NCBI RefSeq assembly: GCF_009914755.1
Contig: NC_060933.1
Direction: 5' to 3' (one strand)
Source: the human T2T-CHM13v2.0 reference genome, Homo sapiens
Length of the DNA stretch: 64,000 nucleotides
In this document: positions 1 through 64,000 of the stretch, one piece after another
Layout: every line of letters starts with the position of its first letter
How positions within the stretch are numbered: position 1 is the stretch's first letter
The notes under the pieces: model-generated
What the model was told of the DNA's origin: nothing
The model's input: the letters and a program-made list of their open reading frames with translations, nothing else
The model's database searches: none
Made by a program: the position numbers and the translations under genes

Positions 1-254
1 TAGTTACAACAAAACAACAAAGAAGGGAAACTTTTTTTCTTCTTACTGAAAAAGGAATACACACAAACTTATTCTGCTTATCTTTAAACTTGTGTGTTTC
101 AGACTAACTGAAGCCTCACAGCAGTGTAGGGTGGGGAAGTAGTTTAAAATTTTTTAATTGCCAGAACTTTTACATATCTCATTTGATCCCAAAAACTTTG
201 GGGCAGATTATTGCCAGTTTAACAGATAAACCTCTCCTCTGAGCATCAGATCCA

Positions 255-530
255 TGTGACTTCTCATGAGTCTACCTTAACCACCTTATTTAAAATTGCA
301 ACTCACTCTACATTTCTCCTGACTCTTGATTCCCCTCTTTTCCCATAGCATGATTACTTTCTAATCTATTATATATTTCACTTACTTATTACTCTTATTG
401 TCTCCCTTTCTAGAAAGTAAGCTTGTTGAAGGTAGGGTTCCAGTTTGTTTTTTGGGTTTTGTCCCCAGTCATATACTCAAAGTGACTAGCATGGTAGGTG
501 CTCAGTAAATATTCGTTGCCTGAATGAGTG
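255..530 (+). mobile_element. L2 LINE 3' end
   Basis: Ends GTAGGTGCTCAGTAAATATTCGTTGCCTGAATGAG, a typical L2 tail. Confidence 0.75.
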
Positions 531-639
531 TCCATTATTTCCATCTGGGTGTTCTGTAGGCATCTCATATTCCATCCTCCAGTGTCATCAGTCATCTATA
601 CAGGTACCCATACCAGAAATATAACTGTATTCTTTCATA

Positions 640-965
640 ATCACATTCACTCAATTTATTCTTTGAATACATATTTTAAGCATCTGCTACAGACCAGGCA
701 CTGGGTTACAACAGTAAAACAAAAATCCCTACCCCATGACTGTCCAAGGAATCTTGGGGGAGACAGACAATAAATAAGCACATCTATCAGGTGGTGCTGA
801 GGAAAAATAAAAATAAGGCAGGATAAAAGGTCAAGATGGGCATCTCTGACAAGACTTTTGGGCCAAGACCTGAGGAAAGTGAGGGGGGGCAAATCATGTG
901 ATCCTAGTCAGATGTAATAGCAAGTATGAATGTCCAAAAGTGTAAAATAGCAAAAGCATGAGCAA
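640..965 (-). mobile_element. L2 LINE fragment
   Basis: CATTCACTCAATTTATT...CCAGGCACTGGG...GGAGACAGACAATAAATAA, reverse L2 3' end. Confidence 0.7.
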
Positions 966-1897
966 AGGATGGCAAAAAAACAAAAACAAAACAAAACAAA
1001 ACAAAAACCCAGTGCTGCCTTTTCCTCAATGTTTTGTTTTGGGTAGTGTCTGTTTCTTCAAGTTCACTAGTTCGTTCTCTTGTACCTTATCTGCTGTTAA
1101 CCCCACACACTATTTTTTCATCCTACACAATGTACTTTTCATCTCTATTTCCATTTGGGTCTTTTTTTCTATCTTCCAAATCTAGGTAACTTTTTGAACA
1201 TATGGAATACAGTTATTCTGTTTTAATGCTCTCTGCTAATTCTGACATCTGTGTCAGGTCTGGTTTGGGTTCACCTGATCTTTCTCCTCTCTATGGGTCG
1301 TGTTATCCAGCATACCTGGTATTGTGTTTGTCAGCATACCTGGTAGTTTCTGATCAGACACCAGATATTTTTTTACTTTGTTGGGTGCTATTTTTGTATT
1401 TCAGTAAGTATTCTTGAGATTTATTCTAGGATGCTGTTAAGTACATAGACATAGTTTGACCCATTTGGATCTTGCTTACAAGATTTGTCAAGTGGGACCT
1501 GAGCTTTTTTAATCTAGGGCTAATGACTCCACATTACCAAGGCAAGACTTCTCTGTACCACACCTAGTGCCCTACACATTTTGAGGTTTTATAGTCTGGG
1601 TGTGAGAACAAACACTCTGGCCCTGTGTGGGCCCTGGCTACTGTTCTGATACTTCAGGTGCTTTTTTTCTCTGGCCATGGTTTGTTTTCTCACACATGCA
1701 CTGATCAGTAGTACTCTGAAGATTACTCAAGGGGCACTGTCCTCATATCTCCAGTGTTCTATGTGCAGCTACCAATGTTTGTATCATATTGGTTATTAAA
1801 ATTTTAATAAGTGATTGTGTGGATAAGGATATGCAGAAACAGATGCTCTCTTTGTTTTAAAGTGTAAGTTAGTATAACCTTTTAAGAGAGCAATCTG

Positions 1898-2200
1898 GGC
1901 AGGGTGTGGTGGCTCATGCCTGTAATCCCAGCACTTTGGGAGGCCAAGCCGGGTGGATCACTTGAGGTCAGGAGTTTGAGACCAGTCTGACCAATGTGGT
2001 GAAACCCCATCTCTACTAAAAAATACAAAATTAGCCAGGCGTGGGGGCATGCGGCTGTAATCCCAGCTACTTGGGAGACTGAGGCAGGAGAATTGCTTGA
2101 ACCCGGGAGGCGGAGGTTGCAGTAAGCCAAGATCGCACCATTGCCACTACAGCCTGGGCAGCAACAAGAGCGAAATTCCATCTCAAAAAAAAAAAAAAAA
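1898..2200 (+). mobile_element. AluS (Sp/Sq-like)
   Basis: Full dimer, poly(A), TSD AGAGCAATCTG on both sides. Confidence 0.95.
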
Positions 2201-2426
2201 GAGCAATCTGACAATATCTGTAAAAATTAAAAAATACACACACACATTCTGAAACTGTAACTCTAGGAACTTATACTCCAGATATACTACTGACAATAGA
2301 CATAAACAACTATGTACAGGATTATTACATTGTGGCATAATGCTACATAGCAAAAGATTGAAAACAACCGAATGTTACTTATTAGTAAAGTATGGCCTAT
2401 ATTATGTATTATATTAATAATATTAG

Positions 2427-2769
<343 letters not shown>

Positions 2770-2869
2770 TGTGCTTTTTAACTGAAGTAAATTTGTATTT
2801 ATGGGTATAGAATAATTGTCAAAATGTAATAAAAAAGGTGCACAGTAGACTCTATTGGTCACAAATATA

Positions 2870-4000
<1,131 letters not shown>

Positions 4001-5256
4001 CGTAAGCTTTTTTCATGTCATTCCATTGGGTGCTCAAGAAGGGTGGGGGCATACATAGCAGGAGTCTGCTGTGATCCCCCCTGTAAAGCAAAGATATATA
4101 GTATAGCTGCCCCTGAGGTGGGGATAGGCACAAAAACCCACCTGTTTCCCTGGTTCATTTTCTGCCGAAAACGGAAGCCTTAAGCCACTGATGGAGGGTT
4201 AACAGACATTTTCTCAGGGCAGAAAATGCTTTTGTGGGAGGAACAGAGGCAAAACGTCTCTGCCTCAGAAGGAAGGACAAAGGCAAAGATCTTTCATTTA
4301 AGGAGAAAAAGTAGAAGCACAAATCTTAGTTTAGAGGAGAGAGACAGAAAATAGTTTGGGGCCTAGCATCCTCCACTGATACTACTGGGAGAGGAGTAGG
4401 AAATTCCTGCTGAAGACCAGTCATAAATACAGGGATAGGAATGCTAAGAAGGACACAATTCTGAGGCCAGGTGTGCAAAGCCTGCCTATGACTGAGGCTG
4501 AGCTAAGACAACAAAGATTCCTTATTGTCTCTACCATGAGCCTAGCACAGACTAACAAGAAAATGCAGTCTACCTCTGAGGGAGGGGCAAGAGCATGGAG
4601 AGAGAATGTCTTGGGAGCAAAGGCATACAGAGACAGCTGGAAGGTGGAGAGGGAGCTGAAACATTGAGGAAAATACCCTCTGGCATCCTGTCCTTTAAGC
4701 GCACAGGAAAAGCTCACTGCTAGAGGAATTTGAAATCTGTGATGTGCTGCAGATAACAGTAAGAAAACATAAACTCAGTTTCTTACAATACTGACTCAAC
4801 CTCCCATACCAGCCTAACAGGCATGTATTTATAGCCAGACATAAATACTGTTTACCTCAGTTTCTGTTTTTTTCTACACACGATAAATGAAATTCAATAT
4901 TATAAGACTCAAGGGAAAAAAAGAAAAAAAAAAACACCTTGTCAAGAGATAAAGCAATTAATAGAACAAGACTTGGAGGTGACTCAGATAAAATTTGAAT
5001 TATCAGTTAAGGACTAACATTAATATACTATATTGAAGGATATAGTGAAATAGGTGGACAACACATTGACGCAGGGTGTTTTAGCAGAGATGAAAACTAT
5101 AAAAAATAAATGGAAATGCTAGAAATAAAAAGCATGATATCAGAGATGAAAATCCCTTCAACAGGTTCATTAGTAGAATGGAGATAGCTGAGGAAAGATT
5201 CAATGTATTGGAAGATACATTTAAAAAGTCATTCTGAAACACTAAGAAAAAAATTA

Positions 5257-5820
<564 letters not shown>

Positions 5821-6039
5821 TTATAGTGGAGTACTCATCAAAACAACAGTGACATTTAAATAAATAAATCAACCCCCAATTTTGTATTCTGTGAATAAAT
5901 CTTTGAAAAATAAAAGAGAAATAAAGACTTTTTAGACAAAAGCTGAAAGAATTCACTGTCAGCAGACTATGATATAAAGTAAGTTCTCTAGGAAGAAGTG
6001 TGATGGCAGATAGAAACTTGGATGCGTACAAAGAAATGA

Positions 6040-6525
6040 CTAGTGCTTTATAACAAGTTATCCCCAAACTTAAGTGAGTTAAAACAACATTTTCTCAAGT
6101 CTGTGGGTTAGAAATTCACCATCAGTTTGGCTGGGTGTTACAGTGTCGCTCATGTGGTTACAATTATGTGGTTGGCTGGGTGTGTGATTATAGGAAGGCT
6201 TGCCTGGGGTGGAGGATCCACTTCCAAGCTCATTCAATTCATATGACTCTTTGGAGGAGGCCTAACTTCTTCACCAAGTGGGATTCTCCATAGGGGTATT
6301 TCAGTATCTTCATGACATGTCATCTGACTTCCCCCAGTGCCAGAGATCTGAGAGAAAATGGAAGGTGCCATGTCCTTTATGACCTAGCCTTGGAATCACA
6401 CATTTCTACGACATTCTATTCATTTAGTAAATTAGTACAGCCCACAATCAAGGGAACGGGAATTAGGCTGTTCCCAAGGTAGGAGTATCGAAGAATCTGT
6501 GGACATATTTTTAAAGCAACCCACA
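6040..6525 (-). mobile_element. MLT1-type MaLR solo LTR
   Basis: TATCCCCAAACTTAAGTGAGTTAAAACAAC ... GGAGGATCCACTTCCAAG ... TTTTTAAAGCAACCCACA. Confidence 0.7.
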
Positions 6526-9500
6526 CCAGAAACTATTCAAAAATGATGATAAATATAAAAGATTTTTTTTGTTAAAGAATTTAGTCTAAAGCAAAAATAT
6601 TACCACTGTATTCTGGGGTTTATTACACACATAAAATTAAGATGTATGACAACAGCATAAATGATGCAAGAGAAATTGGAAGTATATTGTTGTAAGGTTC
6701 TTCTAACTATACATGAAGTGGTACACCATTTGAGGTTTGTATAAGTTGAACATGCATATTTTAAAACCTGGAGAAGCCACTGAAACCTTTTTTTAAATAA
6801 AGAGCTGTAACTAATAAGCCAATAATGGAGATAAAATCAAGAAAATACTCAATCCAAAAGAAAGTGAGAAAAAAGAAAATGGGACAAGTAGAAAATAGCA
6901 AAATGGCGAGATTACATTCAACCACATCCATAATTACTGTAAACTAATTTCCAATTAAAAGACATCAGATTGAATTAAAAAACAAGACCCATCGGTCTTC
7001 AAGATGGCTGATTAGAAGCATCTGGTACTCACCTTCTCCATAAAGAACCAAAATAGTGAATAGATAATCACAGTTCGAATAGATTATCTAGGAGAGAACA
7101 CTAAAATTCAACAGAGAAGTGAACAGGAAACACCTAAAACAAGGAAGGAGAGGGAAGTGAGGCAGCCTGCTCAGCTGGGATTGGCTGGGAGCCTGTAGAG
7201 ACTTCCCAATGAAGGGAAAGGGTAAGGGATAGACCCCCCAGCAGTCCACATTTTTATTGCAGACTCCTACAATCCTAACCACAGGAGAGCCCCCTCAATC
7301 CTTGTGGGCCCTGAGACTAACATAGGGAGCTGCTGGAAGACCATCTGATGGTATTGCTCCAGAAAGGGAGCTAAGGCTGAGTCTTGCATACCCTGAGTTC
7401 TAAGCAGCTACAGCAAGGTCCCATTTTGAGAGCCAGCACCTCCATGCGCCACCAGGCAGCCTGGGGACAGGTTTGCCTAGACTGGCTCTGTACCCCCTAG
7501 TCCCCGAGCACACTGTCAGGGGCCCTGGGGATTGCCCAGCTCAGCCCACCGCCATTGACGCCTGAGCACTCCTCCCAGGATCCTGAGGTCATCAGGCCCA
7601 CCCAACCTGCCACTACCATCACAGATGTCACCCACCTGTATATGCCACCCTGTGAGCCTAGGGACTGGCCCTCCCAGCCTGTCACAGCCACTGCCAATGC
7701 TAGCATGGACCACTCGGGAACCAGAGAACTGTCCCACCAGTGCTACTGCCTTGGCTTATGCCATGCTGACTATCCAGGGGCCTGACAAACTGCCTACCTG
7801 CTCAGCCCACCATTGTCACTACCCAGCACCCAAGCAAGCCAACTGGAGGGCCAAGAATCTGCCCATCTGAACCTGCTAATATACCAGTGACAGCATACCC
7901 CACCCGGGGGCCCAAGGACAGGCATGCTCAGCCCACTCGTGCCATCACCGAGAACTGAGGACCGGCCCACCTATGTCCCTGTCCGCAGCAAAACTTCACC
8001 ACAGCCTCCACTAAATGGACCCTAAGCCACTGAGAAAATCACAGACACCATTGACACTATTTATACCTAAAGAAAACATACAGAGACTACACTACTGCAC
8101 ACACTGAGAATCAAAGCCACAGTGCCCTACCCAACCAACACCACATATACATCTTCAGGAAAAAGTCCTCCACTATGAAAGCAAATCCAAAACAATTCGA
8201 AGAAGTTACTGTTAGAACAGATGTGCCGAGAAAAATGTAAGGACACAACAAACATGAAAAAGCAGGGAAATATAACACCTTCAAGGGCACACAATAATTC
8301 TCCAGCAACAGATTCCAATGAAAAAGAAATTTATGAAGTACCAGAAAAAGAATTCAAAATAATGATATTAAAGAAGCTCAGTGAGATAGAAGAGCACACA
8401 ACAAATACAAAAAATAATGAGAAATTTACCAAAGACGCAACGATCATGAAAAAAAAAAAACACCAAATTTTGGAACTGATGAATTCACTGAATGAAACAC
8501 AATATACATTTAAAAGCTTCAAAAATAGATCAAGCAGAACAAAGAATTGCAGAACTTGCAGACAGGTCTTTTGAAATAACCCAGTCAGACAAAAATAAAG
8601 AAAAAAGAATGAACAAAGCCTACATGACATATGGGACACCATAAAATGACCAATATTCAAATTTTTGGTGTTCCAGAATGCAAAGAGAAAAGGGATAGAA
8701 AATCCATTTAATGAAACAGTAGCTGAAAACTTCCCTGGTCTAGTAAGAGATTTAAAGATCCAATACAGGAAGTTTAGAGATCCCCAAACAGATGCAATTC
8801 AAAGAGGTCTTCACGACACATGGTCGTCAAATTTCAAAGACAGAGAATTCCAAAAACAGCAAGAGGATAGTGTCTAGTCACTTATAAGGGATCCCCCAAC
8901 TGACTAAGCAGAATTCTCAATGGAAACCCTACAGGCCAGGAAAGAATGGGATGGTATAGACAATGAGCTGAGAGAAAAAACTGCCAGCCAAGGACGCTAC
9001 ACCCAGCAAAGTTATCCATCATAAATGAATGAGAAGTAGTCTTTCCCAGACAAGCAACAGTTGAGGGAATTCATCACACTAGGTGAGCCCTACAAGAAAT
9101 GTTTAAGAGAGTCCTGGAAGGAAAACAATGATACACACCACCACAAAAACACAAAATTACAAACCCCACTGATAGAGCAAAGACACAAATGAGAAAGGAC
9201 TCAAACACTACCACTACAGAAAACCACCAAATCACAATAATAAATAAGAGAGAAAGGGAGGAACAAGGGATATATAAAACAAGTAGCTATCAAGTAATAA
9301 AATGACAGGAATTAGCTCTTACGTGTCAATAATAACCTTGAATGTAAACAGATTAAACTTTTCACTTGAAAGTTACAGGCTGGCCAAATGGATTTAAAAA
9401 AAAACGTGGCCCATCCGTAAGCTGCCTAAAAGAAACTCGTCTCACTTGTAAGAACATATACAGACAAATGAAAGACATGGAAAAAGAGATTCCAATCAAA

Positions 9501-9916
9501 TGGTAATCAAAAAAAGCAGGGGTAGCTATACTAATGTTAGATAAAACAGACTTTAAGTCAAAAACTGTTAAAAGAGACAAAGAAGGTCACTATATAATGA
9601 TAAGTGGATTAACAGAGCAAGAGGATATAACAATTATAAATAAATATGTACCCAACATTAGAGCACCCAGATATATAAAGCAAATATTAGATCTAAAGAG
9701 AGAGATGGACTGTAACATAGAGTTTGGGACTTCAACATACCACTTTCAGAATTAGACCAACTATATGGAAAATTAACAAACATTTACACTGCACTTTAGA
9801 CCTAATGGACCTAAACAGAACATTTCATCCTACAGCTATAGAATACACTTTCTCCTAATCAGCACATGAAGCATTTTCCAGCACAGACCATATGTTAAGC
9901 CACAAAACAAGTCTCA

Positions 9917-10702
<786 letters not shown>

Positions 10703-10745
10703 AAAAAGTCTCTCGAAACAAATAAAAATTAAAACACAACATATT

Positions 10746-11015
10746 GGCTGGACACAGTGGCTCATGCCTGTAATCCCAGTTCTTTGGGAGGCTGAGGCAG
10801 AGGATCACTTGAGGTCAGTAGTTTAAGATCAGCCTATGCAACATAGCAAGACTACATCTCTACAAACAACATTTTTTAAATTAGCTGGGCATGGTGGTGT
10901 GCACCTGTAGTCCTAGCTACTTGGGAGGCTGAGGCGGGAGTTCAAGGTTAAAGTGAGCTACAGTCACACGACTGCACTCCAGCCAGAGTGATAGAGCAAG
11001 TCCCTGTCTCTAAAA
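10746..11015 (+). mobile_element. AluJ
   Basis: Diverged dimer with an internal deletion. Confidence 0.9.
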
Positions 11016-11220
11016 CAGCAACATACAAAAACCTATGAGATACAGCAAAAACAATGCTAAGAAGGGAGTTTATAGCAGTAAACACATCAAAAAAGTAGAA
11101 AGATTTCAAACAATCTATTGATGCACTTCAAGGAACCAGGAAGGCAACAAACCAAACCCCAAATTAGTAGAAGTTAAGAAATAATAAAGGTCAGAGGAGA
11201 ACTAAACAAGCAGATAAAAG

Positions 11221-11360
11221 AGTAAGGCACAGTGGTGCAAGCCTGTATACCAGCTAATCTGGAGGCTGAGGAGGGAGGATTGTTTTCACTCAGGAGTTTG
11301 AGACCAGCCTGGGTAACATAGCAAGACCCCATCTTAAAAAACAAAACAAAACAAACAAAC
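11221..11360 (+). mobile_element. FLAM (free left Alu monomer)
   Basis: Monomer ending GCAAGACCCCATCTT plus an A-rich tail. Confidence 0.8.
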
Positions 11361-13385
11361 CTGGCCAGAGTAATCAGACAAGAGAAAGAAGTAAAGGGCA
11401 TTGAAATTGGAAAAGAGAAAGTCAAACCATCGACGTTCATTGATGATATGATTGTATACCTAGAAAACCCTAAAGACTCATCCAAAAAGCTCCCAGATCT
11501 GATAAACAAACTCAGTAAAGTCTCAGGATACAAAATCAATGTACACCAATCCGTAGCACTGCTATATGCCAACAACGATCGAGCTGAGAATCAAATCAAG
11601 AACTCAATCCCTTTTAAAATAGCTGCAAAAAATAAAATAAAATACCTAGGAATATACTTAACCAAGGAGGTGAAAGATCTTTATAAGGAAGACTACAAAA
11701 CACTGCTGAAAGAAATAATAGATGACACAAATGGAAACACATTCCATGATCATGGATGGGTAGAATCAATATTGTGAAAATGATTACACTGCCTAAAGCA
11801 TTCTACAGATTCAATGCAATTCCCACAAAAATATCATCATCATTCTTCACAGAATGAGAAAAAACTCCTATAATTTATATGGAAGCCAAAGTGAGCCTGT
11901 GCAGCCAAAGCAATACTAAGCAAAAAGAACAAATCTGAAGGCATCACATTACCCCACTTTGACTGTACTATAAGGCTATAGCTACCAAAATAGCATGAGA
12001 CCAGTATAAAAACAGGCACATAGACCAATGCAACAGAATAGAGAGCACAGAAATAAAACGAAATACTTACACCTACCTGATCGTTGACGAAGCATACAAA
12101 AACATAAATTGAGGAAGGGATACCCTATTCAATAACTGGTACTGGAAAAATTGGCAAGCCACATGTAGAAGAATGAAACTGGATCCTCATCTCTCACCTT
12201 ATACAAAAATCAACTTAAGATGGATCAAAGACTTAAATCTAAGACCTGAAACCATAAAAATTCTAGAACATCAGAAAAACTGTTCTGGACATTAGCTTAG
12301 GCAAACACTCATGACTAAGGCCCCAAAAGCAAATGCAACAAAAATAAAAATAAATAAATGGGACCTAATTAAACTAAAAAGCTTCTGCACAGCAAAAGAA
12401 ATAGCAGAGATAACACACAGTGGGAGAAAATATTTGCAAACTATACATCTGAAAAAGGACTAATATCCAGAATCTACATTTGGATATTTGAACAAATTTG
12501 AACAAATCAGCAAGAAAAAAAAAACAAATAATCCCATCAAAAAGTGGGCAAAGGACACAAATAGACAATTTTCAACAGAAGATACACAGCCAACAAACAT
12601 ATGAAAAATGCTTAACATCATTAATTATCAGAGGAATGCAAATTAAAACCACAATGATACCACTTTACTCCTGCAAAAATAGTCGTAATTAAAAAGTCAA
12701 AAAACAATAGATATTGGTGTGGATTTGGTGAAAAGGGCATATTTTTACACTACTGGTGGGAATGTAAACTAGTACAACCACTATGGAAAACAGTATGGAG
12801 ATTCCTAAAGGTAGAATTACCATCTGATCCAGCAATCCCACTATTTGGTATCTACCCAAAGGAAAAGAAGTTATTATATGAAAAAGACACGTGCACACAC
12901 ATGCATGTTTATAGCAGCACAGTTCACAATTGCAAAGATAATGGAACCAACCTAAGTAACCCACCAACCAACAAGTGGATAAAGAAAATGTGGTATATAT
13001 ACACCATGGAATACTACTCAGCCACAGAAAGGAAAAAAATAATGTCTTTTGCAGCAAGTTGAATGGAGCCGGAGGCCATTATTCTAAGTGAGGTCATCAG
13101 GAATGGAAAACCAAATATGGCATGTTCTCACTTATAAGTGGGAGCTAAGCTATGAGGATGCAAAGCAGAAGAATGATATAATGCACTTTGGGGATTTGGA
13201 GGGGGTGGTGAGGGATAAAAGACTACATATTGGGATAAAAGCAGTGTACATTGCTTGGGTGATGGGTGTGCCAAAATCTCAGAAATCACCACTGAAGAAC
13301 TTATCCATGTAACCATGGATACTTTTGGTTACTTTTCCATGTAACCAAAAACCACCTGTACCCCAAAAACTATTGAAATAAAGAA
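11361..13385 (+). mobile_element. 5'-truncated L1PB
   Basis: ORF2 RT remnant ([10 protein letters not shown], 11448 ORF) through the 3' end CCAAAATCTCAGAAATCACCACT...CCCCAAAAACTATTGAAATAAA. Confidence 0.85.
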
Positions 13386-13908
13386 AAGTTGGCTTTTAAA
13401 AGAGGATAAACAAAATGGATACTGTTAGCTAGACTAACCAAGAAAAAAAGAGACAACCTAAATAGAATAAGAAATGAAAAAGGAGACATTACAACTGATA
13501 CCACAGAAATATAAAAGATTATCAGATATTATTAACAAGTAAACACTAATAAACTGAAAAACCTAGTGGAAATGAATAAATTCCTGAAAATATACAACCT
13601 ACCAAGATTGAATAAAAAAGACAGAAAACCTGAACAGACCAGTAACAAGTAATGAAGCTGAAACAGTAATTTAAAAAATCTTCCAACAAAGAAATGTGCA
13701 AGACTGGATGGCTTAATTGCCAAATTCTACCAAACTTTCTAAGAACTAACACCAATTCTCCTCAAACTATTCCAAAAAATTAAAGAAGGAATTCTCCATA
13801 ACTCATTTTATAAGGCCAGCATTACCTTGATACTAAAACCAGACAGAGACTCAAAAAAAAGTACAGGCCAACATCTCTGAAGAACATGCACACAAAACTC
13901 CTCAATAA

Positions 13909-14235
<327 letters not shown>

Positions 14236-14870
14236 TCAATCCAACAGCATACCAACCATGATCAACTAAGATTTATCCCAGGGATTCAAGGATGATTCAA
14301 CATATGCAAATCAATAAACGTGCTACATCACATCAACAGAATGAAGGACAAATACTGTATGACCATCTCAATAGATGCAGAAAAAGGATTTAATAAAATT
14401 CAACATCGCTTCATGATAAAAATTCTCAACTAGACATAGAAGAAATGTGTGTCAACATAGTAAAGGTCATATATAACACACAGTTAACATCATACAGAAT
14501 GAGGAACAGCTGAACGCTTTTCCACTAAGAATTGGAACAAGACAGGGATGACTACTTTCAGCACTCCTAGTCAACACAGTACTGGAAATCCCAGCCACAG
14601 CAATCAAGTGAATGAAAGAAATAAAACACATCCAGCCTTATTGGCAATTTATATGCCTTATTGGCTCCATTAAACTTTTTAAAAACTTTAAATAAATAAA
14701 TAAAAGCAATCCACATTGAAAAAGGGGAGGTCAAATTGTACCTCTTTGCAGATGATATAATCTTGTATCTAGAAGAACCTAAAGACTCCACCAAAAAAAT
14801 GATTAGATCCGATGAATAAATTTGGTAAAGTTGTAAGATACAAAATCAGCATACAAAAATCAGTAGTGTT

Positions 14871-15002
14871 TTGGTTTTTTAAACTAGAGATGGGGTCTCG
14901 CTATGTTGCCTAGGCTGGTCTTGGACTTCTGGGCTCAAGTGATCCCCCCATCTTGGCCTCCCAAAGTGCTGGGATTACAGGCATGAGCCACAGTGCCCAG
15001 CC
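14871..15002 (-). mobile_element. FLAM_C-like monomer
   Basis: TSD CAAAAATC(A/G)GTAGTGTTT. Confidence 0.85.
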
Positions 15003-16036
15003 TCAAAAATCGGTAGTGTTTCTACACACCAATAATACACTAGCTGAGAAAGAAATCAAGAAGGCAATCCCACTTAAAATAGTTACAAAAAAATTTAAAT
15101 ACCTAGGAATAAATTTAACCAAGGAAGTGAAAGACCTCTACAAGGAAAACTGCCAAACATTGATAAAAGAAACTGAAAAGGACACAAACAAATGGAAAGA
15201 CATCCCAAGCATGTGGATCAGAAGAATTAATATTATTAAAATGACCATACTGCCCAAAGCATTCTACAGACTGAATACAACCTGTATCAAAATACCAATG
15301 CAATTTTTCACATAAATAGGAAAAAACACTCCTAAAATTCATATGGAACCAAAAAGAGCCCAAATAGCCAAAGGAATCCAGAGCAAAAAGAAAAGAGCTT
15401 GAGGCATCATACTACTTGACTTCAAAATATATTACAAGCCTATAGTAACCAAGACAGCATGGCATTAGTTTAAAAACAGAAACACAGACCAGTGGAGCGA
15501 AACAAAGAACACAGAAAGAAATCCATGTATTTACAGCTGACTGATTTTTGACAAAGGTGTGAAGAACATACATTGGGTGAAGAACACCTTCTTCAATAAA
15601 TTGTGCTAGGAAAACTGGATATACATATGCAGAAGAATGAAAGAAGACCCCCTACCTCTCACCACAACCAAAAACCAGTTCAAGATGGAGTAAATACTTA
15701 ACGTTAAGTCCTGAAACTATAGAACTACTAGAAGAAAACATATGAGAAACACCAGGACATTGATCTAGGCAAAGATTTTATGGCTAGGACCTCAAAAGCA
15801 CAGGCAACAAAAATAAAATTAGATGAGTGGGACCATACTAAATTAAAAAGCTTCTGCACAGCAAAGGAAACAATAAACAGACTGAAGAGATAGCCTGTTG
15901 AATGGGAGAAAATATCTGCAAACTATTTCTCTGATAAAGGACTAATAACCAGAATATATAGGAAGTCCAAGAACAGTAAAACAACAACAAATAATCTCAT
16001 TAAAAAGTGGGCAAAGAACATGAATAGACATTTCTT

Positions 16037-19691
<3,655 letters not shown>

Positions 19692-19786
19692 ATGAATAGA
19701 CATTTCTTAAAAGAAGACATACAAACGATCAACAGGAAATGTTCAACATCAGTAATCATCAGAGAAAAATCAAAATCATAATGAGG

Positions 19787-20075
19787 GGCTGGGCACGGTG
19801 GCTCAAGCCTGTAATCCCAGCACTTTGGGAGGCCAATGCGGGCGGATCACAAGGTCAGGAGTTTGAGACCAGCCTGACCAACATGGTGAACCCCCATCTC
19901 TACTAAAATTACACAAATAATTAGCTGGGTGTGGTGGCGTGTTGCCTGTAATCCCAGCTACGCAGGAGGCTGAGGCAGGAGAATCGCTTGAACCCCAGGA
20001 GGTGGAGGTTGCAGTGGGCTGAGGTCACACCACTGCACTCCGGCCTGGGCAACAAAGTGAGACTGTCTCAAAAAA
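19787..20075 (+). mobile_element. AluS (Sg-like), 5' part of a composite insertion
   Basis: Dimer beginning immediately after the TSD AAATCATAATGAGG. Confidence 0.93.
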
Positions 20076-20342
20076 TATATATATTTTTAATATAATATGC
20101 AATATATTTTATATAAGCTATGTAATATAATCTATATTATATATAATCTATAAGTTATAATCTATACTATAATCTATAAATTATAATCTATATTAATCTA
20201 TAATTATAACCTATATTATATAATCTATAATCTATATTATATAATCTATAGTTATATAATATATATAATTATATATAATATAGATAATATGTAACATACT
20301 ATCTAGATTACTTTATAATATAGATTATATAATATATATATA
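20076..20342. repeat. AT-rich degenerate minisatellite (TATAATCTA-like unit)
   Basis: Repeated TATAATCTATA units, with almost no G or C otherwise. Confidence 0.9.
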
Positions 20343-21038
20343 GTGTGTGTGGTGTGTGGGAGTGGGGAGCAGACTTGTCTTGCTGTCTTTGTCAGAAATT
20401 CTAAGGGCTGTGTCTTTGTGGATTACCTTCTTTTGTTCTTCCTGCCAGAGATCATGTGAGGAGGATGTTGGGGGTAGGATTAGCTTGAATTTTTTTTTTT
20501 CATTACACTCTTCTCCTGTCTGCTCCCTGCTTAGCCCTCTGTTTTCTCATTCCTCTGGAGTTATCTTGGAGCAGCCCCTGTTGTTAGTTGGCTGGTCTTC
20601 AAAACTCTCATGTTTAGGGTTGACAATGTTGGGGGTAGGGGATCCAGCTTATTCTTTTATTTTCAAGTCCATTCTTGGGGCTGGTGGGGAGGCAGAATGC
20701 CCCTCCCTAAGCCCTTAGTGTGTGCTGAGCTTGCTTTTTGATGTTGGCAGTGGAGGGGGAACCTCCCCTCCAGTCTCCAGGGTGGTGACTGAGTTTCCTA
20801 TATCAAACCCTTCAATGGGCACAAAATGGGAGTGCTTGATTTCAGGTTTTATTTTTTTCATGAATGTCCAAATCTGTGTTTCTCCCTGCCCTCCCAGACT
20901 GTGTGGTCAGTTGAAAGTGTCTGGTTTGTGTTCGTCTCTCCCTCATTTCCGGAGCAAGGCCTGAGACCCTGCCACATCTCCTATGCTCTGCATCCATGCC
21001 TCCTTTGGACATTAAAGGTTGACTGATGCAATAATAAT
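20343..21038 (+). pseudogene. Processed retrocopy of an mRNA 3'UTR end (parent unconfirmed)
   Basis: Non-repeat, UTR-like sequence ending ATTAAA (21011-21016), 13 nt, an (AAT)n tail, then the TSD. Confidence 0.75.
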
Positions 21039-22800
21039 AAATCATAATGAGGTCTCACTTTACATTAGAATACGTATTATTAAAAAGCAAAAAAAAATTA
21101 CAGATGCTGGTGAGGATGTACAGAAAAGGGAACTCAAACTGTTGGTGGAAATGTAAATTAGTTCAGCCACTATGGAAAACAATAGAGAAAAAAACTAAAA
21201 ATAGAACTACCATACCACCTAGCAATTCTTCTACTGGGCATTTATCCAAAGGAAATCAGTATACCAGAAGGATACATGCACTCCCATGTTTTTGACAGCT
21301 CTACTGACAGCAAAGATAAGGAATCAACCTAAGTGTCCATCAACAGATGAACAGACAAAGGAAATGTGGTCTAGATACACAATGGAGTACTATTCAGTCA
21401 TAAAAGAGAGTGAAATCATGTCATTTACGGCAACATTGATGGATCTGGAGGACATTAAGTTAAATAAGCCAGGCAGAGAAAGACAAATACTGCATGTTCT
21501 CACTCATATGTGGGAGCTAAGAAAGTTGATCTCAGGGAGGTAGTGAGTAGAATGATAGCCATCAGAGGATGGGAAGGGCATATGGGTGGGAGTGGCTATG
21601 AAGAGAGGTTGGTTAATGGGTACAAACATACAGTTAGATAGAGTAAGTTCTAATGTTTGTTACAAAGTTGGGTGACTATAGTTAATAGTTAACAACAATG
21701 TATATTTCAAAATAACTAGAAAAGAGGACTTGGAATGTTCCTAATATATAGAAATAAATATTCAAGGTGATTGATACCCCAAATACCCTAAATTGATTAT
21801 CACACATTCTATACATGTAACAATATCACATGTGCCCTATATAAATATGTACAAATACTATGCATTAATTAAAATTTAAAAAGCAAGACCAAGGTATGTG
21901 CTGTTAATAAGAAACCCATTTTAAATATTAAGGTAGGTTAAAAGTGAAAAAATAAGGGAAAAAAACAACAGTGCATGCAAATACTGGTAAACTCCAAACA
22001 AGGTCTGTCAGTAGTTTAGTAATAGTATTGTACCAATGTCAACTTCAAGGTTTTAATAATATGGTTACTTAAAATGCTATCTTTGGGGGAAGCTGGGTGA
22101 GAGTACACAGAACTCTCTGTATTATTTGTGTAATTTCTCATGTCTTTACTAGCATCTAGGAAACTGTAACAGACTAACTTATTAGATTGTAAATAGGGTA
22201 AACTCAAATAGCAGACTTAGCAATTTTGTTGAGAAAGGAAGGATGCTGATAGACATGGATTTCTGGATTAGGAAGGACAAGGCTCTGCAGGCCGGTTCAA
22301 GAAAATAAGACTCCCAAGATCCAGTAATGAATACGATTGCCCTACTTCTTCCCGTTTATATGCTGAGCTGCTAGAAGCAGGACTGAAAGAAGTCACCCAA
22401 ATAATAACTTCATTGTTGCTCACTCTCTTCCAGGCAGAAAGAAGAAATGTTATGACAACAGAGCAGCAAGTCCCATGGTCCTAGCTAAAAGGCGGTACGG
22501 CTGTGACTGCTGAGATGGAGAGTCCTCAAAGGTAAATTAATGTGTCAGCAATGAAGGCTTTGCTATTTAATATAGAGCTTTGAGTGACCTGAAGACAGAA
22601 GTTAATTTGGTTGAATTGAGCATGGGTGGCCACTTAAAAGTGAGTGAAGGAAACACCTTGCCTAATAGTATAAAGGCAAACACCTGGTTCCTGTCAACAG
22701 TCCAACCTGGCTTATAATGAGGACAGGGCTCTGGGTGCCAGGGCAGCCAAGGCTGAAAGACTGCAGGGCAGAACACAGTGGGGTGAGCATGGACAGAAAG

Positions 22801-24631
<1,831 letters not shown>

Positions 24632-24929
24632 AAAGTAAGGGGTCTTGGAAGCTGGACACTCATTGGATGCTGGAGATAGATGGGGGAAGAAGTAGCAGCA
24701 GTGCTCAGGTACTGAACCTGGAGACAGTGGTCAATGGAAAAAAATGCTGAGAATCAAATTTCTTTCCCACCACCACTGAGAAAAATAAAAACACAAGAGA
24801 ACACTTTGCAGGCCACTCCACACATTGAAATAGGCAATAACATTTTTTTGCAAGCATAAACACTCAGGCATACTAATGACAATTGTGTGGATATAACAAT
24901 TATGAGCAGATGAACTGTATGCCCCACCA

Positions 24930-26200
24930 CCATTGCTCCTACTGTCATTGTAGACTAGCTTCCTCTGCCACCTGGAACTCCCAACTGGGGGATAACCTGA
25001 TCTTTTGGAATCTGTGCTGTAGCACCTGATGCACATGTTAAACTTCTTGGTCTGTGTTCCTACAGGAAAAAAGGCACTTTAATTCAACTGACAGGGTTTG
25101 GACAGGGCTTGGAGTGGGGAAGGAAAACTGAAATTGTTAGGGGCCAGGGAGAGCTGAGCAGGCACGTCGAACAGTCAAAGCTTTAATCACTTACTGAAAT
25201 AGCAAGAGGTTAAACTAGAGAAAGTGCCAACTCTCTTCTGTCCTATCCCAGCCCCCAAGTTTTTGATGAGGAGCTGGACCCCTCAAAAATAATGTCACCA
25301 TGGTTCTTTGGACATATTCAATGTATGTATAATAGAATTCGTGGATTTTATGCCTGCACTTCTTGGTCTATATCTCATTCCATCTCACTTTCAAGGAATA
25401 CGGCACAGACTGACCTCCCTCCCCAGGTGGTCCAGTATAAGTAATATAGGCCTCCAAGAGGAGAAGTTTCAAAGACTTAATGGCTGCCTGAGTACTCAGA
25501 GAGGCAACAGCTCAATACTAACAATCACAACAGCTGCCTGACCCAGCCACCACATACATCTTTATATGTTAACAAAAGAAGGCAGCTATTAATCTGCTAA
25601 GGTTTTGTTGAAACTTAATGTGACTTAACATGGGTCTTCTGACTCTTTGGCTTGACATCCCCATTTTGGGATGGGTCAACTTCGACTTGATGACTAACAA
25701 GGTGAAAAGTATCTAACAAGCCTTGCTAGTCAAAGAGAAATAGCATAGCTGGCCTGGCCCTAGCAGCTTTTTGGTCCTACATGAAAAAATGGCAGCTATC
25801 CTTTTGGAGGTAAACTGTACGGCCAACTCCACTGCATAAAGCAATCCCATTGGTTCAATGGGGCCCTTGACTTAGTTTCCCCTAAATTTCTGGGTCTACT
25901 TCATGAATTGTTTGGCTACAATGAAACATAATGGAGTCCAATGAGGAGCTGCTGCTGCTGTTCAGCTTCAGTGCCAGCTATGTAAATCCAAAAGCAGATG
26001 TGGCTGCTCCTCTCAATTACTAGAACTCAAGGCAGTCCTCATGGCTCTGGCCAATACTCTCCCTGATGAACCTCACTATGTTTTAATTAGGTTTGGAGCT
26101 GTTGCCAATGGCCTATCAGGTCTGCCACATGAAATCATATAGACTGTCAGATTAAAAACACTTCTCTTTGGCCATTAAACTCAGAGAAATTGCTTAACTT
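24930..26200 (+). mobile_element. Very decayed ERVL-type internal (pol-like) remnant
   Basis: GCTGTTGCCAATGGCCTA (AVANGL, ERVL RNase H-like motif) at ~26100. Otherwise recognisable only by composition. Confidence 0.4.
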
Positions 26201-26249
26201 TCCCAATAATTAAGTAAATGAATATTCAAATTAGATAACACTTCTTATA

Positions 26250-26615
26250 CAGGCATACCTTGGAGATACTGCAGACTCAGTTCCAGACCATCATGATAAA
26301 GTGAGTCACACACATTTTGAGGTTTCCCAGTGCATATAAAAGTATGTTTATACTATACTGTAGCGTATTAAATGTGCAATAACATTTTGTCTAAAAGAAC
26401 AATGTACATACTTAATTTAAAAATACGTGATTGCAAAAAAATGCTGACACAGAGACATGACATGAGCACATGCTGTTGGAAAACGACACCAATACAGACT
26501 TGTTTGATGCAGGGTCGCCACAAACCTTCAATTTGTAAAAAATAAAAAAATTAAAAAAAAATACAGTATCTGCAAGGTGCAATAAAGCAAAGTAGAATAA
26601 AATGAGGTATGTCTG
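26250..26615 (-). mobile_element. Tigger1 internal-deletion derivative (MITE-like)
   Basis: TA|CAGGCATACCT ... GAGGTATGTCTG|TA: both TIRs and a TA TSD. Confidence 0.85.
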
Positions 26616-27139
26616 TACTGACAAAAATGAAAAGCTCAGCAATATCCAGTACTGGCCACAGAATGGATATACGTTACTTTTAAACACTGTTCCTGGCATG
26701 TAAATTGGTGCAGTCCTTCTGAAAGGCAACTTTTCACTGAAAATGCACATACACACTGACTGAAAGATCCCACATCTAAATAGGTATCAAAGAGAAAGAA
26801 TCAAACATATATAAGAGGGATGTGCTAGCAGGTTAATAAAAGTGGGAGTAACATGCCATTAAATTTTACTTATGCCCTCACCCATTACCTACTATTATAC
26901 TTCATTATAATTCCCAACAAACTTTTGGAATCTGTATCTGTACCTACCATTTTTTACTGTTTTCCCCAGGATTCCACGGAAATCTTTTTCAAAGGGTCAC
27001 TGTAAGATAATTAAAACTAATGTCCTGTTAACAATCCTCATTTTTTCCATCACTATAGAGCAGTCAACACAGACTGAAATTACATTTATGGTAATCGTCT
27101 ATCATGTGCTTTCATACACACAAAAATATATATAAAAGC

Positions 27140-27270
27140 TCATATGACCTAATAAACCATCTGAAATAGATGGTATTAATCCTCTCTTACAGATGAGGAA
27201 ATAAGCCAAAGAGTGGCTTGCCTGAGATCACAATCATTCAGGAAAATGAACCCAGAAGATCTAAGTGCTC
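27140..27270 (-). mobile_element. MIR
   Basis: TTACAGATGAGGAAA...TTGCCTGAGATCACA core. Confidence 0.65.
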
Positions 27271-27386
27271 ATCCCACTGATGGCTGGTCCTAGAACTGTC
27301 TTCTACTAGTTCCTTTTATAGTTCTTTTTCCATTATTTAACAAAACTGAAAATCAAGATTATTCATTTTCCTCAATGGATTCTAAC

Positions 27387-27392
27387 TTTATT
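27387..27392 (-). terminator. Distal polyadenylation signal AATAAA
   Basis: tttatt on the plus strand; downstream on minus TCTTGATTTTCAGTTTTGTT is a U/GU-rich element. Confidence 0.6.
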
Positions 27393-29665
27393 ACAGTGAA
27401 CTTGAATGAAACAAAGTGAAAATAGTTAGTATAAGGCCTGGCATATTATAAGGCGAAGTATTCATGTTACTGACTTCTTAGAAGCATATAAAAATAGGCT
27501 AATCCAAGAGTTCAAAAGTATATATGCTCAACTCATTAAAATCCCCACATCTATAGTTACATTAATTTAGATGAAAACCAAGCAACTATCGTTTCATAGC
27601 AATTGGCAGACTTTAATATTCAAGAAAAATTAATTTCATCATACACATTAAAAATATAGGAAATTTCATGCAGACATGAAGCTTCCAATTCAGCTTTTGT
27701 GGCAACTTTTAGAATGAGAGTTACATATAAATACAGTACATTTTACAGTTACCAAACTTCATAATTTTATACTGTGATTTTTACAGCTTCTCCTTATATT
27801 GTACATGTTCCACCTTGCTCACTTGATTAGCATACCCTATATCTGCACTGCTTCAGAATATAGAAATTAAACAAAAAAACATAAGCACAGTGGACTATCT
27901 CCTCCCATTTCATAAAGTAAATGAAAATGTTTGTGTATAAAGCTAATTTAAGAAAAACATTTTAAACTTTAAGGCTTACATACTTTAGTAGCTAGGACTA
28001 AAATTAAGAAATACAAAGCTAAATAAATCCTCCAGTGATACTTCTATTATTGATTGATACCACATTTTCAAGTTTAGAATATATTAACTGCAAAAGCTGT
28101 AAGAAAAGAAGTGATGCAAATTTGTATAGAACATTTAAAAAACAATATTCATGATATGAGGGATAAATTAACAAATGAAGTAACTGATTTCAGAATTAAC
28201 TAAAACATATGCTATAATTTAGAAATTTAACATTATTAAAGAAAACCTAATAGAAAAAAAATTAATTAATAAAGCCAACCCACCAGTGTCAACCTGTTTT
28301 TGCCTGTGACAAAAACAAAGATCATTTGTTTTGATACAAGTTGTAAAAAAGTGAATACTAGTCAGTGAATAAAAAGCATGTCTAAGCCATTGAAAAACAG
28401 CATGCATTCCTTTCTGTTCGATTGATTTTTAAAAAATACTTATGTACTTTGCAAGTTTTCTTCTTTTAAAACAATAATTTGAGTTTTTTTTTTCTTCCTT
28501 GCCACTAAATTCAAACTCATTCATGTAAGTAATAAGAATTTCCACCAAATGAACATCTGCTAAGTATTGAGGGACACAAAAAAGAGAAATCTTAAAAAAA
28601 AAAAAAAAAGGTTACAGTCTTCCCAATTTTGACATGTCAGATTAACTACATGAAACCCTCTATTGCATAGTGAGAGTAAAGGTCACAAAAGTCCCATCAC
28701 TGTACACGGAAAAGGTCCCCCCAACTAGTAAGATGCCAAATAGGGTAGTGACTCCCCAGCCTAAGTGACAACAAAGGTCTAAAGATTTACAAGTAACTTT
28801 TCCTATTAAAACATGACATTTATGCGACCAGCACATTACTGAGATTAAATCCATCTAATTTAAATTGCCACAGAGGTCATTTAAAGCAATCACAATCATC
28901 TGTGAAAATATTCAAGAAGAGTTCTTCCTTTTCTCCAAGAAAAGGCTAAAACATTAGTCATCTCTACTTTCCAAGCTACTGGAAACAGAATATCATACAT
29001 TAAAAAATACAAAGGAACACTCCCTCCAATAAAGATCTGCTAGAGGTAGAAATTTAAAGCAGCATATACTGTTTAAGCTCCATCTATCAGGGAACAAAAT
29101 TGGTATTAATCTGAAATTACATGATGGCTGCTGCTTACAATATTGAAGACACAGACCACGGGCAGTAATATATCCCTGAATTTCATAATCAAAATTCCCC
29201 ACATTAATACTATTATGACAGTTTTTCCTAGTATATAATTTTTTTAATGAAAAAAGTGCTTGCTTTCATAATCCAGATATTCTAAAGAAAAGACATTATT
29301 GTAAACATCACACTGTCAAACTCTGTATTCATTTAGAGTCTGAAAATCACATATTTCAAATGGGTAAATTTTATTCTTATTTTCTCTGTTTCCTAGCACT
29401 ACTTTTAATAAAGGCTTTTTATTTCTCACTTTGAATGTTGAGATCTCGTATATTTCAAAGTGATCCATGATGAGTATGCTTTCATAAAGTGTTCAGTTTA
29501 TTGTGGCCAAAAGACTTTGATATTTCTGTTACTTGAATATATTTTACCGGCCTGTGATGCTATTAAATTTAACATTTCATAAAAAAGAAATGTTTGATGC
29601 TTCTTTAAGTTCATCTGAGCCAGAAAATACAAAATTAAATTAATCTGAATGATAAAATAGACACA

Positions 29666-29839
29666 GGCCAGGCGCGGTGGTACATGCCTACAGTCCTAGC
29701 TACTCAGGAGGCTAAGGCTAAGGCAGGAAGATCGCTTGAGTCCAGGAGTTTGAGGTTACAGTGAGCTATGATCGTGCCACTGCACTCCGGCCTGGGAGAC
29801 AGAGCGGGATCCTGTCTCTGAAGAAAAAAAAAAAAAAAA
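29666..29839 (+). mobile_element. FRAM-like Alu monomer inside the CARNMT1 3'UTR (antisense in the mRNA)
   Basis: Right-arm-type monomer plus poly(A); TSD-like AGACACA/AGACATA. Confidence 0.85.
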
Positions 29840-30339
29840 GACATATTTTACGCATAGTTTTCTTAGATTGAAAGTGAACAAAGTCCCAACTCCAGATGTT
29901 GAATATGACTGAGGATCCTTAGACTCTTCTAAAAGTTACATGTGCAATGCATACAAAACAACAAAAAAAGGAAGATTATTATGTACTTCAATACTATTAG
30001 TCATTAATTCGGCAGACTTGCAATGGACAGCATCATGAAGACACTGGAGATTAGGTTTTTTTCCTACTGAAACACAATTCTGGGCTTCAAGGAAAAAGTA
30101 TACTTCAAGACATTTCCTCCATTTTTACTTGTGTAGTACAAATCTGCATGGCATAGTATATTTCTGAAAAAGCAATAGACATATTAAGAAAATAGACACT
30201 ATTTCTAAATTTCGTTAGGAATAAGAAGGCACCACTGATTTGAGGTTGTGTCCTGTCATCACTGATAGTTGATTTTGAGTCGTTGATTTCAGCATTTGTT
30301 CTTACTAAACTTTTTTCCAGGTGGTATCACTTGAGACCA

Positions 30340-30441
30340 TTATTGTGGCTTACGGACCACAAACAAGACACATTCATAGTAGTATTTCATCATAGAGAGA
30401 TCATTCACAGTATATGTTGACAATACAGATTCTTTTTCCAC
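30340..30441 (-). CDS. CARNMT1: CARNMT1 last coding exon with TAA stop
   Basis: tttgcattgcAG acceptor; [33 protein letters not shown]; stop at 30342-30340. Confidence 0.96.
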
Positions 30442-30489
30442 CTGCAATGCAAACAATAATCATAATACTATGACAGTCATCATGACCAC

Positions 30490-30690
30490 ACCACTAACAA
30501 ATTCTGAGCACATATGTATCAGTGGCAGGCACTATTTTAAGCATATTCATTTATTACATACAACTACCCCCATAAGAGAGGTACTATTAATATTAGTAGT
30601 CTCACTTTACAAAGAACAGTCACACTAGTAAGTGGTGGAACTGAGATTCAAACTCAGGCAGTCTTGAGCTCTGAACTACTATAATATGTT
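30490..30690 (-). mobile_element. MIR
   Basis: CAGGCACTATTTTAAGCA...GTGGTGGAACTGAGATTCAAACTCAGGCAGTC. Confidence 0.7.
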
Positions 30691-31039
30691 GCTTCTCGTC
30701 ATTCTTAAAAACAAACCTATTGTTTCTAAAATGGAATGCTTCTAAATAAATGAACTGAAACACAATAGCCAAAATATCACAAAACTTTATAGTAATGCAC
30801 ATGATTAAAAAAAGATGAAGCAGTACACAAGGACATATTGTGAATATCCCTCTTACACCTGCCCTCCGACCCCCTTTTGTTTTCCCCAGAGCCTACTCTA
30901 CTTTCTATCAGTGAGAGTCTGTAAGATCAGTATTATAATGATCGGCTACCATTTATTGAAAGGCTATTTCACCAGAAAGTAGTTTTCCCTTTATGTACAC
31001 ATTATCCCAAATCCTTATAATTCTGAAAGCTAAGGAACA

Positions 31040-31355
31040 CAGGTCAAGCATCCCTAATCTGAAAATCTGAAACGCTTCAAAATCCAAAATGTTTTGAGCG
31101 CCTACATAATGCCACAAGTGACAAATTCCACATCTGACTTCATGTGGCAGGTGGTCAAAATTTTAAAATATTGTATCAAATTACCTTCGGGCTATGCTTA
31201 TAAGGCATATATAAAACATAAATGAATTTCACATTTAGACTTCAGTCCCCTCCCAAGATATGTCACGTATATGCATATATTGCAAAATTGGAAAAAAATC
31301 CAAAATCCCAAACATTTCTGGTCCCAAGCATTTTGAATAAGGGATACTCAACCTG
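31040..31355. mobile_element. Tigger4/MER46 DNA transposon
   Basis: TIRs CAGGTCAAGCATCCCT / AGGGATACTCAACCTG|TA. Confidence 0.8.
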
Positions 31356-31479
31356 TATTATCTTCCCTTTATAGATAAGAAAACAGAGAATTCAAATAGT
31401 CACTAACAGCCATGATATCAACACTTCTGTTGAGGTGCTTTGGGAGTTAAACTTTGGCAATATTTTATTCCATTCTTAC

Positions 31480-31583
31480 CTCTACCTTGAATCCATACTG
31501 CAGAACAACGTTTTTTATATCCTCATAGCTCAATTCTATGGAAAGTTCATTTGCCAGATTTTCAAAGTGGTACAGCAGAGGAC
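31480..31583 (-). CDS. CARNMT1: CARNMT1 coding exon (probably exon 7), 104 nt
   Basis: ccatAG acceptor; (G)[34 protein letters not shown]; donor GAG|GTAAGA. Confidence 0.96.
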
Positions 31584-32132
31584 CTATGGTTTAAAGATAC
31601 TATGAATTACTTGAATATAAACATACACTCATAGCTGTGTTACACTGAATTCCAAGTTGAGTAAGTTAGGTACTGGATGAGACAAACATAAAAAGTCTGG
31701 GCATTTGCTGAAAATGCCCAGACCTCTGAAAATTTGGCCTAGTATCTCAAGAGTTGGGCCTACACTCATGAGGAGTGAGTCCCTCTGGCATACCTGCCTT
31801 GCACTGTGATTCACACCATGGGCCTTCACCTTTAACTTGCAAGTTACTGAAGGAGTAGATGAATCAGAGAATGCTAAGTCCTCAAATTCCAAATGTATTC
31901 TGCAATTATAATTCCATAAGCAAATGCAAAACTGCAGTTACCAACTGTATATCATATGAAAACAAAGGAGGAGCCTCAAGTTAACCTAGGTAGTAAAAGG
32001 TGGACAGGAGTTATATGGAAGGTTTCCTGAAAGGAAGAAGTAACATTAGAGCTGGCTTTTATTTTTTTAAGTGCACTGTTCATATCCCAGCTCTAACATC
32101 TAATAATTGTGTGTCTGTGGGCAATTCAATAA

Positions 32133-32452
<320 letters not shown>

Positions 32453-33754
32453 TGTAGTATGACTTTAATGTGAGATAATATGTATTACACCTGTCATAAA
32501 CAAGGCACTAAGTAAATGGCAGGTATTACACTGTTTATATGACATCCTCCCTTTACTATTTGCTCATTCTATACATTCAAGAAATGCACATATGATTTAA
32601 AGCATGATTTTCAAATCTTTCAATCTATCATTTTGCCCAATCCATCAACCTCATCCAGGAACCATTATCACTTAACACAGTTATATATACCTCAGGCTAA
32701 TCTAGACAATCTTCTCTTTACCTTTCATTGGGTTAATTATAAATCCTGCAACCAGCTCTCTACTCCTACTCCCCATACAATGTGCTAATCATGGAAGACA
32801 GAAGTATTTAATAACAAGACAAAGGTTCTGCTACCAAGAGGCTTAACATTCTGTGGATCACAGGGTAAAAAAGTTTTTCTTTCTCTCTCCTTTCTGTATC
32901 CTACATAAACGACTAGAAAAAATGACCATGAATATAATGTATATGTTAGTGCTACTTACAAAAGATAACAATGGTTCCTTATCAAACTACTCTATCAAGC
33001 TGAAATTTGTTATATTAGTACCAGTAAAAATGATTGTTTTCTACCATTTCCTGAGCACTGCTGTTTCCTAGACTACCCAAAGCTTTTATAAGAATGCAGA
33101 GCCTCACAGCAGAGTCTTTCCAGCTTTTAAAGATTATGCTGTTCCTGTTCCATTAAGAGCCTCCAATAACATAGTTTTATTATCTCTACATACATACATA
33201 TATTCCAATGATTTTTACATACTTAGACCATTTTTACCTCTAGTCATGGTGTGTTCCACCTAGAAAGCTCCAACCCTCCAACTCAAGCTTTAGCCGTGCT
33301 TCAAAACCTTGCTGAAATCCATCCAAGTCTTCATCCCTACTGCTCATTCTTCTTAATGTGGCATATTTTAACACTCATTTAATGCTGTGTTGCATTGCTC
33401 AGTGAAAATTTTTCAGGCAATTAGCACAGTTTTCTCACTAGATTACAAGTTATGTAAGTCAAGGAACACATCTTAAGTTGCTTTTGAACCCACCACAATG
33501 CCTAACTTAGTGCTGAATTTATAAATTTTACCAAAGACAACAGCTGGAGTGTATATTTTTAGTCTTCTAATACAATGGTACTTTGACAAATATCCTTGTG
33601 CATATTTTAGATTATCCCTTACAAAGATGTTTCTTGAAGGCCAGAGAATAAACATTTTTACTGACCTGATTCAGAATGCCAAAAATGCTTTCCCAAAGAG
33701 TTATAAGTTTTCACTCACAATTGCAATAAGTACTTATTTCAGCATCTTATATTA

Positions 33755-34385
33755 AATTGTGGGAATGCAATAGTACAGTCACTTTGGAAAACACCTTGCC
33801 AGTTTCTAAGTTATAGATACACTCACCATATGTGACCCAGCAATTCTGTTAGGTACGTATTTACGCAGGATAAATGGAAATTTGCAGCCACACAAAGATT
33901 TATACTCATATTTAATGCAACTTTATTCTTAATCATAATAATTTGGGAATAACCCAAACGTCCACCAACCAGTGAATGGATAAACAAAATGTAATATATC
34001 AAATGGAAAACTAGTCAACAATAAAAAAAGACCACCACAACAGTACATGCAACAAAATGATGAATCTCAAAAGTGTTATGCTAAGAAAGCCAGAGACAAA
34101 AAGCAGCATACTGTATGATTCTATTTATATGACATTCTAGAAAAGGGAAAACTATAGTAACAGAATCCAAAGTAGTGACAGCATGGTATTAGGAGTAAGA
34201 GGAGAGAATGGAGTACAAGGGGACATTTTGGGGTGATGGAAATGGGAAGATTCCCTGTCTTGATAGTGGCCATGGTTACACAATTATCCAGTTTTCAAAA
34301 TGCATCAAACTGTACATTTGTAAAAAGGGTGAATTTTATTATATGTCAATTATATCTCCAAAAAAATCCAACTTAAAAAAAAAAC
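33755..34385 (+). mobile_element. L1M (ME-like) 3' end
   Basis: GACCCAGCAATT...AGTGAATGGATAAACAAAATG...ATGTCAATTATATCTC. Confidence 0.75.
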
Positions 34386-34629
34386 ACAACAAGAATTTTT
34401 ATTAAACAAAATATTTGCTAATTTGATATGGGGAAAATTATATATAATTTGAATTTGCATCTCTTTGAGGCTGAGCAGTTTTTCATATTCACGACCTAGT
34501 TGCCCATTCTTTAAACAAATGTTTACCAAGCACCTAGCTAATGTCTGGCACTGGATATATATGAAGATGAATAACAGAGACACATTCCTCAAAGGGTTCT
34601 TTATTTTCTCAACTCTCATGTCTCTTCGT

Positions 34630-34790
34630 TCTTTTTTTCTTTTTTAATTTTTAATTATTTAACTTTTTTTTTAGAGACAGTGTCTTGTTATATTACCCAA
34701 GCTGGATTAGAATTCCTGGGCTCAAGCAATCCTCTTGCCTCAGTCTCCCAAATAGCTGGGACTACAGGCATGCAACACCACACGCAGCTT
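34630..34790 (-). mobile_element. Alu monomer
   Basis: Reverse FLAM/FRAM-like sequence with a T-rich tail. Confidence 0.8.
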
Positions 34791-35247
34791 TCTTCATATT
34801 CTTTTAGTGGCCATAACAGAAGGAGCAAAGATATGTTTTTTTCTTTGATTATAAGATCAAAACTAGGAAGCTGAGATAACATGAAAAAGCATTAAAAAAT
34901 TAAAAAATCACCTATAAGTCTAACATTCAGAGTAAGCACTTGAATATTTATCTCCTTGCAGTCTTTCCTTGATGTACAGTATATTCCATATACAGTTTTA
35001 CATCTTATACTTCATTAGGAACATTTCTCTATTTCATTATTTCTAGAAAATAGTTTTACTGTATGAATGTCTTATGACTGTCCACTCCATTACTGTTAGA
35101 AATATAAGTTCACTCTAAGTTCTTGCTGAGTATGTCTGTCCATTTCATCAGTCTTTAGTCCGCCCATATCTGATTATTTGCCTCTGACAGACTTCTAGAA
35201 GTATAATTAATCTAATAAACATAGGTAATAGTGGATTAATTATGTAA

Positions 35248-35418
35248 CAGGACAGATGGCAAATAGTTGAGGCTTTGTGTCCCACTTACAGTGTCTAGCA
35301 TATATTCTTATTTGTGTTTTTCCCCATTACCCTTTAAGAATGTAAGAAATACTTGTAGTGGTAGGGCCATACAAAAATAGGCTACAGGCCAAATTGGGCT
35401 GTAGTTTGCCAACCCCTG
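35248..35418. mobile_element. MER58 (hAT-Charlie) fragment
   Basis: Ends GTAGTTTGCCAACCCCTG. Confidence 0.65.
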
Positions 35419-35679
35419 ACTAAATGTATGAATATTTAAGGTTTTCCCACACACTATTTTATAACATGTTACTGTTTTTCTAGAAGAAAGTCATATCATT
35501 TTACATCCCCACTAACAGAACAAGAGCATATCCCATCTCACTGTACTTACCTAAGCTTTAAGTAAGCAAATTTAAAAACTTAGTGAATATGATAGGTGAA
35601 AAATGGTAGCACATTTATGTTTATTTACTTAACAGTGAGAATGAACATTTTTTTCTGTATATAGGTTGTTTACATTTAT

Positions 35680-35985
35680 TCTTTTTTTCATTTTTTTACT
35701 GAGTGTTGGAGTTTTGCTCTGTCACCCAGGTTGAAGTACAATGGCATAGGCATAGTTCACTGCAGCCTTGAATTTCTGGGCTCCAGTGATCCTCCCACCT
35801 CAGGTCCCAAGTAGCTGGGACTACAGGCACAGGCCACTACACCTGGCTAATTTTTAAACTTTTTTTTTAGAGATGAAGGGTCTTGCTGTGTTGCCCAGGC
35901 TGGTCTAGAAATCCTGGCCTCAAGTGATCTGCCTGGCTTGACCTCAGGAGTTGTCAGGATTACAGGCATGAGCTACGTCATCCAG
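35680..35985 (-). mobile_element. AluJ
   Basis: Diverged reverse dimer. Confidence 0.88.
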
Positions 35986-36104
35986 TTTTTTTATTATTAA
36001 AATAACTTGCATATTTATGTTGTACAGCCTATTTCATTGCTGGGTAGTTTTCTCTTTGTTCCCCCTTTAAAGAATTTTTTTAATCTAAAAATATAGTTTA
36101 CTGC

Positions 36105-36268
36105 TGATATGGTTTGCCTTTGTGCCTCCACCCAAATCTCATCTCAAATTATAATCCCACATGGAGGGAGGGACCTGGTGGGAGGTGACTGGATCATAGG
36201 GGTGGCTCCCCCCATGCTGTTCTCAGGATACTGAGTTCTTGCAAGATCTGATGCTTTAAAAGTGGCAA
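36105..36268 (+). mobile_element. MST/THE1-type MaLR LTR 5' fragment
   Basis: TGATATGGTTTG...CACCCAAATCTCATCT...GGGAGGTGACTGGATCAT. Confidence 0.8.
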
Positions 36269-37711
36269 ATGCAAATTCCTTTGGGGAAAAACACTTCAAC
36301 CCAGGCCTTAAGAAATCCAAAGTGCGATTTCTCATGAACAATCCCCAATAAACACTCAAAGTCAACAGCACAGAGAAACAAGGAATCATGAACAAGAACC
36401 AAGAAAAGCAAGAGAAAGCAGAAAATGACCTGCAAAGACTTGAGATGTCAGAATTATCAGAAATAATATGCTCAGTATTTTCAAATAAAAGACTATCGGT
36501 CAGAAGAAACTATCCAGAGTGCAGCATGGCGAGAAAGATAGCAAGAGAAGTGGTTGAGATATATGAAAGCTACCATGAGAAGTTCTAAAATATATTTGAT
36601 TGCATTTCCAGAAGAAACAGAGAAAAAGAATGAGGCAGAGGAAGTATGTGAAGAAATAATGGCTATTGTTACATATTTTAATGCTAAACCTATGATTGGT
36701 GAGAGGGGATCCCCCCGCAAAGCTGAGAATTTTTCACAACTGATAAGGTCAATTCATAGACTTAAGAAGCCTAACAAACTGTGCACAGTATTAAAAAGAG
36801 AACTCCACACCTAGATGTAATATTAGACCTGATAAAACTACAAGGTAAAAATCTTAAAAAAACAGAATACCTTCAGAGGAGCAACATTTTAAAAAGCTGA
36901 ATTCTCAACAGCAAAGACGGAAACTAGAGGCCACTGGGTGTGATATATTCTAAGTGTTGAAAGCTACCTGCCACCTTAGTATTTTATACTGAGTGTTGCA
37001 TTGGAACTAAAGTTATCAGTATGAACTTACGATTTTGTCTGTATGTTTGTGTGTATGTATGTGTGTGTGTTTAGTTTTTCTTAAGGCCCTCCTTTGATGA
37101 TTTTTACATACACGCATATACATGATTTTTACAGACGGACATATACATATATTTCCTACCCTGTTTGCCAAAAAGGCCTAGACAAAATACCACTTCGGTG
37201 GTAGGAACTAGATTTTCCATTTCTACAAACCATTCCCCATTAAAAGGAACTAGGAATCCTTGGAAATAATGGCTGGTCAGACAAAGTACAAGATGGGCTT
37301 GGAATATCTGGTTGTTTCACAAAGGAGGTACCAAACAGTGACAGGGATATGTCGAAAGAACAGGAACTAGCTTAAAGGGGGTTGCCAAACCACTTGCCAA
37401 ATCTGTGACAGGCGGATTTAAACCATTTACACCTGTAAGGCTCTAAAAGTTCTGGTTAAGAGAGAAAGATTGTTTGACTGGATAGTAAAAATGTACTGTA
37501 GGCTGTTTGTAAGAGACACACCTAAAACATAAAGATTGCCACAAAAAGGCTGAAAAATCTAAAAAGTTAGGCATAAAGATTTAAGAGACAGAAAAAGATA
37601 CAAGAAACAGTTATTAATTTTAAAATAAGCTCATATAGTGATATTGACATGCCCACTCCAAGAAATGTGACTTGCATCTGTGCAAAACATCTGGAATTCA
37701 AACCTTGGTAA

Positions 37712-38012
37712 GTTTTTTTTTCTTTTTTTTTTTCCAGAGGGAGTCTCGCTCTGTCGCCAGGCTGGAGTGAAGTGGCACAATCTCAGATCACTGCAACCTC
37801 TGCCTCCCAAGTTCAAGCAATTCTCCTGCCTCAGCCTCCCGAGTAGCTGTGACTACAGGTGTGCGCCACCACACTCAGCTAATTTTTGTATTTTTAGTAG
37901 AGACGGGGTTTCACCATGTTGGCCAGGATGGTCTCAATTTCTTGACCTCGTGATCCGCCTGCCTCACCTCCCAAAGTGCTGGGATTACAGGTGTGAGCCA
38001 CCATGCCCGGCC
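37712..38012 (-). mobile_element. AluSc-like
   Basis: TSD AAACCTTGGTA. Confidence 0.95.
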
Positions 38013-38552
38013 AAACCTTGGTACGTTTTATAGGCAGGGTAGGGGTTGGAGATGGCTTGGGCTGACGTTCACTGCTTGAGCATTTTCCAAAGTTTTTAAT
38101 TAATCCCCTTCTTTTCTGCCCTACATTTCGCCCCCATTCTATATGAGGACACGCTTTCCTAAATCCTGCTCCTTTCCTATTTACTTTTTCTAGAGAATTA
38201 AACTTATGGTCTCTCACCTGAGCATGGAGTGGAAATGGGCATATAAGGTAGGCATCTTGATTATAGAGGAGTCAACTGTTCAATATATACAGATTTTCAA
38301 GTTAGGTTTTTCCATACAGCACCTCGTTTTCCAGAGTTATTCGGGTAAGGTGGCTCTCACATGTGTTTTTCTTCGCAAAACTTACCTATCTACCCCAACT
38401 TCTAAAAACTGGCACATTATTTTGTCCCCCAGTAACATGCCTGCCATTCTTTGTCCATGTGTTTTATATCTTTTTATATTTTTACTACTACTATAATGAG
38501 GAAAGGGCTGTATGTGTTCAGTCATCTATCTTTTAAAGGGAATCTCGTTTTA

Positions 38553-38885
<333 letters not shown>

Positions 38886-39624
38886 CTAAAATCTGATAAG
38901 ACCTATCTTTCAGTACACTTTACAAAGATCTCCTTTGGTACTTTTACCAGATGTAGTTACATTTTAATTCTTCAGATGTAGTTAGATTCATTTTATTAAT
39001 TCTTCCAGATGTAGCTAAATGCCTGCCCTCCACTACCTGACTCCCAAATTTATCAGTGGATACATACACACACACTTTCTTTTTAGAAGAAATTATAAAT
39101 AAATGTGTTTAAGGAGTGCTGGTCAGGATGAAAAACTGAAAAAGGGAATTCACAGGCATTCTTTTGTTCTTTGCCAAAATCATAGCCTTACCCAAAGGAC
39201 ATATGCATAATAGTTCCCTTAAAAGGCTTACTAGCTTTCCTTAAACTGGGTAGTGTTAAAGAGTCCATCAAATCCTCCTTAATTAAAGCATTTGTAAATT
39301 AATGATCCCCACCAAATCTGATTTCATGCAGTTTGGGCAACATTTTCATATATAATTTTACCTCCAATGTCATTTGTTCCAGAATGGCTGGCCATTACAT
39401 TTCCCATTATATATGAATATATTGATGTTCTAGTCTACCTAAGCAGGGTTAGGGTAAAATCATCCCCAAGAGGTTGATCTCTCAGTTTACAGGGTAAATT
39501 AAGCCTCCAGGTCTATATAATTAAAGCCAAAACCATAAGAATGTTATGAATTTACCAATATAGATGGCACTTCATCATCTCTTCGAGACATCTTAGTATG
39601 TTCCCTTTTTCAAATTTTGAAACA

Positions 39625-41270
39625 ATACATTCATACATACATGTAACAGTCATTAATACCCATTGTTTGCCAGGCTTTGTACCAGGTTGACTAGGAAGCA
39701 TTAGATCTTTGCCCTTATGGAGCTTAGAGACTAGCAGTGGAAACAAAAGCATATGGGTGCTAATACCAAACTGAAGTATATGTTACAGCAGAGTCTCTTA
39801 GAACATAAGAAATACAGAATACTTAACCCAACCCGAAAGGATCACCTGAGCTAAGTGTTTAAGAACACATAAGGACTAACCAAGGGAAAACAGAAGAGAA
39901 AGAAAGGGCTAAGTCAAAGGACTGGCACTTGAGGTCAGAGAAGGGGTGGTAAAAAATAATCCTGAAGGTAAAAAACATAATCCTGAAGAGTTTAGGTTTT
40001 CCAGAAAGCTAGAATTTCATGCAGGGAGTCTTACAGGAACAGATTTGCATGTTAGGAAGGTCACTGATGATTATGTGGAGAAATGAAAAGGGCCGAAGAC
40101 AACTTGAAGGCAGGGGCGTCCTTAAGGAAATTACTACAGTAATCCTAATGCTAATCCAGGCAAGAAACCATGAAATTGGAGCAATGGTTCTCAACTGGGG
40201 ATGACTCTGCCAACACCCTCCACCCCCGGAGGGCAACATTTTTCAATATCTAAAGACATTTTGGTTGTCAAAACTGGGAGGTACTACTGGAGTCTTAGAG
40301 GCCAGGAAGGCTGTTAACCATCCTACACTATACAGGTCAGACCCCCACTTCCCTCACCACTCCCACTGAAGAATGATCCAGCCCAAATGTCAAAACCACA
40401 ATCGAGAAACCCTGGAATAGAAGGATATTCAAGAGCGATTAAGTAGCTTTAGGAGATACAACTTTTAGACTGACTAGAGACAAACAGCGAGGAAAAAGAG
40501 AGGTCCTATTGACTGTTTGTGTCCCCCTGCCTCCAAATTCACATGTTGAAGCCCTAATCCCCAGTGTGGCTGTATTTGAAAGTAGGACTTCTAAGGAAGT
40601 AATTAAGGTAAATGAGGTCGTAAGGGTGGGGTCCTCATCCAATAGGATTAGTGTCCTTATAAGAAGAGACACACCAAAGAGCTCACTCATGCTCTCATTC
40701 ACTCCTTCTCCCTCTATGCACAACCAAAGAAAGGCTATGTGAATACACAGCAAGAGGGTAACCCCTGCAAATCAAAGGAAGAGCCCTCACTAGACACCAA
40801 CCTGGTGAGCACCTGGAATTCCAGTCATCAGAACTGTGAGAAAATAAACTTGTTATTTAAGCCACCCAATCTGTGGTATTGTTATGGTAGCCTGAGTGAC
40901 CTAATAAAAGGGGTAACGAAAGGCTCCCAGTATTTTTCTTCAGGGTAACCTGAGTAGATGATTAATAGAAAAGATATTGGGAGGCATGGAATCATTTTCT
41001 GTTTTGTTTTGGCTTTTTTTTGAGATGGGGTCTCAGGGCATGTTGCCCAGGCTGGTCTTGAGACACAAGGATTTTGAAGTATCTGTGGTACACCCAAGTT
41101 GGACATACTGGCTTGGAGCACAAGAGAGATGTTTGGACCAGAGATACAGATTGGGAATCCAAAGAGTAGGAAAAGCCATGAGATTAGGTAGGAGGAATAT
41201 GGAGTCAAAAATGAGTACATGGCATAAAAAATGAAAAACACAGATTAGATGCCCAGAACACAGTAACATT
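39625..41270 (-). mobile_element. L2 fragment interrupted by MER20 (~40182-40415), an MLT1 LTR (~40505-40905) and an Alu fragment (~41000-41062)
   Basis: L2 reverse tail CATTCAT...TGCCAGG; MER20 ends CAATGGTTCTCAAC / GAGAAACCCTG; MLT1 AAATTCACATGTTGAAGCCCTAATCCCC...TTTAAGCCACCC. Confidence 0.7.
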
Positions 41271-43020
41271 TAAAAGAAAGCTGATTCTGAGACTTTTTTT
41301 TTTACATTCTTTAACTTATACATGCAAAAGATGTGTAAGTTAATACTTTATAAAGTACTAACCTTCCAAATAACTATTTTTAAGGACTGTGTTTCTCCAT
41401 TATTACAATTTTCAAAATTGTTTTGAGACTCCATAATGGAATTAGCTCTCCTAATTGACTTCCTGTTAACCAACATGCTCCATTACTTCTGATGCCCATG
41501 ACAGATCATAAGTCACACTATAGTACATCTACTCTTATCAAACAGTATACTTATCAGGAGCCAACTTTATGTGCTTCAGGTAGTTACAATTATTGTATTA
41601 TATAACTTAATAAAATATTCATAAACCAATAAAACAAATGTTAAAAAAAAAGCTGTTTCTATGAAAGTCACATGCTCTGGAAATACATAAAACCTTACCA
41701 TAACTCAGTAATGGGGGTCAAAAAATTTAATTATGTAAACACAGGGTCATGTTAATGCTAACTTACAAATTAACTGAGGGTAATCAAGAAATTGGCTCTG
41801 GGCTTCAAGCCTGTCTTTGCCACATGTAAGCTACAGGACTGTTCTGCTAGTTATTTAACCCAAGACTCTAAGTCTCTTCAACTATAACATAGTGCCATTT
41901 CAATATAGGGCTGCTTTGAGATTCCACAAGGTATTTATAAGGGACCAACACAGTACCTAACCCACAGTAAGCAAATACCCAGTAGGTAATATCTTTCCAT
42001 TTTTCCTTGGGAAAAATTTCCCAAGGTAACTACTTTTAAAGAAGACTTACAGTTTGGGATATTTATTTTATTATGATTGCATTGTACAGCTGCTTTCATC
42101 TGGTCCTAAGGAATTCTTAAGAGAAGTTTGCAAAAGACTTACTACTACCTCCAGGGCTTAGTCCCAAATGGCAAAATTTCTGGTAAATTAAAATTAAAAA
42201 GAGAGTAGGTGTCAGAAATCAGTCACAAAACTAGACCCACCCGGAAGGCCAAGGGCTCAAGACCATGTACGTTATGTCCTTTTATGTAGTATAATAATCC
42301 TTATCTTGAAAACCTTTATGTTCTAGTCATGATGTCTTTCTGAACACAGATTATATATCTCACGAAAGAATACATGTATATCTACCTGAATATTATCATT
42401 ATACCCCCTTTATTTTAAAAAGGAGTAAAATGGCAATTTCCTTTAGATTCTGGACTGGAGGGACCATGTTATAGTCAACATTTAATTTCTAACATCGAGT
42501 AGTAAGTAGAATGCAGTAAAAAAAAATTTTGCATAAAAAAAATTGTGTTTCTATTCTTTCTTAAACTCAAGGTAATCACAGAAGTTATCACACCTACACC
42601 CTTCCCAGTATATGGATGTACTAGGGAGGAAGATTCCATGGAAGAGGTAAAATCTCCCCGCATGCTTCATTATAGAAAGAAAAAGAGAACACTCTCTTCC
42701 TAACAGAACGGACCACTGTCTCAGCATGTGGGATGGTGATAATGAGGGAATGATTACCTACCATCAGATCAACAATTAGTATACACTGAAATTACAATGA
42801 CTGTGAGACTGACCTAAGTGTGAATATACAACTTCTGAGCTTCCACTGCCTTTGGAGGGATCACCACCAGGATGCAGTCTAAAGGAAACTGTAGTGGTTT
42901 TAAAACATTTACAACGTAATTCTAATGTTCATGCACATTTGAGACTGTGAAGTTAAATGTAATACAGCTGTAAGTACTCAGATTAATATACAAAATTTTA
43001 GTAAATACTAAAAAACTTAC

Positions 43021-43134
43021 CTAGATTTATCCAAATTCCACCTGGCTTGAGTATTTTCCATATTGTATCAATATAATCAATTACATTGTGAGCTGTGTCT
43101 ATGAAGAAACAGGTAGCAATACAGTCCCAGGTAT
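43021..43134 (-). CDS. CARNMT1: CARNMT1 coding exon (probably exon 6), 114 nt
   Basis: ttttcttcattAG acceptor; (N)[37 protein letters not shown](G); donor G|GTAAGT. Carries the TCFFIDTA and LKPGG methyltransferase motifs. Confidence 0.97.
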
Positions 43135-43974
43135 CTAATGAAGAAAAATCAAATTACTGCATCTGTTATGTTATTTTGCTTTTTTCTTTTAATTAATTAT
43201 TTAAATCTGCCAGTTACCTTTTACAGAGTATTAATATTTGACAGAGATACAGAAGCTAAACTTCTGATCAACATTATAATTACAGTAACCAAACAGTCAT
43301 TTATGGGAAATACTGATATCAATAATCTGATTAAGTAATCAATTTGGAAATCATCCCCAATAACACTAATATTATAATCTAATCTCTACATATTATTACC
43401 AAATGGTATTTGTTAGAGTTTTGTTTATCCTCTATTCAACTTCTAGCCTTCATTTAAAATCACTTAAAACAAAATAATAGTCATTCAAATTTAAACTAGT
43501 GTTAACCACCAATTCTGGCAGGTTTCAGAAAGACTGCAGGCACCAGTTGCCAACTGAGAAATGAATGACATCCAAATACTTCAACATCTACCACAACTTC
43601 GAATAATTACCAGGGAAAAAGGGGAGCCAGGGGCAGGCAGAAGCAGTGGGTGGGAACCCAGTAAAGAACACCGTTTGCCTCTAGGAGGTATGGTGTCTAT
43701 ACAAATGCTGGTGCAATAAAGGCACTTGATCCCATGGAGGACTACCTTCATCATCTGTTCTCTCAAACCTTGCTCCAGAAAAAGGGGACTTTTACTTGCC
43801 TAAGTGATGTTTTCCATTATTTCATTCCTTATCCACAACACCTAACATCTTCCATCTCTCCCTTTCTTCCTTCAGAGTACAGGTTGTCCCAGTCTCAGAG
43901 TTCAGAGAAAAATAAACAAAAACTTTCTATGTTGTAAAATAAATAAATAAATAAAAACAATCTATGTTGTTGCT

Positions 43975-44512
43975 ATCCCTGCTTTAAGCCCTCCAATGGC
44001 TTCCTGTTTCTCTGAGTACAATTCCAAGTCCTTGCTATGGCCTGCCAACAAGTTTGCCTCATCAAACCCTCTCGAGGCTGACCTCTCACCACTGTACCCA
44101 TTGCTTACTACAGCCTAGCTCCTCCTTGAGCAGAGCAAGCACTCACTCTACTCCCTGATCCTCTTCCCTTGCCATTCCCCATCTGCAAAATTTTGCCTTC
44201 AAATATCTCAGTGGTTTGTCTGTGTACTCTTTCAAGGTTCTCTACTAGACATTTTTTTTTTTTAGTTTCTACTCTTAGAAAGGCTTTCCCTGACAACTCT
44301 ATATAAAGCAGCAGCCTCTCCCCAGTCACTCTGTAACCCGTCTTCCCTGCCTTATTTTTTCTTCCTTACAATATTGTATTTGTTATTGCCTCACTTTCTC
44401 TATTGGAAGTTCTCTGTGGACAGGGATTTTGTTTTGTTCACTGTTCTCTTTTGACACCTAGAAAAATACCTAGTACTTAGTAGGTGCTCAACAAATACCT
44501 ATTGACTCAATG
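43975..44512 (+). mobile_element. L2 3' end
   Basis: CCCTCCAATGGCTTCC...AGTAGGTGCTCAACAAATACCTATTGA. Confidence 0.75.
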
Positions 44513-45171
44513 ATCTTGCTGAACCCTCGGTATTCTATTTTGCTTTCCTTTTAGTGCCAATCTCCCTCTCCACTTTCCCTATTACCATCTCCCTTTCTCT
44601 CCTGCCTAGCTCAGATTTCTTCAACAGTTTGCCAGGCTGAAGTCAACTGTGCAGCCTGACTATACAAGTCCTCCATGATCTGGAACAAATTCACTTTTCT
44701 AGCAATAGCTCCTATTAAATCTCATTAAATCTCCCATTAAATCTTTTCTTTCCCTGCCAGTACAGCTGTGCTGCCATCCCCAATCACCTTGTTCATATCT
44801 TTGTACTTCTGTCTGCCTCAAATGCTATTCTCTCAACCTTCAAGTCATAGCCTCACTATGAACAGCTTCCTTCTTACACTAATAACTTTTCATTTTTTTG
44901 GTATTCATTACTCATTTAACCTTTGTTTACATGGTATCTCTTAGTATTAATGGGCCCAACAGATTCTAAATTTCTTGACTGTAGATATCTTACACTTCTT
45001 ATTTCCTATCACTGCCTTGTACACGACCTTGAAAACATTCTAAATTGACACTGACATATGCCTTATGTTCTACCATCAAAATGAATGATCTAAACCTTGG
45101 CTTAGGATAAAACTAGCTCATTAAATTTAGAATAAAGGACAAGACTTTTTAAACGCTTGATTTGGACTTAC

Positions 45172-45350
45172 TGCATTCTGAATAAATCTCTTGAAAATCT
45201 CCTGCTGTCATAGAAAAGTTAGAACCAGGAGGAAGACTGTGGGGGTCAACATCAGGGAAAAAGATGGGTCGAATCTGATCAGCTGATCTCCGGTTATTGC
45301 TAAACTGATGGATCCAAGGATAAAGTTTATATTTATTAATTTCAGAACAT
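45172..45350 (-). CDS. CARNMT1: CARNMT1 coding exon (probably exon 5), 179 nt
   Basis: ttttgcAG acceptor; (R)[59 protein letters not shown](N); donor GTAAGT. Phases match both neighbours. Confidence 0.96.
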
Positions 45351-46303
45351 CTGCAAAATATGAGTATAAAATCAGGTGTTAACTAAATATTTTACCAAGA
45401 AAATCCACTTTAAATACTAAAAATATACTGTTTAATTGAAGATTTGCATATATAATTAATATTTAAAGAGTCACTATTACAGCTTCCCTAATTATCTGAA
45501 AATGTACATATACATGTAGATGAGCAACCAATCAATGGATTAAAGACAGAAAAAAAAAGTAAATTCAGAGATATAAATGTGCTGTTCATTCAGATTTTTA
45601 AAAATGTATTTCTAAACTTCAAAACCAAGTAATAACAGTCCAACGAGGTTTTTTAAAATGGTACTGGTTTCAACTAAAACAGTTTGCTATTTTTTGTATA
45701 ACCCTCTTCTTTTTTCCCTTTTTCACCAATCCCCTAAAACTCATACTGCCATCCGAGACAACATATTATTTAAACAAGGCAGCTACTCAATGTACATCTT
45801 CTGGCTTTAAAAATAACAATTGTTTTCCACTGCCTTCCAAAAGAGGCCACAGAAGTTCTGAGAGATCTTTCCAACTCAGTCATGAGAGCATACTTGGCCA
45901 TTTTATAAGAACTTGATTAAGGAGAAAAAGTTATAATTGCTAAACTAAACTCTTATTTAACTAAAGAAACAAGGAAGTAAAGAAGCTTAAGGAATAAATT
46001 TAGAAATACTCCTTCCTGGTTCATACTTAGTCCTGAAGATTTTGTACAGAAATCATTTCATGGAATGCCCAGTCACTTTCTATAAAGTCACTTACCCATC
46101 TTGTTTCAACACTCTAATAACTAGGCAATTGGTTCAAGTGATAATTTGTGTAAGTACTTTGATTTTAACATAAGACACATTTGTGATATATATAATAATC
46201 AAATGCTATGTACTTATCTTCAAATTCAAAATTGTTCAAGAAAATAGGTAAGTCAATCTGATTCTGAGAAATTACTATTTCCAGCAAAAAATAAATTAAA
46301 TAC

Positions 46304-46444
46304 CTGTTGAGTACAAAGTTGGAAGAAAAGAGCATAAAAAAACTCCATTCATTTCCTTGACAAGCATAACCTAGCATAGCTATTTCCCAGGCCAGTCTTC
46401 CTAGTCCAGCACCAGGTACCAGAATATTTACTTTAGAAGGATCC
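46304..46444 (-). CDS. CARNMT1: CARNMT1 coding exon (probably exon 4), 141 nt; SAM-binding motif I
   Basis: tttcatttcAG acceptor; (W)[46 protein letters not shown](R); donor AG|[16 protein letters not shown] is the glycine-rich SAM-binding loop. Confidence 0.97.
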
Positions 46445-49316
46445 CTGAAATGAAATAAGGCAATTATGTCCAACCCCTCAAAGAAAAAAAGGAAAAGACA
46501 AAATCCACATTAACAACTAAAAACTTACTCATTTACTCAATAAGAATAAGCTAAGACTCTGACTTCTCACAATCAAGAAATACTTCTAAATATCAAAAAT
46601 AAAAGGTATAAGGAATTATTATGTATGTTCCGATATCAGATGAGGGTTTTAGCCCTCAAAAATTATTTTTCAGAAAAAAGGAGTCCCCTTACATCTGAAG
46701 ACTTATAAAGTCACTCATATTCCTAATAGCTGTCACCCTGAACAACTATCTTAGAAAGACAAATTATTCCAAAGGGATCCCAATTAAATATGAAGAGTTT
46801 GAACAAAAGTACTTCATCATATGGGACAATAAATACAACATAACTTTATTTCTAAATTTTATATGTAACTCAATTGTTTATGTTAGATTAAACAGATATA
46901 GAGTTTAATGTGTCAGGTATATCTCTAAATCCCTATATATTTTAGTTGACAGAAGAATTTGGGGGAGGGGATATTTTCATGGGGAAAATGGGAAACGGCC
47001 CTCTAATTAAACATACATGATAACAAATATATTACACCAAACCAGAGGTTCACAACCAAACTGATCTCTACCTACTAGCACCACACTGCCATTACATATT
47101 TCCTTCACGTAAGATCCATCATTCCACTTTCAAACCACTAAAAGTTTTACCAAAACAAGGCTTTTTCTCAGGAATTTTGGCAAATCAATATAATCCCGAG
47201 GAAACTAAAATTGCAGTCTTATAAGAAGCCAAAGGAAAATGTATACAATCAGCTAATATCATGTCAGGAAGTAAAAAGAAACTTCACTACTGTATTTCCT
47301 AAATTTGGTTCACAAATCAAATCCAATTTCCAAATCTACTCCTACTAATGATTTTTTTATCTTTAACTATGTGGCCTTTAAGTTTGGCATGCTCCAAGCA
47401 GCAACAGGGCACTTTACTAGTAGCCCATATAACCTTTGCATGTCCCACTTCAAAATAAGAAAGAACACTATGGGGCTTTTGAAAACTCATAGCTCTAGGA
47501 CTCTGTGCTATTCCTTATATAAGGGAACTGCCATGATGGCATCCTACTCAGACCTAACGCTCTCTCATTTCTCACTCCCTACCAGACCCACCGAAACCCC
47601 TACTCTGGAGAATTACCTTTCTTTTCTCAGTTCCCATCTGTCCAATCATAACATGCATTTCTACCCTTACCCCAGCAAGTGGCTGTTCTCAGTTTAGAAT
47701 TTTTTTTTTAATTATCTGATCAAACTCATGCAACAGAAAGCAAAAGGATTTGGAAGTAAATTCATATAGTATTTAAATCTTTATATAAAAATAACCAGCA
47801 ATCAATTTCCAAATGGCTGATGACCCCAGTAAAATATTACCATGCAGGAGTTAGAAATTATGCTACCCTGAAGGGAAAGCTGTGACATAATGTTAACAAC
47901 AATTATTTTGCTAACTTACAGAAAGTTAACTTAATGACTGCTTTTATCAAATTCTCCTTAACTAAACAGAACCATAGAACTCTCCACCTCAACCTAATGG
48001 CAGAAAATATATTAACAGTACCTTGTATTAAAACTGCTATTGAAAGGCTACCCATCAAGTCACAGAATGAAGAATATATCAAAGTCCTATCTTAAGAGTT
48101 AACAGACACTAATATAGATGTAAATTACTGGCATTATGACAAAGAGGAAGTGGACATGTAAGAAATGCATTAAAACAAACCCTCTAGAACTGAAAAAATG
48201 ATCAGGAACTATGCAATGAATGGGTAAGATGGAGAAAATTTTTCCCTAAATCTTTGTTCTTAGCTAGATTTTCTTCATTTGGTCTTTACACAAGGGATAT
48301 TAACAGCATAATGAAAAGTTCCTCTAACTGTGATGTGCATGAAACTAACGCACTCTAAGTGGGAATTTCTGCTATGAATCCGTATGAAGTCTAGGGCATT
48401 TCTATGAGGTCATTTCTGTGGAGAAAAAGAAACACAAATCTAATACAGACCTTAATGGTGAGACAACCTTAAACCAGGCTGAATTTTTTTTTTAAAGCCA
48501 GAATAGAAAGGCATACAATATGTGGCTCAGTAATCAAATGGTGCCTACTTGAGATTCTTAGTGAAAACAAGCAAGCCAACAAGTTTACCTAGTTAATAAG
48601 GCCCAAATGTGGAGAAGCAGTAGTACATTTACTACAATGTGACCTCCCTAATAACAGGAGGAAAAGTTTCAACAGTTTATTCAAGACAAACAGGAACGGA
48701 GAAGGGATACATCTGTAAGGACAGAGTCCATGTGTCTAAAGAGGCCATAGATCACACTTCCATCAACCTTTCTGCTCCAGCTTTTTCACCAGCAGTAAAC
48801 ATTACTCTTGACAGAGGTTTCCTTTGTTACACACAGAACGATCTTTGCACTGCAGTTGTAAATTTTAAAACTCCAACACAAAATGCTGTCTTGTTGGGTC
48901 ATTATGACACTTGGCTGACCCCTAGTGGTAGAAGTAAATACAACTTTTAAGTACCTACAGTGGTTCTCTTTGAATCATAGTACAGTACAGTAAAAGCCAC
49001 TAACTACATGTGGCTACTGAACACTTAAAATGTGGCTATTGCAAATTGAGACGTGCTGTAAGTGTAAAATGAACACCAAATTTAAAGACAGTACAAAAAG
49101 GAATGAAAAACATCTCATTAATAATCTTTTATTACATTGAAATTTTCAAAATAAAAATAAAATTGCTTCTTTTAAAAAATATGGCTGCCCTGAGCACACT
49201 GCCTGTGGCATAGCCCTGCTCTGCAGAGGCAGTCAAAAAAAATTTTTTTTTAATATGAAAAAGAGATCTAAAGCAAATATGGCAAAATGTCAAGGTTTAA
49301 CAGAGCTAGTATTGAA

Positions 49317-49639
<323 letters not shown>

Positions 49640-49934
49640 TGACTATAAATCAGGAGTGTTTAGCATCTCCTAACTTACCTCTTCATCAACTCCCAACAAA
49701 GAACTCTTTATTTCAGCCAGACAACTTCTCACTGATCCCAGAAGACTTTCTTTAGAGCTCTTACCCACAGAAACTCAATTACCTTATTATTATAAATTAT
49801 CACTTCATCTATATTTCCTAAATATCCCAGGCAAAGTTCCCTGAACTCTCTTCTCTATGCTTTCAATAATTCATTCACAGTTCTATTATAGTTTACATAC
49901 CAAGGTTCTTCACTTCGCGTCATTCACTTAACAC

Positions 49935-50140
49935 AGGTACAGCAACTATGGCTTGCAGGCCAGTCACCTGTCATTGTAAATGAAGTTTTACTAAAACGCA
50001 GCCATACTCACTCATCTAAGAATTGTTTATGGCTGCATTCCTGCAACAAGGCGCTAAGCAGTCTCAACAGAGACGACATTGCCGGCAAAGCCTAAAACAT
50101 TTACTGTTTGGCACTTCAAGAAAACATTTGCCAACCCCTG
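49935..50140. mobile_element. MER58A
   Basis: CAGCAACTATGGC...TTTGCCAACCCCTG. Confidence 0.75.
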
Positions 50141-50410
50141 ATCTAATACAATACCCCTGAATCTCCTTCACAGCAGTACACAGAGCTTCCTTAACTCACT
50201 GCATGACTGTAACATAATTTATCAAAATCTCCTAATTAAGGATATTTATATTGTTTCCAATCTTTCACTATCATAATGTTAAAACGAATACCCTTAGCAT
50301 GAATAACTTTTTATTTTGAAAAATTTTACTTCCCACACTACACTAATGTAGTGGCATAAATAACTTTCACATGCAGAAATATATATGTAGAACAGCTTCC
50401 CTTAAATTGA

Positions 50411-50767
<357 letters not shown>

Positions 50768-52049
50768 TGACAAATAAGCCACATTGTTCTACATAATTTT
50801 TTGCTAATTTATTCTTCCACCAGCAACATATTTATGTTTCCTCACACCTGCACTAATAGTTATCTTTTAAATCTTTGCAATAAAATAAGTAAAAAATGGC
50901 ATCTTAACGTGGTTTTTACATTTGCATTTCCCTATGAGATTGAGTGTCCTGTATTTCTTTTTCTGTGATCTATTTACAGGATTTGTCTACTGGGTTATGA
51001 ATGCTGAGTGGTTTTTCTACTGTGTTATTCTTCTAGATCTGTAAGCACTTGAAATCTTGACTTGAAAGAAATATGAAACACATACCTGTCTTTGGTCTCA
51101 GGATGAGGGAGAAATCTATCTTTAGTCTCTGAACTACCACCTGCACTATTTGGCAGTCAACATTTTCTCCAATTTCCTCCATTTTCTTTTTAAAAATGAG
51201 TTCTCCTAGCTAAAAGAATCTTTTCATGAACTATAATTTACATTATTTATTTTATCTTAAGTGGAAAAAAAATGCTTCGTTAAAGCTCAGAGTATTTTTT
51301 TCCTAATGCCCAACTATATAAAAGAAAAAACGAATTCAACCAGTCAGTAGTGCATCAGTATCTTTTTGGAGTGTTTGTGTATATATATTAAAATGCAAAG
51401 ACATAACAGATTTTCCCCCACAAATCACTTCAAAGTCTTCTAAAATTGAATGGGCTAATGAAATTAAGATCTAAAAAATATAGTCCAGCAACTTTTAGAC
51501 TCAAAAAATGTGATTTTACATGTTAGCCTTCCTTCCAGATAGGATGCAAACTTAAGAATCTATATTTCCTTACCTACTATAAGCTTTACAGCACTGAATT
51601 CTTATATTTAAATTATTAGACATTCACTTGGAAAAATTTTTTTTTAAATTTCAATACATACAGGTCTGACCATCAATTAAGAAGAGTTATTACATTATGT
51701 TTATGTTCATACGTGAGAAAAAGGTTTAAACCCTAAGCTCATTCTTTAAATTAAAAACATATATATCATAAATTTCAATGAGCAACTGCTCACTAGAGTA
51801 GTGTTCAAATACTATTTAAAACAAAAACCAGAGGATACGAAAACAGCATTTCCTTAATTAACAAACAGACTCTATACAAAAGCAAGTCGATCTGTGGCTT
51901 CAAAGCTGCTTGTGCTTGCAAACTCAGGCATATTAAAAACTTGAAACATAGACAGATTGGAGAAACTGATATATGTGTTTCCTTAGGAAAAATATTTTAA
52001 TGACCACAAATATAGTTAATTTTACACATATTTCATTAAGTATATGATC

Positions 52050-52344
<295 letters not shown>

Positions 52345-52397
52345 AAGTATATGATCTTCTATAGGCAGTTCAATTAGAAAAGGCCTTCAGTGAAATT

Positions 52398-52400
<3 letters not shown>

Positions 52401-52450
<50 letters not shown>
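52401..52450. repeat. (AC)25 microsatellite
   Basis: Perfect dinucleotide run. Confidence 0.99.
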
Positions 52451-52453
<3 letters not shown>

Positions 52454-52627
52454 AAAAGGCTAGCTGACATAAATTTGTGTTAACTCCAGCCTGAGTATAA
52501 AGACATTAAATTCCCCATGTACTTACTGTGGCATAAACAGAGTCCTAGAAATTTACCTGAAAGACACAAAGTTGACCAGAATTTATCTAGAATCAACCTG
52601 GATTCTGAAGGGCTACAATTAATGACC

Positions 52628-52956
<329 letters not shown>

Positions 52957-53839
52957 TAATTTATTCTGACAAAGCTACGATTTTAATATTGATGCAGCCT
53001 TTACTGTGTTTTATTAGGTTTCCTGTTTAGGTTTTTTTGATAGCTCACCTTATCTACTATAAGGAAATCAATCTAAATCAAGTAAGTAAAACAAATAACA
53101 TAGGAAGAAATGTAACAAAAAACAGTGTAATAGATATTACATTTCAGTGTACTTCATTTAAAGTTCATATATACCTATCCACTTTTATAACAATTACTTT
53201 CAGGAAAGGAAACTGGGTAACTGAGGAACAGTTATGAGGAACAGTTATGGAAAGGAGACTATATATCCCTTGAAACCTTTTAAGTTTTAAATCCTGCAAA
53301 ATGTTTTAGTTATTCAGAACGGTTTTAAATTATTTTTATTTAAAAAATAACCTATTAGTACCATTTAGAGTTAACTCATCCTTTCCTCACCAGTTTACAT
53401 TTTGTCAAGTAATAATAACAACGGAAAAGGAACAGTGTGTGCTAGTTCACTAATTATCTTATAATTATCTAATAATGCCATGCCTTTTTAGTATTGCTGA
53501 CACTGTTATACTAATTAATGGTATCATACATGATTCTATAATCACTGAGTATAAACAAAGTCATGTTTTAAGTGCCAGAAATGATGTTGATATAAACATT
53601 TCACATTCAGCCTCCAACATTCACTCAAACTTTGGTACATTTCTATTAAAAGCCTTATCAATTAAAACCTACAGATATTTTGAATTTTGAGGTATACCTG
53701 GACTTTATAGAAAGTATTAAACTTGTATCTATTACTTTATAAAGCAGGGCACTGAATATATTGAGAGAGAATACCAGCTAGAAACTTTAAGAATATAACA
53801 TCTTTTTGGAAACAACAATGTTTATTTAAACAATTATTT

Positions 53840-55790
<1,951 letters not shown>

Positions 55791-56691
55791 AAAAAGTTTT
55801 TTCTTTTTAACTTTAGAGGTAAGTCTTTGCAATGTTGCCCAGGCTGGGGTGCAGTGGCTATTACTAGAGGTGCAATCACAGCACACAGCACACTACACCC
55901 CTGAACTCCTGGGCTCAAGCAGTCCTCCTGACTCAGGGACTACTGGTGTTTGCCACCATGCCCAACCCAAGTATTTTTTTTTTCTTTTCGGTGTAAGTAA
56001 GTAACCCATACCAAGTATTTCTTAATGTTGCAAAGATATTCCTACTACTCTGATGCAGGAAAAATATTAAAATCATCAAACATAAAATAAAAGGTGAGAA
56101 GCATATGAAACTTCAGAAAGCAGTAATATTCCTATATTGCCATATTTCTAGATGCAAGGCTTATGGACAAATAAGTGATTAGTAGAAGCAGCTAATACAT
56201 GCAAATATATTACAAATTAAAATCACTTAAATGATTCAGTCAGCACCACCCTTCTCCCCACCCCCCAGCCCACTAGTGGCCTAATAAGACTAAGGAGAAA
56301 TGATTTTTTTCTGGTCATTAATATTACTTTATTGTCTACTATTCCTTTACATACAATGCCTGGCATTCAATAAAAAAAATTAAGAAACATGCAAAGAAGC
56401 AAGAAAATGTGGAACTTATTGTTATAAGGAAGCCTTCAAGAAAACAGTCGCACAAACAGAATGTAAGAATCATTAGGTAGGGATTTTAAAATAACCATGA
56501 AAAGTACGTTAAAGCACGTAGTGCAAAAGGTAGATCATGTATACAAAGAGATAGGGAATTTGGGTACAGACAGAGTATATGTGTAGGGGTGTGCATGTAT
56601 ATGTAAGTGCTAGAAATTTTTTAAAAAATCAAAAAATGAGTATAAGAGATAAAAAAAACTCTTTCTCTCTTATAAAAAAAGGAAGAAATTC

Positions 56692-56996
<305 letters not shown>

Positions 56997-57839
56997 AAGA
57001 ACTCTTTCAAAGGACTTATCAGCAGATTAGCATAGTAAATAATCAGTGAAGTTGAAGTTAGGTTAACAGAAATTATCCAAACTCTACTATAAAGGGCTGG
57101 GAGGAGAAGGAGTGGGTAGAGTCATGTGAAACCTAAGAGACGACATGAAATGGTTTGATACTTAACATACATGTAACTGGAATACCAGAAGAGAAAGAAG
57201 TAGAGGAAATGATAGAGAAATAATGTGAAGAGACATAGCAAAGAATTTCTGAATTGATGATATAGATCTACCTAAACCCCAAGACATTAGCAAATCTTAA
57301 CCAAGATAAATACAAAGGAAACCACATTTAAGACACCTCACAGTCAAACTGCTAAATAATAAAGGTGGAGGCAGGGTGGGGAGAATGGTGGGGAGAATGG
57401 TGGGGAGAATGGGGAGTAACTGCTTAATGGGTATGAGGTTTTATTCTGGGTTGATGAAATGTTTTGGATCTACACAGTGGTGACAGATGTACAATACTGT
57501 GAAGTACTGAATGTCCCTGAATTATTTAAAATGATTACTTTTGTTATATGCAATTCACCTCAATAAAAAACTGAGGGCAAAAGACATAAATATATAATTC
57601 TCAAAAAAAAAAACATGTAACATGACCCTTTAACATATGAAGATGTTCAGTTTCACTCATCATAAGAGAAATGCAAATTAAGACTATGCCAACATATAAT
57701 TTCCCACCCATCAGGTTGGCAAAAGGTCAAAGGCTTAAAACTACAGTATTTGTCAGGGCTGTGCATAAACAGGCACTTTGATACACTGCCAGTAGACAGA
57801 CAAAACAGTGCAACCCTTATAGAAGAACATAGTAATGAC

Positions 57840-58640
57840 TGTGGCAGACAGACCCTGTAGTGGTGCTCCCACGCTCCCTACCTCCTGGTCCCCATGTCTT
57901 GTTTCTACCCAACAGAATATGGCAAAGGTGATGAGATGTCCCTCCTGTGATTGTCATTATTATTATTATTATTGAGACAGGGTCTTGCTCTGTTGCCCAG
58001 GCTGGAATGCAGTAATCTTATCACTGCAACTTTGAATTCCTGGGCTCAAATGATCCCCTTGCCAGGCATCCACCTCCAGAGTAGCCAGGACTATACAAGT
58101 GCATGCCACCTCACCTAATATTCAAATTTTTAGTAGAGATGAGGTCTCACTACATTGCCCAAGTTGGTCTTGAATTCCTGGCCTCAAGTGATTCTCCCAT
58201 CTCAGTCTCTCAAAGTACTGGGATTATAGACATGAGCCTTGACACCCAGCTCTGTGACTGTTCAACACTGTAAGACGGTTGACAGCTTGCTTGATCTAGA
58301 CACCCTCCTTGCTGGCTTGATGAAGTGGTCCTTTTGGGAAAGACAAGGAACTGTGGGTTGCCTCTAGGAGATGAGGCAGGCTTCCAACTGACAAACAGAG
58401 AGCAGCTAAGACCCTCAGTCCTACAGCCACAGTGAAAACAATTCTGCCTCACTACTACAACTGCAATTAAACAAAATGAAATATGAGTGACAGATTCTTC
58501 CCCAGTCAAGTCTCCAGGTGAAAACACAGCCCGGCAGACACGTGGATTGCTGCCTTGTAAGCTCCTACACAGAAGAACCAGTTAAGCCAAGCCCAGACTC
58601 CTGACCCATAGCAACTGAAATCAATGTGTTATGCAGCAAT
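57840..58640 (+). mobile_element. MLT1 (E/F-like) LTR with inserted AluJ (~57955-58250,-)
   Basis: TGTGGCAGACAGAC...CCCTCAGTCCTACAGCCAC...CCCAGACTCCTGACCCA. Confidence 0.75.
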
Positions 58641-58861
58641 CCCACTTCTAAGAATTTAAATTAAAGATACTCTCCTGCACACATACCCGATGAAAGGAAC
58701 TGAGATTTTTCTGCTAGCAAATGTGAGCTTCAAGGTCTTGATGCCAAACACTATATATCCTTGACCATTTGAGATGTGACTGAATATCACTTATATCTGA
58801 GCTCTGAATGTACATTAATATGTTGGGTCAGTTAAGAGCCCAGGTACTGAGGGTCTTCAAG

Positions 58862-59166
58862 TTTTTGGTTTTTTTTTTTTTTTTTTCTTTGAGATAGCCT
58901 TGCTCTACTGGCCAGGCTGGAGTTCAGTGGCATGATCTTGACTCACTGCAACCTCTGCCTCCCAGGTTCAAACAATTCTCCTGCCTCAGACTCCTGAGTA
59001 GCTAGAATTACAGGTGTGCACCACCATGCCCAGCTAATTTTTGTATTTTTAGTAGAGACGGGGTTTCGCCATGTTAGCCAGGCTGATCTCGAACTCTTGA
59101 CCTCAAGTGATCCATCCGGCTCAGCCTAAGTGCTGGGATTACAGGCGTGAGCCACCACACCTGGAC
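58862..59166 (-). mobile_element. AluS
   Basis: TSD GGTCTTCAAGTTTT. Confidence 0.94.
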
Positions 59167-59320
59167 AGGTCTTCAAGTTTTAAGAATTTTTTAAAAATTT
59201 GAGCTCCATTTTTCTTCAGAATGATCCATGCCCAAATACAGAACTATGTTGACAGTGGGTTACAGAGTTTGCACGGCAAAGTTCAAGTTGTTACACTGTG
59301 TTTTTAAAAAATCTTATCTA

Positions 59321-59560
<240 letters not shown>

Positions 59561-60305
59561 TTATCAGAACCAGGAAGATAAATTCTTCAGAGCTATTTCA
59601 ACTGATACTTCTTTTCCTCAAAACTTGGTGGACTGTCGGGGAAAGGGCCCCACAATTTTTTGTCTTTGATATTAGCTCCAATTCTCATAAGTATATACAG
59701 GCCCTATAATTGCAGCAGAAAAAGATGCATGATGGAAAATCTCCATAACCCATGCACGGAGACCTGAAAAATCATCCTTACTGGGTATAATTTATTATGG
59801 TGCAATTAAGTGCCAACTGATATTTCTCACCATGGACTGGTCAGGAACTGCTGCAAAGAAAAATAAACAGATCCTTCTGCATTATTTATATTCTAAAATG
59901 TGGTAAGGGGAAATCAGGAGAAATTTCTTCTGAAATTATATTATGGATTTTTTAAAAGATTATCAAATAAAGTTATTTTTAAATAAAAATTAAAGTTATA
60001 CCTCCAATAATATAAAAATACATATGCATAAAGTTATTAATTTTAGCATTATGTATAATTGCTAGATACTGCCAACTACCTAAATAACCTAACGTAGGAG
60101 AAAGTTGGTTGAATAAACTATGATACATCCAAATAACAGAGTAATCTTCAGCTGGGAAAAAAAAAAATGACTGAAGATCTCTGTGAAATGACAGCATAGC
60201 TATTTCCAGGATACACTAAGTGAAAAAAGCAAGGTACAGAATACATGTATGCTATATTATCTTTTGTGGATGACCAAAGAGGGTAATTATAAAGAAAAAC
60301 AAAAA

Positions 60306-60590
60306 GGCCAGGCACAGTGGTTTATGCCTGTAATCCCAATATTTTGGGAGGCAGAGGCAGGAGGATCACTTGAGGCCGGGAGTTCAAGACCAGCCTGTTC
60401 AACATAGCAAGACCCCTGCCTCTACAAAAAATACTAAAAAATTAGCTGGGAGGCTGAGGTGGGAGGAGTACTTGAGCCCAGGAGTTTAAGGCTACAGTGA
60501 GCTACGATAACACCACTGCACTACAGCCTGGATGACAGAGCAACACTTTGTGTCAAAAAAAAGAGAGAGAGAGAGAAAAAAAAAAAAACC
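60306..60590 (+). mobile_element. AluJ with internal deletion
   Basis: Diverged dimer. Confidence 0.88.
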
Positions 60591-61280
60591 ACATCCACTT
60601 ACTTAAAAAAAAAAAAAAAAAAACCCCAAGAATAAAAGGATGAATAAACAAGATGCCAATGATACTGATTATCCAAATGGGGTATAGAATAAAGGGAGGG
60701 AATAAAACACCAGGAGGCTGAAGATTAAAGGGAGAGCTAATTTGGGTAAACTGCAAAGAATAAATTCACTATACAACCTTAGTCTAAGGGAAAAATAACT
60801 ATTAGCAAATCCCGAACTCCTTTTAGTAGGTTTCTTTTTCACAGAGGTATGGATGAAGCAATTCTGAAACCATTCTGTGTGTACTGTAGACAACTGGGCG
60901 AATAAGTAAACGTATTGATGTTGTTGGAAGTGAGGTAAACAGATACAGAAAAGAGGGAAAACCAAGGATAACCCTATAGAGTTGGGACTGGAATTAAGAG
61001 TTATCAGTATGAACCACAGTAAATTATGAAACTTGAATATAGACTGTAAATTACCTAACAGTATTCAGGGTTAAATTTTCTCAATGGTTTCAGACACACA
61101 CATACATAATGCAAGGGAAAGAGGGAGGGAGGGAAGAAGGAAGAGGAAACAATAAAAGCAAATGTGGCAAAATGTTAAAAACTGGTGAATTCAAGTAAAA
61201 AGTATAAGTGAATTCAGGAGGTCTCCATATAATTCATGCAATTTATCTGTAATTTTAAAGTTATTTCAAAATAGTTAAAA

Positions 61281-61456
61281 TAGCCAGGCATAGTGGTAGG
61301 TGTCTGTAATCCCAGCTACTCGGGAGGCTGAGGAACAAGAATCACTTGAGCCCAGGAGGCGGAGGTTGCAGTAAGCAGCGCCACTGCACCCCAGCCTGGG
61401 CAACAGAGTGAAAAATAAAAATAATAAATAAATAAATAATAATCAATAAAATAAAA
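61281..61456 (+). mobile_element. Alu right arm
   Basis: Right monomer plus (TAAA)n tail. Confidence 0.88.
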
Positions 61457-61644
61457 TGTCCTAACAAAAAATAAAGAGAGAGAAGAGACACATATGTATT
61501 GAAATTTCTGAAAGCAAATACTCAAACGTAAAGTTGTCAATCAATACGGAGGCAAAGGAGAGGAGGAAAAGGAGCCTCTCTAAAAGATCTTTAAATAAGA
61601 CTGAATTCCATCCAATAGCTTTCGTTAAATATATACCCCTAAAT

Positions 61645-62486
61645 CAGGGGTTCCTAACCTGGGACAGAGGTTAGGTGGATTAAATTCTATCCATCAAGAG
61701 GTCTGTGGATAGAATTCACTGAGTCTCTGAAGGGAATGGGAAAAAATTACATTTTAATTTCAGAAACTGATTTTTTCCCCTCAATTACGGATGCAGGCAA
61801 CAAACAATAGTTTTAGCAATACCTATGACTTTATCACGAAGAGAAATCACACATATTTTCACTTCACATTAGCTGAAGTTCTCAAAACAGTGTATATCCC
61901 ATTCAGCATTTTCATAATACATTTCATAATTATACTTGCAGCTAAATTGTATTTAAAGTGATATATGATTTAAAAAAACATGCATCACAAATTTACTTTT
62001 TAAATATTTTGATAACTGTATTTCAAAATCAGTTTTCTTTGTAATCATATGCACTTAAATTTATTCACTTAAAATTGTTATTCTGGGCCAGGTGAGGTAG
62101 CTCACACCTGTAATCCCAGCACTTTGGGAGGAAGACACAGGCGGATCACTTGAGGTCAGGAGTTCGAGACCAGCCTGGCCAACATGGTGAGCCCATGTCT
62201 CTACCAAAAACACAAAAATTAGCCAGGCGTGGTGGTGTAAGCCTGCAGTCCCAGCTACTTCGGAGTCTGAGGCATGAGAATCACTTGAACCCAGGAGGCA
62301 GAGGTCGCAGTGAACCAAGACCACACCACTGCACTCCAGCCTGGTCAAGAGAGTGAGACTGTCTCAAAAAAAAAAAATAAATAAATAAATAAATAAATAA
62401 AATAAAAAAAAAATTATTCTGAAAAGCAGACCATGGGCTTCAGACTGAACAATGGTTCCAAGGCATAAAAAAGTTAAGAATCTCTG
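61645..62486. mobile_element. hAT-Charlie-type DNA transposon with inserted AluS (62086-62412,+)
   Basis: TIR-like ends CAGGGGTTCCTAACCT / AAGTTAAGAATCTCTG. Confidence 0.65.
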
Positions 62487-62850
62487 CTTGCTCAGAGGTA
62501 CAGATCCCTCACTTGTTTACAACTATGTCATAATGAGGGGAATTAAAAGTTTAGTTTTTTTGCTTTGCCATAAAGCAAATTATAAAAAGATACACATCAT
62601 TGATAATTTTCGACCTAACCTTATTATTTAATTTCTAAGTAATTTCCCCTAAGCACCAGCATAAAAATTATTCAAAATAACAACTGTAATCTCACACAGA
62701 GCATCCAATAACAAATGTTAACACTTACACATGTAAAACATACAGGCACACAGCAACTATAACAATGAAGCGAGACTGTGAAACATTTTATCAAGAAACT
62801 CAAGTGTTCATACACTTTAAAAACTTGGTTAAAAATGAGGTACTATTTAC

Positions 62851-63014
62851 CATCTCTCTTTTGGAAAATTTTTTAAAATTTCTTTAATGATTGGCTGGTA
62901 ACAGGCATCCCTTTCTGCTTTCCCAGTTTCACTCCAGTCTCTCACAAACTGTTTCAGCGTGGATTTTAACTTATCCATGTCAAATGTAGATGCTGGCATA
63001 ATCTTTCCATTCCC
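62851..63014 (-). CDS. CARNMT1: CARNMT1 coding exon (probably exon 3), 164 nt
   Basis: ttttaaacAG|GGG...; [54 protein letters not shown](W); donor GTAAAT, phase 2. Contains the RDWS motif of the N2227/CARNMT1 family. Confidence 0.96.
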
Positions 63015-63091
63015 CTGTTTAAAAAACAGACATCAATTAGCTTCTGAGAGAGTAATCCACTTATATTATGGTTAAATAGACATGCTACTAA

Positions 63092-63435
63092 GGGGCTATA
63101 TAGGTGGTTTAGTGGATAAATCACTAGCCTCTCACCTCAACTGGGGTTCAAGTGCAGCTTGAGATCCTAAATGAAAAGAGTTTGGTGGTCTCACTGCTAC
63201 CCTCAAAAGATTAAGGTCCATTAATCATAAAACCACCATATAATTAAGCAGTCTTTACTCAGGAGAGGACCAAACTGAGCTGCTATGGAGACCGAACATC
63301 CTCTCTAAGAGAGGGAAGAAAGTCCCTCCAGGTCATTGATGGGGCAGCATGGAGAGGCTCACACTGGAGTGGCCCAACTGTATCCATCCTGTGGATACAA
63401 AAAGAGGACTTCAGTTTCTATGTACTGCCAGTCCC
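63092..63435 (+). mobile_element. LF-SINE (LFSINE_Vert) relic, antisense to CARNMT1
   Basis: tRNA-like head with A box TGGTTTAGTGG (63105-63115) and B box GGTTCAAGTGC (63145-63155). Collinear blocks resemble the LF-SINE consensus as recalled: ACTAGCCTCTCACCTC, GAGTTTGGTGGTCTCA, ATGGAGACCGAAC, GTCCCTCCAGGTCA, CTGTGGATA...AGAGGACTTCAGT. Confidence 0.85.
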
Positions 63436-63835
63436 TTGAGATTTATAAGTGAAAACAATTTCTTACAATAAAAGATGAACAGCAATAGATACAAGACACT
63501 GAAAAAATATGAGTTAAGCAAGGGAAATTAATTTCTAGCTAGTAAAGTTGCTTTTAAAAATTTAAGTCACTAACCCTGTATTCCAAAACAGAACATTATG
63601 TCAAAATGCATCAAAATCTCAACAGTTATATTAGTACTTAAAAAAGGAAAACAAGTGAACAGATCCAGTCTCTGGCTATTAAGCCTAATCAAATGACTGA
63701 ACATTTAAGTTAAAACTTTCTGAGTAGAGCAAATAGCCTGTGCCAGATTATAAAAATGAAATCCAGAAAATAAAAGACCTCAAAATACAGAGGTTGACCC
63801 TAAAATAAACAGAAATAGAACAAACTTTCACATAC

Positions 63836-64000
63836 ATCTTCTCCATATTCTTTATTTTCAAACATATGTATGCAATCATTCACAATGGTCAGTAGTATTT
63901 CTTGATTATGATCAATGCATTTCCGGATCTTGTCCAAGTGAAGAAGAAACTGAGGAAGTAGTTTCTGTTGGTTAGCTGGAAGTGATCGAAACTGTCTTTC
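63836..64000 (-). CDS. CARNMT1: CARNMT1 coding exon (probably exon 2; 5' part outside the window)
   Basis: Minus strand reads [55 protein letters not shown], then donor GTATGT (phase 0). Recognised as CARNMT1 peptide. Confidence 0.95.

What the first reader, a model, noticed from the sequence alone, without database searches (positions are those of the whole stretch)
19773..21052. Chimeric retro-insertion: Alu + AT repeat + cellular mRNA 3'UTR under one TSD
Seen: the 14-bp duplication AAATCATAATGAGG (19773-19786 and 21039-21052) brackets a complete Alu that starts at the first base after the TSD. A 270-bp AT repeat follows, then ~690 bp of non-repeat UTR-like sequence ending ATTAAA-13 nt-A-rich tail. 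The host L1MA reads through cleanly when the whole block is removed, and the Alu has no TSD of its own. Inference: one integration event, either by L1 RT template switching from an mRNA to an Alu RNA, or by remobilisation of a pre-existing Alu-pseudogene locus. The 3' end reminds me of the PIP5K1A 3'UTR, but that is unverified recall.
Basis: partly seen in the sequence, partly recalled or inferred. Interest (0 to 1): 0.7.

Follow-up and report, generated by a model that had tools for sequence, protein, structure and literature searches.

The report
DYNLL2 3'UTR retrocopy behind an Alu
A fragment of the DYNLL2 messenger RNA's tail end sits directly behind an old Alu repeat inside one target-site duplication, most likely because it was later pasted into the Alu's A-rich tail, which would make it an ordinary fossil of LINE-1 activity rather than a one-step chimera.

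Summary
The anatomy is real. A 14-bp duplication (two copies in 64 kb) brackets a full-length AluSg-like element, a 270-bp AT tract and 690 bp of mRNA 3' end, inside an old L1 that reads through. The mRNA is DYNLL2 (chr17), not PIP5K1A: 94.7% identity at aligned sites, 5'-truncated, lacking 667 internal nt, ending 13 nt after ATTAAA with a non-templated tail. No second Alu-UTR copy was found, and the 10-kb DYNLL2 locus holds no Alu.

One bracketing duplication does not prove one event. Among 23 scorable tandem Alu pairs, 5 show the same outer-duplication-only layout, and in 4 of these the 3' element is the younger subfamily. Best reading (0.6): the Alu came first and the DYNLL2 cDNA later inserted into its A-tail; tail expansion then hid the inner duplication. 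A single template-switch chimera, like the published Alu/L1 chimeras, remains possible (0.22), and dating cannot separate the two. Primate orthologues would decide.

One post hoc lead: both points where the copy leaves DYNLL2 lie 31-38 nt 3' of the UTR's two strongest G-quadruplex motifs. Low interest.

The parts
19693..19772 (+). old sense-strand L1 host, left flank (between the neighbouring antisense L1 and the insertion)
   Evidence: aligns at ~70% to two other L1 copies in the window
19773..19786 (+). 5' copy of the 14-bp TSD; 15 bp with 19772, TC/AAAA endonuclease-type site
19787..20075 (+). full-length Alu, AluSg-like (2-bp deletion near position 65, no Sc/Y diagnostics; diagnostics recalled), with A6
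   Evidence: 18 of 23 CpG sites lost; 12 of 211 non-CpG differences to the Sg-like majority
20076..20343 (.). AT-rich low-complexity tract grown from the Alu tail (inferred); no recognisable inner TSD
   Evidence: similar tracts follow unrelated Alus L021 and L022
20344..20596 (+). DYNLL2 3'UTR copy, 5' segment (C17:58963885-58964138); 5' truncation point blurred over ~10 nt
   Evidence: 231 matches, 13 mismatches over 20350-20595
20595..20597 (+). junction of the 667-nt internal deletion (L004 6141-6807), 2-nt GC microhomology plus one C>T change
20597..21030 (+). DYNLL2 3'UTR copy, 3' segment (C17:58964807-58965225), including 15 nt (20765-20779) absent from human DYNLL2
   Evidence: 393 matches, 22 mismatches
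21011..21016 (+). ATTAAA poly(A) signal, shared with DYNLL2
21030..21038 (+). degenerate non-templated A-rich tail
   Evidence: source has 1 A in the 20 nt after the cleavage point
21039..21052 (+). 3' copy of the TSD
21053..21200 (+). old L1 host, right flank, collinear with the left flank

Best explanation
This is a 5'-truncated, internally deleted copy of the DYNLL2 3'UTR lying directly behind an AluSg-like element within one duplication, likely made by two successive LINE-1-driven insertions in which the mRNA copy entered the A-tail of the already present Alu. Shown: parent gene, poly(A) signal with non-templated tail, one bracketing TSD, host read-through. Inferred step 1: the Alu inserted at the TC/AAAA site in the old L1 and made the 14-15-bp TSD, very roughly 30 million years ago (rate recalled). 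Inferred step 2: L1 ORF2p nicked in the Alu tail and reverse-transcribed a DYNLL2 mRNA cleaved at the ATTAAA ~1.9 kb after the stop. It skipped 667 nt at a 2-nt microhomology (or the segment was deleted later in DNA) and stopped ~690 nt in. Inferred step 3: the second insertion's own duplication was A-rich tail sequence; its 5' copy was absorbed as the tail grew into the 270-bp AT tract. It is most likely a non-functional fossil.
For: Parent: of the whole genome, only DYNLL2 and this locus match the UTR part; exon 2 is 44/44 identical to dynein light chain 2. Tail insertion is common: 5,036 of 310,907 strict Alu 5' motifs follow a strict Alu 3' motif within 4-30 nt, or about 6% after correcting for the 14 of 53 Alus that keep the 3' motif. 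It reproduces this layout: 5 of 23 scorable tandem pairs have an outer TSD only, and 4 of the 5 pair an older 5' with a younger 3' subfamily. The window's own pair at 23280-23873 shows a degenerate outer and a partial inner copy. AT expansion erodes TSDs: only 7 nt survive behind the tract in L022. The Alu's one-branch divergence (about 4.5-5.7%) is as large as the retrocopy's two-branch divergence (31 of 651, 4.8%), which leans towards the Alu being older. There is no A-run in DYNLL2 at the junction that would let the cDNA pair with an Alu tail.
Against: No inner TSD was found: the best match in the tract was reached by 11.6% of shuffles and by 436 of 3,368 AAA-start 14-mers. Equal age is not rejected (P 0.08-0.67 for 10 Alu changes, depending on how constrained the DYNLL2 UTR is). 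Full-length sense Alus co-arriving with a 5'-truncated partner under one TSD are published (452 Alu/L1 cases, PMC13174262), and ORF2p jumps templates in vitro (PMC10830420). The control is small and non-random: the first 30 of 5,036 matches, all distal chr1p; 7 dropped because the first Alu's 5' end was not found; 8 of 23 had no detectable TSD; two of the five outer TSDs are only 7 and 9 nt; subfamily calls came from crude recalled motifs.
Confidence: 0.6

Rival explanations
1. One TPRT event: ORF2p primed on the DYNLL2 poly(A), stalled, skipped 667 nt, stalled again and switched to (or was pre-ligated with) an Alu RNA, which it copied to its 5' end.
For: One exact TSD, with the Alu starting at the first base after it. 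No inner TSD. Ages compatible. Same layout as the Alu/L1 chimeras: full-length, sense Alu 5' of a truncated partner. The internal skip suggests a jump-prone reaction, and both exit points lie 31-38 nt 3' of G4 motifs; ORF2p stops at a G4 in vitro (PMC10830416).
Against: The single-TSD layout also arises from sequential insertion. The prior is lower: a few hundred Alu/L1 candidates genome-wide, 77% on one long branch where sequential events cannot be resolved (the last point is my inference), against about 1-2% of insertions expected to look like this by the tail route (estimate). No junction homology to an A-tail. Doucet et al. call snRNA/Alu chimeras very rare and not reproduced experimentally.
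Confidence: 0.22
2. The retrocopy came first; an Alu later re-used the endonuclease site preserved in the 5' TSD with the same second nick, and the middle TSD copy decayed inside the AT tract.
For: Seen in the controls: L048 has three TSD copies with the younger Alu 5'. DYNLL2 has TGAG about 11 nt upstream of the apparent truncation point, matching the TSD end, which could be an old 5'-junction microhomology (weak, expected by chance in roughly 1 of 10-15 cases).
Against: The Alu does not look younger than the retrocopy (P of as few changes >= 0.37 in all cells). It needs an identical second nick and near-total loss of the GAGG end; the last 32 nt of the tract match the TSD no better than 57% of shuffles.
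Confidence: 0.13
3. A pre-existing Alu-DYNLL2 composite elsewhere was transcribed and re-retrotransposed as a unit.
For: It would give one TSD and an Alu start at the first base.
Against: No second copy of the UTR part. The best other Alu is 88% identical (40 of 9,794 candidates scored). The 10-kb DYNLL2 locus has no Alu. T-runs in the tract would end Pol III transcription (established knowledge).
Confidence: 0.05

Closest known systems
Processed pseudogene / 3'UTR-only mRNA retrocopy made by L1 ORF2p in trans
   Same: Sense copy of an mRNA 3' end, poly(A) signal, non-templated tail, 5' truncation, TSD at an endonuclease-type site.
   Different: No coding part, so no exon junction to test; carries a 667-nt internal deletion; its 5' end abuts an Alu tail rather than the TSD.
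Tandem insertions into Alu A-tails (tandem Alu pairs; El-Sawy and Deininger 2005, title seen only as a search term hit, content recalled)
   Same: Second element in the same orientation right behind an Alu tail; often only the outer TSD is visible (5 of 23).
   Different: The 3' partner is a cellular mRNA, not an Alu, and the spacer has expanded to 270 bp.
Alu/LINE-1 chimeric insertions (Law and Burns; preprint 113 cases, Cell Genomics 452 cases)
   Same: Full-length sense Alu 5' of a truncated L1-made cDNA under one TSD; AluS is a common partner.
   Different: The 3' partner is DYNLL2 mRNA, outside their L1-anchored catalogue; their defining test, co-arrival in primate alignments, could not be run here.
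U6/L1 and U6/mRNA chimeras (Doucet et al. 2015; Moldovan et al. 2019, abstract start only)
   Same: Full-length Pol III RNA 5', truncated polyadenylated RNA 3', one TSD.
   Different: U6 joins directly, by ligation or template switch, with no A-tail; here an A-tail-derived tract separates the parts.

Membership tests
L1-made mRNA retrocopy | unique parent transcript, sense orientation | tested here: met
   DYNLL2 3'UTR, 624 of 659 aligned sites identical
L1-made mRNA retrocopy | ends at a poly(A) site with a non-templated A-tail | tested here: met
   ATTAAA + 13 nt; source not A-rich beyond
L1-made mRNA retrocopy | TSD at an L1 endonuclease-type site | tested here: met
   14-15 bp, TC/AAAA; whether this TSD is the retrocopy's own is open
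L1-made mRNA retrocopy | loss of annotated introns | tested here: inconclusive
   copy lies within the last exon; the 667-nt gap fits a GC microhomology with 1 change, but a GC-AG intron only with 3 changes
Single-event Alu/RNA chimera | one TSD around both parts | tested here: met
   not specific,
Single-event Alu/RNA chimera | 5' partner full-length and sense | tested here: met
Single-event Alu/RNA chimera | both parts of equal age | tested here: inconclusive
   not rejected, point estimates lean to an older Alu
Single-event Alu/RNA chimera | co-arrival in primate orthologues | not testable with these tools
   no relatives of this genome are held
Sequential insertion into an Alu tail | inner A-rich duplication of the second element | tested here: inconclusive
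   no significant remnant; region overwritten by the AT tract
Sequential insertion into an Alu tail | Alu-only intermediate in another species | not testable with these tools
   no primate genomes
Remobilised composite / transduction | donor locus carrying both parts | tested here: not met

The most novel reading that the evidence does not exclude
One L1 reverse-transcription run on DYNLL2 mRNA stalled twice in front of RNA G-quadruplexes. It first jumped 667 nt along the same transcript and then jumped onto an Alu RNA, leaving an Alu/mRNA chimera that records G4-triggered template jumping in the primate germ line.
Probability: 0.12. Interest if true: 0.55.

Novelty: new member of a known kind. 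Interest (0 to 1): 0.22.

Why it matters
As a locus it matters little: an unannotated UTR-only DYNLL2 retrocopy in intron 1 of CARNMT1-AS1 (hub annotation). It does record that a DYNLL2 poly(A) site about 1.9 kb after the stop codon was in use when the copy was made. The general point is methodological: one bracketing TSD is not proof of a chimeric insertion, because insertion into an Alu tail gives the same picture; this may also apply to part of the published Alu/L1 chimera catalogue (my inference). If the single-event reading held, the locus would extend Alu chimeras to cellular mRNA partners. The G4 spacing would then suggest a testable cause of 5' truncation and internal deletion in retrocopies.

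Tried and rejected
PIP5K1A as parent: no such match; DYNLL2 instead. Second copy or donor of the composite: none. Other DYNLL2 3'UTR retrocopies to polarise changes: none; other hits were LC8 coding paralogues or pseudogenes at 71-78% and (TG)n repeats (40 of 53 candidates scored). Alu inside the DYNLL2 locus: no hit in 10 kb. Internal priming on a genomic A-run: rejected. RNA stem joining the two deletion breakpoints: pairing probability ~1e-7, duplex energy matched or beaten by 45% of random pairs. Spliced 3'UTR intron: needs 3 changes against 1; disfavoured, not excluded without transcript data. Hidden middle TSD: not significant. Polarising substitutions by weak/strong bias (15 vs 10 non-CpG) or CpG loss (2 vs 2): uninformative. 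Rfam: only Alu-derived SRP and miRNA-family matches below gathering scores. The first PDB search was out of frame and empty; repeated in frame. Literature: no description of this locus in the listings of searches 20 (none of 20 listed papers mention DYNLL2), 22, 30, 46, 48 and 56. Buzdin et al. 2003 and Garcia-Perez et al. 2007 were not held, so whether Alu/mRNA chimeras were already listed there is unchecked.

Full report
Observation. The 14-mer at 19773-19786 recurs exactly at 21039-21052 and nowhere else in the window. With one tail-end mismatch it is 15 bp and starts at a TC/AAAA site, a usual variant of the L1 endonuclease target (established knowledge). The Alu begins at 19787 and is full length. 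An AT-rich tract follows to about 20343, then 690 bp of unique sequence ending ATTAAA, 13 nt and a 9-nt A-rich tail. The flanks align collinearly, within 2 nt, to another old L1 copy in the window. The subfamily label L1MA was not testable.

Parent. A whole-genome search with 20343-21038 gave three matches: the locus itself and two pieces on chr17 at 92% and 90% (2 of 2 candidates scored). The chr17 locus encodes an LC8 dynein light chain whose first coding exon is identical over 44 residues to dynein light chain 2. The parent is therefore DYNLL2 and the PIP5K1A recall is wrong. The copy starts about 600 nt after the stop codon, lacks L004 6141-6807 (667 nt), and ends at 7226, where the gene continues with non-A sequence. 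The tail is thus a real mRNA tail from a poly(A) site about 1.9 kb after the stop. The two segments differ from the gene at 13 of 244 and 22 of 415 aligned sites. A reverse search with the last exon found no other UTR copy, the whole block found no second composite, and the 10-kb DYNLL2 locus has no Alu. Remobilisation is unsupported.

Internal deletion. The junction fits a 2-nt GC microhomology plus one C>T change; a GC-AG intron would need three changes. No RNA stem joins the breakpoints. Both places where the copy leaves the gene (about 5886 and 6806) lie 31 and 38 nt 3' of two of the three canonical G4 motifs in the 1,944-nt UTR, which are its two highest G4Hunter peaks. Only 6% (strict) to 13% (loose, 50 nt) of positions are that close. 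This was noticed post hoc, the offset is larger than a stall at the G4 edge would give, and a later G4-linked DNA deletion predicts the same geometry (recalled). Purified ORF2p does stop at the L1 3'UTR G-quadruplex (PMC10830416, passages) and can jump templates (PMC10830420, passages). It is a lead only.

One event or two. I tested this on tandem Alus. A strict Alu-end-then-Alu-start pattern occurs 5,036 times (reversed control 0) against 310,907 Alu starts. That is 1.6%, or about 6% given that 14 of 53 Alus keep the end motif. Of the first 30 loci, 7 were dropped because the first Alu's 5' end was not found. Of the remaining 23, 5 had an outer TSD only, 1 outer plus inner, 6 a TSD of the first Alu, 3 a TSD of the second, and 8 none. 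In 4 of the 5 outer-only pairs the 3' Alu is of a younger subfamily and keeps more CpGs (S/Y, Sg/Y, S/Y, J/S), which is most simply read as later insertion into the tail. The fifth pair is S/S. The sample is small, from distal chr1p, and subfamilies were called with crude recalled motifs. Unrelated Alus also grow long AT tracts (L021, L022), and in L022 only 7 nt of the TSD survive behind the tract. An inner duplication here could therefore have vanished. Direct search for it was negative: 11.6% of shuffles scored as well in the tract, 57% in its last 32 nt.

Dating. The Alu has the 2-bp deletion of the Sg/Sc/Y branch without Sc/Y diagnostics (recalled). It has lost 18 of 23 CpGs and differs at 15 of 232 non-CpG sites from a mixed majority. 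Against the majority of 18 other Sg-like copies it differs at 12 of 211 sites (their median is 5.2%); by inspection two or three of the 12 are CpG or alignment artefacts. The retrocopy differs from DYNLL2 at 31 of 651 non-CpG sites summed over both branches. Equal age is not rejected: for 10 Alu changes P is 0.08-0.67, and 0.02-0.76 over the whole grid of 9-12 changes and source rates. A younger Alu has no support.

Literature. Law and Burns report Alu/L1 chimeras with exactly this layout: 113 in the preprint (part 1 of 11 and passages) and 452 in the journal version (passages), 77% of them on the branch before the New World/Old World monkey split. Their criterion is co-arrival in alignments plus a TSD; their catalogue is anchored on L1, and I did not open the supplements. 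Doucet et al. (passages) describe snRNA/Alu chimeras as rare and treat one case as two independent events. Gogvadze et al. (passages) describe double template jumps. Alu tails as a source of microsatellites are reviewed in PMC3812793 (passages). Kojima 2010, Casola and Betran 2017 and Pfister et al. 2006 were seen as passages only and do not mention this locus in what I saw. Buzdin 2003 was not available, so earlier Alu/mRNA examples cannot be excluded. No listing in searches or 56 describes a DYNLL2 retrocopy on chr9.

Verdict. The tail-insertion route is expected to give this picture for roughly 1-2% of insertions (my estimate). True Alu chimeras number at most a few hundred genome-wide. The ages lean slightly to an older Alu. 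I put Alu-first sequential insertion at 0.6, a single-event chimera at 0.22, Alu-second at 0.13 and remobilisation at 0.05. Either way the products belong to known kinds, and nothing indicates function. The copy lies sense in intron 1 of CARNMT1-AS1 (hub annotation), where its ATTAAA could in principle act as an intronic poly(A) site, which is untested. Primate orthologues, not held here, are the deciding evidence.

Noticed in passing
window 16021-19708: A 5'-truncated antisense L1 (16037-19692) sits 80 bp from the finding in the same old L1 host, with its own 16-bp TSD (16021-16036, 19693-19708). About 180 bp of unique sequence (16051-16232) lies between its poly-T and its 3' end and matches G000:C3:1114751-1114932 at 97%; no L1 body continues the match at that chr3 site in the 3.2 kb held. 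Likely a 3' transduction whose donor L1 is absent from this genome.
   Followed up: partly
window 23249-23886: Tandem Alu pair with a degenerate outer TSD and a partial inner copy: a same-window example of insertion into an Alu tail.
   Followed up: partly
window 20765-20779: 15 nt present in the retrocopy but not in human DYNLL2. The first 8 nt are an inverted copy of sequence just upstream, and its last 8 nt plus the next 6 match DYNLL2 about 80 nt beyond the poly(A) site (L004 ~7308-7321). It is either a templated insertion in the copy or a deletion in the gene; not polarised.
   Followed up: partly
L004 5834-5858 and 6747-6772: The two strongest G-quadruplex motifs of the DYNLL2 3'UTR lie just 5' of the retrocopy's truncation and deletion points; post hoc.
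   Followed up: partly
L021 (G000:C3:185457646) and window 20070-20115: An Alu of a different subfamily has a tail that begins with a nearly identical ~20-nt AT motif; read as convergent decay of A-tails.
   Followed up: no
window 11361-13143: Further antisense-L1-like and sense old-L1 sequence upstream aligns to the elements around the finding, so the region is a nest of several L1 and Alu insertions.
   Followed up: no

What the first reader, a model, noticed from the sequence alone, without database searches (positions are those of the whole stretch)
63092..63435. Ancient LF-SINE antisense in a short CARNMT1 intron forms a candidate poison exon
Seen: a ~345 bp tRNA-headed element lies in the 821-nt intron, under 80 nt from the next exon. 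On the gene strand it gives the acceptor CTGAAGTCCTCTTTTTGTATCCACAG|G (AG at 63390-63389) and the donor TTGAG|GTGAGA (GT at 63135-63134). That defines a 253-nt exon (63388-63136) between introns of 447 and 121 nt. Spliced in phase 0 after ...EYGED it reads DGYSWATPV* (TGA at 63361-63359), upstream of six more exons, so it would be an NMD substrate. Known: LF-SINE is a rare family several hundred million years old whose surviving human copies are mostly conserved and exapted. Exonised copies are typically antisense and use the homologous ...TATCCACAG acceptor region, as in the PCBP2 alternative exon. Inference: this copy has been kept as a regulatory cassette exon or an enhancer.
Basis: partly seen in the sequence, partly recalled or inferred. 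Interest (0 to 1): 0.85.

Follow-up and report, generated by a model that had tools for sequence, protein, structure and literature searches.

The report
Old SINE relic carrying a latent exon
An ancient LF-SINE retroposon relic lies backwards in a short CARNMT1 intron and offers strong splice sites around a stop-containing 253-base exon, but nothing yet shows that cells use or need that exon.

Summary
Every coordinate in the finding checks out: AG at 63390-63389, GT at 63135-63134, a 253-nt exon, flanking introns of 447 and 121 nt, and DGYSWATPV then TGA in phase 0.

The LF-SINE call is supported.
- Rfam uc_338, the LF-SINE-derived ultraconserved exon, hits 63264-63431 on the minus strand (E 1.4e-5).
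- A profile built from 27 other human copies hits 63437-63232 (E 6.8e-20).

The acceptor is inherited from the family. It is homologous to the acceptor used by the coding LF-SINE exons of PCBP2 and SMARCA4. The family's own donor is destroyed in this copy. The proposed donor lies in the tRNA-like head, which has A and B boxes but no tRNA-model hit.

Both candidate sites outscore every real CARNMT1 site in the window. However, the acceptor sits in the loop of a 9-bp hairpin.

Use of the exon and its conservation could not be tested. No RefSeq transcript in the hub table includes it, and three supplementary exon lists do not contain it.

LF-SINE exons that introduce early stops were described as a class in 2006 (review passage). 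This is a plausible new member of a known kind, so interest is modest.

The parts
63092..63477 (+). LF-SINE relic. SINE sense is the plus strand, so it is antisense to CARNMT1. About 386 bp.
   Evidence: nhmmer of the window copy against the PCBP2 locus L002: E 8.4e-15, covering 63477-63167. The iterated family profile covers 63449-63154. The length fits a 391-bp coelacanth LF-SINE insertion (PMC4255032 Table 2 passage). The 5' end at 63092 rests on the box pattern only.
63232..63437 (-). Core homology to other human LF-SINE copies.
   Evidence: Leave-one-out profile from 27 other copies: 65.9 bits, E 6.8e-20. All other matches in the 64-kb window have E 2.6 or worse. Identity to the consensus of the other 25 genomic copies is 137 of 197 columns (69.5%), rank 14 of 26.
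63264..63431 (-). Match to Rfam uc_338 (TUC338).
   Evidence: 30.6 bits against a gathering score of 120. E 1.4e-5 in 701 nt. Genome-wide E 0.015, rank 24 of 28 listed matches.
63105..63155 (+). Pol III-type A box (63105-63115) and B box (63145-63155) of the putative tRNA-like head.
   Evidence: The pattern gives 1 match in the window and 0 of 100 shuffles give any. No tRNA found by ARAGORN or Rfam. Best nhmmer E is 0.096 against 19 distinct human tRNA sequences. No match in the 27 other copies.
63389..63416 (-). 3' splice-site module: branch-point-like CTGAA (63414-63410), pyrimidine tract (63408-63391), AG (63390-63389).
   Evidence: It aligns with the same module of the PCBP2 and SMARCA4 exons. 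Weight-matrix score 9.51, against 4.64 or less for the 6 real acceptors.
63378..63400 (-). Hairpin with a 9-bp stem and the acceptor AG in its 5-nt loop.
   Evidence: -9.8 kcal/mol, second most stable of 26 copies (PCBP2 -2.8, SMARCA4 -3.7). Only 58 of 2420 AG sites in the gene span fold as stably, and the real acceptors give -0.4 to -4.4.
63136..63388 (-). Candidate 253-nt cassette exon (253 = 3x84+1).
63359..63361 (-). In-frame TGA after nine codons.
   Evidence: It lies 223 nt upstream of the exon's own 3' junction.
63300..63311 (-). Position homologous to the family donor (GGTGAGAGG in PCBP2 and SMARCA4). No GT remains here.
   Evidence: Alignments.
63305..63320 (-). CU-rich tract and second acceptor (AG 63306-63305, exon start 63304).
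   Evidence: score 6.53. The 169-nt exon it would give to the same donor also stops early (TAG after seven codons, read).
63134..63135 (-). Candidate donor GT (GAG|GTGAGA).
   Evidence: Score 6.43, against 6.33 or less for the 6 real donors. It lies in the antisense of the putative head.

Best explanation
A near-full-length LF-SINE was inserted antisense into CARNMT1 intron 2.

Seen from the gene strand, this family carries a ready-made exon: a branch point, a pyrimidine tract, CCACAG|, about 93-99 nt of body, then |GTGAGAGG. PCBP2 and SMARCA4 use exactly this as a coding exon.

The CARNMT1 copy keeps the 3' splice-site module but has lost the family donor and the open frame. The next usable donor is a strong GAG|GTGAGA 160 nt further on, in the antisense of the tRNA-like head. 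Together they delimit a 253-nt exon with a stop after nine codons.

How it would work (inferred). When U2AF and U1 recognise these sites, the exon is included and the stop lies far upstream of six exon junctions. The mRNA is then removed by exon-junction-dependent nonsense-mediated decay.

I expect basal inclusion to be low, for two reasons. The acceptor AG sits in the loop of a 9-bp hairpin that pairs the end of the pyrimidine tract with the first exon bases. The exon body also holds a CU-rich, PTB-type tract.

Shown: family membership, homology of the acceptor, the sites, the frame, the stop and the hairpin. Inferred: any inclusion, its level, decay of the product, and any selective value.
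For: Family membership:
- uc_338 hit.
- nhmmer against the PCBP2 locus, E 8.4e-15.
- Leave-one-out profile, E 6.8e-20, the only significant hit in 64 kb.

Ready-made exon in the family:
- Two retrocopy-like loci (L015, L016) match the PCBP2 locus only at 1538-1637, which is the exon 1541-1633 plus 3-4 nt on each side.
- The homologous 99-nt stretch of L003 is residues 1259-1291 of BRG1/SMARCA4 (E 7.4e-16).
- The homologous CAG is kept in 19 of 26 genomic copies and a GTRAG donor in 14 of 26.

Window copy:
- The acceptor is kept and the family donor is lost.
- The reading frame is the same as in PCBP2 (DGYS against DRYS).

Site strength:
- Acceptor 9.51 and donor 6.43 exceed all 6 real acceptors and all 6 real donors of CARNMT1 in the window.
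- They are the strongest sites in the intron.

Hairpin.

Precedent: a review passage states that Bejerano et al. 2006 found 19 LF-SINE-derived coding exons, 16 of them alternatively spliced and 11 introducing an early stop (PMC9148063).
Against: - No transcript evidence of any kind could be consulted.
- None of the RefSeq transcripts in the hub table has an exon in this intron.
- No CARNMT1 entry appears in the supplementary file held for PMC11632617 (1 file) or PMC10123112 (1 file).
- PMC13078869 (7 files, one cut when stored) lists only two mouse Carnmt1 exons, of 142 and 105 nt. Both lie downstream of the exon that matches human exon 3, and none lies in this intron.
- A DNA search of the genome found no second copy of the 431-nt region, so no retrocopy preserves the exon.
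- The weight matrix uses recalled frequencies and is cruder than MaxEntScan or SpliceAI.
- With sites this strong beside weak constitutive sites, low inclusion needs active repression. The hairpin and the CU tract are only candidates for that.
- The donor lies in a segment whose LF-SINE origin I could not confirm.
Confidence: 0.55

Rival explanations
1. This is a selected, regulated poison exon. Inclusion is tuned by splicing factors to set the CARNMT1 level, and the splice sites and stop are conserved across mammals or amniotes.
For: - The sites are very strong, in a short intron flanked by weak constitutive sites.
- The 3' splice-site module is almost unchanged from the family consensus.
- There is precedent for LF-SINE exons with early stops.
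- The copy is still recognisable although the family is ancient (passages).
- The hairpin could act as a regulatory gate.
Against: - The acceptor is a family trait, kept in 19 of 26 copies whatever their location.
- The donor has no known family counterpart.
- The exon is absent from RefSeq models and from the three supplementary lists searched.
- No paper pairs CARNMT1 with 'poison exon' (0 papers).
- Identity to the consensus is mid-range, 69.5%, rank 14 of 26.
- Conservation was not testable here.
Confidence: 0.15
2. The relic is kept as a DNA element, either an intronic enhancer or a TFIIIC/Pol III-type site using the A and B boxes. On this reading the splice signals are only inherited baggage that is not used.
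For: - Most conserved human LF-SINE copies are reported as non-coding, and one is a proven ISL1 enhancer (passages in PMC3649676 and PMC9148063).
- An A box and a B box with proper spacing survive on the SINE-sense strand.
- The blocks conserved here are the blocks conserved in the family at large.
Against: - RefSeq's functional-element track lists only 7705-8277 in this window (hub table).
- No chromatin or binding data could be consulted.
- The head gets no tRNA-model support.
Confidence: 0.15
3. It acts as a decoy exon. The strong but unproductive sites engage U1 and U2AF and slow removal of the 821-nt intron, which gives intron retention or detention rather than exon inclusion.
For: The internal sites are strong and the flanking constitutive sites are weak (donor score 0.51, acceptor 0.85). 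That decoy exons promote intron retention is recalled from the literature, not read here.
Against: There is no evidence of retention of this intron. The RefSeq alternative exons listed by the hub lie elsewhere.
Confidence: 0.05

Closest known systems
PCBP2 alternative exon within ultraconserved element uc.338 (Rfam uc_338/TUC338), derived from LF-SINE
   Same: - Same repeat family and same antisense orientation.
- Homologous branch point, pyrimidine tract and CCACAG acceptor.
- Same reading frame at the exon start.

   Different: - The PCBP2 exon is 93 nt, open, coding, and ends at the family donor GTGAGAGG.
- The CARNMT1 copy lost that donor, stops after nine codons, and would need a donor 160 nt further on.
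- It scores 30.6 bits against a gathering score of 120, so it is not a member of uc_338 itself.
- That L002 is PCBP2 rests on recall and on the review passage.
SMARCA4/BRG1 33-residue exon (residues 1259-1291 in PDB 6lth_I)
   Same: It is a second LF-SINE copy (L003, 177 bits to uc_338) that uses the same acceptor and donor. This shows that the antisense SINE is a reusable exon.
   Different: It is coding and in frame at 99 nt. The CARNMT1 candidate is 253 nt, frame-shifting and stop-containing.
LF-SINE-derived alternative exons that introduce early stop codons (Bejerano et al. 2006, as summarised in PMC9148063)
   Same: The same class is proposed here: an LF-SINE exon in a host gene that brings in a premature stop.
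   Different: I could not see the list of 19 exons because the paper is not held. Whether CARNMT1/C9orf41 is already on it is open. Those exons had transcript support and this one has none so far.
Antisense Alu exonisation (recalled)
   Same: An antisense SINE supplies a pyrimidine tract and acceptor, and the resulting exons are mostly low-inclusion and often NMD targets.
   Different: The family is far older. The splice module lies in the SINE body and 3' part rather than in the complement of a poly-A tail. The donor lies in the tRNA-like head.

Membership tests
LF-SINE (LFSINE_Vert) | Sequence homology to other LF-SINE copies or the consensus | tested here: met
   uc_338 hit E 1.4e-5. nhmmer against the PCBP2 copy E 8.4e-15. 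Leave-one-out profile of 27 copies E 6.8e-20. The Dfam or Repbase consensus itself was not available.
LF-SINE (LFSINE_Vert) | tRNA-derived 5' head with Pol III A and B boxes (the family is classed SINE2/tRNA: PMC5753468 passage; PMC4255032 passage) | tested here: inconclusive
   The box pattern is present once, with 0 of 100 shuffles matching (pattern chosen after seeing the sequence). No tRNA by ARAGORN or Rfam. Best E 0.096 against 19 distinct tRNA sequences of five amino-acid types only. 0 of 27 other copies match the head.
LF-SINE (LFSINE_Vert) | Unit length of roughly 390 bp or more, with an A-rich 3' end | tested here: met
   63092 to about 63477 is about 386 bp, against a 391-bp coelacanth insertion. 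Gene-sense alignments of several copies begin with T runs. The tail of the window copy itself is degraded.
LF-SINE (LFSINE_Vert) | Orthologous presence across tetrapods (ancient insertion) | not testable with these tools
   No other vertebrate genome is held.
Rfam RF02271 uc_338 | Score at or above the gathering cut-off (120 bits) | tested here: not met
   30.6 bits. Only 3 of the 28 genomic matches pass. The window copy is a family relative, not a uc_338 member.
Poison (NMD-coupled) cassette exon | Usable 3' and 5' splice sites delimiting an internal exon | tested here: met
   At sequence level only: scores 9.51 and 6.43, above all real sites of the gene in the window. The matrix values are recalled.
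Poison (NMD-coupled) cassette exon | In-frame stop more than 50-55 nt upstream of a downstream exon junction | tested here: met
   TGA at 63361-63359 lies 223 nt before the exon's 3' junction, and six exons follow (hub table). The 50-55 nt rule is established knowledge.
Poison (NMD-coupled) cassette exon | Observed inclusion that rises when NMD is blocked | not testable with these tools
   No RNA-seq access. The exon is absent from RefSeq models (hub table) and from the three supplements searched.
Poison (NMD-coupled) cassette exon | Cross-species conservation of the exon and its sites | not testable with these tools
   No orthologous sequences are held.

The most novel reading that the evidence does not exclude
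The exon is a structure-gated, deeply conserved poison exon that closes a feedback loop. CARNMT1 methylates U2AF1 His37 and so changes 3' splice-site recognition (PMC10546975 passages). Recognition of the hairpin-held LF-SINE acceptor in CARNMT1's own pre-mRNA would then depend on the activity of its own product, setting the enzyme level. One point against a direct link: the methylation effect reported there concerns weak sites with T at position -3, whereas this acceptor is strong and has C at -3.
Probability: 0.04. Interest if true: 0.75.

Novelty: new member of a known kind. Interest (0 to 1): 0.3.

Why it matters
If the exon is used, CARNMT1 would join the genes whose output is trimmed by unproductive splicing of a several-hundred-million-year-old retroposon. 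CARNMT1 is an essential histidine methyltransferase of U2AF1 and other C3H zinc-finger RNA-binding proteins (PMC10546975 passages).

The exon would also be a possible handle for antisense oligonucleotides that raise or lower the enzyme.

The family-level picture is useful independently. The antisense LF-SINE is a portable exon, with the same acceptor and donor serving PCBP2 and SMARCA4.

If the exon is not used, this is one more well-armed pseudoexon. It would then show that strong sites alone do not make an exon.

Tried and rejected
Searches for other copies and for the head:
- DNA searches of the window's own genome with the whole element and with the head plus 5' body found only the locus itself.
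- A sequence-only covariance model of the head could not be run on this genome, because the tool does not accept models there. The head's family origin therefore stays open.
- The 27 other copies show nothing tRNA-like beyond the shared body.
- The head folds no better than shuffles (z -1.05).

Chance matches set aside:
- SNORA56 (E 0.081), sau-31 (E 9.5) and fiv_FSE (E 2.1). All are far below their gathering scores.

Minor alternative sites:
- Donor at 63363 (score 1.63), which would give a 26-nt exon.
- Acceptor at 63304 (score 6.53), which also gives a premature stop.

Literature:
- CARNMT1 + 'poison exon': 0 papers.
- CARNMT1 + NMD: 10 papers, 7 listed, none about its splicing judged by title and abstract start.
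- CARNMT1 + 'exon inclusion': 3 papers, all about its substrates.
- SINE terms + gene names: 24 papers, 10 listed, and none of those 10 holds either SINE term.
- LF-SINE + SMARCA4: 0 papers.
- The broad five-term search listed 25 of 855 papers, none mentioning CARNMT1.

Closed or missing sources:
- Bejerano et al. 2006 is not held.
- Paper reading closed, so the supplement of PMC11387194 was not seen.

Constraint: a reading from identity to the consensus was judged uninformative. The alignment favours matching columns, and the age of the insertion cannot be fixed here.

Full report
**The observation.** I read 62800-64000 on the minus strand, and every coordinate in the finding is correct.
- The acceptor is ...TCCTCTTTTTGTATCCACAG|G, with AG at 63390-63389.
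- The donor is TTGAG|GTGAGA, with GT at 63135-63134.
- The exon 63388-63136 is 253 nt. The flanking introns are 447 and 121 nt within an 821-nt intron.
- The upstream exon ends in phase 0 at 63836.
- The exon reads DGYSWATPV and then TGA (63361-63359).
- By the hub's table this is intron 2 of NM_152420.3, and six exons follow.

**Is it LF-SINE?** No Dfam library is on hand, so I tested homology in three other ways.
- Rfam's uc_338 (TUC338) matches 63264-63431 on the minus strand over its full 180 positions. By recall, and by the review passage, this model represents the LF-SINE-derived ultraconserved PCBP2 exon. The score is 30.6 bits, E 1.4e-5 for the 701 nt searched. That is far below the gathering score of 120, so the copy is a relative, not a member.
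- Run over the window's own genome, the same model lists 28 matches (34 of about 143,000 first-look candidates were scored). Three pass the cut-off. The window copy ranks 24th, with a genome-wide E of 0.015.
- With the 28 loci in hand, nhmmer of the window copy against the chr12 locus L002 gives E 8.4e-15 over 63477-63167. Eight further loci give E between 6e-9 and 0.004.
- A profile iterated from L002 over the 27 other loci only, with the window copy left out, hits 63437-63232 minus at 65.9 bits, E 6.8e-20. Every other match in the 64 kb has E 2.6 or worse.

The family call is therefore sound.

The window copy matches the consensus of the other 25 genomic copies in 137 of 197 columns (69.5%), rank 14 of 26. 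I dropped L015 and L016 from these counts because they look like retrocopies of the PCBP2 mRNA.

**Orientation and extent.** In gene-sense alignments several copies begin with T runs, which are the complement of a SINE tail. On the plus strand of the window an A box (63105-63115) and a B box (63145-63155) stand 29 nt apart. The pattern occurs once in the window and in 0 of 100 shuffles, but I wrote it after seeing the sequence.

The SINE is therefore sense on the plus strand and antisense to CARNMT1. It spans about 63092-63477, about 386 bp, close to a 391-bp coelacanth insertion (PMC4255032 Table 2 passage).

The 'tRNA head' itself is not confirmed.
- ARAGORN finds nothing.
- Rfam at E<=10 finds no tRNA.
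- It folds no better than shuffles.
- The best nhmmer E against 19 distinct human tRNA sequences is 0.096. These cover only Thr, Lys, Cys, Arg and Ala.
- None of the 27 other copies matches it.

**The family carries a ready-made exon.**
- L015 (chr21) and L016 (chr5) match the L002 locus only at 1538-1637, which is the 93-nt stretch 1541-1633 plus 3-4 nt on each side. In the family alignment they diverge exactly at CCACAG| and at |GTGAGAGG. This marks the PCBP2 exon ends.
- The homologous 99-nt stretch of L003 (chr19) translates to residues 1259-1291 of BRG1/SMARCA4 in PDB chains (E 7.4e-16).
- The PCBP2 peptide itself finds that BRG1 segment at E 0.004.

Two host genes thus use the same acceptor, donor and frame. 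Across the 26 genomic copies the homologous CAG survives in 19 and a GTRAG donor in 14. A review passage reports that Bejerano et al. 2006 found 19 LF-SINE-derived coding exons, 16 of them alternative and 11 introducing an early stop (PMC9148063). I could not read the original paper.

**What the CARNMT1 copy has kept and lost.**
- It keeps the whole 3' module. This comprises CTGAA at 63414-63410, 22 nt from the AG, then the pyrimidine tract, then CCACAG.
- It opens in the PCBP2 frame (DGYS against DRYS).
- The family donor position now reads CTCTTAGAGAGG, with no GT.
- A small deletion puts a TGA in frame.
- The proposed donor is 160 nt further on, in the antisense of the head. It is therefore not the family's donor, and its SINE origin is unproven.

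**Strength against background.** I used a simple weight matrix whose frequencies are recalled.
- The acceptor scores 9.51, rank 4 of 2421 AG sites in the gene span.
- The donor scores 6.43, rank 6 of 2162 GT sites.
- Both exceed all six real CARNMT1 acceptors (-3.87 to 4.64) and all six real donors (0.51 to 6.33) in the window.
- They are by far the best sites in the intron. Only one other pair in 36.6 kb is as good (57096-56946).
- A second acceptor at 63304 (score 6.53) would also give a premature stop.

Chance alone is an unlikely source of the pair, but the acceptor is explained by ancestry.

The acceptor lies in a hairpin. Nine base pairs join 63400-63392 to 63386-63378, and CAG|GA forms the loop.
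- At -9.8 kcal/mol it is the second most stable of 26 copies (PCBP2 -2.8, SMARCA4 -3.7).
- It lies among the 58 most stable of 2420 AG sites in the gene span.
- The real acceptors give -0.4 to -4.4.

It pairs the end of the pyrimidine tract with the first exon bases. Together with a CU-rich tract at 63320-63307, it is a candidate reason why so well-armed an exon is not in the reference transcripts.

**Use and conservation.** Neither could be tested. No RNA-seq and no other vertebrate genome is available.
- No RefSeq transcript in the hub's table has an exon in this intron.
- CARNMT1 is absent from the supplement held for PMC11632617 and from that of PMC10123112.
- PMC13078869 lists only two mouse Carnmt1 exons, of 142 and 105 nt. 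By size these match downstream constitutive exons. One of its files was cut when stored.
- No paper pairs CARNMT1 with 'poison exon'. The other searches listed nothing on its splicing. In some searches only part of the hits was listed.

**Reading.** The most likely account (0.55) is an LF-SINE relic that supplies a splice-competent, stop-containing cassette. It is included rarely, and its products are removed by NMD.

The rivals are:
- a truly selected poison exon (0.15);
- a DNA-level regulatory element whose splice signals are baggage (0.15);
- a decoy exon that promotes intron retention (0.05).

The gene context adds a speculative twist. CARNMT1 methylates U2AF1 His37 and alters 3' splice-site choice (PMC10546975 passages). 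However, that effect concerns weak sites with T at -3, while this acceptor is strong with C at -3.

**Verdict.** The functional claim is open. The kind of thing proposed was described in 2006, so this is at most a new member of it. Interest is 0.3.

Noticed in passing
L003:1541-1639 (G000 C19:11160732-11160917 region): A 99-nt LF-SINE-derived stretch, flanked by the family acceptor and donor, encodes residues 1259-1291 of BRG1/SMARCA4. It scores 177 bits to uc_338. No paper in the library pairs LF-SINE with SMARCA4 (0 papers). It may be among the 19 exons of Bejerano et al. 2006, which I could not read.
   Followed up: partly
L015 (G000 C21:37556031-37556129) and L016 (G000 C5:92327928-92328022): Two loci are 76% alike over 655 nt. 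They match the PCBP2 locus only across the LF-SINE exon. They look like processed copies of a PCBP2 mRNA that included the alternative exon.
   Followed up: partly
L004 (G000 C7:88434786-88434957): A third copy above the uc_338 cut-off (171 bits). It keeps the acceptor but has no GTRAG at the donor position, and its aligned stretch has stops in two of three frames. It is presumably a non-coding conserved copy. Its gene context is unknown.
   Followed up: no
window 56946-57096, minus strand: This is the only other acceptor/donor pair in the gene span as strong as the candidate: acceptor 12.38, donor GAG|GTGAGT 7.86, 151 nt. It overlaps a stretch masked as repeat (56587-56987, hub table).
   Followed up: no
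window 63836 and 63014, minus strand: The constitutive sites that flank the intron are weak by the same matrix: donor GAT|GTATGT 0.51 and acceptor 0.85. This makes the silence of the internal exon the thing that needs explaining.
   Followed up: partly
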